Source: Parcubacteria group bacterium (GTDB lineage Bacteria > Patescibacteriota > Minisyncoccia > 2-02-FULL-40-12). From it: DNA of 49,925 bases. A program made the position numbers and the translations under genes. Position 1 is the first letter of the stretch, and each line of letters starts with the position of its first letter. This document shows, one piece after another, positions 1 to 49,925 of this stretch. The DNA lies in the NCBI GenBank assembly GCA_016186395.1, contig JACPLU010000007.1:1-49925 (forward strand). The letters run 5' to 3'. Under the pieces are notes generated by a model. That model made no database searches. It had not been told where the DNA came from and saw nothing but the letters and a program-made list of their open reading frames with translations.

Positions 1-959
1 TACTTTCTTCGTTTGGCCGACGAAGTCTTGCAGATTCGGTAACTTATCTTTCTGGAAATCCAATAACCCGAGGACTAGCCCAATATGGCTTAGGACTTTT
101 AATGGTTGTACAACGCGCCAGTGGCGGTAATACCACCTACTTTCTTGGTGAAGTTTCAATAACCGCCTGGCAAAAATACTTCCCGATTGTATATGCACTT
201 AAAGAACCTTTGGCATGGTGGATTTTGGTTATAACAGTTTTATTGTCTTTGACTCTAAAATTGAAAAAGTTCGACTTTCATTTAAGAGATGCTGAAAAGT
301 GGGTTAAAAATAATTTTGTAGCCTTCGCAATGCTTTTATGGATTGCCATTTATTGGATAACAAGTATCAAAAGCAATCTTAATATTGGAGTAAGGCATTT
401 ACTGCCGGTTTATTCTTTCACGATTATTCTTATTAGCGGCCAGATAGCGAACTTACATGAAAATTTAAAACTCAAAATACAAAATAGTGGACTAAAATTA
501 AAATATTTAACTTTTAATTTTTTATTTTTTATTTTGATATTTTCATATGTATTTGAAAATCTTCGCGTCTGGCCGTATTACTTAACTTATTTTAACCAAA
601 TAGCCGGCGGACCGTCCGGTGGGTATAGATATGTTGTTGATTCAAATCTAGACTGGGGCCAAGATTTAAAACGCCTATCAAAATGGATAGATAGAAAAAA
701 GATTGAAACAATACATCTTGATTATTTTGGCTGGTCTGATCCGGCATATTATCTTGGCAGTAAATTAACTTATTTACATGCCGGGCAATATAAAAGCGCA
801 GAAGATTTTCTGCGCCAAAACCCAAATGGAGGGTACCTCGCCGTGTCAGCAACCTTTTTTATGGGAAGTAAAGAAAATATTGCCGCAAGCTATGCTTGGC
901 TTGATAATTATAAACCCATAACTACTATTGGAAACTCAATTTTTGTTTGGAAGTTCTAG
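1..959 (+). CDS. ArnT/PMT-like lipid-carrier-dependent membrane glycosyltransferase, C-terminal part (5' end outside window)
   Basis: The frame of ORF 102..959 stays open back to nt 3, so the gene is cut by the window edge. It has several hydrophobic helices, then a soluble tail with DSNLDWGQDL...YFGW, as in GT39/GT83-type enzymes. Confidence 0.55.
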   Translation, partial: LSSFGRRSLADSVTYLSGNPITRGLAQYGLGLLMVVQRASGGNTTYFLGEVSITAWQKYFPIVYALKEPLAWWILVITVLLSLTLKLKKFDFHLRDAEKWVKNNFVAFAMLLWIAIYWITSIKSNLNIGVRHLLPVYSFTIILISGQIANLHENLKLKIQNSGLKLKYLTFNFLFFILIFSYVFENLRVWPYYLTYFNQIAGGPSGGYRYVVDSNLDWGQDLKRLSKWIDRKKIETIHLDYFGWSDPAYYLGSKLTYLHAGQYKSAEDFLRQNPNGGYLAVSATFFMGSKENIAASYAWLDNYKPITTIGNSIFVWKF

Positions 960-991
960 AAAGCCACTAGAATCTAGCCACTAGCGACTAG
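956..991. repeat. CTAG-rich cluster (5 CTAG in 36 bp) between convergent genes
   Basis: tCTAGaaagccaCTAGaatCTAGccaCTAGcgaCTAG read directly. A similar cluster lies at 7420-7466. Confidence 0.6.
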
Positions 992-1005
992 ATTTAAAAA
1001 TTCTC

Positions 1006-1830
1006 CTACTTATAATAAATTCGGTCTTGAACTCTTAAGTCAAAATACTCTATTTTTTTGTTTTGGTCAATTTTTCCAAGAACCGCATTCATGCCTAAAA
1101 TTTGTGTTTTAATATCTACCGTCCTATCTAGAAAAATAGACCAACCGGCTACAGTTTTAATCCAAAATTCTCCAACAGTACCCTTAGGAATCAAAAAATA
1201 GTCTATTTTAAGGTTATTAAAATTTTTCAATAACTCGTGCGCCTCCAAAATTTTAGTATACAAATCCGGATCTTCAATAACTGGTTTTCCTATTTTAATT
1301 TGTCCCAATTCGTCTTTTATTTCCCACAAGGCACCCTTAACTTCCGGGGCCGGCTCAAAAGCTAGTCTATCGCGATCAAAGTAATAACAAGAATTAGTAT
1401 TATCACAATATATGCCAAATGGTTTTCTTATAGAACCGCTTAAATTTAGCATCCCATTGCCAAATAAATTAATATGAGCATCGATATCCACCAATTTAGG
1501 TGAGTCGGTTTTTAAGGAGTTTTCTAGACTTGTTAAGGACCCACTAATTAACAAAGTTAAAACATTATCCCTTTTTTTAATAAATGGTAAAAATTCAGTA
1601 TTTAAAAAATTCTCTGCTTCTTTTTTTAAAATTGGCTCGATACTCGAATCACCTACAGAAACTTCAACCCCTTTTACTTCAAAAAAACCGGCAAAAAAGA
1701 AACAATATATAAAAGCTGTTAAGTAACCTAAAAATAAAATTAAAAACCATGGTATTCTACCCGTCTTTTTAGACTTTTTCTTCCAGTTGATATTTGCCTG
1801 AACTTTACGAGGAGGAGAGATTACCTTCAA
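1006..1830 (-). CDS. FtsQ/DivIB-like cell-division protein (N-terminal TM plus POTRA-like region)
   Basis: 274 aa with a basic N-terminus, one TM, then VKGVEVSV... and a beta-rich ectodomain. Apparent TTG start. Sits among cell-envelope genes. Confidence 0.4.
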   Translation of the reverse strand: MKVISPPRKVQANINWKKKSKKTGRIPWFLILFLGYLTAFIYCFFFAGFFEVKGVEVSVGDSSIEPILKKEAENFLNTEFLPFIKKRDNVLTLLISGSLTSLENSLKTDSPKLVDIDAHINLFGNGMLNLSGSIRKPFGIYCDNTNSCYYFDRDRLAFEPAPEVKGALWEIKDELGQIKIGKPVIEDPDLYTKILEAHELLKNFNNLKIDYFLIPKGTVGEFWIKTVAGWSIFLDRTVDIKTQILGMNAVLGKIDQNKKIEYFDLRVQDRIYYK

Positions 1831-1902
1831 AATACGATGCCAATATACGAATTGATACTAATGATACAAATATTATTAGTATAATTCGCATGCATTAGTA
1901 TA

Positions 1903-3156
1903 TTAGTATCGCGATTTTATTTCTTTTACTCCCATATACTTACGTAATATTTTTGGTATTACTACAGTTCCCTTTTTAGTTTGATAGTTCTCTAAAATGT
2001 TTATTAAAATTCTTGGGGTAGCAATGGCTGTGTTATTTAAAGAATGGGCGAACAATGTTTTACCATCTTTACTGCGGTATCTAATATTTAAACGCCTTGT
2101 CTGAAAATCATGGAAATAGGAAGAAGAATGAGTTTCTCTGAATCTGTTTTGAGACGGTACCCAAGTTTCAAGATCATATTTTTTAACTTGGCCAAGACCT
2201 AAATCACCGGCAGAATTAACAACCTTTCTATATGGCAATTTCAAAGCTTGCAAAATTTCTTCCGAATTTTTAGTCAGTTCTTCATGCCAACGAACCGATT
2301 CGTCATGATCATTTTTGCATAGTATGACTTGTTCCAACTTATAAAATTCATGAACTCTTAAAACACCTTTTGTATCTTTACCATATGAACCTGCTTCTGA
2401 CCTATAACAAGGAGAAAAAGCAATATATTTAAGTGGCAAATCTGTTTCTTTAAAAATTTCATCTGCATGATATCCCATAACTGAAACTTCAGAAGTGCCA
2501 ATTAAATACTGATCATCACCAAGAGTATAAATCTCGTCTTTTCCTTGGGGCAACCAACCAGTGCCAACAAAATTAAAACCCTTGGCTATTGTGGGAGCTA
2601 TCAACGGCTTAAAACCTTTTTTTGTTAAATAGTCTAAGGTAAACTGCAACAATGCAAAAGTGAGTTGAACTGCTTCATTTTTTAGAAAATACCCTCTAAA
2701 ACCAGAAACCTTCGCCCCCCGTTCAGAATCAACCAAGTCTAAATCATCCATTAAGGCTATATAATCTTTAGGTTGAAAATTGAATTTTGGAATTTTGCCC
2801 CATGTTTTAATTTCTTTGTTATCAATGTCTGTTTTACCATCAGGTACACTTGGATCTGGCACATTTGGAACTAAAAGCATCAGTTCGTTAAATTCTTTTT
2901 CCAAAACATTAAATTCTTCTTCCAAAACTTTAATTCTTTCCTTTAAGTTTTTAAGTTGCTCTAATTCTAATGGCGTTTTAGGACCATTTTTTGAACCCTT
3001 ATTTTGCTCGGCTCTCAAATTATCAGTTTGATTAATCAATTCTCTGCGTCTTTTATCCAGTTCCAACAAATGATCAATATTAATATCGACTCCCTTCTTG
3101 CGAGCCGCTTCTTTAACTAACTCCGAATTTTCGCGAATAAATTTGATATCTAACAT
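1903..3156 (-). CDS. serS: seryl-tRNA synthetase
   Basis: 417 aa with an N-terminal coiled-coil arm (MLDIKFIREN...) and a class II core (TSEV, RVHEF, GDLG, NNTAIATPR). Confidence 0.95.
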   Translation of the reverse strand: MLDIKFIRENSELVKEAARKKGVDINIDHLLELDKRRRELINQTDNLRAEQNKGSKNGPKTPLELEQLKNLKERIKVLEEEFNVLEKEFNELMLLVPNVPDPSVPDGKTDIDNKEIKTWGKIPKFNFQPKDYIALMDDLDLVDSERGAKVSGFRGYFLKNEAVQLTFALLQFTLDYLTKKGFKPLIAPTIAKGFNFVGTGWLPQGKDEIYTLGDDQYLIGTSEVSVMGYHADEIFKETDLPLKYIAFSPCYRSEAGSYGKDTKGVLRVHEFYKLEQVILCKNDHDESVRWHEELTKNSEEILQALKLPYRKVVNSAGDLGLGQVKKYDLETWVPSQNRFRETHSSSYFHDFQTRRLNIRYRSKDGKTLFAHSLNNTAIATPRILINILENYQTKKGTVVIPKILRKYMGVKEIKSRY

Positions 3157-3275
3157 ACCGCGATACTAATATACGAATGCGTGCGAATTATACGAATAAT
3201 ATAAGGTCGATTGAATCCATTAGTATCCTTAATATAAATTCATATAGTGGCATCGAATTAAGCATCTCTGAAAAT

Positions 3276-4736
3276 TTATTTTGGTCGCATTAACGGAAAC
3301 AATATCACTTCTCTTAATGCATGCGAATTTGTAAACAGAACAGTCAATCTATCTATTCCCATTCCAAAACCAACTGCTGGCGGCATACCATATTCAAGCG
3401 CTTCAATAAACTCTTCGTCATATGGATGAGCCTCTTGGTGGCCTTTCTTAATGAGTTTTTGTTGGACTTCAAAGCGTTCCTTTTGATCAATGGGATCATT
3501 TAATTCTGAAAAACAATTTGTCAGCTCCTGCCCACCAACAATTAATTGAACCCTCGCTACATAATCTGGACTATTTTCCAGCTTTTTAGCCAAAGGCGAT
3601 ATTTCTAGCGGGTGATTTGTAACAAAAGTTGGCTGGATTATGTTGGGTCGAGCAAGTTTTTTATATATTTCATCGGCAATATTTCCCTTGGTCATAGTTT
3701 TATCTATGGTTATTCCTAGGTCTTTAGCTTTTTTAGAAAGAATTTCTTCATCAACATCATCATAGTCAAGTCCTGAAGATTCTTTTAAAACTTCGTTGAA
3801 TGTTAATCTTTTATACGGTCCATGCAAATCTATTTCCCTTCCCTCATGCAAAATTTTTGTATTGCCAAAAATCTTCGCCGCCAAATTTTCCAACATTTGT
3901 TCGATAAACTCCATCACCCAATTATAATCTTTATAAGCAACGTAAAACTCAAGCATTGTGAATTCCGGATTATGATCATGATCCATGCCTTCGTTGCGAA
4001 AGTTTTTGGCAAATTCATAAACTCTTTCAAAGCCTCCAACCAACAATCTTTTTAAGAACAACTCCGGTGCAACCCTTAAGTAAACCTCTAAATCTAGCGC
4101 ATTCATATGACTTTTAAACGGTTTAGCCAATGCACCACCGGGAATTAACTGTAAAATTGGTGTTTCAACCTCCATAAAATCGTTTGAATCCAAAAAGCTT
4201 CTTAACCCTTTTATAACCGCTGTTCTGGTTTTAAATTTGTCTTTAACTTCGCTATTAAAAATTAAATCCAGATATCTTTTGCGATAGCGTTCTTCAACAT
4301 CTTGTAAACCATGCCATTTTTCGGGCAGAGGCATAATAGTTTTAGCAAGAAGTCTATATTTTTCAACTTCTAGAGTTTTTTCTTCTTTCTTTGTTTTAAA
4401 TAAAAATCCGTAAACTTCTAAAAAATCCCCAATATCAACTGTTTCCATAAAGAAATCGAATTCCCTTTCTCCTAAAACATCCTTTTTAAAATAAACCTGA
4501 ACTTTCTCACTCTCGTCTATTAAGTCTAAAAATACAGACCCACCGTGCTCACGTTTAGCCATAATTCGGCCAACTAAAACAATACGGCTTTTAGAATCGC
4601 TTAGATCATCAAAGTTATCCAGAACCTGATCAATCTTGTGAGAACGCCAAGACTTAGCCGGATAAGGATCAACTCCAGCCTTTTTCAATTTTTCTAATTT
4701 TTCTAACCGGGCTTTACGGATTTCTTCTAGAGCCAT
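3276..4736 (-). CDS. lysS: lysyl-tRNA synthetase, class II
   Basis: 486 aa with an OB anticodon-binding domain and class II motifs (FRNEG, GMGIDRL). Confidence 0.95.
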   Translation of the reverse strand: MALEEIRKARLEKLEKLKKAGVDPYPAKSWRSHKIDQVLDNFDDLSDSKSRIVLVGRIMAKREHGGSVFLDLIDESEKVQVYFKKDVLGEREFDFFMETVDIGDFLEVYGFLFKTKKEEKTLEVEKYRLLAKTIMPLPEKWHGLQDVEERYRKRYLDLIFNSEVKDKFKTRTAVIKGLRSFLDSNDFMEVETPILQLIPGGALAKPFKSHMNALDLEVYLRVAPELFLKRLLVGGFERVYEFAKNFRNEGMDHDHNPEFTMLEFYVAYKDYNWVMEFIEQMLENLAAKIFGNTKILHEGREIDLHGPYKRLTFNEVLKESSGLDYDDVDEEILSKKAKDLGITIDKTMTKGNIADEIYKKLARPNIIQPTFVTNHPLEISPLAKKLENSPDYVARVQLIVGGQELTNCFSELNDPIDQKERFEVQQKLIKKGHQEAHPYDEEFIEALEYGMPPAVGFGMGIDRLTVLFTNSHALREVILFPLMRPK

Positions 4737-4867
4737 ACATTCAATATAACAATTCTAAAAATGAAAGTCTAAGGTAAAAAGGCCCCGCCAGGGCTGGGGT
4801 TTGCAAAGAAAGAGAAAAAGTATTATTCACTAAATTAGATTATGGTCAAATTAACCAGAATGCTTAG

Positions 4868-5332
4868 TTATAATATCTCTAAAATCTTATAAACTATCTT
4901 GCCTTTTGGAGTCATAACCTCTACTTCTTCGTCTTTCACATGCCCCAAAAACGCTTTGCCTAAAGGAGATTCGTTAGAAACAAACCCTTTTGAAGGATCT
5001 GACTCTGACGAACCAACGATAGTAAACTGCTGATTGCCATGCTTAGAACTTACTTTGACAGTTGAACGTATTTCAACTAAAAAATGAGTATGATTCTTAG
5101 AATCTTCTTCAACAATCACAGCGTTTTTTAATGTTTCCTCTAACTCCTCAATCTTTCCTTCGTTAAAAGATTGAAGCATAATTGCTTCTTGGTATTCGGC
5201 ATTTTCGGATATATCTCCCAATTCTTTTGCATCTTGAATTTTTATTGCGATTTCAGCACGTAAATTCGTTTTTCTATATTCAAGCTCATCTCTTATTTTT
5301 TTTAATCCCTCTGAAGTAAAATATTGAACCAA
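4868..5332 (-). CDS. greA: transcription elongation factor GreA
   Basis: 154 aa with a coiled-coil N-terminus (GDISENAEY) and a C-terminal FKBP-like domain (SNESPLGKAFLG). Apparent TTG start. Confidence 0.9.
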   Translation of the reverse strand: MVQYFTSEGLKKIRDELEYRKTNLRAEIAIKIQDAKELGDISENAEYQEAIMLQSFNEGKIEELEETLKNAVIVEEDSKNHTHFLVEIRSTVKVSSKHGNQQFTIVGSSESDPSKGFVSNESPLGKAFLGHVKDEEVEVMTPKGKIVYKILEIL

Positions 5333-5417
5333 AATAATAATACTAATCTACAAATTCATACGAATGCTACGTATAGATACCATTTTACAAATATGGTTAT
5401 ACGAATAAGACTTCCCC

Positions 5418-5482
5418 ATTCGTATACACTATTCGTTAAGTGTATCTATTTTATTCGCATACACTATTTGTAAGTGTATCTA
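5418..5482. repeat. two tandem ~31-nt units, each an ATACACT/AGTGTAT hairpin, upstream of greA
   Basis: attcgtatacactattcgttaagtgtatcta (5418-5448) and attcgcatacactatttgtaagtgtatcta (5453-5482), with a 35-nt period. Confidence 0.7.
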
Positions 5483-5525
5483 ATTATTTGTTGTATTCGT
5501 ACGCCATTTGTTGATTCGTATTACA

Positions 5526-7394
5526 TTATTGTTTATAAAAATACCAATTTAAAACCTTTTTTACAACTTGAGCCGGAAAATTTTCTCCATGACCACCACG
5601 TTCAATAAGTATTGTAACCGCAATTTCCGGATTCTCATACGGAGCGAATACGGTTAGCCAAGCGTTGGTTGACTGACCCTTAACCACCTCGGCTGAACCA
5701 GTCTTGCCAGCAATCGGAATTGGAAAATCCTTAAGCCTCCACACAGTTCCTTCTGTTACTGCGGCACGCATTCCTTCTTTGATAATATCTAAATTATTTT
5801 TGTTAACATCCAATTTCCCCAATAATTTTGGCTCCTTAGTTTCTATAACTTCGCCGTCAGATGTTACAACTTTTTTCACAATGTGAGGCTGAAAAAGATC
5901 ACCACCATTTGCCATTGCAACAGTCATACTATTCAACCACAGTGGAGTTACTAACAAATCACCCTGTCCTATAGAAATATTATACGTATCACCGGTATAC
6001 CAGCCCTCGCCTTTTTTAGCCTGTTTCCAATCGGGTGTTGGAATAAAACTTTCAATCTCACCGGGTAAATCAATACCTAACTTTTTATCAGCCAACGCAA
6101 GTTTAAGATATTGTACTATTTTTCCAATCCCCAAACCAGATATGTCATAATAACCGCCCCCAATAGTGTAAAAGTAGACATCAACCGAATTTGCAATAGC
6201 TTTAATCATATCAACCAAACCATGAACTTTCCAATCCCTGAAGGTATAAGTAATACTTGGATCGTATTGATTTTTAACAGTAATGCCCCCGTTAGCCAGA
6301 ATTTTCTTTTTAGGATCAATAATTTTTTCTTCTAAAGCAGCCAGAGCAACCAGGAGTTTAATTGTAGAACCAGGAGAAAGTCTACCAGAAATAACCCGAT
6401 TAAACAAAGGTCTATCTTTATTCTGAAAAATATCTTTAAAGAAATCTGGATTTGATCCTGCAATAAAATCGTTGTTATCGTAACTGGGAAAACTGGCCAT
6501 AGCCAACACAGAACCGGTTCTTGGATCTTGAATTACTGCTGCAGCTTTTTTAAGACCCAATTGAGCAAGAGCGGAATTTAACTCGTTCCACAAAACTCGT
6601 TGAAGATCTAAATCTATAGAAGTGACCAAAAAGTTACCCTCTTGTGGCGGATTTGTAACCACTTTTGAAACATCGTCACGACTAAACCTTACTTCTCCTG
6701 ATTGACCGCGCAAAATCTTATCATAATGCTCTTCCAATCCGTCTCTGCCACGAAGCTCTCCAAAACCATACAAACTATCTTTAAGTAGCTCTTCTTTAGA
6801 AACCTCATTAACATAGCCCAAAATGTGAGAAGATACCTGTCCAGAGGGATATTTTCTTCTAGTGTTCTCAACCGCTATTAAGCCCGGTAAATCAAAACCA
6901 ATAATAGTTTCTTTAAGTTTTTGATCATTTGTTTCAAACAATAAAATTGGATTTTCTGATTTTGACTCAAGAACCAAAGAAGCTTTAGAATCGGTTAGTC
7001 CCAAAACTTTTAAAAAAACCTCTTCATAGCTTTTTCGATCTTTAATCCCAAAGTTTACTTGAGAAGGGAAAAAAATAATATCGTATACCACCTCATTCCC
7101 AGCAAGAACCTTACCAGCAGTATCAAAAATTAAACCCCTTGGTGCATTTAAAGAATACTGTCGATATTGATTCTCAAGAGCAAGAGCTTTAAAATAATTG
7201 CCTTTTATGATTTGGAGTTGAAAAAGTCTGGCTACAAAAAGTCCGAGAACGCCTAAAATAATAATGGAAACTATAAATAAGGAGTTGCCACTTAAAGACT
7301 TAGAAAGTTTGGCTTCGTAATTTGGATTGTAAAAAAGAACCTCTTCTGGCTCTAAATCTTCTTCTATACGAGAAGGAACAGAATATTTCTTCAA
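5526..7394 (-). CDS. mrdA: penicillin-binding protein 2 (class B transpeptidase)
   Basis: 622 aa with an N-terminal TM, a PBP dimerisation domain and a transpeptidase domain (STIK, KTGS). Lies next to mreB. Confidence 0.85.
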   Translation of the reverse strand: MKKYSVPSRIEEDLEPEEVLFYNPNYEAKLSKSLSGNSLFIVSIIILGVLGLFVARLFQLQIIKGNYFKALALENQYRQYSLNAPRGLIFDTAGKVLAGNEVVYDIIFFPSQVNFGIKDRKSYEEVFLKVLGLTDSKASLVLESKSENPILLFETNDQKLKETIIGFDLPGLIAVENTRRKYPSGQVSSHILGYVNEVSKEELLKDSLYGFGELRGRDGLEEHYDKILRGQSGEVRFSRDDVSKVVTNPPQEGNFLVTSIDLDLQRVLWNELNSALAQLGLKKAAAVIQDPRTGSVLAMASFPSYDNNDFIAGSNPDFFKDIFQNKDRPLFNRVISGRLSPGSTIKLLVALAALEEKIIDPKKKILANGGITVKNQYDPSITYTFRDWKVHGLVDMIKAIANSVDVYFYTIGGGYYDISGLGIGKIVQYLKLALADKKLGIDLPGEIESFIPTPDWKQAKKGEGWYTGDTYNISIGQGDLLVTPLWLNSMTVAMANGGDLFQPHIVKKVVTSDGEVIETKEPKLLGKLDVNKNNLDIIKEGMRAAVTEGTVWRLKDFPIPIAGKTGSAEVVKGQSTNAWLTVFAPYENPEIAVTILIERGGHGENFPAQVVKKVLNWYFYKQ

Positions 7395-7419
7395 ACGAAT
7401 AACGTTTAGTATTTAACCG

Positions 7420-7466
7420 CTAGTGATTTTACTGCTAGTTACTAGTGACTAGGTACTAATGGCTAG
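7420..7466. repeat. CTAG-rich cluster (5 CTAG in 47 bp) between mreB stop and PBP2 start
   Basis: cCTAGtg...tgCTAGttaCTAGtgaCTAGgtactaatggCTAG. It shares the ACTAG word with 956-991. Confidence 0.6.
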
Positions 7467-7467
7467 T

Positions 7468-8517
7468 TTAGAGAAACCCTTCTTTTTGTACTGAAACTAA
7501 AATCTCTTTTAACTTATCGACATCTTCCAAAACAATACCGCAACCGCGAACCACAGCAGTTAAAGGATCGTCTACAACCTTTATGGGTAATTTTGTTTCT
7601 TGACCTAAAAGTACATCTAAATTTCTTAAAAGACTTCCCCCTCCCGCAAGATAAATAGCTCGATTCATAAGATCAGCAACTAACTCTGGCGGTGTTTCTT
7701 CAATCGTGTTCTTCACTGCGCTTACTATCGCCCTCAAAGAACGCGCTATTGCTTTTCTTATATCATCGGAGGTTATAACAATCTCTTTTGGCAAACCAGA
7801 AACCATGTCTCTACCCCTAACGATAATTTCTAACTCCTCTTCCATTGGTCTTGCCGAACCAACGGCAAGTTTTATTTCTTCCGCTGTTCTATCTCCTATC
7901 AACATGTTAGACTCTTCTCTAACATATTGCACTATGTCTTGATTTAATTTATCTCCAGCAATACGAATACTGCGTGAAGCAACAATCCCACCAAGACTAA
8001 TCACCGCCACTTCAGTTGTACCACCGCCAATATCAACAATCACATTAGCTACTGCGTCATGTATGGGTAGCCTCGCTCCAATAGATGCCGCCATGGGTTC
8101 TTCTATTAAATAAACCTCTCTAGCTCCAGCATTATATACAGCATCCTCAACTGCTCTCTTTTCAACATCAGTCACGCCGGACGGAATACCCACTACAACA
8201 CGAGGCCTTGGAATAATTGTAAACGATTCTTTGTGAACTTTATCAATAAAAAACTTTATCATCTGTTCGGTCACTTCAAAATCTGAAATCACACCTGACA
8301 CTAAAGGCCTTGTAGCAATTATATGACCGGGTGTTCTTCCCACCATACGTTGAGCTTCTGTTCCTATCGCTAAAAGCTGACCGGTTTTCTTATTTATCGC
8401 AACCACTGAAGGTTCACGAATAATAATTCCCTTACCACGAACATAAACCAAAGTATTGGCCGTTCCAAGATCAATCCCTATATCTTTTGAGAAAGCTCCG
8501 AAAAGTTTATCAAGCAT
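7468..8517 (-). CDS. mreB: rod-shape protein MreB
   Basis: Actin-fold motifs (IGIDLGTANT, DIGGGTTE). The ORF track extends to a TTG at 8583, but the ATG at 8517 (MLDKLFGAFSKD...) fits the MreB N-terminus. Confidence 0.93.
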   Translation of the reverse strand: MLDKLFGAFSKDIGIDLGTANTLVYVRGKGIIIREPSVVAINKKTGQLLAIGTEAQRMVGRTPGHIIATRPLVSGVISDFEVTEQMIKFFIDKVHKESFTIIPRPRVVVGIPSGVTDVEKRAVEDAVYNAGAREVYLIEEPMAASIGARLPIHDAVANVIVDIGGGTTEVAVISLGGIVASRSIRIAGDKLNQDIVQYVREESNMLIGDRTAEEIKLAVGSARPMEEELEIIVRGRDMVSGLPKEIVITSDDIRKAIARSLRAIVSAVKNTIEETPPELVADLMNRAIYLAGGGSLLRNLDVLLGQETKLPIKVVDDPLTAVVRGCGIVLEDVDKLKEILVSVQKEGFL

Positions 8518-8733
8518 GCGAAATTTGTCTATGAAGCGTAGCCACGTCTTACGCGGCAAAGCTAAATAGATACAAATGAGCAAGAACTTATCTTAGCAAT
8601 CTATATTAAAAAAGCAACAAAAAAGGCCTTTAACAGGCTTAATGGTGAAGGGTTAAGTGTCTTTAAATGCACCGCTCCCCTCTAATCTTTGGTCCTCCAT
8701 ATCGAATGAAGAATCCAAAACTCATATATTTAA

Positions 8734-10008
8734 TTATAGCATACCTATAATATTTTGCAACCCCACTAACTCGTTCTTACTCTCCTGTCGTTTTTTTATC
8801 TCAACTGAATCGTATTTCAGAGTTTTTTCACTGACAACTAACCGCACGGGACAACCAATTAAGTCAGCGTCAGCAAATCTTTCCCCTGCTGTTTTATCAT
8901 GACGATCGTCATACAAAACCTCAATACCAGATGCTTGAAGATTAGTATAAAGTTTGTTACCCTCATCAAACTTATCGTCCAAAACTATTAACTGAACCCT
9001 AAATGGAGCAACTGATTCTGGCCAAATTATGCCTTTTTGATCATTATGCAGTTCCACAATTGTGGCCATCAATCTTCCAATCCCTATCCCATAAGAACCC
9101 ATCACAACCGGCTTCTTATTGCCAGCGTGATCGGTAAAATAAAGGTTAAATGCTTCGGCATACTTAGTGCCAAGTGGAAAAATATTTCCTACTTCTACAG
9201 ATTTTTTAAAAGTAACTGGCTCACCACATTTAGGACATGCGTCTCCTGCCTTAAGCCTATTAAGCTCTGAATTTTCTGCATATTCACACTTTAAACAAAT
9301 AGCAATAGTGTCTTCCCCAACATCTGACAAAACTTGAAATTCATGAGTGTCACTTAAAGTAAAATCCCCGCCAGCGGCTACAGTATAAATAGATTTCAAA
9401 TCGCATCGATTAAAAATTTTAAAATAGGCATCCTTAACTTTTTGATAATAATTTAAAAGATCTTCTTCCGATACATGAAAACTATAAAGATCTTTCATCA
9501 TAAATTCTCTTCCTCTTAAAAGCCCACTCTTCGCTCTAGGTTCATTTCTAAATTTGGTTTGTATCTGATATGTGGCAAACGGCAGATCTCTATACGAATT
9601 GATATATTTTGCAACAATGGCGGTTATAACTTCTTCATGAGTCCAACCCAATACAAAAGAATCTTGAAACTTAAAACTTGAATCTTGAACCTTAGAATTT
9701 AGCTCATTTTGTGAAACGACTTTAAATCCTATATCAACCTCCCAACGCCCCGAAGCCTCCATAAATTTCTTTTCAATCAAGGCGGGCATAAATACCTCCT
9801 GACCATCTATTTGGTTCATTTCTTTTTTAACAATGTTTATAATATTTTGAGCTACTCGCCAACCAAGAGGTAAAAATGAGTAAACTCCGGCAGAATTTTT
9901 AAATATAAAACCTCCTTGTTCAAGGAGTTTTGCATTTACTGCTACTTCATCTCTAGGCGGTTCTCGTAATGTTTTTGTAAAAAGTTTTGAAAGTTTCAAC
10001 CGATGCAA
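8734..10008 (-). CDS. proS: prolyl-tRNA synthetase, bacterial type without the INS editing domain
   Basis: 424 aa with (M)KLSKLFTKTLREPP and class II motifs. A CxxC...CxxC mini Zn ribbon sits where INS normally lies. The true start is possibly the TTG at 9999. Confidence 0.9.
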   Translation of the reverse strand: MHRLKLSKLFTKTLREPPRDEVAVNAKLLEQGGFIFKNSAGVYSFLPLGWRVAQNIINIVKKEMNQIDGQEVFMPALIEKKFMEASGRWEVDIGFKVVSQNELNSKVQDSSFKFQDSFVLGWTHEEVITAIVAKYINSYRDLPFATYQIQTKFRNEPRAKSGLLRGREFMMKDLYSFHVSEEDLLNYYQKVKDAYFKIFNRCDLKSIYTVAAGGDFTLSDTHEFQVLSDVGEDTIAICLKCEYAENSELNRLKAGDACPKCGEPVTFKKSVEVGNIFPLGTKYAEAFNLYFTDHAGNKKPVVMGSYGIGIGRLMATIVELHNDQKGIIWPESVAPFRVQLIVLDDKFDEGNKLYTNLQASGIEVLYDDRHDKTAGERFADADLIGCPVRLVVSEKTLKYDSVEIKKRQESKNELVGLQNIIGML

Positions 10009-10080
10009 ATATACGAATGAATACGAATTACACTAATAAAATTCGTATCATTAGTATAAATTAGTATATTAGTATCGCGT

Positions 10081-11166
10081 CTAAAAAAATCTACCTATAT
10101 CTCTAATAGTTACCAACACCATTAATCCTAACAAAAATATAAAGCCCGCCGCATTCACAAGCCCTTCTACTTTCTTATCAAGAGCCTTACGCCTTATTTT
10201 TTCTATGGCCAAGAAAAGTAGTCTCCCACCATCAAGAGCCGGAAAAGGAATTATGTTTAAAACTGCCAAGTTTATCGAAAGAATTGAAACAAACTGAATC
10301 AAATAATTAAAACCTAATCTACTTGCCTGTCCGGTAAATGTCGCGATGCCAATCGGTCCGGACACATCAGCCGCAACCTTTCCATGAACAAGAAGATTCC
10401 CAAAGAAAGAACCTAAACCATAAATAACATTCTCCGTCATAATAACCGCCCCGTAAGCCCCCCGCCAAATAGCCTCATACCAAGGATAGGAAACAACAAC
10501 AGTTTTCTTAATTGAAATTCCCGTCGCCCCTTCGCCAGGTGGAGGATTCAAACGAGGAGTAATGTGCTTTTCTAAAAATTCTGACTTTCCTCTTTGAATT
10601 GTAAGAATAATTTCCTGACCACGATTGGAATTAATAAAGTCCTGTATGTCTTTTGCCGAGGTTGGAACTACCGACGACTCCCTAAACTGAAGTTTTGTAA
10701 TTGAATCAAGAATTCTAAGATCAGCTTCTAAAGCCGGGGATTTAGCTGCAATCCCAACAATTTGGATTTTTGGATCACTAGCGTCAACTGGAATAGCACC
10801 ATCTTCGACAGCAATACGTAACCCTAGCCATCCCCCAATGCTCAACAACACTACCGCTAACAGAAAATTCATTAAAACCCCGGCAACCAAAACTTTTGCT
10901 CTTTGTGAAAAAGTTTTCGATGTAAAACTTTTAGGATCGTTTCTACTTTCGCCATCCTCACCATGAACCTTTACGAATCCTCCGAAAGGTATCAAATTTA
11001 ACGAATAGGTAGTTTCTTTATTTTTCCAGCTAAATAGTCGAGGAGGAAAACCAAATCCAAATTCATCAACCCGCATGCCTGCCCTTTTAGCAAAATAAAA
11101 ATGCCCGAACTCATGGACAAGCACCAGAACACTTAAAACAATAATAAAAATAATCGCAGTAAGCAT
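10081..11166 (-). CDS. rseP: RseP-like site-2 (M50) zinc metalloprotease with PDZ
   Basis: 361 aa with HEFGHF in TM1, a central PDZ-like segment and a C-terminal NxxPxxxLDGG motif (NIIPFPALDGG). Confidence 0.85.
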   Translation of the reverse strand: MLTAIIFIIVLSVLVLVHEFGHFYFAKRAGMRVDEFGFGFPPRLFSWKNKETTYSLNLIPFGGFVKVHGEDGESRNDPKSFTSKTFSQRAKVLVAGVLMNFLLAVVLLSIGGWLGLRIAVEDGAIPVDASDPKIQIVGIAAKSPALEADLRILDSITKLQFRESSVVPTSAKDIQDFINSNRGQEIILTIQRGKSEFLEKHITPRLNPPPGEGATGISIKKTVVVSYPWYEAIWRGAYGAVIMTENVIYGLGSFFGNLLVHGKVAADVSGPIGIATFTGQASRLGFNYLIQFVSILSINLAVLNIIPFPALDGGRLLFLAIEKIRRKALDKKVEGLVNAAGFIFLLGLMVLVTIRDIGRFF

Positions 11167-11186
11167 TAAATCACTAAGAACAGACT

Positions 11187-11316
11187 AAGTTGGCAATATC
11201 TTTGCAACAATGGGAGGCGAAGACTGCTTGGTTTCGCCAACGGCGAAAGTCTTCGCCGACCCTTAGCGAGATTACCGCAGGAGTAATCGAGCGTGTTGAA
11301 AAGATGTTGCCAACTT
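11187..11316. repeat. nested-hairpin intergenic element E1 (homologous to 14068-14190, in inverted orientation)
   Basis: Outer 22-bp imperfect inverted repeat, plus inner hairpins GGCGAAGACT/AGTCTTCGCC and GATTAC/GTAATC. Linker words are shared with E3. Confidence 0.7.
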
Positions 11317-11331
11317 AATAGAAATAATTAA

Positions 11332-11889
11332 CTAAACCTGCATCAGTTCCTTTTCTTTTGCATCTCTAATATCGTCAATCCTCTTATTAAAATCATCCAC
11401 TATTTTTTGCAAACTATCTTTAGCTTTGAACCTTTCATCTTCCCGAATCTCACCAATTTTTTCCATTTCCTGAACTTTATGCATAACTTCGTCTCTTATT
11501 CTTCTAACCTTAATCCTAGTCTCTTCAACTTTTTGATGCAAAAGTTTTGTAAATTCTTTGCGTCTTTCCTCTGTCAAAGAAGGAATAACAAGTCTTACCA
11601 CACTTCCATCAACTGAAGGATTCAAACCTAGTTCGCTGTTTTCAATCGCCTTTTCGATCGCTGGAAGAACGGTTTTATCCCACGGCTGAATTTGAATTGT
11701 CCTAGGTTCAGGGATACTCAAAGCCGCTAATTCTTTCAAAGACATCTCCGAATTATAAGCCTCAACCCTTAAGTTTTCTACCATAGATAAAGAAGCCCGG
11801 CCAGTACGAATACCGGATACTTCTTCCTTAAAATATTGAAAAACTTTTTCTAAATCTACTTTTCTTGAGTCAATAATATTTTGAAACAT
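11332..11889 (-). CDS. frr: ribosome recycling factor
   Basis: 185 aa with typical RRF sequence (RTGRASLSMVENLRVEAY..., VIPSLTEERRKE). Confidence 0.95.
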   Translation of the reverse strand: MFQNIIDSRKVDLEKVFQYFKEEVSGIRTGRASLSMVENLRVEAYNSEMSLKELAALSIPEPRTIQIQPWDKTVLPAIEKAIENSELGLNPSVDGSVVRLVIPSLTEERRKEFTKLLHQKVEETRIKVRRIRDEVMHKVQEMEKIGEIREDERFKAKDSLQKIVDDFNKRIDDIRDAKEKELMQV

Positions 11890-11899
11890 CCTTAATTAA

Positions 11900-12076
11900 A
11901 GGATTTACGCGTTTGGCCAAGTTTAAGGCAAAATCGAGTATTGAGCCAAGCCATAGTAGAACTATGGTGAGGATCAAACGGAGATTTTAACGAAAAAGTT
12001 GACCAAACCCTTGTGGCTTGAGCCGTACCAAATCCTGAATCCTTAAAATTTGGTACGACTCAAGCACGTAGATCCT
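11900..12076. repeat. nested-palindrome intergenic element E2
   Basis: AGGATTTACG/CGTAGATCCT outer pair, a ~25-bp second helix, hairpin CCATAGT-AGA-ACTATGG, and the 17-bp hairpin CTTGAGCCGTACCAAAT/ATTTGGTACGACTCAAG. Confidence 0.6.
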
Positions 12077-12088
12077 AAATTGATAATA

Positions 12089-12925
12089 CTATATCTTTAA
12101 CATCCAGGCATCAAGGGCAAAATGTGGATTTAAGTGAGGCTCTGACGCGATAAAATGTAACTGCAATAACGAACTTAAAGAATCAAAAGAAGTTTTTTTA
12201 TTCTCACTTAAAATAGATTCTCTTGATATCCAAAGCCAATTATAAAGTTTGTCTTTTAATATTTTTCTATCCACGCTAAGACTCTTGCTAGCATTAAATC
12301 TTTCTGACAATGAAGATTTAATTAGCTTTAGAAGTTCCCTTTTATTTTCCAAAAATAGCCTTGGGTCATTTATCAATTCTATTGCCCTAGAAAAAGAACC
12401 ATTAGCTAATCTTATAATCTCATCTATTTCAATACTAGTCGTTTTAAATTTACTAGTAATTATAAATTTCTTTAGCTCATCAGCTTTAATGGGTTTAAAT
12501 CTTAAGTTAATAGTTCTAGAAACTATTGTTGGTAAAAGCATTTCTGGCAAATCCGTTATTAAGATTATAAGACTTCGGCCTTGAGGCTCCTCCAAGACTT
12601 TCAAAAATGCATTAGACGCTTCTCTGGTAAGTTGATGCGCGTTATTTACGATAACTATTTTATATTTTCCCACTGGTGTTAAAGAAATAAATCTTTTAAC
12701 ACTGCGGATGGTATCAATGCCAATGTTTTCGTTATAAGGCTCAATAAATAAAACATCCGGATGAGCCTCGATATTTTCTGTATTTAATACTCTTGTGGCT
12801 ATTTCACGAGCTAACGTATGTTTCCCGACACCTTTTATACCAGAAAATAAATAAGCATGAGAAAGACTGTCAGCCTTAATGGCTTTTTCAAAAAAAAGAC
12901 TTATGTGCTTATTTCCGAGGATCAT
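12089..12925 (-). CDS. holB: DNA polymerase III delta-prime subunit
   Basis: 278 aa with an AAA+ clamp-loader fold (HAYLFSGIKGVGKHTLA, SRT sensor motif). Overlaps the murG stop by 4 nt. Confidence 0.8.
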   Translation of the reverse strand: MILGNKHISLFFEKAIKADSLSHAYLFSGIKGVGKHTLAREIATRVLNTENIEAHPDVLFIEPYNENIGIDTIRSVKRFISLTPVGKYKIVIVNNAHQLTREASNAFLKVLEEPQGRSLIILITDLPEMLLPTIVSRTINLRFKPIKADELKKFIITSKFKTTSIEIDEIIRLANGSFSRAIELINDPRLFLENKRELLKLIKSSLSERFNASKSLSVDRKILKDKLYNWLWISRESILSENKKTSFDSLSSLLQLHFIASEPHLNPHFALDAWMLKI

Positions 12926-14058
12926 GACTTTTGATTGGTGAAGTTTATCAAACTTGAAGCAATTTGAACGGCTGCATCTGGTTTTGAAAACTGAGTTAAT
13001 TTTTGTTTTATTTGATTTACAAAATCCGGTTCCATGATACGACTCAATTGATTAATAAAAATATGAGGAGTCAAATTTTCCTCTTCAAGAACGACGGCCC
13101 CAAATTTTTCTATTGCCTTTGCATTTTGAACTTGATCATGAGAAACACTTTCCGGAATTGGAATAACAATAACTGGTTTTCCCAATACCGCAACTTCAGC
13201 TAGAGTGTTTGCTCCAGCCCTTGTAATTATCACATCTGCCAAAGCATAAGAATCAGCCAAGTTTTGTAATTCCAAAAATGGAACAAATTTATAATTAGTA
13301 CTTATTTGAACTCCATAAGAATTTTTCCCCTCTTTGATGAGTTGAGTAGCTGTATTTTGTACATCACCAAAGTCCAACTCGCCCGTTTGATGAATAATTT
13401 GAAAATCTTGAGTAAGCGCCACCAAAGAATTTAAAATTAACTCATTAATTCTGCGAGCTCCTTGAGTACCGCCCAAAACCAAAATTGTCTTTTTGGTTTC
13501 TGAAAACCCAAAAGCACGAAGTGCGTTTTGTTTTAAACCCTTAAAAACTTCGTTTCTCATAGGATTGCCGACCAGAACTAATTTTTTAGAATTAAAAAAC
13601 TTGTCCAAGCCATCAAAGGCTACAAAGATATTTTTTGCAAGCTTAGCAATAACTTTATTAGCTAAGCCGGGATCGTAATCTGATTCATGAGTAAAAATTG
13701 GAATAAGATAAAAAAAACCAGCTAACGAAGGCGGAACGGAAACATAACCGCCCTTAGTAAAAATAACGTCGGGCATAAAAATTAAAATATGCCACAATGA
13801 TTGAATTCCCCCAAGAATAAATTTAAAAGTATCGGTAAAATTTAAAATACTGAAATAACGTCGCCATTTACCGGCAGATATTATTTTACTTCTAATATTT
13901 ATTTTTGCGAATTCATCTACCCATTTTTTATCGTCAGTTAAAACTAAAAATTCAATGCCTGAAGCACTTTGAGCAGATAATCTTTGTAATTCTTCGGCAA
14001 CAGCTACTAACGGATACACGTGCCCGCCAGTCCCGCCACCGACAAGTAGAATACGCAA
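12922..14058 (-). CDS. murG: UDP-GlcNAc:lipid I GlcNAc transferase MurG
   Basis: 378 aa with GGGTGGHVYP at the N-terminus and a GT28 C-terminal domain (TRAGANTLAE). Apparent TTG start. Confidence 0.9.
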   Translation of the reverse strand: MRILLVGGGTGGHVYPLVAVAEELQRLSAQSASGIEFLVLTDDKKWVDEFAKINIRSKIISAGKWRRYFSILNFTDTFKFILGGIQSLWHILIFMPDVIFTKGGYVSVPPSLAGFFYLIPIFTHESDYDPGLANKVIAKLAKNIFVAFDGLDKFFNSKKLVLVGNPMRNEVFKGLKQNALRAFGFSETKKTILVLGGTQGARRINELILNSLVALTQDFQIIHQTGELDFGDVQNTATQLIKEGKNSYGVQISTNYKFVPFLELQNLADSYALADVIITRAGANTLAEVAVLGKPVIVIPIPESVSHDQVQNAKAIEKFGAVVLEEENLTPHIFINQLSRIMEPDFVNQIKQKLTQFSKPDAAVQIASSLINFTNQKS

Positions 14059-14067
14059 AATGGTGTC

Positions 14068-14190
14068 GTGATATTAAGTTTTAAGACACGCTCAACTGCT
14101 CCAGCGGCAGTTTCGCTAAGAGCAATCTCAATTTTCCTATTCAGGAACCAAGCAAATTGAGATTGCTATTGTCTCAAAACCGAATATCAC
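14068..14190. repeat. nested-hairpin intergenic element E3 (homologous to E1)
   Basis: Same architecture as E1, with different helix sequences (AACTGC/GCAGTT; AGCAATCTCAATTT/AAATTGAGATTGCT) but the same linkers (ACACGCTC, TCGCTAAG, GAACCAAGC). Confidence 0.7.
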
Positions 14191-14199
14191 TCAATAGAT

Positions 14200-14493
14200 T
14201 TATAACGCCCCTTCGTCTCTTAATAATTGTAACTTCTTTTTAGTGCCTTTGGCAAAGCCGCCAATTTTTCCGTCAGAACGAATAACTCTGTGACAAGGTA
14301 TAGGGACTTGCCCTGCCCTTGTCTTGCTAAGGGCGGGATTTTTGTTAAGAGCATTACCAACCGCGCGGTAAGCCTGCGGTTGCCCAATTGCTTTTGCGAC
14401 TTGTTTATAAGTCATAGTTTTACCGCGTGAAATTTTAGCCACAACTGCGTATACTTTTTGTTGAAACTCTGTGATTTGTTTAAGTTTATTCAT
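14200..14493 (-). CDS. ogt: methylated-DNA--protein-cysteine methyltransferase (MGMT/Ogt DNA-binding domain)
   Basis: Contains the PCHRVI active-site motif. The ATG at 14493 follows AAGGA by 9 nt. The ORF track extends to a GTG at 14520. Confidence 0.85.
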   Translation of the reverse strand: MNKLKQITEFQQKVYAVVAKISRGKTMTYKQVAKAIGQPQAYRAVGNALNKNPALSKTRAGQVPIPCHRVIRSDGKIGGFAKGTKKKLQLLRDEGAL

Positions 14494-14503
14494 GTTTTGG
14501 GTT

Positions 14504-14535
14504 CCTTCTGCCCACGGCACTTCTAATTATTTTTA
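14504..14535. repeat. module-junction motif copy M0 (degenerate)
   Basis: ctgCCCACGGCACTTCTAATtatttttacc closely matches copy M3 (CCCATGATACTTCTAATattttattcc). Confidence 0.5.
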
Positions 14536-14542
14536 CCACGGG

Positions 14543-15199
14543 TCATGCGGATTGTCTTAGAATTTCTGCTGCTTTTCCTGGATTACCTCTACCTATCGGA
14601 AAATAACATGGCATTACCGGGATACCTAATCCAGAAACTGCTTCTGCAATTTTCTCCCATGAGCCATTCTGATAATCGGCTAGCCTTATACTCTTCCCTG
14701 TCAGTGTCTTATATACCAATCCGCCAAATGCTACGATTGCTTTCGGTTTCACCGTTTTAATTTCCTCCGCCAGTAATTTCAGCTGTTCTTTAATTATCGC
14801 CTTGGCAGGATAAGCACTGTGGTTATAACAACACTTCACGATATTCGTCAGAAATAATTTATTTCCAACCAATTCTCGCTTAATCTGTTCTGTATGGTTA
14901 TCGTTCCAATTTTTTCTTAACGGCAATCCGTAAGCAACTTTTTTATCAATCACACCGCCATCCGCCAATACTTTCCAGAATTGTCTTACACCTATAAACG
15001 GGAACCTATCTCCAAGATACCTTGAATCGGAACTTAAATTTCTGTATGTCGGATTTATCAGAATTAACATCAATTTCGGATTCATCGCACCATAACCATG
15101 AATATGCTGTAACTTGTTCCTTTCCGCTTTACAAAATTTGCATCTATCTACTTGTTGGTATAATTTTTGTAATTCCATGTTTCTCATGACCCATGACAC
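14543..15199 (-). CDS. uracil-DNA glycosylase superfamily protein (family 4/5-like)
   Basis: 218 aa with CKFC near the N-terminus, LILINP..., LTNIVKC and AFGG motifs. The start is uncertain (GTG 15199, ATG 15187 or ATG 15178). Confidence 0.75.
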   Translation of the reverse strand: MSWVMRNMELQKLYQQVDRCKFCKAERNKLQHIHGYGAMNPKLMLILINPTYRNLSSDSRYLGDRFPFIGVRQFWKVLADGGVIDKKVAYGLPLRKNWNDNHTEQIKRELVGNKLFLTNIVKCCYNHSAYPAKAIIKEQLKLLAEEIKTVKPKAIVAFGGLVYKTLTGKSIRLADYQNGSWEKIAEAVSGLGIPVMPCYFPIGRGNPGKAAEILRQSA

Positions 15200-15207
15200 T
15201 TTTGTGG
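15183..15207. repeat. module-junction motif copy M1
   Basis: CTCATGACCCATGACACTTTTGTGG, a tandem CATGACM heptamer followed by TTTTGT. Confidence 0.7.
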
Positions 15208-15211
15208 CTTA

Positions 15212-15240
15212 TTGACTAGTCTATGCGAATTTTATAGTAT
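15212..15240 (+). promoter_or_regulatory. sigma70-type promoter for the 15269 ORF
   Basis: TTGACT-N17-TAGTAT, followed by the AAGGAGG SD at 15255-15261. Confidence 0.55.
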
Positions 15241-15268
15241 ATCCACAGAGCATTAAGGAGGTACAATC

Positions 15269-15502
15269 ATGAATGCAAATCAGAAGTCAGAACTCCAACA
15301 GCTCCTTGAAAAAAACGCATACGGCACTGGATTATCTCCAGAAAAACAGAGTCGCGCTCATCAGCTCATTGCCAATCCTGACTTATCGGAAAAAAATTGC
15401 TGGGTCTGTGAAATATCACGTCCTGACGATACTCAAAAAGCTATTTTTGATACCGGACTTTGCCAAGGACACGCCCGCTATGCGTTAGTCACAAGGAAAT
15501 GA
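15269..15502 (+). CDS. hypothetical small protein (77 aa, CxxC...C..H)
   Basis: A strong SD (AAGGAGG) lies 7 nt upstream of the ATG and an intrinsic terminator follows directly. No family recognised. Confidence 0.6.
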   Translation: MNANQKSELQQLLEKNAYGTGLSPEKQSRAHQLIANPDLSEKNCWVCEISRPDDTQKAIFDTGLCQGHARYALVTRK

Positions 15503-15510
15503 TTGCTTCG

Positions 15511-15536
15511 GAGCCGCCATTGCGGCTCTTTTTCTT
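15511..15536 (+). terminator. intrinsic terminator
   Basis: GAGCCGC-CATT-GCGGCTC followed by TTTTTC. Confidence 0.8.
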
Positions 15537-15597
15537 TTCCCTACGCCCCATTACACCCAATACACTTCTCCCGGTAAAGAAATGCCGCATAAAATTA

Positions 15598-15626
15598 TTT
15601 ACAATCATTATTTGTCTTGATATTCT
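15598..15626 (+). promoter_or_regulatory. promoter P1 of the tRNA-like RNA
   Basis: TTTACA-N17-TATTCT. The predicted TSS (~15633) coincides with the first base of the 12-bp terminal helix. Confidence 0.5.
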
Positions 15627-15632
15627 GAATCT

Positions 15633-15710
15633 GCGGTGGGGGTGGCTTAGTTGCGGGATTCGGCTTACCATCCAGAGTCCTCGGGGTGCAAATCCCCGCA
15701 CCTCCACCGC
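15633..15710 (+). ncRNA. tRNA-like RNA resembling a tmRNA tRNA-like domain (acceptor helix, GGAUUCG box, T-arm, ACC end) with no anticodon arm or mRNA-like domain
   Basis: GCGGTGGGGGTG (15633-15644) pairs with CACCTCCACCGC (15699-15710). The T-arm is CGGGG-TGCAAAT-CCCCG (15682-15698). GGGATTCGGC resembles the tmRNA GGAUUCGAC box. Confidence 0.5.
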
Positions 15711-15734
15711 ATCAAAGGATATCCACATAACTTA

Positions 15735-15762
15735 TTGACAGAATTTTACATTTTGCTATACT
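15735..15762 (+). promoter_or_regulatory. promoter P2 (extended -10)
   Basis: TTGACA-N16-(TGc)TATACT. Near-duplicate of P3. Confidence 0.65.
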
Positions 15763-15768
15763 TAACGC

Positions 15769-15840
15769 AGATGGTAAGCCGAATCCGCTTCTAAGTTAGG
15801 ATTCCTGGAAAGCCGCAGAAATGCGGTTTTTTGGTTTTTT
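15769..15840 (+). ncRNA. ~70-nt small RNA; its 5' 28 nt are complementary to the internal loop of the tRNA-like RNA
   Basis: GATGGTAAGCCGAATCCGCTTCTAAGTT (15770-15797) is the imperfect complement of 15644-15672. Also has hairpin GAATCC/GGATTC and terminator CCGCA-GAAA-TGCGG plus a U-run (15811-15840). Confidence 0.55.
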
Positions 15841-15915
15841 AGTAACCAACCGCAGGCCTGCCGAAGCCTCGGCATAGGTGGGGATTTTCTTTATTTTAAG
15901 CCATTTTTTCAGCTA

Positions 15916-15943
15916 TTGACAAATTCTGTCAGTTTGCTATACT
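15916..15943 (+). promoter_or_regulatory. promoter P3 (extended -10)
   Basis: TTGACA-N16-(TGc)TATACT. The predicted TSS context cAGAT is the same as at P2. Confidence 0.65.
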
Positions 15944-15949
15944 TATTTC

Positions 15950-16165
15950 AGATTAGACCTTTAAACGGTGGGGTTGGCAGTGCCCCATAGGATCCGGATA
16001 AGCCGCGTGATGAAGCAACACGTGCCACGGGAGAAGTCTCGGGGTGGAAACAGGAGCTAGGAAGATCGTTTGGAGAATCTAGATGTACTCCAGGCGTGAA
16101 ACTTAGTCCTAACCCGAGAACTGCCAACATTTCATCCACCACTCTGTTGGTGGATTTTGCTTTTT
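15950..16165 (+). ncRNA. ~215-nt structured RNA of unknown class with its own promoter and terminator
   Basis: Helices GTTGGCAG (15973-80)/CTGCCAAC (16121-28), TCTCGGG (16037-43)/CCCGAGA (16113-19) and CGCGTG/CACGTG. Terminator ATCCACCA-CTCTGT-TGGTGGAT plus TTTTGCTTTTT (16134-16165). GC-rich in an AT-rich genome. Confidence 0.55.
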
Positions 16166-16175
16166 AGCGATACTA

Positions 16176-16194
16176 TCTCCCATGACACCTCTTA
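16176..16194. repeat. module-junction motif copy M2 (half motif)
   Basis: TCTCCCATGACACCTCTTA, the same TCTCCCATGACA core as M5. Lies directly after the terminator of the 215-nt RNA. Confidence 0.55.
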
Positions 16195-16288
16195 TACTAA
16201 CTGTCGCACAAGATGCATAATGCAGGGGATTGAGTTTAAATCGTATTCTGTGTATCCTATACATTAGTTATTTTCGTAGGAGGGTAAT

Positions 16289-16447
16289 ATGCCAGAAATA
16301 CTCGAGGGAATGAGATCAACATGTTGTAACGCACCTCTTTATATCGGCTATATGACTCCAATTGATACAGCACCGACTTTAGTATGCACCGCGTGCCATG
16401 AACGCGATAGAGAGGCAGAAAAGGAATACGACAAAACTCATATCTAA
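16289..16447 (+). CDS. hypothetical 52-aa Zn-ribbon-like protein (not in the ORF track, <60 aa)
   Basis: AGGAGGG SD 4 nt upstream of the ATG. Sequence MPEILEGMRSTCCNAPLYIGYMTPIDTAPTLVCTACHERDREAEKEYDKTHI. An intrinsic terminator follows. Confidence 0.55.
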   Translation: MPEILEGMRSTCCNAPLYIGYMTPIDTAPTLVCTACHERDREAEKEYDKTHI

Positions 16448-16455
16448 TCTTCCAA

Positions 16456-16477
16456 AAGCCTAAAACAGGCTTTTTTC
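16456..16477 (+). terminator. intrinsic terminator
   Basis: AAGCCT-AAAAC-AGGCTT followed by TTTT. Confidence 0.7.
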
Positions 16478-16480
16478 TTA

Positions 16481-16511
16481 TTCTCATAACCCATGATACT
16501 TCTAATATTTT
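16481..16511. repeat. module-junction motif copy M3
   Basis: TTCTCATAACCCATGATACTTCTAATATTTT, directly after the terminator of the 52-aa ORF. Confidence 0.65.
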
Positions 16512-16606
16512 ATTCCCGTCTATCAATAATTTTAACCTCAAGTAGATCCTACTTGAAACCAAATTATAAATACATGATCTGATATTCTAAGGTAAGACTT
16601 TGGGTA

Positions 16607-16684
16607 TTTGAAAACCGAACCTATTTTAACATCTTCAACATCTTCTCAAATGGCCACGCATTAATGACATGGTTTTTTTGTTTA
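16607..16684 (-). pseudogene. orphan copy of the polX 3' end (last ~20 codons, stop and ~15 nt downstream)
   Basis: About 90% identical to 18869-18942. Would encode KQKNHVINAWPFEKMLKMLK*, against polX ATKNHVINAWPLEKMLRMLK*. No upstream polX body. Confidence 0.8.
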
Positions 16685-16705
16685 AGTTTACTAACACTAA
16701 AATAC

Positions 16706-16918
16706 TTATCTAAAGTCTTTTTCATTTAAATTAGATTGGCGAAGAATAGACTTAAAAGTTCCAACTGGAATCTCTTTTTTATTTGCTGGGACTATAACTA
16801 TTAGTTTAATCCTGCCGGATTTATAAAATTTCATGTGACTTCCTTTTTGCGAAGTAAAAACAAAGCCCTTCTTTTTAAGGACTTTAATAATATAGTCGGA
16901 TGAATGAAGCTTAGACAC
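16706..16918 (-). CDS. hicA: HicA-family mRNA interferase toxin
   Basis: 70 aa with ...KKKGFVFTSQKGSHMKF...VPANKKEIPVGTFKSILRQ. The GTG start overlaps the hicB stop (GTGTCTAA). Confidence 0.85.
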   Translation of the reverse strand: MSKLHSSDYIIKVLKKKGFVFTSQKGSHMKFYKSGRIKLIVIVPANKKEIPVGTFKSILRQSNLNEKDFR

Positions 16919-17132
16919 GAGAATTAAAACTTAGTATTTGCGGTCTTTCAATTTTTGGAATAACTGGCTTTTTAGTATCCTCAAAATATAACTCTAGAGC
17001 TTCTTTTACGTTACTTACGGCCTCTTTTTGGCTTTTACCAAAGCTTGAAACATCAACATTCAAACATTGAGCAACAAAGTATTTACCCTCCTTCCAAACG
17101 ACTATTTTAAGATTTTGAATATATTTAAACAT
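16911..17132 (-). CDS. hicB: HicB-family antitoxin (UPF0150 fold only)
   Basis: 73 aa with ...VVWKEGKYFVAQCLNVDVSSFGKSQKEAVSNVKEALELYFED. Upstream of hicA and translationally coupled to it. Confidence 0.8.
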   Translation of the reverse strand: MFKYIQNLKIVVWKEGKYFVAQCLNVDVSSFGKSQKEAVSNVKEALELYFEDTKKPVIPKIERPQILSFNSRV

Positions 17133-17164
17133 ATACTTAAATTTACATCACTGAAATAAAAAAA

Positions 17165-17375
17165 TCAAACAACAACTGCCCGCAGAACCGTCTGATTTTA
17201 TAACTCTATGGCATCGTCGAGGACGAGGGCGAAGAGCCCACCTACGACGAACAGTTGTATACTGCCTAGGTTGAGGCGTTTCGAGCCATTGGCTCGTTCG
17301 CCTAACCAACTAAACTGCCTGTGCCCCGCATCGTGTTTGTGAAAGCAAACTCCGATGCGGGGCTCTTTTTTCTTT
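17165..17375 (+). ncRNA. GC-rich structured RNA with a strong plus-strand intrinsic terminator (5' end undefined)
   Basis: Helices ACAACTG (17172-78)/CAGTTGT (17252-58), CGTCG..GGGC-GAAGA-GCCC..CGACG and GGTTGAGGCG...CGCCTAACC. Terminator GCCCCGCATCG...CGATGCGGGGC plus TCTTTTTTC (17323-17375). Confidence 0.45.
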
Positions 17376-17384
17376 GCCAAAATC

Positions 17385-17410
17385 CATCCCCATGACCCAC
17401 ACCTTTGTTG
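17385..17410. repeat. module-junction motif copy M4
   Basis: CATCCCCATGACCCACACCTTTGTTG, directly after the terminator of the GC-rich RNA. Confidence 0.6.
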
Positions 17411-17440
17411 TTTATCCCATTTCATAAAATGTCATACTGA

Positions 17441-17800
17441 CTACACCTTCCTTTGTCTTTCTATAACTAACCCATCAAGCGCGTCTCTCATTTTTGTAAG
17501 TGACTTTCTAAAGTATTTTTCAAAAAATATAGCAGGGATATCAAATACTGCATAAAACAGCCACAATTCAGTACTTTTCACACCGTATTTCTTCATTAAC
17601 TTTTTCACCCCACCCGAAACGGTAAATTTCCCTACCCCTTCTTTAATAGCCAACGCAGTCGTATTCGGACAATTCTTTTCACCTTGCACAAACGGCCCTT
17701 TGCAGATATTTTCTGGAACCAACCTACCTTTCAACTCTCCCAGTTGTTGCTCGGAAAGATCGAATTTCCTGATTATCTTCTTGTATAATTGCTTAATCAT
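17441..17800 (-). CDS. hypothetical protein (119 aa)
   Basis: ATG start preceded by GGGAGA. No recognisable family. Confidence 0.5.
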   Translation of the reverse strand: MIKQLYKKIIRKFDLSEQQLGELKGRLVPENICKGPFVQGEKNCPNTTALAIKEGVGKFTVSGGVKKLMKKYGVKSTELWLFYAVFDIPAIFFEKYFRKSLTKMRDALDGLVIERQRKV

Positions 17801-17808
17801 ATATTATA

Positions 17809-17840
17809 TCTCCCATGACATCTTTACACTTTGTTGACTG
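17809..17840. repeat. module-junction motif copy M5
   Basis: TCTCCCATGACATCTTTACACTTTGTTGACTG. Confidence 0.65.
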
Positions 17841-17855
17841 TCACACACGATTTTA

Positions 17856-18341
17856 TCAATCTTTTACTAAAATCTTTACTCCTAAAATTTGGTTTAATTT
17901 TTCGGCTATCTTTCTACCTTCGTCGCTAAATAACCATGCAAATAATTTGACATTTTCAATGTGTGGGATAGCATCTACTGTTTCTTTAAACATTTCAATC
18001 ACCAACCCCCTCCTTCTATGTTCCGGTACCGTAAACGCGGCACAAAGATATAATGCTTCGTATCTATCTTGCGGTTTAGTCAGATCGAGTAATTCACATT
18101 CGTTAATTTCTCCTCTTAAAAACTTACCCATTAACTCTATTTGGGTCGGTAATACAACTACCCAACTGATCGGTTCTCCATTCTTTAATCTGTAAACGAC
18201 AGTTTTTGGATGCAACTCTTGCAGTTTATAGAATGACTCTCTCGTCATCGGCATCTGATTAGGATCGTCTGCTGTTCCAAAAAACCGTTCCGCGATATTT
18301 AACATTTTGTCTAACACTTTTTCATCCATATTTTTCTTCAT
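17856..18341 (-). CDS. GNAT-like acetyltransferase (weak assignment)
   Basis: 161 aa. ...FTVPEHRRRGLVIEMF resembles the acetyl-CoA-binding motif A (R/Q-x-x-G-x-G/A) and the size fits a GNAT fold. Confidence 0.35.
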   Translation of the reverse strand: MKKNMDEKVLDKMLNIAERFFGTADDPNQMPMTRESFYKLQELHPKTVVYRLKNGEPISWVVVLPTQIELMGKFLRGEINECELLDLTKPQDRYEALYLCAAFTVPEHRRRGLVIEMFKETVDAIPHIENVKLFAWLFSDEGRKIAEKLNQILGVKILVKD

Positions 18342-18360
18342 GACCTATGACACTTTTGTT
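18336..18360. repeat. module-junction motif copy M6
   Basis: CTTCATGACCTATGACACTTTTGTT, nearly identical to M1. Confidence 0.7.
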
Positions 18361-18462
18361 TTTTCAATAACTGCGTATATTTTTTGTTGGAAAGGTATAC
18401 TTTTCATTTTTTAAATATTAGTATTAATATCACAATAATAGAATAATTACAGAGGATTGAAA

Positions 18463-18792
18463 ATGAAGTTAGAAGAGTTCTTTAAAAATTTGGCCAAAAT
18501 AAAAGGAGAATATAACTGGTATATTACCCACGGTGAACTGATCAGAGCAAATAGAAAAACAAATAAATCAATAACCTATTGTCCAGTAACGGCAATGTAC
18601 CGGTCACTAAAAAATAAAACTCTTAATACTTATAGCATAGAAAAAGCGGGTACAAAGTTAGGACTTTCAATACGAGATCTGACTAAAATCCAAAATGCTT
18701 CAGATTTTGAAGGCCCAATTTCAGAAACCCGCAAGAGAATCCTTGAAATACTTAAACCTGAAAAAAGAAAAGATATACCTTCTTTACTTTAA
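18463..18792 (+). CDS. hypothetical protein (~109 aa)
   Basis: The ATG at 18463 lies 7 nt after AGAGGA. The ORF track starts at a TTG at 18457. No family recognised. Confidence 0.5.
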   Translation: MKLEEFFKNLAKIKGEYNWYITHGELIRANRKTNKSITYCPVTAMYRSLKNKTLNTYSIEKAGTKLGLSIRDLTKIQNASDFEGPISETRKRILEILKPEKRKDIPSLL

Positions 18793-18877
18793 TAACCCTA
18801 GCCCTTCGGCGATTCGACCACTTCGACAGGCTCAGGACAAGCAAGCTCACCGCAAGCTGCGCTCAAGGTTGAAATTT

Positions 18878-20710
18878 TTACTTTAACATCCTCAACATCT
18901 TCTCTAACGGCCACGCATTAATCACGTGGTTTTTTGTTGCCCAACCACGACGAGCTTGGGCTATACCATATTCCAACCAGCCAAAATGTGAAATATTATG
19001 AGCATCCGAATTTATGGCAAATTTTATTCCACCCATATCAACCGCTTTTCGAATATACTCATCTTTTAAATCTAACCGATCTGGACCAGCATTTATTTCC
19101 AAAACAGTTTTTGTAAGCTTTGCGGCTTTTAATATTTCGTCTATATCAAGTTTAATTGCTTCTCTGCGACCGATAATCCGTCCAGTTGGATGAAAAATGA
19201 TATCTACGTTTTGGTTTTCCATAGCACGAATTACTCTAGCGGTTTGTTCTTTTTCTGAAAGATTAAAATGAGAATGAACAGATGCACCAACAACATCTAA
19301 CTTTGCCAATACTTCATCTACGATATCTAATGAACCATCTTTTAAAATATTTACTTCCGCGCCTTTGAGAACGTGAAACTTGGAACCTACCCGCCCCGCT
19401 TCGCTTGGCGAGGCCGGGGAAACATGAAACTCCTTATTGATTTTATCTATTTCAGTCATTTGTTTAAGCAACTTCTTTTCGTCGCTTCCACCAGTCATGG
19501 CTAAAGATTTGGTATGATCTGTAATACAAATATATTCAAGACCGGCTTTCTTTGCAGCCTCGGCCATTTCTTTAATTGAATTTTCTCCGTCAGTCCAATT
19601 TGTTTGAGTTTGTAAATCCCCCTTTATTGAATTATAAGAAATAAGATCTGGCAGTTTTCTTTCTTGGCCAGCTTCAATTTCTCCATGATTTTTTCTAATT
19701 TCTGGCGGGGGATAACTCATACCAAGTGCCTCATAAATTTCTTCCTCTGTTTTCCCTGCAACTAATTTTTTGTCCTTATATAAACCGTACTCATTAAGCT
19801 TATAGCCTTTTTCCGCCCGAGGCGGATCCATCTTTGGCGGAGAATTTTTAATTTTGTATAACCCATACTCATTTAATGTATATCCCTTACTAAGAGCTAT
19901 CTCTCGCAATTTAATATTATGATATTTATCGCCGGTAAAATACTGCAATGCCGCACCGAATGATTCCGGCGGCAAAACCCGTAAATCCGCATCCATCCCA
20001 ATATCTAAACGAACGGTAGATTTTGTTTCACCTTTACCATATACCGCCATTACTTCTGGCATAGAAACAAAAAAGTCCATCACTTCTGATGGTTTTTTTG
20101 AAATGACAAGAATATCCAAGTCACCAATTGTTTCCTGCATTCGCCTTAATGACCCGGCAGGCATGACTTTTTCAACTCCAGGTACTTTTTCAAGTCTTTC
20201 TATAATCCTACGGGCAATCGGCAGTACTTCGCCAAGATTAAACCTCCCATGACTTTGTTTTAAAAAAGAAATGCTTTGTAATAGTTTTTGTTCTGTTTTT
20301 TCACCAAAACCCTCAATATCGCGAAGCTTATGACTGACAAGTGCTTTTTCTAATTGAGCGACCGTTTCGATATCTAACTTTTTATAAAGTTTTAAAATTT
20401 TCTTTGGGCCCAAACCTTCAATTTTACTTAAATTCTCTAAATCAACTGGAACTTCTTTTTTAAGTTTATCAAAATCTTCTACATGTCCGGTTTTAATATA
20501 TTCCTCAATTCGTTCAGAAATTCCCTTACCTACACCAGGAATTGCCTCAAGTCCTTTAATCCCCGATTTTTTATAAATCTCAACCACATCTTCACTTAAA
20601 GTTTCAATTGCATACGCTGCTTTTTCAAAAGCTCGAGGCTTAAAAGGAATTTCTTTCATATCCAAAAGAATAGCTACTTCATTTAATAATTTTGCTAATT
20701 TTTCATTCAT
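18878..20710 (-). CDS. polX: family X DNA polymerase with C-terminal PHP domain
   Basis: 610 aa with HhH motifs (GIGKG...), a Pol-beta-like nucleotidyltransferase core (GSLRR...GDLDIL) and PHP histidines (HTKS..., SVHSH, NSDAH). Confidence 0.9.
   Translation of the reverse strand: MNEKLAKLLNEVAILLDMKEIPFKPRAFEKAAYAIETLSEDVVEIYKKSGIKGLEAIPGVGKGISERIEEYIKTGHVEDFDKLKKEVPVDLENLSKIEGLGPKKILKLYKKLDIETVAQLEKALVSHKLRDIEGFGEKTEQKLLQSISFLKQSHGRFNLGEVLPIARRIIERLEKVPGVEKVMPAGSLRRMQETIGDLDILVISKKPSEVMDFFVSMPEVMAVYGKGETKSTVRLDIGMDADLRVLPPESFGAALQYFTGDKYHNIKLREIALSKGYTLNEYGLYKIKNSPPKMDPPRAEKGYKLNEYGLYKDKKLVAGKTEEEIYEALGMSYPPPEIRKNHGEIEAGQERKLPDLISYNSIKGDLQTQTNWTDGENSIKEMAEAAKKAGLEYICITDHTKSLAMTGGSDEKKLLKQMTEIDKINKEFHVSPASPSEAGRVGSKFHVLKGAEVNILKDGSLDIVDEVLAKLDVVGASVHSHFNLSEKEQTARVIRAMENQNVDIIFHPTGRIIGRREAIKLDIDEILKAAKLTKTVLEINAGPDRLDLKDEYIRKAVDMGGIKFAINSDAHNISHFGWLEYGIAQARRGWATKNHVINAWPLEKMLRMLK
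19371..19431. repeat. in-frame 51-nt GC-rich hairpin insert in polX flanked by a 10-nt direct repeat
   Basis: acgtgaaact ... acatgaaact flank CCCCGCTTCGC-TTG-GCGAGGCCGGGG. Encodes FHVSPASPSEAGRVGSKFHV. Confidence 0.65.
19775..19882. repeat. in-frame 48-nt insert in polX flanked by a 30-nt diverged duplication
   Basis: Y(K/T)LNEYGLYK is encoded twice (19775-19804 and 19853-19882) around a core containing TCCGCC-CGA-GGCGGA. Confidence 0.65.
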
Positions 20711-20740
20711 TAATTAGAAGATAACATTTATGCCCAAACT

Positions 20741-20762
20741 AAAAAAGAGCCAATAAAGGCTC
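20741..20762 (-). terminator. intrinsic terminator after the P-loop kinase-like gene
   Basis: Minus strand reads GAGCC-TTTATT-GGCTC followed by TTTTTT. Confidence 0.65.
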
Positions 20763-20797
20763 ATCAAAAATAAGTAAAAAATTTATTCTAGAGCTTG

Positions 20798-21430
20798 CTA
20801 AATTTTTTTGATTATAGTATCAACCCGTGAATGCAATTGTTCAATCGTCCCGTTGTTATCAATTGTGGCAAATAATGGAATCTTCGAAAAATCAACTGTT
20901 TTTTCAAACTCGGCACGATCCCATACGTTCTGAACCATCTTTTCTGCGGTATTCACCCGAATCTCTCCAGGCGTAGATATCCAATTTTCGTCCTCGTACT
21001 TTTTTCGCATCCGTTCTGCGGCGATTACCGAGTCTGTCATAACTCGAACATAAAATACTGGTACCGAAAACTGGCTGGCGACTGATTCAATATTTTGACG
21101 ATCTTTTTCATCTAAAGCATTTCCGTCAAGAACCACTCCATACCCTTGCTCAAACAGTTTCTGCATTGAAAAACGCAAGAGGATCCGTACGTTCTCACCC
21201 CATTCCAGTGTATTATCACGTAAAATGCTTCGGGCATCATTTGCGCTAACAAGTACCGATGCCATACCTTGAACAACTTTCAGCCTTTTTGCAATAGTTG
21301 TTCGTCCTGATCCAGGAATTCCAATCAAGGCAACCACAAATGGCTTATTTCCTTTCTCGTAAAATTGCGGAACTAAAAATCGTTCATAAAAACTTTGCGC
21401 AACATTTGTTAAAAATTTTTCTTTATCCAC
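20798..21430 (-). CDS. P-loop NTPase/kinase-like protein (AAA_33/zeta-toxin-like fold)
   Basis: 210 aa with Walker A GIPGSGRTT and Walker-B-like VVLDG. Apparent GTG start. Confidence 0.5.
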   Translation of the reverse strand: MDKEKFLTNVAQSFYERFLVPQFYEKGNKPFVVALIGIPGSGRTTIAKRLKVVQGMASVLVSANDARSILRDNTLEWGENVRILLRFSMQKLFEQGYGVVLDGNALDEKDRQNIESVASQFSVPVFYVRVMTDSVIAAERMRKKYEDENWISTPGEIRVNTAEKMVQNVWDRAEFEKTVDFSKIPLFATIDNNGTIEQLHSRVDTIIKKI

Positions 21431-21448
21431 GTTTGTAAAACCTCACCC

Positions 21449-21646
21449 CTAAACATGGCTTGTTTTATCAAGAAAATTCTTAAACACTTTCCCGCACCAA
21501 CGACAAAAAGAAAGCTTACCCTTTATAACAGACTCAACGGAATGGCCACTTTTTTTGCAAAGACTCTCGCGATAATAACGCTTGTCCTCACCTGAAAGAG
21601 GCACTATTTCTGGGATTTTTGCTTTTGTTCTAGGCTGATTTCTCAT
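21449..21646 (-). CDS. hypothetical small protein (65 aa, C..H...CxxC)
   Basis: ATG-initiated ORF with basic residues and a possible Zn knuckle (SFCRWCGKVF). Confidence 0.4.
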   Translation of the reverse strand: MRNQPRTKAKIPEIVPLSGEDKRYYRESLCKKSGHSVESVIKGKLSFCRWCGKVFKNFLDKTSHV

Positions 21647-21882
21647 GTCCTAAAACCATAGCATGTTTATTTAAATTGCACCATATGAATCTGTAAAATA
21701 ATTTTACCCCGCCTCTTTAATCAATAAAATATCTTCTTGAGAATACAAAGTATTTACGGCCACTGCGTCGAGCTAAGCTCGACTTCGTTTTAAGCAATTT
21801 AAATTACATTGAGTCCCGGAAAAAGAGACGGGGTAAGTTTTTGTGGCTACTCTCCGCCCTAGGGCGGATTGTAGACAAAATC

Positions 21883-22542
21883 TTACTTTAAATCATTTAT
21901 TTCAGAAAGAGATTGGAATCTTTCTTTGTGAATTCTGCGCATCTCTTTAAGGGTATGAGTACTTCGATAAATTGGCAAAAGAATAAAAGAGCCCGCAAGT
22001 CCCATAATACTTACGATTATAAACAATGTATTGAAACCAAAGTTCGTAGCAATAATTGAACCAATGTAAGCGCTTAATGCAGTTCCTGTACCAATAGCAA
22101 CATCCTCAACTGACCATTCATAACCAACTTTTCCCTTATCAATATGATTAGTAAAAAGAATCCTCCATCCTGGTACAGCCATAGAATTAACAAGACCATT
22201 TATTGCCTGAAGAATATAAATATGCCAGGGCTTTGATGAGGCTATAAAAAGCAAAGGAATAATTGATAAAAGAATAGAACCGATAAACATGAAGTAAAAT
22301 TCATCTCTTTCACCGTCAGTTCTATCCATATAACGGCTTAAAGGAACCGTGGTTAAAGCCCGCACGATCCAATAAGTAGTTGCGGCAAGACCGATAACTT
22401 CTAAATTTCCGCCTTGAATTTGTTTTGTGATGAATATCGCGAAAATAGGTGCAAAAAGACCAACCGCAAAAAGAATAATAAAATCGGACAAAATTAAAAC
22501 CCGAACAATTTTATTTATAGAAAGATTAATACTAATCCGCAT
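21883..22542 (-). CDS. half-size (6-TM) MFS-like membrane protein
   Basis: 219 aa with six predicted helices and an MFS motif-A-like loop (PLSRYMDRTDGERD) between TM2 and TM3. Confidence 0.5.
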   Translation of the reverse strand: MRISINLSINKIVRVLILSDFIILFAVGLFAPIFAIFITKQIQGGNLEVIGLAATTYWIVRALTTVPLSRYMDRTDGERDEFYFMFIGSILLSIIPLLFIASSKPWHIYILQAINGLVNSMAVPGWRILFTNHIDKGKVGYEWSVEDVAIGTGTALSAYIGSIIATNFGFNTLFIIVSIMGLAGSFILLPIYRSTHTLKEMRRIHKERFQSLSEINDLK

Positions 22543-22550
22543 TAGTTTTT

Positions 22551-22594
22551 AGTTTAACAAAACAAATACACCCGGGCAACTGCCCGGATGTATT
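22551..22594 (-). terminator. intrinsic terminator after the S8 protease gene
   Basis: Minus strand has an AATACAT-CCGGGC-AGTT-GCCCGG-GTGTATT stem followed by TGTTTTGTT. Confidence 0.6.
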
Positions 22595-22626
22595 AATTAT
22601 CAAAACCTTATACAAATAAAGAATGT

Positions 22627-23874
22627 TTAGGGTAACCTCGGGAATCCATAACCGCTACCATTATCTTCACCAACTCCAACATCATCAGTAATTCCACCAG
22701 CATCAGGCGTTACTTTTTCTATTACATCAAATACAAGACTTTTAAGATACGCCCGCGTAAGTGTAGCCGCAGTTGATGTTGAACCGGCTAACGGAGTTTG
22801 CCACAACTTAGCAGCAAGACCAGTTATATGAGGCGTAGCCATTGAGGTGCCGGATAAAACCATATAACCTCCGTTTTTCCAGGTTGATTCCACATTAACA
22901 CCAGGCGCAGCAAATTCCATATCTTTTTCTTCTATAATTTCGGCTGTAGTAGTGGAGTTAATGCCACGAGAACTCCAATCAGAAACTTTCAATAAATTAT
23001 CAACGGATCCCACTGATACAACTGATGCATTGGCTCCGGGATAATCAATACTTGAAGCATATGGCCCGTCATTACCGCCTGCCGCAACCACTAAAACACC
23101 CTTACCAACAGCATACGTGATTCCATTTCTAATAAACGAACTGTCAACGTCTGCTCCAAGACTCATGTTAACCACATTAGCTCCTTGATCCGCAGCGGTT
23201 TTTAAAGCAACCTGAATGTCGTCTGCCCAACAAGAACCGTCATTTCCACATACTTTATAGGCAAAAAGTTTTGCCTCTGGCGCGACACCATAAACTCCCA
23301 AGTGATCTGACCCGCCATCAGCCAAAATAGTACCTGAAACATGAGTGCCGTGACCATTCTTATCATCGCATTTGTCTTCTACAAAAGAAGACCGAGTGCT
23401 AAAGTCCTTACATTGAGCAATTCTACTTTTTAAATCAGGATGAGTTCTCAAAACACCCGTATCTAAAACTGCCACATTGATACCAGCTCCGCCTGAAGTT
23501 TGGGTCAAAAGTAAATTATTATAAACTGCCTCTATACCCCATGGCGTTTGATCGGTTGGAGTCAGCCGAGTTGTGGGTTTTCCAGCTACTTCCGGCTTTT
23601 TATTTACTTCCGTGGGAAGTATATGCAAAAGGTCAACTGGTTCAATCTCTAAACCAAAGATGCGGGCAAGACCAACTTGAAAATCACTTATGTCTGCCGT
23701 GAAGCCTCCTTCCTCTTCAAAGACATGCCTTGCTCCAAGCGCATTTTTCCAAAACCCGCTTGTTGATTTCACAAAATAACGCGGCCCACCGTCCTTTTCA
23801 GCCGCCCTTGAAAATTGAGTTGAAAAGATAAAAATAAGACTAAAAATTAGTATAAAAAGTATAGTTTTTTTCAT
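22627..23874 (-). CDS. secreted subtilisin-like (S8) serine protease
   Basis: Signal peptide (MKKTILFILIF...) and catalytic triad motifs DTGV, HGTHVSGT and SGTSMATPH. The ORF track extends to a TTG at 23886. Confidence 0.9.
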   Translation of the reverse strand: MKKTILFILIFSLIFIFSTQFSRAAEKDGGPRYFVKSTSGFWKNALGARHVFEEEGGFTADISDFQVGLARIFGLEIEPVDLLHILPTEVNKKPEVAGKPTTRLTPTDQTPWGIEAVYNNLLLTQTSGGAGINVAVLDTGVLRTHPDLKSRIAQCKDFSTRSSFVEDKCDDKNGHGTHVSGTILADGGSDHLGVYGVAPEAKLFAYKVCGNDGSCWADDIQVALKTAADQGANVVNMSLGADVDSSFIRNGITYAVGKGVLVVAAGGNDGPYASSIDYPGANASVVSVGSVDNLLKVSDWSSRGINSTTTAEIIEEKDMEFAAPGVNVESTWKNGGYMVLSGTSMATPHITGLAAKLWQTPLAGSTSTAATLTRAYLKSLVFDVIEKVTPDAGGITDDVGVGEDNGSGYGFPRLP

Positions 23875-23999
23875 TTTTTGAGCCAAAACTGTGCCTTTTA
23901 CAGCACTTATTTTAATCTAATTAAATTAACCTATTTATAATTCAAGCTATCAACTAAAAACGATAAAGTCAATCCTGACTATCCACACCCTGTTAACTA

Positions 24000-24680
24000 T
24001 TATTGGTCTTTATTGCTAAGTACCTGATCTAATTTTTCCTTAATAATTCCGTTAATTTCCCTTAATTTGGCATCCAATTTGATAAGCCTGATAAATTTAC
24101 TTTTCATAACTATTTTAAAGATTATAACTAAAGCCATAGCCCCTCCCAAAAATATTATAAAGTAAGTAAAGTTTTTTAAGAAAAGCCTTAAAGCTTCAAA
24201 ACTTTCACCAAAGAAATAACCAACAAAAACTGTAAGAAGGGTCCATCCTAGTGATCCGTAAAAATTGTATTTTGTAAACTGTTTTAAATTGTATTTTAAA
24301 GACCCGGCCATGATTAAAGCCGCTATCTGCAAAGAAAAGGTTAATTTAGTAATCATAATTGTTCTGCCACTATAACGATTAAAATAATCCGTGACTTTTT
24401 CTATAACATCGTGGCTTAACTTTTCCCTATGTCCCCACTTATCCAAGGACTTTGCCCCACCCCAAAAACCAACTGCATACCAAACGTAACCGTTCAAAGT
24501 ATGGCCTACTAACATTATTAAAAGAACCAACCAAAGATTAACTGCATTCAAAGAAGCCAAGAATCCACCAAAAACCATTGTATTAAGTCCCTCAATAAAA
24601 GAACCTAAAAACAAAAAAAGATACTTATACGAGATAAGCCATGGAAGATTAATCTGTAAAAAATGTAATATATTCTCCAA
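24000..24680 (-). CDS. DedA/SNARE-associated family membrane protein
   Basis: 226 aa, multi-TM, with typical DedA segments (...FIEGLNTMVFGG..., SGRTIMITKLTF...). Confidence 0.7.
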   Translation of the reverse strand: MENILHFLQINLPWLISYKYLFLFLGSFIEGLNTMVFGGFLASLNAVNLWLVLLIMLVGHTLNGYVWYAVGFWGGAKSLDKWGHREKLSHDVIEKVTDYFNRYSGRTIMITKLTFSLQIAALIMAGSLKYNLKQFTKYNFYGSLGWTLLTVFVGYFFGESFEALRLFLKNFTYFIIFLGGAMALVIIFKIVMKSKFIRLIKLDAKLREINGIIKEKLDQVLSNKDQ

Positions 24681-24705
24681 GTTAGACTCCAGAAATTAAT
24701 TTAAA

Positions 24706-25983
24706 CTAAATTGGAAGCGCTGTTTGATTTTCAAAACCATCTCTTTCATCTCCAACAAATATCTGAACTTTCCCGTATTCGCCGTCATAACCAGGTTCAA
24801 TGTTTAGCTTACCGTCTCTGACTCGCATGATAGCCTCTGTTATTTGACCTGTTGTAATTGACGCCAACTTTTCTTTTGTTGACTCAAAAAGAACCTGAAA
24901 TTCGTTACCTATATTTTTTATAAGCTTATCATATTCTTTCCACACCGCTTTTGAGGCTACGCCCAGGTCTAAAGCATCACCTATAATTTGATCCAGAGGA
25001 ACCATATTTTTGAAAGGAATTGCGTTACTGGGTTTCTCTCCTTGTGGCCTATCAGCCAATTCTTCAACTCTGGCCATCACACCTATTGTTAATGGTTTTG
25101 AGCAATGAGGACATAAAAAGTTAGTTTTCTTTGACTGGTCCGGATGAAACGACACTCCGCAGGCTCTGTGGCCGTCATAATGATATCTTCCTTCTTCAGG
25201 AAAATACTCAATAGTAGACAAAAACTTTTTAGGGTCTTTGTACCTTATCGCATCAAAAATACCTTTATAACTAAGCTCGGTATCAAAAATATTTGCCTCT
25301 CGTCCAATCCTAACTAAAGAATGAGAATCTGAATTAGAAATCAAAGCTATATTATCAAGCTGAGAAACCCGCCAATTCATAGCTGGATCCGACGATATTC
25401 CGGTTTCTATCGAATAAATATAGGGAGTTAACTCGTCAAAACACTCTTCAATGGTATCAAAACCGGATTTTGAACCAAAAATTGAAAACCAAGGAGTCCA
25501 AGCATGGGCTGGAATAAAAAGAACTTCAGGATTGACCGACAAAGCCATTTTCAAAAGTTCTTTAGAACCAACCCCTACAATAGGACGGCCGTCAGAAGCA
25601 AGATTGCCTCTTAAACCAAGAAGAATATTAAATTTTTCTACATCATCAACCGATGGAAAAAATATTAAATTGTGAATACGACGTACTTTACCTTTTTTAG
25701 AGTAGATACTAGAAACTTCCGCACTTAAAATAAAACGTACTTCTGGAACACCTTCAACAATAGCTGGAATTTGAAACTTTGGATTTAATTTATAAAGCCC
25801 GTTTTCTGCAGGAATTAACTTTGTCTTAATTTCCTTAAACCATTTTGGGTGGGTAAAATCTCCAGTTCCCAAAACCTGAATTCCTTTAATGCGTCCCCAC
25901 TTATCCAAATTCTCAAAAGTCATCTGCTTTGAAACTGCACGAGCATAAGGAGAATGAATATGAAAATCAGCAATAAAACGCAT
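24706..25983 (-). CDS. endonuclease Q (EndoQ)-like PHP-fold nuclease
   Basis: 425 aa. The N-terminus FIADFHIHSPYARAVSKQMTF...GTGDFTHPKW closely parallels archaeal EndoQ. Has an internal Zn finger (CPHCSKP) and C-terminal GYDGEYGKV. Confidence 0.8.
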   Translation of the reverse strand: MRFIADFHIHSPYARAVSKQMTFENLDKWGRIKGIQVLGTGDFTHPKWFKEIKTKLIPAENGLYKLNPKFQIPAIVEGVPEVRFILSAEVSSIYSKKGKVRRIHNLIFFPSVDDVEKFNILLGLRGNLASDGRPIVGVGSKELLKMALSVNPEVLFIPAHAWTPWFSIFGSKSGFDTIEECFDELTPYIYSIETGISSDPAMNWRVSQLDNIALISNSDSHSLVRIGREANIFDTELSYKGIFDAIRYKDPKKFLSTIEYFPEEGRYHYDGHRACGVSFHPDQSKKTNFLCPHCSKPLTIGVMARVEELADRPQGEKPSNAIPFKNMVPLDQIIGDALDLGVASKAVWKEYDKLIKNIGNEFQVLFESTKEKLASITTGQITEAIMRVRDGKLNIEPGYDGEYGKVQIFVGDERDGFENQTALPI

Positions 25984-26027
25984 AATACCAAGTATAATAA
26001 AAACCGTTTCTTTTGGAAACGGCTTGA

Positions 26028-27170
26028 CTATTCTGGAACTCTTAACACGAATAATCCACCTTTTTCATAGTCAGAATCAGAAATAAAAATATATCCGCGT
26101 TGTTCCTCCACATATACATCATTAACCCCACCAAATGGGTTACTTGTATTGCCGCTATTAGTAAAAAAATGAGCAACCTCATATGGAAAAAGTGGATTTT
26201 CAATATTTATGACGCGCAAACCGCCTGTATGCCATGCACAATAGGCCAAATTTCGCCTAATCAGAACCTTACTAAGAACAGCTTTATCATCAACTGTAGA
26301 AATTTTAAATTCTTTTACCAGTCTGGGATTATATATATCAAGCAAATCAAAAGTTAATAAATAACCGCCGATTGTTCTATCAACCACTAAAAAATATCTA
26401 TTGTCTTTCGTAAGCCAACCACTAAAAAGAAAAGCTTTAGGAACGTAAACTCTGGTTAGAAATTCTATTTTTTGAGGATCTTTAACATTAAGAATATCAA
26501 AGAACCCGCCTGATTTATAAAATACAAAACATATCTCACCTCTGGCAAAGCTTGAAGAAACACCTTCACCGTAAACACCAATTTCTTGAGGTCTTTCTGG
26601 ATCCGACAAATCCAATATTTTCATACCACCAAGACTAGAAGCGGAATCAACTCCAGATACATACATACGAGTTGCATCAGAGTCTATAAAGACACTCCGG
26701 GCAGTGGTGAAGTTTCTTTCATCAGAGAGAAAATTTCCCTCTTTGTCATAAAGGATTGATAAATCAAGTATTTGCATACCGTTAGGAAAATGGAAAAACT
26801 TTCCTTCGGTAACAACATATAAATAGGTGCGACCTGACTTTTGATCGAAATATGTTCCCATATCGCGCCACTGTGAATTCGGACCCGTAAGAAAAGCGAT
26901 CTCTTCACCACTTCCATTTTGGTTAGGTACGGTTGCTTTGATAATAGAAACTCCATTAAGAGTTCCCAAAAAAGCAAGAGAATCACCATTTATCTCAACC
27001 CCGGAGGAACTTAGATATGTAGTAAAAAATTCATCCCGAAAACGAAGAAAAAGTTCAAGCTCTTTTGACTCTTGAGTTTGTAAACTTCCAGCAGTTATCT
27101 TAGTCTGATAAAAAAAATGCATCCCAACTAACAAAAATATCAAAAAAATAAATGCCGATTTTGACTTCAT
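26028..27170 (-). CDS. secreted LVIVD-repeat beta-propeller protein
   Basis: Signal peptide from the ATG at 27170 (MKSKSAFIFLIF...; AGAGG SD). Repeated (I/L)LD(L/V)xDPxxPxE motifs. The ORF track extends to 27248. Confidence 0.6.
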   Translation of the reverse strand: MKSKSAFIFLIFLLVGMHFFYQTKITAGSLQTQESKELELFLRFRDEFFTTYLSSSGVEINGDSLAFLGTLNGVSIIKATVPNQNGSGEEIAFLTGPNSQWRDMGTYFDQKSGRTYLYVVTEGKFFHFPNGMQILDLSILYDKEGNFLSDERNFTTARSVFIDSDATRMYVSGVDSASSLGGMKILDLSDPERPQEIGVYGEGVSSSFARGEICFVFYKSGGFFDILNVKDPQKIEFLTRVYVPKAFLFSGWLTKDNRYFLVVDRTIGGYLLTFDLLDIYNPRLVKEFKISTVDDKAVLSKVLIRRNLAYCAWHTGGLRVINIENPLFPYEVAHFFTNSGNTSNPFGGVNDVYVEEQRGYIFISDSDYEKGGLFVLRVPE

Positions 27171-27258
27171 AATTAACCTCTTAAACTGTAAATGAACATT
27201 ATATAAGTTAACCCTAGTATTGTTTGTACTCAAGGTCAATCCCGTCAAAATAGGTAAA

Positions 27259-27283
27259 CAAAAAAAACCGCGAACAGCGGTTT
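27259..27283 (-). terminator. intrinsic terminator
   Basis: Minus strand reads AACCGC-TGTTC-GCGGTT followed by TTTTTTTG. Confidence 0.75.
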
Positions 27284-27307
27284 AAGTCTTTGTTAAAATC
27301 CGAAGAA

Positions 27308-27574
27308 CTAATTCAGATTAGGATCACCTCTTTCTTTCCTTAAGCTAGCGTCTGGAGGAATTATAGGAATATCACTTTCAGTGTAAAACGGCATACCGAA
27401 ATACGTTCTATTTTGTCTAAAACCTCTTTCTGACTCTTTAGCTCTATCTGCTCTCTTAATTTCATGCAAAAACATAAAGAATGTAAGAACTGCCAGTAAT
27501 AAAACGACCCCGCCTAGAAAAATTATAATGGTATAATCGGAACGAACTGTTAAAAATAAAATACCATACTCCAT
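27308..27574 (-). CDS. small single-TM membrane protein (88 aa)
   Basis: The ATG at 27574 lies 8 nt after AAGGAG. Sequence MEYGILFLTV...; the ORF track extends upstream to 27658. Confidence 0.55.
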   Translation of the reverse strand: MEYGILFLTVRSDYTIIIFLGGVVLLLAVLTFFMFLHEIKRADRAKESERGFRQNRTYFGMPFYTESDIPIIPPDASLRKERGDPNLN

Positions 27575-27789
27575 ATTTCTATCTCCTTTTAAATTTTTAA
27601 AGAATTCCTTCGTATCTGTAATAATGATAAATATAACTTTTTTGGTCAAAACCCTCACCTGATAATGAGCGTACTGATCGTGCCCAATCGGTAACTAAAT
27701 ACTAAGAATTATTAGCTTGACCTTATGTTTATGAGAGTAGAACCAAGTTATCACTGAATTACAAAAATGACAACAATTACAAAATCCCC

Positions 27790-28480
27790 CTAATCAGGAA
27801 TCTTACAAAACATCCATAGGTCATTCTTTCTAATGATAATGCCGTTGGGATGCGATGCCCATTCTCCAATTTCGCCCTCATAAACAACTTTTTGATTGTT
27901 CAAAATCAACAAATTGCCTTTTTGAACCACTACCCCTCTTGGATGAGAAAACCACGTATCAAATTCACCCTCATAAAGAACAAGCTTACCATTTAAAAGT
28001 ATTCGGTTTTCAAGTTCAATTATTACACCCTCTCTATGCCCATCCCATTCTTGCCAGGCACCGTCATAAAGAAATTTCTTACCATTAAGAAGAAGCTTGC
28101 CGTCTTTTTGTATTACGACACCTTCGGGATGCCCTCGCCAGTCGTCCCACTCTCCTTCATAAACTAAATCCCGGTTATTAATTAAAAACTTATTATTCCT
28201 TCTTATTACAAAGCCCTTTGGGTGGCCGAAACACATCGTACTCTCTCTCTCTCTTGTATACAAGGTCATTTCCGTTAATAAATACCGAGCCTTCACTTTC
28301 AATAATAACACCATCGGGATGCGTATCCCAAAAATCAACTTTTTTTTCTAATAAAAGCACAACTTCCTTATCCTTATATATTTTATAGTTTGCATAAGGA
28401 TTAACTTGCCTACTAGGTTTTTTAAGTAAAAAATTAGGGATAGTGTCTTTCGGCATATTATATTCATTATAGTTCAGCAA
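27790..28480 (-). pseudogene. six-unit ~29-30-aa repeat protein gene (W..HPxGVxI...LNG..LVYEGE) split by a frameshift in a (CT)7/(AG)7 tract
   Basis: ORFs 28193..28480 and 27790..28338 overlap in different frames and both carry the same repeat. +2 or -4 nt in the tract fuses them. Confidence 0.7.
28241..28254. repeat. dinucleotide microsatellite (CT)7 inside coding sequence
   Basis: ctctctctctctct read directly, located at the frame junction of the repeat-protein gene. Confidence 0.95.
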
Positions 28481-28665
28481 AAGTTAATATCAAAATATGT
28501 TTATTAAAATAAAATGGTACTTCAAAGCCCGACCTTGAAGATCGGGCTTTGAAGTGAAACGTCTTATCCTGCCGGCTGGATTTGAGAACGGAAAAGTTGG
28601 AACCGCCGAATTGGGACTTTTTTTCAAGGTAATCGATGGTTTTTCCGGAGGCAATTCAAATGGGG

Positions 28666-28738
28666 TCCGCCCCCTGAGAATCGAACTCAGAACCTTCTCC
28701 TTAAAAGGGAGCTGCTCTGCCAATTGAGCTAGGGGCGG
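28666..28738 (-). tRNA. tRNA-Lys (anticodon UUU)
   Basis: Cloverleaf CCGCCCC-TA-GCTC..GAGC-A-GCTCC-CTTTTAA-GGAGA-AGGTT-CTGAG-TTCGATT-CTCAG-GGGGCGG-A. CCA is not encoded. Unusual C1-G72 pair. Confidence 0.88.
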
Positions 28739-28872
28739 ATTTTAATAAAACAAAAAGGCTTATTCAGCCATTATAATAACAGAAAATGTTCATTTGTTAA
28801 AGTATCTGCAATTTTCTAAAAATTTCTATCCAAACTGGTTCAAGGCCAGAATTTTTCAATTCTCTTTAAAAT

Positions 28873-30156
28873 CTAGCTTTTGTAATGAATGTAATTAGAT
28901 ATTAAACTCATTACTTCCTTTTCTTTGGAACGAAGTTTATCTCTAAATTCACGCGTTACACATACGCGAACACATAAATATTTATCCAATTCTTTAGATA
29001 GTAGATTAAAATATTCTGGATCTTGCTTTTTTAACGAATAAATTTTTGGACCATCATAAAACCAAATATTTTGGGGTATGAACCTGTTTTTTTCGACAAT
29101 ATGACTAACAGCTACCATAGAAGTATCGACTCCTAAAATCTTAGCTATCTCAAATTCAAGATGTTCAAGGTCTTTTGGCCTGGAACGTATAAAAAACTTA
29201 TCAAAGAACAATTTATCTACCTCTTGAACTTGTATTGGCTTTCCGGCTCTCCTCTCAAGCCAACCATATCCTTTAGGACGCACTGAAAGACTTGTTTTAG
29301 GAAAATCTCTGACACCGTTTTCAAAAATAATCATACCTCTTTTTATTATAGGATTATCACAATGTCTTAGGGCAGATAATAAGTCTCCATCAGTCATATC
29401 CCAAAGTTCTGCTTCACTTATACCGCCAGATTCTTTTGAAGTATTCAGCAATTGATAAATGAGCTTTTGCATGAAACGTTGAATAATATACGCGCTTTTT
29501 TCAAGATGAACGTTGCGGTAAAAATATATATATGCTCGCTGAATCTCTATTGCGGCATCCAACGCTTTTAAATCAACCATCAACTTATTATTTTTAAATA
29601 TGAGATGATTAAAGACACTCTCAACACAACGCCTAATGTTTGGTCCAAATGCTATAGACTCTTGATCTCTAACTAAATAGTCGAGTTTCTCCATACCAAA
29701 GTTTTTATCGCTAACTATTAAATACTTTAGATCTTCGTGCCGCATATACTTTTTGATAATCCGAACATCGCCACCACAACGAACAATATCTGAAGTCATC
29801 ATATCAACCACTTTTAAACCATTATCTTTATGATTGGATTTGGTGACTGCTTCTATAACATGAGAAAACGGGCCATGGCCTATATCATGCAAAAGGGCGT
29901 ATAGACTAAGATTGATTGCGTCTTTATTTGTTAAAATACGAGCATGTACCATTCTGGCCGTAAACTCATGCGTTCGTTGATAGGCACCAATTGAATGCTG
30001 TCTACGGTCATGAGTTGCACCAGGGAAAACTAAAAAAGCGAAAGCAAGTTGTTTTTTTTCACTTAAACGACGAAAATATTTATTGTGCAAAATCGGTTCA
30101 ATTTTGCTTATATTAATTTGGCCGTCTCCTGGCCAAGGTATCCATCGATTTTTCAT
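28873..30156 (-). CDS. HD-domain phosphohydrolase (dNTP triphosphohydrolase/SAMHD1-like, COG1078-type)
   Basis: 427 aa with RRQHSIGAY...LLHDIGHGPFSH...DYLVRD metal-binding motifs. Confidence 0.75.
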   Translation of the reverse strand: MKNRWIPWPGDGQINISKIEPILHNKYFRRLSEKKQLAFAFLVFPGATHDRRQHSIGAYQRTHEFTARMVHARILTNKDAINLSLYALLHDIGHGPFSHVIEAVTKSNHKDNGLKVVDMMTSDIVRCGGDVRIIKKYMRHEDLKYLIVSDKNFGMEKLDYLVRDQESIAFGPNIRRCVESVFNHLIFKNNKLMVDLKALDAAIEIQRAYIYFYRNVHLEKSAYIIQRFMQKLIYQLLNTSKESGGISEAELWDMTDGDLLSALRHCDNPIIKRGMIIFENGVRDFPKTSLSVRPKGYGWLERRAGKPIQVQEVDKLFFDKFFIRSRPKDLEHLEFEIAKILGVDTSMVAVSHIVEKNRFIPQNIWFYDGPKIYSLKKQDPEYFNLLSKELDKYLCVRVCVTREFRDKLRSKEKEVMSLISNYIHYKS

Positions 30157-30196
30157 CTATATACAATTAACAACTAAACTCAATGAGTGCAATTGC

Positions 30197-31909
30197 CTAA
30201 GATGGTTTATCCTTATTTTTTGATAACGCCTTTTCTAAAACCTCACGCAAACTTTCAATATCGGGTTTTTTCATCTCTTCCTTTAAAGCCGCCTGGTTTA
30301 AATCTTTTTCTGGCCTGTCTTGATTTTCTTTTTTTATCCCGCCCTTAAGTTTAAGAGCGGGGTCAAGGGCGAGGTTTACTGTCTGCCCACCTTCGCTCAA
30401 GCTACGGTGGACAGGCCTTCCTTTAAAATCCACAGCTCCCTGTTTAAAAGCGGCTTCAAGACCTATTCCTGACTTCCTTTGTGGCATAACCGTCTTAGGT
30501 GCTCTATAAACATCGTTATCAAATCTTTTTTTAGGCTCGCTAGAAAAACCTTCTCGACCGCGAGAAAAATTATCCTGGCGATTTGAACGGCTTGATTCCG
30601 GCCTTCCATAACCTCTAGGCGAAGAATCTTCAATCGGTTCTGCCCAAAGATTTATTTCGGCTTCTATCTTTTCTCGTGAACCACCAAAATGTTCCCTTGA
30701 TGCTTTGACAATTGCCTCACGAAAAGAATTAACCTCACTTGACATAGGCGGTAAGGTGGCGGCCGAAAAAGCTTTTGAAGCAATGCCGTCAATCATTAAT
30801 TTAAGATAGATAGTCCATTTACCAAGATTTACAATATCCTGGATAGTAAATTCAGGAGCAAACTCTTTTTCTAGAGCTTCGGCGTCTTCAGCACCAACTC
30901 TAAAAGTAACAAGAGTTCCAACATTACCAAATACAGCATCTCTTACTTTCTCGTCCATCTGCATTATGTATTGGTGAGCCAATATAAGATTTAGTTTATA
31001 TTTCCTGGCTTCTGACAGAATCGAAGCAAACGATTCTGTTGCAAAGTTCTGGAATTCATCAACATAAAGATAAAAATCTTTTCGATCCGGTTCAAGAATA
31101 TCAACCCTGGACATCGCTGCAAGCTGTAGGCGGGTAACCATTAAAGCCCCAAGTAATCTTGAGGTATCCTCGCCGATTTTGCCTTTGGATAAATTGAGTA
31201 TGAGAATTTTACCCGAGTCCATAATTTCTCGCATGTTCAAAGCAGATTTTTCTTGACCAACGATATTTCTAATTAAGGTTGCGGAAGTAAATTGACCAAC
31301 CTTATTCTGAATAGCTGCGGTTGCTTCAGAAGCCAACCTATCTGTATATTTTGCAAACTCCTGAACCCAAAAAGCTTTAACTACCGGGTCCTGGACTTTT
31401 TCAACTACTTTTTTCCTATATTCTTTGTCCGCTAACATTCTGTTAATTCCCAAAAGAGTTGACCCAGGATATTCTAAAAGAGCCAAAATCGTATTGTTCA
31501 AAATATATTCCATTCTGGCTGACCAAACATCCACCCATATTTTTTTAAACACACCCATAACTCCTGCGGCTACCAAATGCCTATACTCCGGATTTACCTG
31601 TTCCATTATGTTAAAACCGATCGGATACGACACATCAGAAGGATCAAAATATATAACATCATTCACTCTTTCAGCAGGTATATAATCAAGCAACGAATCA
31701 GCGGTATCTCCATGAGGGTCAACAAAAGCTAAACCGTGTCCCATTTGAATATCTTGAATTGCCATATTTTTTAAAATTTCTGTTTTGCCCATTCCGGTTT
31801 TTCCTATTATATACATATGCCTTCTGCGATCATCCGGCTTAATACCAAAACGCACCCGTTTGTTACGGAAATTTGTCTCCCCAAAAAATACTATACTACT
31901 ATCGTTCAT
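30197..31909 (-). CDS. soluble VirD4/TraD/TraG-like (type IV coupling protein family) P-loop ATPase with a disordered C-terminal tail
   Basis: 570 aa with Walker A GKTGMGKT and Walker B LYVDEFQNF. No N-terminal TM segments. The last ~140 aa are low-complexity and charged. Confidence 0.7.
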   Translation of the reverse strand: MNDSSIVFFGETNFRNKRVRFGIKPDDRRRHMYIIGKTGMGKTEILKNMAIQDIQMGHGLAFVDPHGDTADSLLDYIPAERVNDVIYFDPSDVSYPIGFNIMEQVNPEYRHLVAAGVMGVFKKIWVDVWSARMEYILNNTILALLEYPGSTLLGINRMLADKEYRKKVVEKVQDPVVKAFWVQEFAKYTDRLASEATAAIQNKVGQFTSATLIRNIVGQEKSALNMREIMDSGKILILNLSKGKIGEDTSRLLGALMVTRLQLAAMSRVDILEPDRKDFYLYVDEFQNFATESFASILSEARKYKLNLILAHQYIMQMDEKVRDAVFGNVGTLVTFRVGAEDAEALEKEFAPEFTIQDIVNLGKWTIYLKLMIDGIASKAFSAATLPPMSSEVNSFREAIVKASREHFGGSREKIEAEINLWAEPIEDSSPRGYGRPESSRSNRQDNFSRGREGFSSEPKKRFDNDVYRAPKTVMPQRKSGIGLEAAFKQGAVDFKGRPVHRSLSEGGQTVNLALDPALKLKGGIKKENQDRPEKDLNQAALKEEMKKPDIESLREVLEKALSKNKDKPS

Positions 31910-31958
31910 AATTTTTTATGCCTTGAGTTTCATAATACATGATTTATGTTTCATGTTG

Positions 31959-33245
31959 TTACTCTGTCGGCAAAGTAATTGGCGGCATACCTTTTTTCGC
32001 TTCAATACGCGGTACCGACGGCGCTCGTACAGAAATAGTTGGCAAATGATAAATGGTTGCCAATTCTTCGGTATTAAACACGAAAGCCTTTTTAACCCAC
32101 TGACGTTTTATAAATTTATTAAATAAATTAACCTTGCGTTTGTAAAAAAGACTTTGAGAGAATAGCCCTTTTCCTGTAAAAGGAACCTTCGCAAAAAATC
32201 CTTTATCAGACGTAAAAGCTTTTGGATTAAGCCTGAATCCGTTTAAATTGGAGGAGGCAAATTGTTTGAAGGCTCCGATTAAAGCTCCCAAAAAACCGAG
32301 ATTAAAGACATCACGCCTGGCGATATACACCAAGCGGATACCTGAATCAAAACCAATCTTAGCGGTATTACGATCAATCGCTTTTATAATTTCCTGTTCT
32401 CCGTGTGAAAGATGAAGCATTGATTTAAGTTCAGCTTTTTCTTTCGGAGCATCAACCATATTACCCGGTATCAAAGAATCAATAAAATCAACCGTTTTAC
32501 CAAAAGCGTCACGCTCCAGAGGTTTTGTTCTCCCCATAATTTTGTCCACAATTGTTTTTCCTTCTTTTATCCATTTATCATCCGTTGTCGGACGGATAAG
32601 ATACTGCAACCAAACATTTTCCCCGGGTTTTAAAGAACCTAATGCTTCTGCCAATGCAGCCAAAGGATCAATTCTCTTTTCTTCTCCAATGCCGCCGGAC
32701 TCTTCAAATTCAGGATGGGTTCTAATCGGATAAGCATCTTCCTTGGTTAAAACCAATTCCCCTCCCCATAAATCGTATTCTTCGTTTGGCAAATCTTTCG
32801 GGAGGTCGTTAATAAAATCCGTAACTTCTGAAATCTCGGCATCAGAGTATTGAGCATAAACATGAGACTCAACTATATTTCTATACCTTGATGGCGTTCT
32901 AATATAAAAATTTATACCGCCGCCTTTGGCAACGGTTTCCAAGGCTAAGTAATCTTGATGAAATTTACCTCTAACCCACTTATCTTTCCATGCTTCTGGT
33001 AACCACAAACCGTGAAAACCGGAAAACATTTGTTCTGAAGCTTTCGGACTCTTCCTAATCTCTGGAGGAATTCTAATTTCTAAAGTAACCCATTCTAATG
33101 CAGCTTCATATTTTTCCTTAAGATATGTACCGTAAGCAAGTCTTGTTCCTAGAACTAAAACTACCGGCAGCCAAGTCCACCAAAACGAAGCTAACAATTT
33201 TAATGATATAAGATAAGAATCTAAAATAGAAAATTCCACCCCCAC
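31959..33245 (-). CDS. membrane-anchored protein of unknown function, paired with the VirD4-like ATPase
   Basis: 428 aa with an N-terminal TM hairpin followed by a large soluble domain. Lies 50 nt upstream of the ATPase on the same strand. Confidence 0.5.
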   Translation of the reverse strand: MGVEFSILDSYLISLKLLASFWWTWLPVVLVLGTRLAYGTYLKEKYEAALEWVTLEIRIPPEIRKSPKASEQMFSGFHGLWLPEAWKDKWVRGKFHQDYLALETVAKGGGINFYIRTPSRYRNIVESHVYAQYSDAEISEVTDFINDLPKDLPNEEYDLWGGELVLTKEDAYPIRTHPEFEESGGIGEEKRIDPLAALAEALGSLKPGENVWLQYLIRPTTDDKWIKEGKTIVDKIMGRTKPLERDAFGKTVDFIDSLIPGNMVDAPKEKAELKSMLHLSHGEQEIIKAIDRNTAKIGFDSGIRLVYIARRDVFNLGFLGALIGAFKQFASSNLNGFRLNPKAFTSDKGFFAKVPFTGKGLFSQSLFYKRKVNLFNKFIKRQWVKKAFVFNTEELATIYHLPTISVRAPSVPRIEAKKGMPPITLPTE

Positions 33246-33260
33246 ACCACAACAAGGATC

Positions 33261-33288
33261 AACTATAACTTTTTAAAAAGTTATAGTT
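33261..33288. promoter_or_regulatory. perfect 28-bp palindrome 16 nt upstream of the membrane-protein gene
   Basis: AACTATAACTTTTT|AAAAAGTTATAGTT read directly. Candidate operator or 5'-UTR hairpin. Confidence 0.5.
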
Positions 33289-33404
33289 TCTCGAGATTAT
33301 GGGATTATCTAGACATAAATTCTAAACAAAACGTAATTAAATTAATATATTACCGCCCCACAAAACCCTTGTTTGGTATGGGGGTCCGTCTTTTTATAAT
33401 TATA

Positions 33405-33440
33405 TCAGAAAAGAGCCCCGACCAGAAGGTCGGGGCTCTT
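33405..33440 (-). terminator. intrinsic terminator after the sigma-r4 domain gene
   Basis: 13-bp stem AAGAGCCCCGACC-TTCT-GGTCGGGGCTCTT followed by TTCTGAT. Confidence 0.75.
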
Positions 33441-33452
33441 GATATCAATAGT

Positions 33453-34508
33453 TTAAATCTCTTTAAGAAAGACCCTACCTTTTTCATCTTTTCTAAAAAG
33501 CTTAGAATCCTGGAGACTTAAAAGCACGGTATTTGGTTTAACAAATCTAGCTGAAGTAACAAAAGCAACAATTTTATCTTTAGGAGTCGGACCTTTCTTT
33601 TTAAGAAAGCCGGTCACTAAATCCTTTATTGTACCCGGCTCATAACCCCATTCGGCTAAAGCATAAAGACCTCTCCCAACTAAAACAAATCGATCGTCTT
33701 TTATTAACTCATTATGAACAGTCTGGGCGTTTGCTTTCTTACGATCAAAACTAGAAGTATTTATCAACTGGGCAATTTCATTAAAATGTTTTGGCTTATT
33801 TTCCCTTCGTAAAACTAAATATGCCTTATCTTTTACTCCCCGTGGAACTATATGCGGCCACGCTACCAATCCCCATTCACCAAATATATTTTTCCCGATA
33901 TGTTTACTCAAAGAAAGATAGGAAATTAAAATCTTAAGGTCATTAATACTCACATCTCTAATCGCTCTGGTAGTCGAGACTTCTAAAAGATTATCTTCTT
34001 TCACAGCTTCTTTGCTTCGTTTTAGAAAGGTTACAAATTGGGCAACAGCATTTCTGACTTTCTCTGAATAAGCTGGATCCTTAAAACTCCAGAAAGTGTT
34101 AAAATCATCATCTTCTATAAAACGACTAAATTGGTTACTCACGGCCATCATTAAAACTAAAGCTGCATTTTCAGCAGATGATTTTTCATTCCCCGAAAAA
34201 AGTGAAAACAGTTTGTCCTCTTTTAAGGCATTTCCGTATTCCTTTAAAAATTCTGTTGTTAATTGGACATATGGATTAAAATTAAATCTTCCAAAATTAC
34301 GACGCAAATCTCTTAAAGCCACCTCTTCAATTTGCCTTACCCTTTCACGAGTTATTTTATATCCCGAACCGATTGACTCTAAAGTCTCTTTTCTTCCATT
34401 TTTCAGGCCAAAACGACGAGAAATTACGTCTTGACTGCGTTTATTGAGTACGCCTATAAAATTAGTAACTTGACCCTTTAAATTTTGGGCTATTTGAAGA
34501 TCCGACAT
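33453..34508 (-). CDS. sigma-70 region 4-type HTH domain protein with a long C-terminal extension
   Basis: The N-terminus ...VISRRFGL..GRKETLESIGSGYKITRERVRQIEEVALRDLR is a classic region 4.2 HTH. The remaining ~270 aa are unassigned. Confidence 0.65.
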   Translation of the reverse strand: MSDLQIAQNLKGQVTNFIGVLNKRSQDVISRRFGLKNGRKETLESIGSGYKITRERVRQIEEVALRDLRRNFGRFNFNPYVQLTTEFLKEYGNALKEDKLFSLFSGNEKSSAENAALVLMMAVSNQFSRFIEDDDFNTFWSFKDPAYSEKVRNAVAQFVTFLKRSKEAVKEDNLLEVSTTRAIRDVSINDLKILISYLSLSKHIGKNIFGEWGLVAWPHIVPRGVKDKAYLVLRRENKPKHFNEIAQLINTSSFDRKKANAQTVHNELIKDDRFVLVGRGLYALAEWGYEPGTIKDLVTGFLKKKGPTPKDKIVAFVTSARFVKPNTVLLSLQDSKLFRKDEKGRVFLKEI

Positions 34509-34564
34509 GTTAGAATAATCTTACCAGATTTGACCCCAAGCCGTCAACCCCAGCTAATAGAGTC

Positions 34565-34593
34565 TATATAGCAATCCCCAAAACCCGTGTCAA
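34565..34593 (-). promoter_or_regulatory. sigma70-type promoter of the sigma-r4 domain gene
   Basis: Minus strand reads TTGACA-N17-(TGc)TATATA, about 50 nt upstream of the ATG. Confidence 0.55.
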
Positions 34594-34663
34594 GCCCCGT
34601 AGTAGAAATTCAACTTTTTACCCCCTTGCGCCTTTAGCGCATGTTGAATTTTCACTACGGGGC
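34594..34663. repeat. long (21-bp stem) hairpin abutting the -35 box, with an inner TGCGC/GCGCA hairpin
   Basis: GCCCCGTAGTAGAAATTCAAC ... GTTGAATTTTCACTACGGGGC. Confidence 0.6.
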
Positions 34664-34785
34664 AAGCCTACACACCATACATAAGGATTAATTTCTGCAA
34701 ATGACTGCGGTTCAATCTTATTTACCAAACAATACACTATCAATACACTATTTTTTAGACTTACTGAACAAAATAACCAAACAAA

Positions 34786-34815
34786 AAAAAGCCCTAAATT
34801 CAGAGCTTTTTTTTA
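34786..34815 (-). terminator. terminator after tRNA-Val (bidirectional shape)
   Basis: Minus strand reads AGCTCT-GAATT-TAGGGCT flanked by A8 and T8 runs. Confidence 0.6.
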
Positions 34816-34820
34816 TTTGA

Positions 34821-34892
34821 TGGGCCCAGTAGGAATCGAACCTACTACCTCGTCGATGTCAACGACGCGTTCTGCCAATGAACTATGAGCCC
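34821..34892 (-). tRNA. tRNA-Val (anticodon GAC)
   Basis: GGGCTCA-TA-GTTC..GAAC-G-CGTCG-TTGACAT-CGACG-AGGTA-GTAGG-TTCGATT-CCTAC-TGGGCCC-A. CCA is not encoded. Confidence 0.92.
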
Positions 34893-34927
34893 TTAAATTT
34901 TATATTCCAAATTTTAAGTTTCATGTT

Positions 34928-35815
34928 TCAAGTTTTAAGTTTACTCCACCACACAAGCAATGGAGAAGCAATAAAAATTGAAGAATAGGCTCCCAAAAAT
35001 ATACCTATTATTAAAGCCAGAGCAAAATATCGGATACTTTCCCCTCCAAAAAAGTAAATAGCGACCAACGAAAGCAAAGTCGTAAATGTGGTATTTAAAG
35101 ACCGAACCAAAGTTTGCATAACACTTTTATGAACTATTGCCGGAAATCCGTCTTTCAACCCCTCTTTTAAAACATTTTCTCTTACCCTGTCAAAAACTAC
35201 CACTGTATCTGAAACAGAAAAACCTAAAATAGTTAAGGCAGCAGCAACAAAGACTCCACCGATCTCAACCCCGTAATAATATCCTAGCAAGGCAAAAACT
35301 CCAAAAGGAATAAATAAATCATGGACTAGCGCTACAATAGCGGCCACACCCATGCTCCAAGGTGATAAAACTTTTGAAAGTTTCCTAAACACAAAGGCTA
35401 TATAAGAAAGAATGCCTATTAAAACCAAAATGATAGCAGTAATACTTTTACGCTTAAGCTCGTTACCAACAACAGGACCTACCGAATCAAATTTTTTCTC
35501 TTCAATCTGATTTTCAAAGTTTGTCTCCAACCTTCTCAAAATCAATTGGTGGTTCTCTTCACTTAACTCACCGGATCGAATAATTAATCCTTTATCACCA
35601 AGTGAACTAAGATTTAAATCTTTAATCGGAAACTGATCAGTCAAGACTTTTTGAATTTGAGCCATCTCGGGTCGGCCATCTTTAAATTCCAGCTCAATCA
35701 CACTACCGCCTTTAAAATCAACCCCAAATTTTAGTCCAAAAATAAAAACACAAACAATAGCTATCAGAGTCAGACCGATAGAAACAAAAAACATTATTTT
35801 ATAGACTGGATGCAC
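34928..35815 (-). CDS. secF: protein translocase subunit SecF
   Basis: 295 aa with a six-TM SecF pattern (FGVDFKGG..., ...DRVRE...). Apparent GTG start. Confidence 0.9.
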   Translation of the reverse strand: MHPVYKIMFFVSIGLTLIAIVCVFIFGLKFGVDFKGGSVIELEFKDGRPEMAQIQKVLTDQFPIKDLNLSSLGDKGLIIRSGELSEENHQLILRRLETNFENQIEEKKFDSVGPVVGNELKRKSITAIILVLIGILSYIAFVFRKLSKVLSPWSMGVAAIVALVHDLFIPFGVFALLGYYYGVEIGGVFVAAALTILGFSVSDTVVVFDRVRENVLKEGLKDGFPAIVHKSVMQTLVRSLNTTFTTLLSLVAIYFFGGESIRYFALALIIGIFLGAYSSIFIASPLLVWWSKLKT

Positions 35816-35920
35816 TAATATGATACCAATATACTAACGCATACTAATTATACTCATAAGATTCGTCGCGTCAGACGCGATTCGTATCATTAGTATCAAT
35901 TCGTATATTTGAATCGGTTA

Positions 35921-37282
35921 TTATCTAAACAACCACTTTACTTTTTCAAATTTTGACCCAGTAAACAAATTCAAAAACCCCCTTGTTATTACTATTGCCG
36001 TCAAAAGGCTTGTTAAAACACCTATTCCTAAAGTTAAGGCGAATCCTTTAACGATCGAAGTGGTAAAACTATACAAAAAGAAGGCTCCGATTAAAGCCGT
36101 AACATGACTGTCACGAACTGACAACCAAGCCCTACGAAACCCTTCATGCATAGCCGCATTTAAACCCTTGCCGAGCTTCAACTCTTCTTTCATACGAGCA
36201 AAAATCAAAATGTTGGCATCGACCGCCATACCCAAAGATAAAATAAACCCAGCGATACCTGCTAAAGTTAGAGTTACGGGTATTAACTTATAAAACGACA
36301 AAACGATCAGCACATAAATCAATAAAGCAATGACCGCAATAATCCCCGGTAATCTATAAAACAAAACCATAAAAATAGCGACAAAAATTAAACCGTACAC
36401 TCCTGCTTTTAGACTCTTGGCCAAAGATTCTGCACCCAATGATGCACCAATTGTCTGTTGTGAAATTAATTTTATTGGCACCGGTAAAGCTCCAGCATTT
36501 AGTCTTGTAACCAAAAGCTTAGTTTCATTAATAGTAAAGTTTCCATTAATAACAGCCCTACCGCTAGGGATTTCTTCTTGCACTACAGGAATACTTATAG
36601 GAATTCCGTCCAAATAGATTGCTACTCTTTTGCCAACATTTCTTTTGGTAATGTCGGCAAAAAGTTTGGCACCCTCATCGTTTAACTCAAGACTTACCTG
36701 AGACGATAGTCCTTGTTGATCAAAAGTCACTTCGGCTCTTTTAAGATGTTTACCGTTAAGACCTGTGGACTGAAACGGATCCTCGTCTAATCTTTGACCG
36801 TTTTGTTGTGCGTCTACAATTGCTTGAGCATCTATTTTTTCTTCTTTAAATTCCAAAAATGGCGTTTCTCCTATTTGTTGAATGGCCTGATTCACATCTT
36901 TAATCCCAGCAAGTTCAACTATCAACCTATCATCACCACTGATTTGAACCACAGGTTCGGCAACTCCAAAAAGATTAACTCTTCTTTCAATAACGTCCCT
37001 TACTCCCTGCATTGCTTCACCAATGTCACGTCCTTCAATCTGTTCTATGTCAGCTTGATAGACTAGGTGCGTGCCTCCGAGCAAATCGAGACCCAATCTA
37101 AAAGGACTTTCAAACATATAGGGTAGGTGGAGTTTTGTTTTGAAATTAAACCAATCTAGGCTTTTATTAACCCCCTGGGGATAAACAAACGCAAACAAAA
37201 ACAGCGATATCAAAACTGTAGTTAAGACAAAATAGAATCTTTTCACTGGGAAAATATTATCAGGATAAATAAAAAAAGGCAA
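35921..37282 (-). CDS. secD: protein translocase subunit SecD
   Basis: SecD periplasmic domain (LGLDLLGGTHLVY) and a C-terminal 6-TM bundle. The ORF-track start (TTG 37282) lies inside the upstream terminator, so the GTG at 37246 is more likely. Confidence 0.88.
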   Translation of the reverse strand: MPFFIYPDNIFPVKRFYFVLTTVLISLFLFAFVYPQGVNKSLDWFNFKTKLHLPYMFESPFRLGLDLLGGTHLVYQADIEQIEGRDIGEAMQGVRDVIERRVNLFGVAEPVVQISGDDRLIVELAGIKDVNQAIQQIGETPFLEFKEEKIDAQAIVDAQQNGQRLDEDPFQSTGLNGKHLKRAEVTFDQQGLSSQVSLELNDEGAKLFADITKRNVGKRVAIYLDGIPISIPVVQEEIPSGRAVINGNFTINETKLLVTRLNAGALPVPIKLISQQTIGASLGAESLAKSLKAGVYGLIFVAIFMVLFYRLPGIIAVIALLIYVLIVLSFYKLIPVTLTLAGIAGFILSLGMAVDANILIFARMKEELKLGKGLNAAMHEGFRRAWLSVRDSHVTALIGAFFLYSFTTSIVKGFALTLGIGVLTSLLTAIVITRGFLNLFTGSKFEKVKWLFR

Positions 37283-37296
37283 TTCGTCATTGCCTT
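37266..37296 (-). terminator. intrinsic terminator after the 37329..38789 gene
   Basis: Minus strand reads AAGGCAAT-GACGA-ATTGCCTT followed by TTTTTATTTAT. Confidence 0.8.
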
Positions 37297-37328
37297 ATTT
37301 AAGCGTCTAGAATTTAATCTATCCTATA

Positions 37329-38789
37329 TCATATATCATGGATCTCCTGCCAATGTTGATTTAGCTCCAGCCAATTTCTAAATTTTACTAAAAATTCTTG
37401 CGTTTCTGTTCGTAGCGGTTCCTTGGCCCAATCGCCAACTAAACCAATATTGATATGGGCAGATAAAGCTTTATTCGCCCACTTTGGCTTACCGTTATAT
37501 CGGGCCAAATCCTGTTCCATTCCATAGGAAGTATTCTCAATCCGATCAATAACTTGTCTTTGTATTTGCAATTTCGTTTTAGCCGAGGCTAAATCATTTT
37601 TAAGTTTAGCCAAAGATTTTTGGTTTCTTGTATTATTTAACTTGGCTTCCAATTGATTCATTTTATCTTGCAATTCTTCTGCCTTCTTTTTTAAAGGAGG
37701 GATGTACTCGGCTCTATTGTAGTCAATCAACAATGCCGTAGCCTTGGTAACATTAACATGATCTGCTGCGCCTGCAACAAAGTCTTTTATTAAGTCCGCG
37801 GTAGGATAACTTGACCTAATTCCTTTATATGTACCGCTAGTAAATTGATTTAGACCTTGAGCTTCAGCCGGACTTTTTGTAAATGAATAAGCTTTTTGTT
37901 TATTAGCGCCCAAAATAACATCAACCCTTTCAAAAATAGTTTTAGGATCAACTAATACTTCACCGAAGTCACTTTGTTCAATATGGGGAATAGCTATTAA
38001 TAATTCGGGTTTGATTGTGTCTGCCACTAATTTACCCGGATAAGCCCGTGACCGAACTCCTAGGTTTCTTAAATCATCTAAAGCTTTGCTAACCACCTCG
38101 TTTTTCTGATACGACCTTCCTGACTGAACCAAAAAGTCTCTATACAAGTCGGGACTATATGGAGAATAATATAAATCTTTCTCCGGAGTTCTGACTATTT
38201 GTTCAACTCTTTTTATCTTACCCCTGATTCTTTGCATAAGTTCCACTTTTTTATAAGTCGGGAAACGATTCTCAACCACAACATAGCCAGACGGTTTATA
38301 TGATTTATAAATATTGTTAAATCCATTTAAACGAGACCCGCTTAAACGCGGCATGACGCGTATATCAACCAACTCCTCTTGAAGTGACACTGGATCAATT
38401 AGCCTTGAATTAACAAAGTCTTCCATTTCCTGGTTAATTTTGGCAAATTGAATTTCACCAAGAAACCCACCTCTTCCATGATCAATAGTTTGATCATAAG
38501 CTAAAAGAGCTAAACCAATCTCCCGCATATTTAAAGCCGGGACTGTTTTATTTCTAGCCCAAGAAATGTCGTGAAGTTTTACCTCTTGATTGCCAATCTT
38601 CAAGTTCAACTTACTTAAACCTATGTCGGCCTCTTTGATAATTTCGTCCCAATCTTCCCAAGTTCGTATTCTTTCAGACTTTTGACTATCTGACCGTGAA
38701 ATAATTTCTATTACTGAAGCTGTATAAGAACTAATACAAAATCCTCCGAAAAGGAGGATCGCCCCAAAATAGACTCGCCAATACTTCAT
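37329..38789 (-). CDS. secreted/anchored hypothetical protein, possibly lytic-transglycosylase-related
   Basis: 486 aa with an N-terminal signal/TM. ...SPAEAQGLNQFTSGTY resembles the SLT motif (GLMQ...T). C-terminal coiled coil. Lies next to the class A PBP. Confidence 0.3.
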   Translation of the reverse strand: MKYWRVYFGAILLFGGFCISSYTASVIEIISRSDSQKSERIRTWEDWDEIIKEADIGLSKLNLKIGNQEVKLHDISWARNKTVPALNMREIGLALLAYDQTIDHGRGGFLGEIQFAKINQEMEDFVNSRLIDPVSLQEELVDIRVMPRLSGSRLNGFNNIYKSYKPSGYVVVENRFPTYKKVELMQRIRGKIKRVEQIVRTPEKDLYYSPYSPDLYRDFLVQSGRSYQKNEVVSKALDDLRNLGVRSRAYPGKLVADTIKPELLIAIPHIEQSDFGEVLVDPKTIFERVDVILGANKQKAYSFTKSPAEAQGLNQFTSGTYKGIRSSYPTADLIKDFVAGAADHVNVTKATALLIDYNRAEYIPPLKKKAEELQDKMNQLEAKLNNTRNQKSLAKLKNDLASAKTKLQIQRQVIDRIENTSYGMEQDLARYNGKPKWANKALSAHINIGLVGDWAKEPLRTETQEFLVKFRNWLELNQHWQEIHDI

Positions 38790-38834
38790 GTTATTATTCT
38801 CCTATATGTTTTTAATGTGTGCAACGTTATCCTG

Positions 38835-41081
38835 TCATTTTGACAAATCTTTGGCAAGAGTTTCCACGGCATCAGAGAACTGATTGACTATCCCGTTAGA
38901 ATATATACCTCGAACAATTTCAGCAAATATTGGAAGCGCTAACTTCCCACCAGTAGGTTGCGTAATCCAATCACTCATAGAATTAGGTTGATCGAAACCA
39001 ACCCAAACTACGATTGTATAAGATGGTGCCCTACCTTTTGATCCTGTAATTCCTCCAAACCAAGCATCTTTAAAATCATTAGTCGTTCCTGTTTTTCCAG
39101 CTACTGGAATATCAACCATCATATTGCCAGCTTTTACTACTAAATAATTTGGTGAATTTGAACGAGTTAAAGACGCGGCCGTTCCACGAAACGTTACATT
39201 TCTAAGCATTGCTACTAACGGTGTAATCTTTTCCGAAGAAACAACTTCATAACCTTTTATATCTTGTCTAAAATTATGCCTGCCTTTCTTGTCTGAAACG
39301 GATTCGACAAGATATGGACGAAATAACCGACCTTGATTAGCAAATACCGAATATACAGTTGCTATATCGATTGGGCGAACACTTACCGCTCCAATAGCAG
39401 TTGGCAGATACGGATCTAATACTATTTTATTCTCATATAAATTAACTGGATAAAGATTGATCCCAAGACGATACGCCATTTGAATAACAACTTCAATTCC
39501 TTTTCTTTTTTCCTCTCCAAGTGCATTCGCCGTATTGATAGCGGCAAGATTTCTTGAATTAACCAACGCATCAACCATTCTTATATTTCCCCAAAATGGC
39601 GGCCTTCCTTTAACCGGATAATTTTGGGGTCTCCACCACTTAATAACTCGTCCAGTCTTTTTGTCTCTCTTAGCCGGCATAACTATAGAACAATCGCAAA
39701 CCATGTCATAGGGAGTTTTGCCTCTTTCAAGTGCAGAAAGATAAACAATCGGCTTAAACAAAGACCCCAGCTGACGAAAAGCTTGTACGGTTCGATTAAA
39801 ATTTCCATTATGTAATGTATCCGCAAAATCATAGCCACCGACCATGGCACGAATTGCCCCTGGCCTATTACCAAGATGCATTGGATTTTTATTCTCTAAA
39901 ATAACTACTGCGCCCTGAAAAAACGCCCCATCATCCTTACCAGAATGTTTTACCCATTCTCGATTGTATAAATCAATTTGTTTTTTTAACGCTATTTCAA
40001 CAATCTTTTGAAGCCGCATATCAACTGTTGTATGAATATCTAAACCGCCATGCCACACATCTTTGAAACCCAGATTCAATTCGTTTTTGAGAATAGCTTT
40101 GGTATGTTCAATGGGATATTTAAGTGAAGAAAAAAATTCAGTCTGATTGCTTCTAGGCTTTGGCAATGACTCGTTACTGGCACGCTTAAACATTTCATCA
40201 TCAATAAAACCATTTTTAAGCATCTGGGTTAATACGTAGTGACGTCTTCCTAATGCCGCATTCGGATGATAGATAGGCGAATAATCAGACGGGTTTTTAA
40301 TTAATCCGGCAAGCAAAGCACAAGCGGCTATTACTTCCGGATCATCATAATCCCAAAGCTCATCAAGTCGGCGATGACAAAATTTCCACGCCGCACGCTC
40401 AACCCCATAACGACCATCTCCCTCGTAAGACAGGTTCGCATAAAGAGCAAACATATCTTCTCTTGGATAGTGTCTAAGCTGATAGACCATCCTAATCTCA
40501 TCAAATTTTCTCTGAAGTGACACATTAGCCCTGGAAAATCGGTACATTTTTTTTGCTTCACCCCACACTCTACGCACATTCTGGGCCTGAAGACCGCTTC
40601 CACCTGATTTAATTTGAGGACCACCGCTTAAACTACTTTTTTGATTGGTAATAAATGCGCGAACTATCGCTAAAGGATCAAATCCAATATTTCTACTAAA
40701 AAATCCAAAAAAGTTTTTATCTTCGGCCGCTAATATTGCCTCGCGTAACCGAGGTGGTATCTGATCATACGTAACTAGACGCCTATTCTCACCATCAAAA
40801 AAACCGTAAATAGGTTTTTGGTCAGCCGAGTAAACAAGACTCGTCTGTTTCGGAACAAATTCAGCCAACTCATCAGGTGAAGGCAGATCTCTGGGATATT
40901 GAAAATAGTCGAGAAACAATCCAAAGAGAATAACAAAAATTACAGAACCAAAAACAAAAAAGCGCTTCCAGAACCTCCTTCTTATCTCTTTTTTTGCAAG
41001 CTCAACTGTTTTATCAAGCCATTCTTTAGGAACATGCAATGTGCCATTGAGCCTTTTTTTGATTTTTCCATTTGAACCCAT
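38835..41081 (-). CDS. class A penicillin-binding protein (GT51 transglycosylase plus transpeptidase)
   Basis: 748 aa with an N-terminal TM, GT51 motifs (AILAAEDKNFF, RKFDE) and transpeptidase motifs (SLFKP, SRN, KTGTT). Confidence 0.88.
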   Translation of the reverse strand: MGSNGKIKKRLNGTLHVPKEWLDKTVELAKKEIRRRFWKRFFVFGSVIFVILFGLFLDYFQYPRDLPSPDELAEFVPKQTSLVYSADQKPIYGFFDGENRRLVTYDQIPPRLREAILAAEDKNFFGFFSRNIGFDPLAIVRAFITNQKSSLSGGPQIKSGGSGLQAQNVRRVWGEAKKMYRFSRANVSLQRKFDEIRMVYQLRHYPREDMFALYANLSYEGDGRYGVERAAWKFCHRRLDELWDYDDPEVIAACALLAGLIKNPSDYSPIYHPNAALGRRHYVLTQMLKNGFIDDEMFKRASNESLPKPRSNQTEFFSSLKYPIEHTKAILKNELNLGFKDVWHGGLDIHTTVDMRLQKIVEIALKKQIDLYNREWVKHSGKDDGAFFQGAVVILENKNPMHLGNRPGAIRAMVGGYDFADTLHNGNFNRTVQAFRQLGSLFKPIVYLSALERGKTPYDMVCDCSIVMPAKRDKKTGRVIKWWRPQNYPVKGRPPFWGNIRMVDALVNSRNLAAINTANALGEEKRKGIEVVIQMAYRLGINLYPVNLYENKIVLDPYLPTAIGAVSVRPIDIATVYSVFANQGRLFRPYLVESVSDKKGRHNFRQDIKGYEVVSSEKITPLVAMLRNVTFRGTAASLTRSNSPNYLVVKAGNMMVDIPVAGKTGTTNDFKDAWFGGITGSKGRAPSYTIVVWVGFDQPNSMSDWITQPTGGKLALPIFAEIVRGIYSNGIVNQFSDAVETLAKDLSK

Positions 41082-41275
41082 CGATTTATCCCCTTTTCAT
41101 TTTTTTTTGTAAAAGTACATATTCCGCAATACAGATATTATGGTAGTCTTTCCCTGAAAAAAATCAAACACTCAATTCGTTTCGATTAACACAGTTCCTT
41201 CCTCTTTTACGACATTGAATGTCGTAAGAACACAAACGAGACAGAGTAAATAATTTAAAACCCTAATTAAGGATA

Positions 41276-42766
41276 TTATTTATCTGGTTCATTAAGAGAT
41301 TCTTTGATTCTGACTTTGTGAGGCTTAAGCGTCGTTAACCATTCTTTAAGAGCATAGGTGGCCCGAACATCATCTTCGTTATATTGAATGAGTTTTTTTA
41401 ATAGTTTCTCATCTTTAGTCTTAAGCCACTCGTCATACCAAACAACTGACTCCGCACCGCCGGCATCTTCGCTTGTCCATTTAAAACCAATGTAGCCAGC
41501 CACATCTTTAAGACTATAAAAATACAACGGCAAAATAACGCTATCAGTTACTGTTCTATGAAGATCAAAAGCGTGATCATTGAATTTTTCAATTAACTCC
41601 CTTGGGCCGCCATATTTTCTAAAAAGCCGGTTCAAAACATGCTTTTCATAATAACCGTAATGATAAATTGCCGTATTTTCATCTAAATCCTCTACAAATT
41701 TTAAAAACTCTCCCCAAATCTTGGATTCTTCGAGTTTGTCGTGAGCAAGAAAATATTTATATTTTGGCGTTTCAGAACCGTTTTTAATCAACAGACCCAT
41801 TAAATAATCAATACTTTGAGTAGGATCGCTTTCTATGTCAAAATAGACCTCGTTTTCCACTTCAGGTAAACTAGTCTTACTTAAAACTATCATTTTATTT
41901 TCTTTCAAAGATTGAGCTTGATTATGAAAGCGCAACAATTTATCAACCGGCCAATCTCTTAGTGTTTCCTGTAAACGATTAAAATCTGTTTCTGCAAATT
42001 GGGCTACAGTTTTAATTCCTAATTCATAAAGCCTTTTTTGATCAGACTGACTTAGTCTATAAATTAGAGAGACGTCATTACAACCCTGGGTGTCGGCAAT
42101 ACAAATTGAATACCAAGGAGTTCGCTTGCAACCGCTTTTTAAAAATGGCGCCGGTTTTTCACCATTAAGTATTTTTTCAATCCCTTCAAGCGTCCAATTG
42201 AAATCTTGAACATAATCCTCAATTAAAAAAGACCTCGGTTCACCTTCAGCATTTAAAATATAAGCTTCATTTGGTCTAACACCTTGAATATTTTCTAAAA
42301 TAAGACTTGCAAAAACCAAAGGAAATTTGTACTCATCTTTCATCTCCGGATCATTTCTTATGTCATAGGCCACATAGTACCAATCGCCTAAAGTGCTTTT
42401 TATTCCTTTTTGACCAGATGACTTTAATTCACTAACAGGCCTTGCCTCCAAAAAATCTGGTGTGCCAACCCAGTGTTCGTGCATTAAAATAGGCCGATAA
42501 ATATTTTTTCCCTGCTTCATAAACTCAAGTGTCACTGCAAAAGCTTCATCTAAATCTTGCGACAACTGTTCTGGTATCTTTTCAAACTGTTTGTGAGCAA
42601 AAAGATTTTCCGAATCTCTCACTCTTGATTCCAACAAAAGCTTCATTATTGCAGGAACATGTTTGTGCTTTTGCTGATCCTCGTAAAGGTCATACCAAAT
42701 CCAATGAGGACATAAAAAAAACTTATAAAAATGATCGCTGGTAACTTTAGTCGTGGCGCTAGACAT
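41276..42766 (-). CDS. TM0106-family RecB-like putative nuclease fused to a DEDD/RNase H-like exonuclease domain
   Basis: 496 aa with an N-terminal PD-(D/E)xK/Cas4-like region containing Cys residues, and C-terminal YFDIESDP...YHYGYYEK...YNEDDV motifs. Confidence 0.7.
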   Translation of the reverse strand: MSSATTKVTSDHFYKFFLCPHWIWYDLYEDQQKHKHVPAIMKLLLESRVRDSENLFAHKQFEKIPEQLSQDLDEAFAVTLEFMKQGKNIYRPILMHEHWVGTPDFLEARPVSELKSSGQKGIKSTLGDWYYVAYDIRNDPEMKDEYKFPLVFASLILENIQGVRPNEAYILNAEGEPRSFLIEDYVQDFNWTLEGIEKILNGEKPAPFLKSGCKRTPWYSICIADTQGCNDVSLIYRLSQSDQKRLYELGIKTVAQFAETDFNRLQETLRDWPVDKLLRFHNQAQSLKENKMIVLSKTSLPEVENEVYFDIESDPTQSIDYLMGLLIKNGSETPKYKYFLAHDKLEESKIWGEFLKFVEDLDENTAIYHYGYYEKHVLNRLFRKYGGPRELIEKFNDHAFDLHRTVTDSVILPLYFYSLKDVAGYIGFKWTSEDAGGAESVVWYDEWLKTKDEKLLKKLIQYNEDDVRATYALKEWLTTLKPHKVRIKESLNEPDK

Positions 42767-42800
42767 GATATCTAGTATATCTGATTTCCATTTAAATCAA

Positions 42801-42830
42801 AACCCCGCCCTTGAGCTCAAGGGCGGGGTT
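42801..42830. terminator. perfect 30-bp GC-rich palindrome (bidirectional terminator shape)
   Basis: AACCCCGCCCTTGAG|CTCAAGGGCGGGGTT, just downstream of the 42848..43114 stop. Confidence 0.7.
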
Positions 42831-42847
42831 GTTAAATTGAGTATCAA

Positions 42848-43114
42848 CTATTGAACTGGCTCATTAAGAACTTTTTCTATATCAGCCAACTCCTTATCAA
42901 GATCATTTAAATCTGTACTATTCAAATCTTTTTCTATGTCAGCCACGGAATCAGAAGTTCCCTGATCCAAAATATTAATTTCTTGCTGACCTAAACTTGG
43001 AGTAGGTGTTGCTGTTGGTTCACCCAGTGGACTACTTGATCTTAGGAAGAACCACCATCCTAAAACTAAAATAACTAATATGATTACAACCCAGGTTGTT
43101 TTTGATCCTTTCAC
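42848..43114 (-). CDS. small N-terminally anchored acidic protein (88 aa)
   Basis: One TM, then a PT-rich linker and an acidic tail. Apparent GTG start. Confidence 0.45.
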   Translation of the reverse strand: MKGSKTTWVVIILVILVLGWWFFLRSSSPLGEPTATPTPSLGQQEINILDQGTSDSVADIEKDLNSTDLNDLDKELADIEKVLNEPVQ

Positions 43115-43181
43115 TTTTTACACAGAATCAAGAAATGAAATTATTGATTTTACTTCATAATTTTTCCTTCTTGATTCAATT

Positions 43182-43952
43182 CTAGGAAGCTGTAGGAGTC
43201 GGAGTTGCTGTATCACTTGGCGTTGAAGTAGGGGTTGGCGTTTCAGAAGAACTTGGTGTCGGAGTTGGAGTTCCAGACCCACTCGGGGTTGGAGTCGGAG
43301 TAGCTGTACTAGAAGGTGTTGGGGTAGGGCTTACTGAAGAAGTTGGACTTGCAGTAGGCGATGGCGATATGCCCGAAGCACCTTTTAATAATTTAATTGT
43401 ATCAACCAAAAGCCTATGGGCAGTCTTAATCTGTTTAACAATTTCCTTAACCAGTCCTCTTACTTCTTCAAAGTTTTTCTTGGGATTACTTGACTCAAGC
43501 AGATCGTCAACTTTTGTGTCACCCTCTTTTAGCATATCCTTTGCTTTTTGAATCGCAACTTTGGCTTGATCAAGCTTAGATTGGGCAGAAGCTACGTCTT
43601 TACCTAAATCTTTTAATTTATTTATCCTTGACTGGATTCTTTCAGCCATCTTATCTAAACGCCTTATCATAATTTCTAAACGATGTTTCATCTTAGTCCA
43701 AAAAGCTTTAATTCTTTCAGCTCTCTTTGTATCAACCCTAGCTTGAGCCTCTGCTCGTTTGCTTTCTTTAATTTCAGCCCTTTCTTCTTGCCTCTCTTGT
43801 TTATCAATCGGTGTCGGCTTTGGTGACCTAGTTGGCGTAGCAGAAGACGAACTAAATGGCTTACCTCTTTGGGCCAGAGAAACACCCGAAAGAACCAATA
43901 AAAAACCGCCTAAAACTAAGGTAGTAATCAGAATTGATGTTGATTTTTTCAT
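43182..43952 (-). CDS. secreted coiled-coil protein with a PT/S-rich C-terminus
   Basis: 256 aa with a signal peptide, a long K/E/R-rich helical region and an (S/T)P-rich tail. Confidence 0.5.
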   Translation of the reverse strand: MKKSTSILITTLVLGGFLLVLSGVSLAQRGKPFSSSSATPTRSPKPTPIDKQERQEERAEIKESKRAEAQARVDTKRAERIKAFWTKMKHRLEIMIRRLDKMAERIQSRINKLKDLGKDVASAQSKLDQAKVAIQKAKDMLKEGDTKVDDLLESSNPKKNFEEVRGLVKEIVKQIKTAHRLLVDTIKLLKGASGISPSPTASPTSSVSPTPTPSSTATPTPTPSGSGTPTPTPSSSETPTPTSTPSDTATPTPTAS

Positions 43953-44122
43953 AGTATTTAAAATCCTCGCATATTGGGTTTACCAAGTCAAGGAACGGTA
44001 TTAACAATCCCGTACTCCGAGGAATACCATAGGCGCTCGCCTTGCACAGCCTCGGCGAAGCAAGATAAGCCCGCCTAAGTTCTGTTTCGCAGAATTTTGG
44101 CGGGTAAATCCGTGGACTTCTG

Positions 44123-44599
44123 CTATTCCTTTGTGCTTTCGGATGTCTTTTCGGTTTGGGTACCGATGTTTATCGGCGCCACTTCAACTATTTTATTTTC
44201 AGCCGGTCTATAAAGAATGGCCTTTCTTAAATTAGTATAAATCAATACCTTATCTCCAATTTGCGCATTGATAAAAAATGGCTGCGATTTCAAGGCCTCT
44301 AGATCAGAGACGGTTGCTACTGTCGGCGTTTCTCCCTCCGGCAAAATAATTAATTTAGAAACAGAAGCTATTAACTTGAGTGTTTCTTCCTGGACGACAA
44401 TTTGAGAACTTTTTCTTAAGGCCGCGGCCTGATACCAAAAATAACCGGCTAATCCAACGGCTATAAAAACCACTGCAATTAAAATAAGGGGCGATAATTT
44501 TTTAATTTTTTCCACTACTGTTACCTCCTGATTCGCCGCCTCTTTCAAATCTTCTAATTGTTTTAGTTTTTCCGTTGTAATATTTTTATTGGGTTCCAT
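44123..44599 (-). CDS. single-TM hypothetical protein (158 aa)
   Basis: ATG start, one central TM and a beta-rich ectodomain. Confidence 0.45.
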   Translation of the reverse strand: MEPNKNITTEKLKQLEDLKEAANQEVTVVEKIKKLSPLILIAVVFIAVGLAGYFWYQAAALRKSSQIVVQEETLKLIASVSKLIILPEGETPTVATVSDLEALKSQPFFINAQIGDKVLIYTNLRKAILYRPAENKIVEVAPINIGTQTEKTSESTKE

Positions 44600-44655
44600 A
44601 AAACTATATTATACAACACTTACTTATTTATTTTCAACAATTTTTGCGAATAACT

Positions 44656-45288
44656 TTAATTAAAGAATTTGAGCGTTAGGAGCATGTTGTCAAAAACATC
44701 TACACTATTGCCTGGTACGTATTCTGCCAGTGGTTTCTCTTCCCAGTGAAAAATCAGAACATAATCAGCACCGTCTATTTTTACCTTGGGTCCGACGAAT
44801 ATTTTTACCTGGCCGGCACTATCTCCACCATAACTTCCATAATCAATCAGGTCATACCTTTTGAACTCTCTGCCATCTATCTGACCGGTGCTATCAGGAC
44901 TTCTTCTCTTACTGTTGTCTATTTGATATTGTAGCTCGGTCAGATGAAAAATTTCGGCCAAAACTAAATCAAAAAAAATCGGCGCTTTGACGGTAAACTG
45001 ATTATAAAATTGGATTTTGGCAGGGCTAAAATACTGGCTTTCGTTAAACCACCCCGCCGGATATTGGAACTTAAATTTGTCGCTGATATCGGCGCTCCCG
45101 TGGAAATTATCAAAAGTAAATGTCTTAAGCCCGTTACTTTCCTCTTCCTTATTATTAGTGGGCTGGGGTATAAAAACAGAAAGTTGACCGTTTTCAACCT
45201 GTTTTTTAACAAAAACAAAATAGCTCACTGCCACGGCAACTACCACAAATAAAATAACTGCGACTATTTTTCTTGAATTTTTACCCAT
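44656..45288 (-). CDS. N-terminally anchored hypothetical protein (210 aa)
   Basis: ATG start with signal-anchor VAVILFVVVAVAVSYFVFV. Confidence 0.45.
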   Translation of the reverse strand: MGKNSRKIVAVILFVVVAVAVSYFVFVKKQVENGQLSVFIPQPTNNKEEESNGLKTFTFDNFHGSADISDKFKFQYPAGWFNESQYFSPAKIQFYNQFTVKAPIFFDLVLAEIFHLTELQYQIDNSKRRSPDSTGQIDGREFKRYDLIDYGSYGGDSAGQVKIFVGPKVKIDGADYVLIFHWEEKPLAEYVPGNSVDVFDNMLLTLKFFN

Positions 45289-45319
45289 TTATACTCAAAA
45301 TTGTCGGATCTACCAAATG

Positions 45320-45937
45320 CTACTTCATATATTGTTCCGCCATGGAGATTAAAAATTTCTTGACCTCCTCCCAGTTTACCTGTTTAATCATTTCAGGCAT
45401 CGGCATTCTTTCTGCGTCTTCAAAGTAAGTAAGCGCCTTCAAAAGGTGGGTTATATTGTACTCAACCTTAAATTTTTTAGGCATCAGGTCTATCAGTGTT
45501 TCCAGAGAAAAATTATGCAACAGAAAGTACATATCAACAAAGTCCTTTTTACTCCCGCGGCTGGCGATCGCATCTAATTTCATGCAAGCGATATCTTTTT
45601 CGTCAGCTAAATATAAATTTTGATTGTACTTTTTTTTAGAAAAAAGTAACTTATAGGGGTAACAGAAAAAGCTTACCTCAACGTTGTCCAACTGGCCATG
45701 GAATGTGTCTTCGGATTGACTGATAATCTTCAACTTCCCTGCCGAACTTAACTTACGACGAAATTCCTCCGTAAATTTAAATTCCTGACCAAACCAATCA
45801 AGATCAACGGAAAAACGATGTCCAAAATAAAGCGCCAGAGCGGTGCCACCGGCTAAATAAACGTTTTTGGTAAGAATGGCATCTCCTAACGATTCAAAAA
45901 CGCGCTTGGTATTTGAGGTAAGTGCTTCCGTGTGCAT
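45320..45937 (-). CDS. nucleotidyltransferase AbiEii/AbiGii-family toxin (DUF1814-like)
   Basis: 205 aa with ...VYLAGGTALALYFGHRFSVDLDWF...KLDAIASRGSKKDFVDMYFL, characteristic of AbiEii toxins. Confidence 0.8.
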   Translation of the reverse strand: MHTEALTSNTKRVFESLGDAILTKNVYLAGGTALALYFGHRFSVDLDWFGQEFKFTEEFRRKLSSAGKLKIISQSEDTFHGQLDNVEVSFFCYPYKLLFSKKKYNQNLYLADEKDIACMKLDAIASRGSKKDFVDMYFLLHNFSLETLIDLMPKKFKVEYNITHLLKALTYFEDAERMPMPEMIKQVNWEEVKKFLISMAEQYMK

Positions 45938-46203
45938 GATAAAGATTTTGGGGGTAATTTAAGAATCAGCTCCCAGAAATTTACACTTCTCTGAGATTCA
46001 AAAGGGTGTTCTTGGGCCGTTTTTCTAATTTTCTCCAATCCGTAAATTTTTTTTATCGCTTCCCATTCATCCAAATCACCGAAATCCAAAACCCGGCCAA
46101 TAATAAATTCGGCGTTCTTTTCAATGTCAAGTTTTTCGGAATTTACATCCCAAAACAAAGAATCCCTAAAACGGCCGATTTTTATACTCATTTTGTCTCT
46201 CAT
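45886..46203 (-). CDS. cognate small upstream partner (putative antitoxin) of the AbiEii-like toxin
   Basis: 105 aa with ...LFWDVNSEKLDIEKNAEFIIGRVLDFGDLDEWEAIKKIYG.... Overlaps the toxin ORF by 52 nt in another frame. Confidence 0.55.
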   Translation of the reverse strand: MRDKMSIKIGRFRDSLFWDVNSEKLDIEKNAEFIIGRVLDFGDLDEWEAIKKIYGLEKIRKTAQEHPFESQRSVNFWELILKLPPKSLSCTRKHLPQIPSAFLNR

Positions 46204-46281
46204 ATACTCTAAAGTATATCAAAAATCTCATCAAATTTCAACAAAAGATAAATCGGGATATCTTGTTTTACCTGACGAGAT

Positions 46282-47259
46282 TTATCTGAACTTGACCAAC
46301 CCGCGAATTTTAACATTTCCTCTTATTACATGGCCGGCAGGAATATAGGTGATGACGATAAGGCCTGGGCCACCGTCTGCAAAAGGGCTGGCTTGTACCT
46401 CTCCACCACCACCACCACCACCATATGAGCCACCAGCGCCACCCGCAACGCCATTAGTGCCGCCTTCTCCACCACCACCAGAACCGTGAGTGCTATCCCA
46501 CTCACTTCCATTTCCACCATTAACACCATTAGTAGTGCCGGTGGAGCCACCGATGCCACCATAACCGGCATCTCCTGAACCGCCGGCGCCAGTACTAGTT
46601 CCAGCTACACCAACTCCTCCATCTCCCCATGGTCCACCAGCGCCTCCTCCTCCTCCTCCTGCATCAGCAGTACCATCATCTCCAGCTCCACCATCTCCAC
46701 CATTAGTTTTTTTTGTCCCAACACCATTAGAAGCCAAACCACCGGCCCCATTAGTAATAGCGTTGCCAGCGCTTAGCTTTCCACCCTCGGCTTTAACACA
46801 GAGCGCGCTATCTGTGCAAAGGGCGAAGCTTGCCGCGTTAAACCAAGTGTTGCCTCCGCTGGTCCCACTAGCGTTATTGGTTTCTCCACCTGCGCCAGCA
46901 GCTCCAACGCTGAAATTATCGGTGGAGTTTAATACAGTGCCACGAGTGAGTGGAATATTTACGCTTCTTGAATACGCACCACCTCCTGCTCCGCCAGTTC
47001 CTTCGTTACTGCCGTCTCCGGCTCCGCCTCCGCCACCAATCACCTCAACCATGTTAGCTTGATTGTTCCAATCATTGGGAACGGTCCAAGTTGTGTCTGC
47101 GGTTGTAAGAAAGACGACCTTTCTAAATGCCGCTTCCGCTTCGGGGATTTCATAAATCCCGCCAGAAAAAGGAAAAACAAAAGTAACCACTAAAATAAAT
47201 GCAATAATATTTTTGGGATTAATAATATTCCGCATGGTCTTTTTAGAAAATTCTAACAT
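46282..47259 (-). CDS. secreted glycine-rich protein
   Basis: 325 aa with a signal-anchor, TWTVPNDW...VEVIGGGGGAG and long GGxG tracts, ending GGPGLIVITY. The ATG lies 1 nt after the stop of the giant gene. Much more GC-rich than the flanks. Confidence 0.65.
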   Translation of the reverse strand: MLEFSKKTMRNIINPKNIIAFILVVTFVFPFSGGIYEIPEAEAAFRKVVFLTTADTTWTVPNDWNNQANMVEVIGGGGGAGDGSNEGTGGAGGGAYSRSVNIPLTRGTVLNSTDNFSVGAAGAGGETNNASGTSGGNTWFNAASFALCTDSALCVKAEGGKLSAGNAITNGAGGLASNGVGTKKTNGGDGGAGDDGTADAGGGGGGAGGPWGDGGVGVAGTSTGAGGSGDAGYGGIGGSTGTTNGVNGGNGSEWDSTHGSGGGGEGGTNGVAGGAGGSYGGGGGGGEVQASPFADGGPGLIVITYIPAGHVIRGNVKIRGLVKFR

Positions 47260-47260
47260 A

Positions 47261-49925
47261 TTATGGCGTCAAACTTACAGAAGACGTTACCGAGGGCGGC
47301 CCTTGGAAAATTTCTGTTGCTGAAGTTTCGCTTGGCGTAGGCGTGGGCGTGGGCGTGGGCGTGGGCGTTAATTCAGAGGTTGAAGTTAGAGTTTCAACTA
47401 ACGCGGGACTGGGTTCCGGAGTTGGACTAAATGATTCACTTGGACTGGATGGCGTAGGCGTTAATTCAGAGGTTGAAGTTAGAGTTTCAACTAATGTGGG
47501 ACTGGGTTCCGGAGTTGGACTAAATGATTCACTTGGACTGGATAATGGTGTTGGTGTTGGTGTTGGTGTTGGTGAAACAATCGGCGAGAATACTGTCTTT
47601 GCATTTTTAATCGCTAAAGCAATCCAACTAAATTGTACGTCAAAAGGTGCTGGCTTGTTAAGCTTAACGGTAAATCCTTTTGTGTTTTTATTTGAAACAA
47701 TATAGCGAATATCACTATCAAACAGTAATTGCTCATCGGCTTCACTTGCTGAAGCAGTATTTAATGACAAGGTTAAATTAACAACCGGCTGATTAAGGTA
47801 TTCATTTTCAAAAGATACACTGGCACGAGTTGACCCCTCTGTTACTACAATAAACCCACCAGTATCAGTATTGAAGTACGGTCGGCCGAAGAATTCGACA
47901 TCACTGTTGAACAACACCAATCCCCCTTCCGATCCAATACTATCAACCGTCAGTCCACCATTAAATATCGCTGACCCTTCAACACTCAAGCCGGCCCCAA
48001 GAGCCAAATTATCTTCAGGATTAAAGGATGTACTAGCAAAAGTATTTAATTGATCGCCAATCAATGATAATTGATTTCTAAACTCGGCACTTTCGCTGGA
48101 CAAAACCAGTAATTGACTATTTATAACACTTAGAATTGGACTTTCTAGGTTATCGACAGTTATTTTAAACGCCTTTAATTCATTAAATGAAGCGGGACCA
48201 ATAAACTGGCTCTCTCCTTCAACCACCAATCCACCCATAGATCTTAATGTGCCCAAAATAGTAGCCTGATCTAGCTTGATTGAATCCTTTGGCGTTGAGA
48301 GACTTTCTATTTGACCAGAAAGAAGAGATATTTTATTGGTAATCAAATCTAAGCCAGAGATTGTATCGGCATTAATTTTATTCGCCTTAATCTCACCAGT
48401 AAAGAGTGCGTTACCGTCACTGTCAAATGATGCGACTATACCGTTTTCGGAATTATTAATTGTAAATAGGCCGTCAGAAGAAAGATTCACAGATAGTCTA
48501 TCACTAGACAACGAGTTTATAGAATCAGTAAATAAATCTTTGGTATAAATTTTAGGCGAGATGATTTCAATACCTGCTGCTACACGATCAGCTAAGATTT
48601 CTGACAGACTGCCTGTTGCGGCTTGCTGATTAAATTGAGATATAAGAACTTCAGCAAAACCCCTGCTTCCTGGTACAACTGAATCTAAACCGTCTACTAC
48701 ACTTTCTAAACTTTGGCCATTATAGAATCCGACGTTAACAAAAGTAACAACAGAGCCAATTTTTGTCCCCGAGGACGGCCCTTGATTTGGTTGGTATGAT
48801 TCCATCGCTTGCCCAACTACATATCCGGATTTAATTGCCTTCATAGCCACCCCCGGAATTGATGAAGTCGTTAAGAAATCCCCTATCTCTATTGGCCCGT
48901 TTTCGTTTGAAACCTTCAATGGCACCCTTCCGGCAAGAGCAATTGGAACGTAACCATCTTTCTGAACATCAAAATCTCCGCTTAAAACCCTATCGCCATC
49001 CAAAAGAATACCCGGCTTCGTTGAAACAATTCCAATAAGACGCCCTCCTTTAATTGCCTTAACTACATGTATTGGATTTGATCCGTCTGCTGTTACAATA
49101 TCTCCTGCCTCAAGTGTAGCATCATTAGTTGGATAACTTTCTGCCAAGTCAACACATTTACCGGCATGCGGACTTGCTGAACAATCAGTTAGAGTAGAGC
49201 GAGCAGTAAGATACCCTCTGATTGCAAAACTTCCGGCATTACTCATTGAAGCTAAAGTGTTGCTTAGTGAATCAGTAACCCACAAAGCTGCATGGGGAAT
49301 TTGAACCGAAGATGACGCTATAACAGAAATAGTTAGTGCGCTCGTTGCACCCGCTAACGTTTGATTAGTCGCAGTAATGTCTATGCCAGGATTTTTTGAG
49401 GCCGAAGCAGTTGTATCAACTACAAATATATCATCGCTGTATCCACCCGTACCGTCACCGACAACAAATGCTCTTGCCGCATTAACATCAAAAGTGAAAG
49501 GCCTTGAAACAGAAGCACCACCAGTATTAAGAAAAGTAAAAAATGGTGTACCATTATCTGAAAAAACAATGTCGTCAGTCGTAGTTAAGTTAAAGGTTAA
49601 AGAAGAAGAAGCAGTAATAGTTGTATCCTGATCCACGGTCATGGCTTGGACAAACTCATCAAAATCTAATGAGTTTGAGGCGGTAGAACCTCCATCATCA
49701 TCCGTACAAGAAAAGGTTCCGGTCTCACTTGACCAGTTCAAGGCTTTGTTCCCGGCTCCGGCATCACAATCAGTTAAGGAGGCGCCATAAAATGCATTCC
49801 CGGCAGTTAAACCCTTGGTAACTGTTAAGGACCCGCTAAAGGAAGAAGAGCCAACCCCGGAAACAGTTAAGTTACCTGTTCTGCTAAGAGTTAAATAGTT
49901 AGTGCCGGAAGCAGAAGCAATACTA
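47261..49925 (-). CDS. giant surface protein, C-terminal 888 codons (5' end outside window)
   Basis: The frame of ORF 47261..49741 stays open to nt 49925. S/T/G/N-rich beta-type sequence, with a C-terminal PT-rich tandem repeat. Confidence 0.7.
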   Translation of the reverse strand, partial: SIASASGTNYLTLSRTGNLTVSGVGSSSFSGSLTVTKGLTAGNAFYGASLTDCDAGAGNKALNWSSETGTFSCTDDDGGSTASNSLDFDEFVQAMTVDQDTTITASSSLTFNLTTTDDIVFSDNGTPFFTFLNTGGASVSRPFTFDVNAARAFVVGDGTGGYSDDIFVVDTTASASKNPGIDITATNQTLAGATSALTISVIASSSVQIPHAALWVTDSLSNTLASMSNAGSFAIRGYLTARSTLTDCSASPHAGKCVDLAESYPTNDATLEAGDIVTADGSNPIHVVKAIKGGRLIGIVSTKPGILLDGDRVLSGDFDVQKDGYVPIALAGRVPLKVSNENGPIEIGDFLTTSSIPGVAMKAIKSGYVVGQAMESYQPNQGPSSGTKIGSVVTFVNVGFYNGQSLESVVDGLDSVVPGSRGFAEVLISQFNQQAATGSLSEILADRVAAGIEIISPKIYTKDLFTDSINSLSSDRLSVNLSSDGLFTINNSENGIVASFDSDGNALFTGEIKANKINADTISGLDLITNKISLLSGQIESLSTPKDSIKLDQATILGTLRSMGGLVVEGESQFIGPASFNELKAFKITVDNLESPILSVINSQLLVLSSESAEFRNQLSLIGDQLNTFASTSFNPEDNLALGAGLSVEGSAIFNGGLTVDSIGSEGGLVLFNSDVEFFGRPYFNTDTGGFIVVTEGSTRASVSFENEYLNQPVVNLTLSLNTASASEADEQLLFDSDIRYIVSNKNTKGFTVKLNKPAPFDVQFSWIALAIKNAKTVFSPIVSPTPTPTPTPLSSPSESFSPTPEPSPTLVETLTSTSELTPTPSSPSESFSPTPEPSPALVETLTSTSELTPTPTPTPTPTPSETSATEIFQGPPSVTSSVSLTP
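47334..47573. repeat. coding tandem repeats: (GGCGTR)6, 2 x 93 nt, (GGTGTT)4
   Basis: Hexamers at 47334-47369 and 47547-47570 encode (TP)n. The 93-nt units start at 47364 and 47457 and encode SPSESFSPTPEPSP(T/A)LVETLTSTSELTPTP. Confidence 0.9.

Follow-up and report, generated by a model that had tools for sequence, protein, structure and literature searches.

Patescibacteria possess a conserved two-gene RNA module, as judged from a comparison of homologous copies, in which a compact RNA resembling the tRNA-like part of tmRNA (TLD) is followed on the same strand by a small partner RNA complementary to its interior. The first RNA (RNA1) has alanine-type acceptor features and, in its predicted fold, a P2-like stem-loop that replaces the mRNA-like domain of tmRNA. 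The partner (RNA2) is separately transcribed and terminated, to go by its predicted promoter and terminator. The best explanation of the pairing, to which we give a probability of about 0.42, is that RNA2 serves as a dedicated antagonist or titrator of this mini-tmRNA-like RNA, akin to an RNA antitoxin or a sponge. The copy described in most detail here lies in the window, that is, the whole 49,925-nt stretch of DNA that was analysed, and its parts are listed in Table 1.

Table 1. Features of the RNA1-RNA2 module in the window.
Feature	Position	Strand	Basis or details
Predicted promoter P1 of RNA1	15598..15626	+	TTTACA, 17-nt spacer, TATTCT, TG upstream of -10; consensus scan
RNA1, tmRNA-TLD/tRNA-Ala-like RNA	15633..15710	+	Single-sequence folds, RNAalifold consensus, covariation
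RNA1 leader	15633-15637	+	
RNA1 acceptor 5' strand	15638-15644	+	GGGGGUG
RNA1 D-loop analogue	15645-15654	+	
RNA1 stem strand S5	15655-15661	+	
RNA1 loop L	15662-15674	+	13 nt
RNA1 stem strand S3	15675-15681	+	GAGUCCU
RNA1 T-arm	15682-15698	+	CGGGG-UGCAAAU-CCCCG
RNA1 acceptor 3' strand	15699-15705	+	CACCUCC
RNA1 A73-CC	15706-15708	+	
RNA1 trailer	to 15710	+	Pairs with leader
DnaA-box-like site ATATCCACA	15719..15727	+	8/9 match to DnaA-box consensus TTATCCACA
Predicted promoter P2 of RNA2	15735..15762	+	TTGACA-16-TATACT, TG extension; 11/12 consensus positions
RNA2, partner small RNA	15770..15842 (~15842 end)	+	Predicted promoter and terminator, duplex, conservation
RNA2 L' (5'-terminal seed)	15770-15780	+	
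RNA2 S5'	15781-15786	+	
RNA2 D'	15787-15797	+	
RNA2 S3', helix B strand	15798-15804	+	AGGAUUC
RNA2 A-rich linker	after S3'	+	
RNA2 predicted intrinsic terminator hairpin, then U-run	15805-15834	+	
Helix A, RNA1 strand (D-loop analogue, S5, most of loop L)	15645..15672	+	Duplex -42.6 kcal/mol
Helix A, RNA2 strand	15770..15797	+	Duplex and covariation
Helix B (second intermolecular helix, 7 bp)	RNA2 15798-15804 with RNA1 15675-15681	+	

The complementarity had been pointed out in an initial annotation made from the window alone, and it was found where that annotation had placed it, with RNA2 as the top partner of the RNA1 interior in the window. An inverted-repeat search returned 15656-15672 and 15770-15786 as a 17-nt match of 100% complementarity whose arms are 97 nt apart. 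No second perfect inverted pair of this length or more, with its arms apart, exists in the window, and by our own arithmetic ~0.001 such pairs within 400 nt are expected by chance in 50 kb. RNAduplex, applied to the two segments originally described, gave -42.2 kcal/mol and reproduced the architecture proposed for them, namely a 17-bp run, one bulged G, two further pairs, a 2x2 mismatch and then 6-7 pairs, G-U among them; the perfect match is extended to the ~26 pairs of helix A. When the RNA1 interior (15645-15681) was scanned against every 50-nt stretch on both strands, setting aside RNA1's own antisense strand, RNA2 was best at -42.6 kcal/mol, the background having a mean of -15.1 and an sd of 4.5. 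In the reverse scan with the first 35 nt of RNA2, RNA1 scored -44.6 vs a mean of -12.9 (sd 4.0). Cofolding of RNA1 and RNA2 gives -73.7 vs -63.6 kcal/mol for the two apart, so the thermodynamics permit the opening of RNA1 by RNA2. It had also been suggested that, upon read-through, the two segments would form one long hairpin, and the single-strand fold of 15634-15842 is indeed such a hairpin, of -75.1 kcal/mol. Three points go beyond the initial annotation: helix B, the covarying stem of RNA1, and the lack of a terminator for RNA1.

RNA1 is predicted to start at G15633, the first base of its 5-nt leader, from a promoter (P1) that is weaker than that of RNA2 (P2) in the consensus scan. In the other modules, too, a -10-like hexamer precedes the leader by ~7 nt. 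In the ~70-nt RNA1 the inner acceptor stem has 7 bp (GGGGGUG/CACCUCC) with a G3:U70 pair (G15640:U15703) and is followed by A15706-C-C; at the level of sequence, G3:U70 together with A-C-C is the alanine/tmRNA pattern. The terminal A of CCA is not encoded in the window (G15709 is found instead) and is encoded in six modules. The D region is only 9-10 nt long, with a 2-bp mini-stem and UAG within it, and the arm that follows comprises 7+2 bp with a bulge, closed by an 8-nt loop of non-constant sequence. RNAalifold, given no prior structure, returns the same cloverleaf-like fold. Pairing of the leader with the trailer (A73-C-C-N-N) lengthens the acceptor stem by 5 bp to 12 bp and covaries between C-G and U-A; this leader is confined to the Patescibacteria members, where RNA2 exists. 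No terminator was found between RNA1 and RNA2, by a scan in the window and by inspection in the other modules, and read-through transcripts bearing both RNAs are therefore expected.

RNA2, by comparison, has predicted signals at both ends. Transcription from P2 is predicted to start at ~15769-15770, which agrees with the earlier suggestion that the complement begins at the start of a separately promoted, terminated RNA. In all 21 modules the spacer carries a -10 element and a TTGAC -35 hexamer, the latter 32-37 nt ahead of the first complementary base, and the predicted start coincides with that base, the first of the seed. A terminal hairpin and U-run likewise end RNA2 in 21/21 modules, and the terminator stem covaries. 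The near-consensus promoter and the terminator at 15805-15834 are thus conserved throughout the set. No conserved ORF was found in the module, whose two genes occupy separate positions on the plus strand.

Between the 3' end of RNA1 and the -35 hexamer of RNA2 lies a DnaA-box-like site, ATATCCACA. The motif TTATCCACA is found at the same position with at most one mismatch in 10 of the 21 modules and exactly in 6 of them. The site may be a protein-binding or regulatory element. Beyond RNA2, the window sequence differs from that of its closest relatives, L111 and L131. A window frame downstream of RNA2 that ends in AEASA* was considered as a tag and rejected, as it is kept in neither relative. 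A further candidate, RNA3 (15950-16160), was considered as a tmRNA coding piece and set aside: it has no plausible tag, T-arm or Rfam match, and no homologue in the fetched loci.

The family was collected by scanning species-representative genomes for the T-arm plus the 3' acceptor strand, which gave at least 119 loci of two kinds. Loci of the first kind are the 3' ends of ordinary one-piece tmRNA genes, for which ARAGORN gives tag peptides in several Patescibacteria, among others. Those of the second kind are RNA1-like, ~70 nt long, and consist of GGGG(G/A)UG, a 9-10-nt segment with UAG, a stem of ~7+2 bp with an 8-nt loop, the T-arm, the complementary 3' strand, and ACC. A gapped pattern produced eight metagenome matches, which contributed five distinct modules to the set; it also picked up a copy of proteobacterial type on an IMG/VR (viral) contig. 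The aligned set consists of 21 modules from Patescibacteria MAGs and metagenomes, and at least 21 copies exist among the matches listed. The MAGs bear the labels Yanofsky-, Uhr-, Nealson-, Doudna- and Saccharibacteria; two copies were present on one contig and two in one genome. The search patterns required the T-loop, CUCCACC, U70 and A73-CC; that the T-arm, U70 and A73 do not vary is therefore in part a product of how the family was collected. The genome scan left position 3 free, and it is G (as G:U) in every member. Every Patescibacteria member has a partner complement, 39-70 nt downstream and on the same strand, and the duplexes range from -38 to -50 kcal/mol.

RNA1 look-alikes are not confined to Patescibacteria. 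They follow pheST in Sinorhizobium and Rhizobium and also occur in other Proteobacteria, in Acidobacteriota and in Verrucomicrobia. These have no partner, the best downstream match being ordinary and distant in each case. The existence of partnerless homologues suggests that RNA1 is able to act alone and that RNA2 is an add-on. Canonical Patescibacteria tmRNAs also have no partner downstream, their best duplexes being -8 to -24 kcal/mol, and no genome among the matches listed has both a module and a canonical tmRNA with the UGCAAAU T-loop. Neither RNA belongs to an existing Rfam family: a search of Rfam 15 with the window and 14 loci, at gathering thresholds and at E<=10, returned nothing relevant, and no RNA1-like member was recognised by ARAGORN. 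In the literature searched, on tRNA-like RNAs of Patescibacteria or Saccharibacteria, on tmRNA-like RNAs and on tmRNA in the candidate phyla radiation, no description of RNA1 or RNA2 was found. A proteobacterial RNA1 homologue, compared by BLAST with plasmids and phages, matched a single entry, a permuted SsrA annotated in a Pelagibacter phage, and there in the T-arm.

The genomic surroundings are not conserved. The G+C content of the window is 33-46%, mostly 35-39%, and most of its genes are on the minus strand. The module is flanked by genes for a MurG-type glycosyltransferase, DNA polymerase III delta', an MGMT-type methyltransferase domain, a uracil-DNA glycosylase (UDG), and a PolX/PHP polymerase. 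The named relatives of the UDG are from Yanofskybacteria and 'Patescibacteria group', by which the window is assigned to the chromosome of a bacterium of the candidate phyla radiation. The contigs with its closest homologues (60-80% identical) have other neighbours and no RNA1, which makes synteny useless for tracing RNA1. When ORFs up to 4.5 kb from 28 loci were clustered, no neighbour gene proved common to the Patescibacteria modules. In the fetched loci smpB adjoins canonical tmRNAs, but it adjoins none of the modules.

The strongest evidence for the pairing comes from covariation, for which pairs were counted across the 21 aligned modules, with slid partner columns and 500 shuffles as controls. 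In helix A, 20 of the 26 pairs have changed on both sides, and 89.9% of the cells are paired, as opposed to 40-46% when partner columns were slid in the structure containing helix A. The initial annotation had proposed a dedicated trans-pairing pair and had named compensatory change at homologous loci as the check; complementarity is kept with compensation in 21/21 modules, which supports the proposal. RNA1's own stem (S5:S3) is conserved in the same manner, with eight of nine pairs double-changed and 92.6% of cells paired, and so is helix B (seven of seven; 90.5%). An alternative internal hairpin of RNA2 has all six pairs double-changed and 75% of cells paired. For helix A, helix B and the RNA1 stem, the slid controls show about half the pairing, and none of the 500 shuffles reaches the observed covariation score.

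The relative stabilities of these helices also bear on how the two RNAs might interact. Helix B is more stable than the RNA2 internal hairpin in most modules, the hairpin vs helix B values being -1.5 vs -10.8 in L128, -2.1 vs -9.2 in L082, and -0.1 vs -6.5 in L059, while in three of the 21 (L118, L117 and L036) helix B is weak. In 13/21 modules S3' binds S3 more stably than S5 does. The stability of S3':S3 relative to S5:S3 and to the RNA2 hairpin fits an invader design. Because the RNA1 stem and helices A and B share nucleotides, they are mutually alternative, and because all three overlapping helices covary, at least two states must be biologically relevant.

A spatial constraint applies as well. 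From helix A to helix B the link in RNA1 (15672 to 15675) is 2 nt in the window and three alignment columns, and that in RNA2 (15797 to 15798) is 0 nt and one column, while the two helices differ in length by ~19 bp. By a purely geometric argument from such short links and such a difference, an intact acceptor/T minihelix would not fit into one 1:1 complex of intact RNAs together with helix B and the whole of helix A. The helices might then form in succession, more than one RNA1 might be engaged, or RNA1 might be nicked between loop and stem.

Among known RNAs, RNA1 is closest to the TLD of tmRNA. The two have in common a 7-bp acceptor stem of the form GGGGNNN/NNNCUCC with G3:U70, followed by A73-CC; a T-arm immediately next to the acceptor strand; a short UAG D-loop analogue that replaces the D-arm; and a P2-like helix that runs straight up to the T-stem, no variable region intervening. 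The UGCAAAU loop and the 3' strand are the same as in Patescibacteria tmRNAs called by ARAGORN. Those tmRNAs start with GGGGCUG-UAUAGCUUCGAC and RNA1 with GGGGGUG-GCUUAGUUGC, the UAG motif being common to both. Judged by these features, RNA1 looks like a tmRNA minus everything between P2a and P2b. The initial annotation had also considered a two-piece RNA held together by a P2-like helix, and the term is apt, since RNA1 is TLD-like and the segment bound by RNA2 includes a P2a-like strand.

RNA1 nevertheless differs from tmRNA in being ~70 nt long, in having a 13-nt loop in place of the entire mRNA-like domain, and in lacking a resume codon, a tag frame and pseudoknots PK1-PK4, ARAGORN reporting no tag. 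The module, moreover, has a dedicated partner RNA, which canonical Patescibacteria tmRNAs do not. No Rfam tmRNA family matches at threshold, the best score being 15 bits for tmRNA_permuted over 15682-15976, where the gathering score is 47. As tag template and pseudoknots are missing, RNA1 is not filed as a tmRNA. It is not a canonical tRNA either. In a canonical tRNA the D-stem has 3-4 bp, the anticodon stem 5 bp and the anticodon loop 7 nt with U33; RNA1 has instead the 2-bp mini-stem and the bulged 7+2-bp arm with its 8-nt loop, and ARAGORN and RF00005 are silent.

The permuted two-piece tmRNAs of alpha- and beta-proteobacteria and cyanobacteria resemble the module in that two RNAs come from one locus and pair in a way that involves the P2 region. 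In the permuted form the acceptor stem is reportedly made between the pieces, and the coding piece carries the tag frame, as described, it is said, by Keiler, Shapiro and Williams in PNAS in 2000. In the module, by contrast, both acceptor strands are in RNA1, and RNA2 has neither an acceptor strand nor a reading frame and begins with the complement of the RNA1 loop instead of a 5' acceptor strand. No conserved reading frame lies downstream that could make RNA2 the mRNA-like piece of a split tmRNA. The annotated permuted SsrA of Pelagibacter phage Mosig has only the T-arm and the 3' strand in common with the RNA1 family. The tmRNA of jakobid mitochondria (mt-tmRNA in Rfam) is organellar, consists of the TLD only, has no tag template, and is derived from the two-piece form. 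It is like RNA1 in being a tmRNA relative cut down to the tRNA-like part without a tag template. We know of no partner RNA for it, and Rfam mt-tmRNA does not match the locus.

The pairing itself recalls antisense systems. In ColE1 RNA I/RNA II and CopA/CopT, the two transcripts come from opposite strands and are complementary by construction. In these pairs and in sponges, as proposed here, a loop nucleates on a single strand, an extended duplex follows, and one partner governs how the other folds or what becomes of it. Unlike pairs of the ColE1 and CopA type, RNA1 and RNA2 are on the same strand, 97 nt apart, and have co-evolved complementarity in two blocks of permuted order. Cis-antisense and type I toxin-antitoxin arrangements were rejected, as both genes are on the plus strand and no conserved ORF (toxin frame) is present. 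Features of trans-encoded sRNA or sponge pairs were found, namely predicted separate promoters and compensatory complementarity, although RNA1 has no terminator. Two further comparisons concern tRNA-like RNAs. In Nanoarchaeum, split tRNA genes yield archaeal tRNA halves, and splicing turns these into one decoding tRNA. There too, an added complementary helix beside a tRNA-type fold brings separately transcribed RNAs together, but RNA1 is already complete and RNA2 supplies no tRNA part. Bacterial Y RNA (YrlA) has a tRNA-like module and ends in the Ro-binding stem, and its gene adjoins rsr; this identity was rejected, as RNA1 ends in an acceptor stem, no Rfam Y-RNA matches, and the neighbours are UDG, MGMT and PolX-type genes. 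The combination of a self-contained mini-TLD RNA with a same-strand, separately promoted partner that co-evolves with it in two permuted blocks is found in none of these systems.

If RNA2 acts as an antagonist of RNA1, opening would follow the order of its segments. The unstructured 5'-terminal 11 nt of RNA2 would nucleate on the 13-nt loop of RNA1, the next 6 nt would invade the stem via its 5' strand (S5), the next 10-11 nt would pair with the D-loop analogue, and the following 7 nt would capture the released 3' strand of the stem (S3). Each strand of the RNA1 stem would thereby gain a new partner, the P2-like arm would open, and the D-loop analogue would be buried. In tmRNA the D-loop region contacts SmpB and the T-loop. 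RNA1 would then lose its tRNA-like shape, and a ~26-bp duplex suitable for RNase III would be formed. One copy of RNA2 would be co-transcribed with each RNA1, and extra RNA2 would come from its own strong predicted promoter. The partnerless homologues of RNA1 elsewhere suit a role of RNA2 as a lineage-specific controller better than as a core part. The antagonist model does not define the final RNA1-RNA2 complex, and the covariation of helix B could mean that a stable junction complex exists.

Such a complex is central to the main rival, in which the pair is an obligate two-piece RNP: RNA2 would be a structural subunit, helix A the equivalent of the long P2 of tmRNA, helix B a tether near the T-arm, and the four-way junction of these two helices with the acceptor stem and the T-arm the active form. 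We regard this as doubtful, although it gives the best account of helix B and of the extended acceptor stem. Helix B covaries at 7/7 pairs, and the modules preserve it better than the RNA2 hairpin; in the alignment columns, helices A and B abut the acceptor and T-stems with linkers of 0-1 nt, as in a cloverleaf-like junction; and the covarying 5-bp leader:trailer extension is found only where RNA2 exists. Long P2 helices are known in Patescibacteria tmRNAs, and the matches listed include no genome with both a module and a UGCAAAU-loop canonical tmRNA. The four helices can coexist, however, only if RNA1 is nicked at ~15673-15675, and the model therefore predicts processing of RNA1 into halves; the 12-bp extended acceptor stem of the Patescibacteria members would keep these joined. 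This nick is hypothetical, selection on the intramolecular stem of RNA1 is left unexplained, and helix B is weak in L118, L117 and L036. In addition, neither RNA2 nor the sequence downstream of it has a tag frame or a pseudoknot, and the RNA2 body would leave the junction at the TLD-proximal end, unlike the mRNA-like domain of tmRNA. It is quite improbable, though conceivable, that the junction complex, comprising the acceptor/T minihelix and two intermolecular arms, is a working template-less ribosome-rescue or alanine-donor RNA, a third tmRNA architecture that might replace ssrA.

The absence of a terminator-like site between the genes, together with their invariable adjacency on the same strand at 39-70 nt and the long hairpin in the fold of 15634-15842, can also be read as the mark of a cis element. 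Transcripts from P1 would read through, the ~26-bp helix would form in cis as an RNase III-type processing stalk or a folding switch, and P2 would be secondary; the element would set the 3' end, yield or lifetime of RNA1. This seems unlikely, since a purely cis helix needs no promoter, yet a near-consensus one is present in 21/21 spacers and starts at the first paired base. The helix would moreover be pseudoknotted with the acceptor stem, and helix B would have no explanation. The remaining alternatives, a chance match or a DNA-level inverted repeat serving as a protein or recombination site without an RNA-RNA role, could draw on the conserved DnaA-box-like motif that about half of the modules have between their arms. 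But the chance expectation in the window is ~0.001, the arms sit in two predicted transcription units, and they diverge while staying complementary with G-U pairs included. Covariation that tolerates G-U, which works only in RNA, practically excludes both. Antagonism of RNA1 by RNA2 is thus the reading we prefer.

Ribosome rescue by tmRNA-SmpB is near-universal in bacteria, and to our knowledge only two gene architectures of tmRNA have been known, the one-piece and the permuted two-piece. The present results add a widespread, unannotated mini-RNA that appears to retain only the tRNA-like end of tmRNA and that occurs with its partner in Patescibacteria and partnerless in Proteobacteria, Acidobacteriota and Verrucomicrobia and on a viral contig. 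In Patescibacteria they add a co-evolving partner RNA that is proposed to remodel RNA1. As three mutually exclusive helices are each supported, the module has the makings of a natural strand-displacement switch. The covariation is unusually clean, whatever the function, and the alignment provides a ready covariance model for the annotation of Patescibacteria genomes. If RNA1 is charged with alanine or bound by SmpB, the pair would amount to a built-in control of trans-translation at the RNA level, or to a decoy for it, and this in bacteria whose translation machinery is minimal.

In Patescibacteria, the canonical one-piece tmRNA genes (L049, L051, L034, L115, L010, L007 and others) adjoin smpB and have a T-loop of unusual sequence, UGCAAAU, in which position 55 is G. 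In contrast, smpB is adjacent to none of the modules in which RNA1, the RNA resembling the tRNA-like domain of tmRNA, is accompanied by its complementary partner, RNA2.

The two genes of the module in the window are separated by a DnaA-box-like motif, ATATCCACA, that agrees with the consensus TTATCCACA at 8 of 9 positions. The RNA1 trailer ends 8 nt before it, and the -35 hexamer of RNA2 lies 7 nt after it. The exact 9-mer occupies the identical position in six modules (L131, L127, L111, L126, L133 and L099), and with at most one mismatch the motif is present in 10 of the 21 modules aligned; the Uhrbacteria-type modules among them are without it. GC skew does not indicate a replication origin in the window.

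A third unit with predicted promoter and terminator, RNA3, is strongly structured (-69.9 kcal/mol). Its 5' part, ACGGUGGGGUUGGC, is similar to the leader and acceptor 5' strand of RNA1, which accounts for a weak Rfam match to tmRNA_permuted. RNA3 belongs to no family in Rfam, and no homologue was found among the fetched loci. The window also has a short ORF, below the default ORF length cut-off, whose product is Cys-rich (CC...C..C) and zinc ribbon-like, and two more long imperfect inverted repeats, the 21-nt one immediately 3' of the tRNA-Val gene region.

Features of the window and of loci with RNA1 homologues
Feature	Sequence	Position	Strand	Details
Inverted repeat, long, imperfect	window	11186-11209 / 11294-11317		24 nt, 92%
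DnaA-box-like motif	window	15719-15727		
RNA3	window	15916-16160		~210 nt; predicted promoter and terminator
RNA3 promoter	window	15916-15943		TTGACA-16-TATACT
RNA3 terminator	window	16134-16155		
ORF, 52 codons	window	16290-16447		strong GGAGG ribosome-binding site; terminator 16454-16474
Inverted repeat, long, imperfect	window	34594-34614 / 34643-34663		21 nt, 90%
Group I intron	L038	963-1281	minus	Rfam, 54.6 bits
tRNA, anticodon UUA	L031	1037-1112	minus	ARAGORN label 'tRNA-Stop'
IS1595-family (ISXO2-like) transposase gene	L134	4528-5523		
IS1595-family (ISXO2-like) transposase gene	L058	1282-2235		

The neighbours of RNA1 genes vary. In L038, a Saccharibacteria-labelled contig, an Rfam-called group I intron lies about 4.5 kb from the module. 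In L031, a Proteobacteria MAG contig, 5 nt separate the RNA1 homologue from a downstream tRNA(UUA) of ochre suppressor form, an association that suggests a mobile-element or phage context. IS1595-family transposase genes are found 0.1-0.45 kb 3' of RNA1 homologues outside Patescibacteria, in either orientation (L134, L058), and an ORF of L107 clusters with these transposases. The RNA gene may share with tRNA and tmRNA genes the property of being an insertion hot spot. At five proteobacterial-type loci (L052, L100, L031, L107 and L134), the RNA1 homologue is directly preceded by a small ORF and, after this ORF, a strong hairpin. These small ORFs have no match in Pfam; in three of the five (L052, L031 and L107), the encoded C-termini have a common motif, of the form S-L-S-P-Q-L-S-R-L-K. 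The small ORF and the RNA1 homologue may together form a protein-RNA cassette, distinct from the RNA-RNA module of Patescibacteria.
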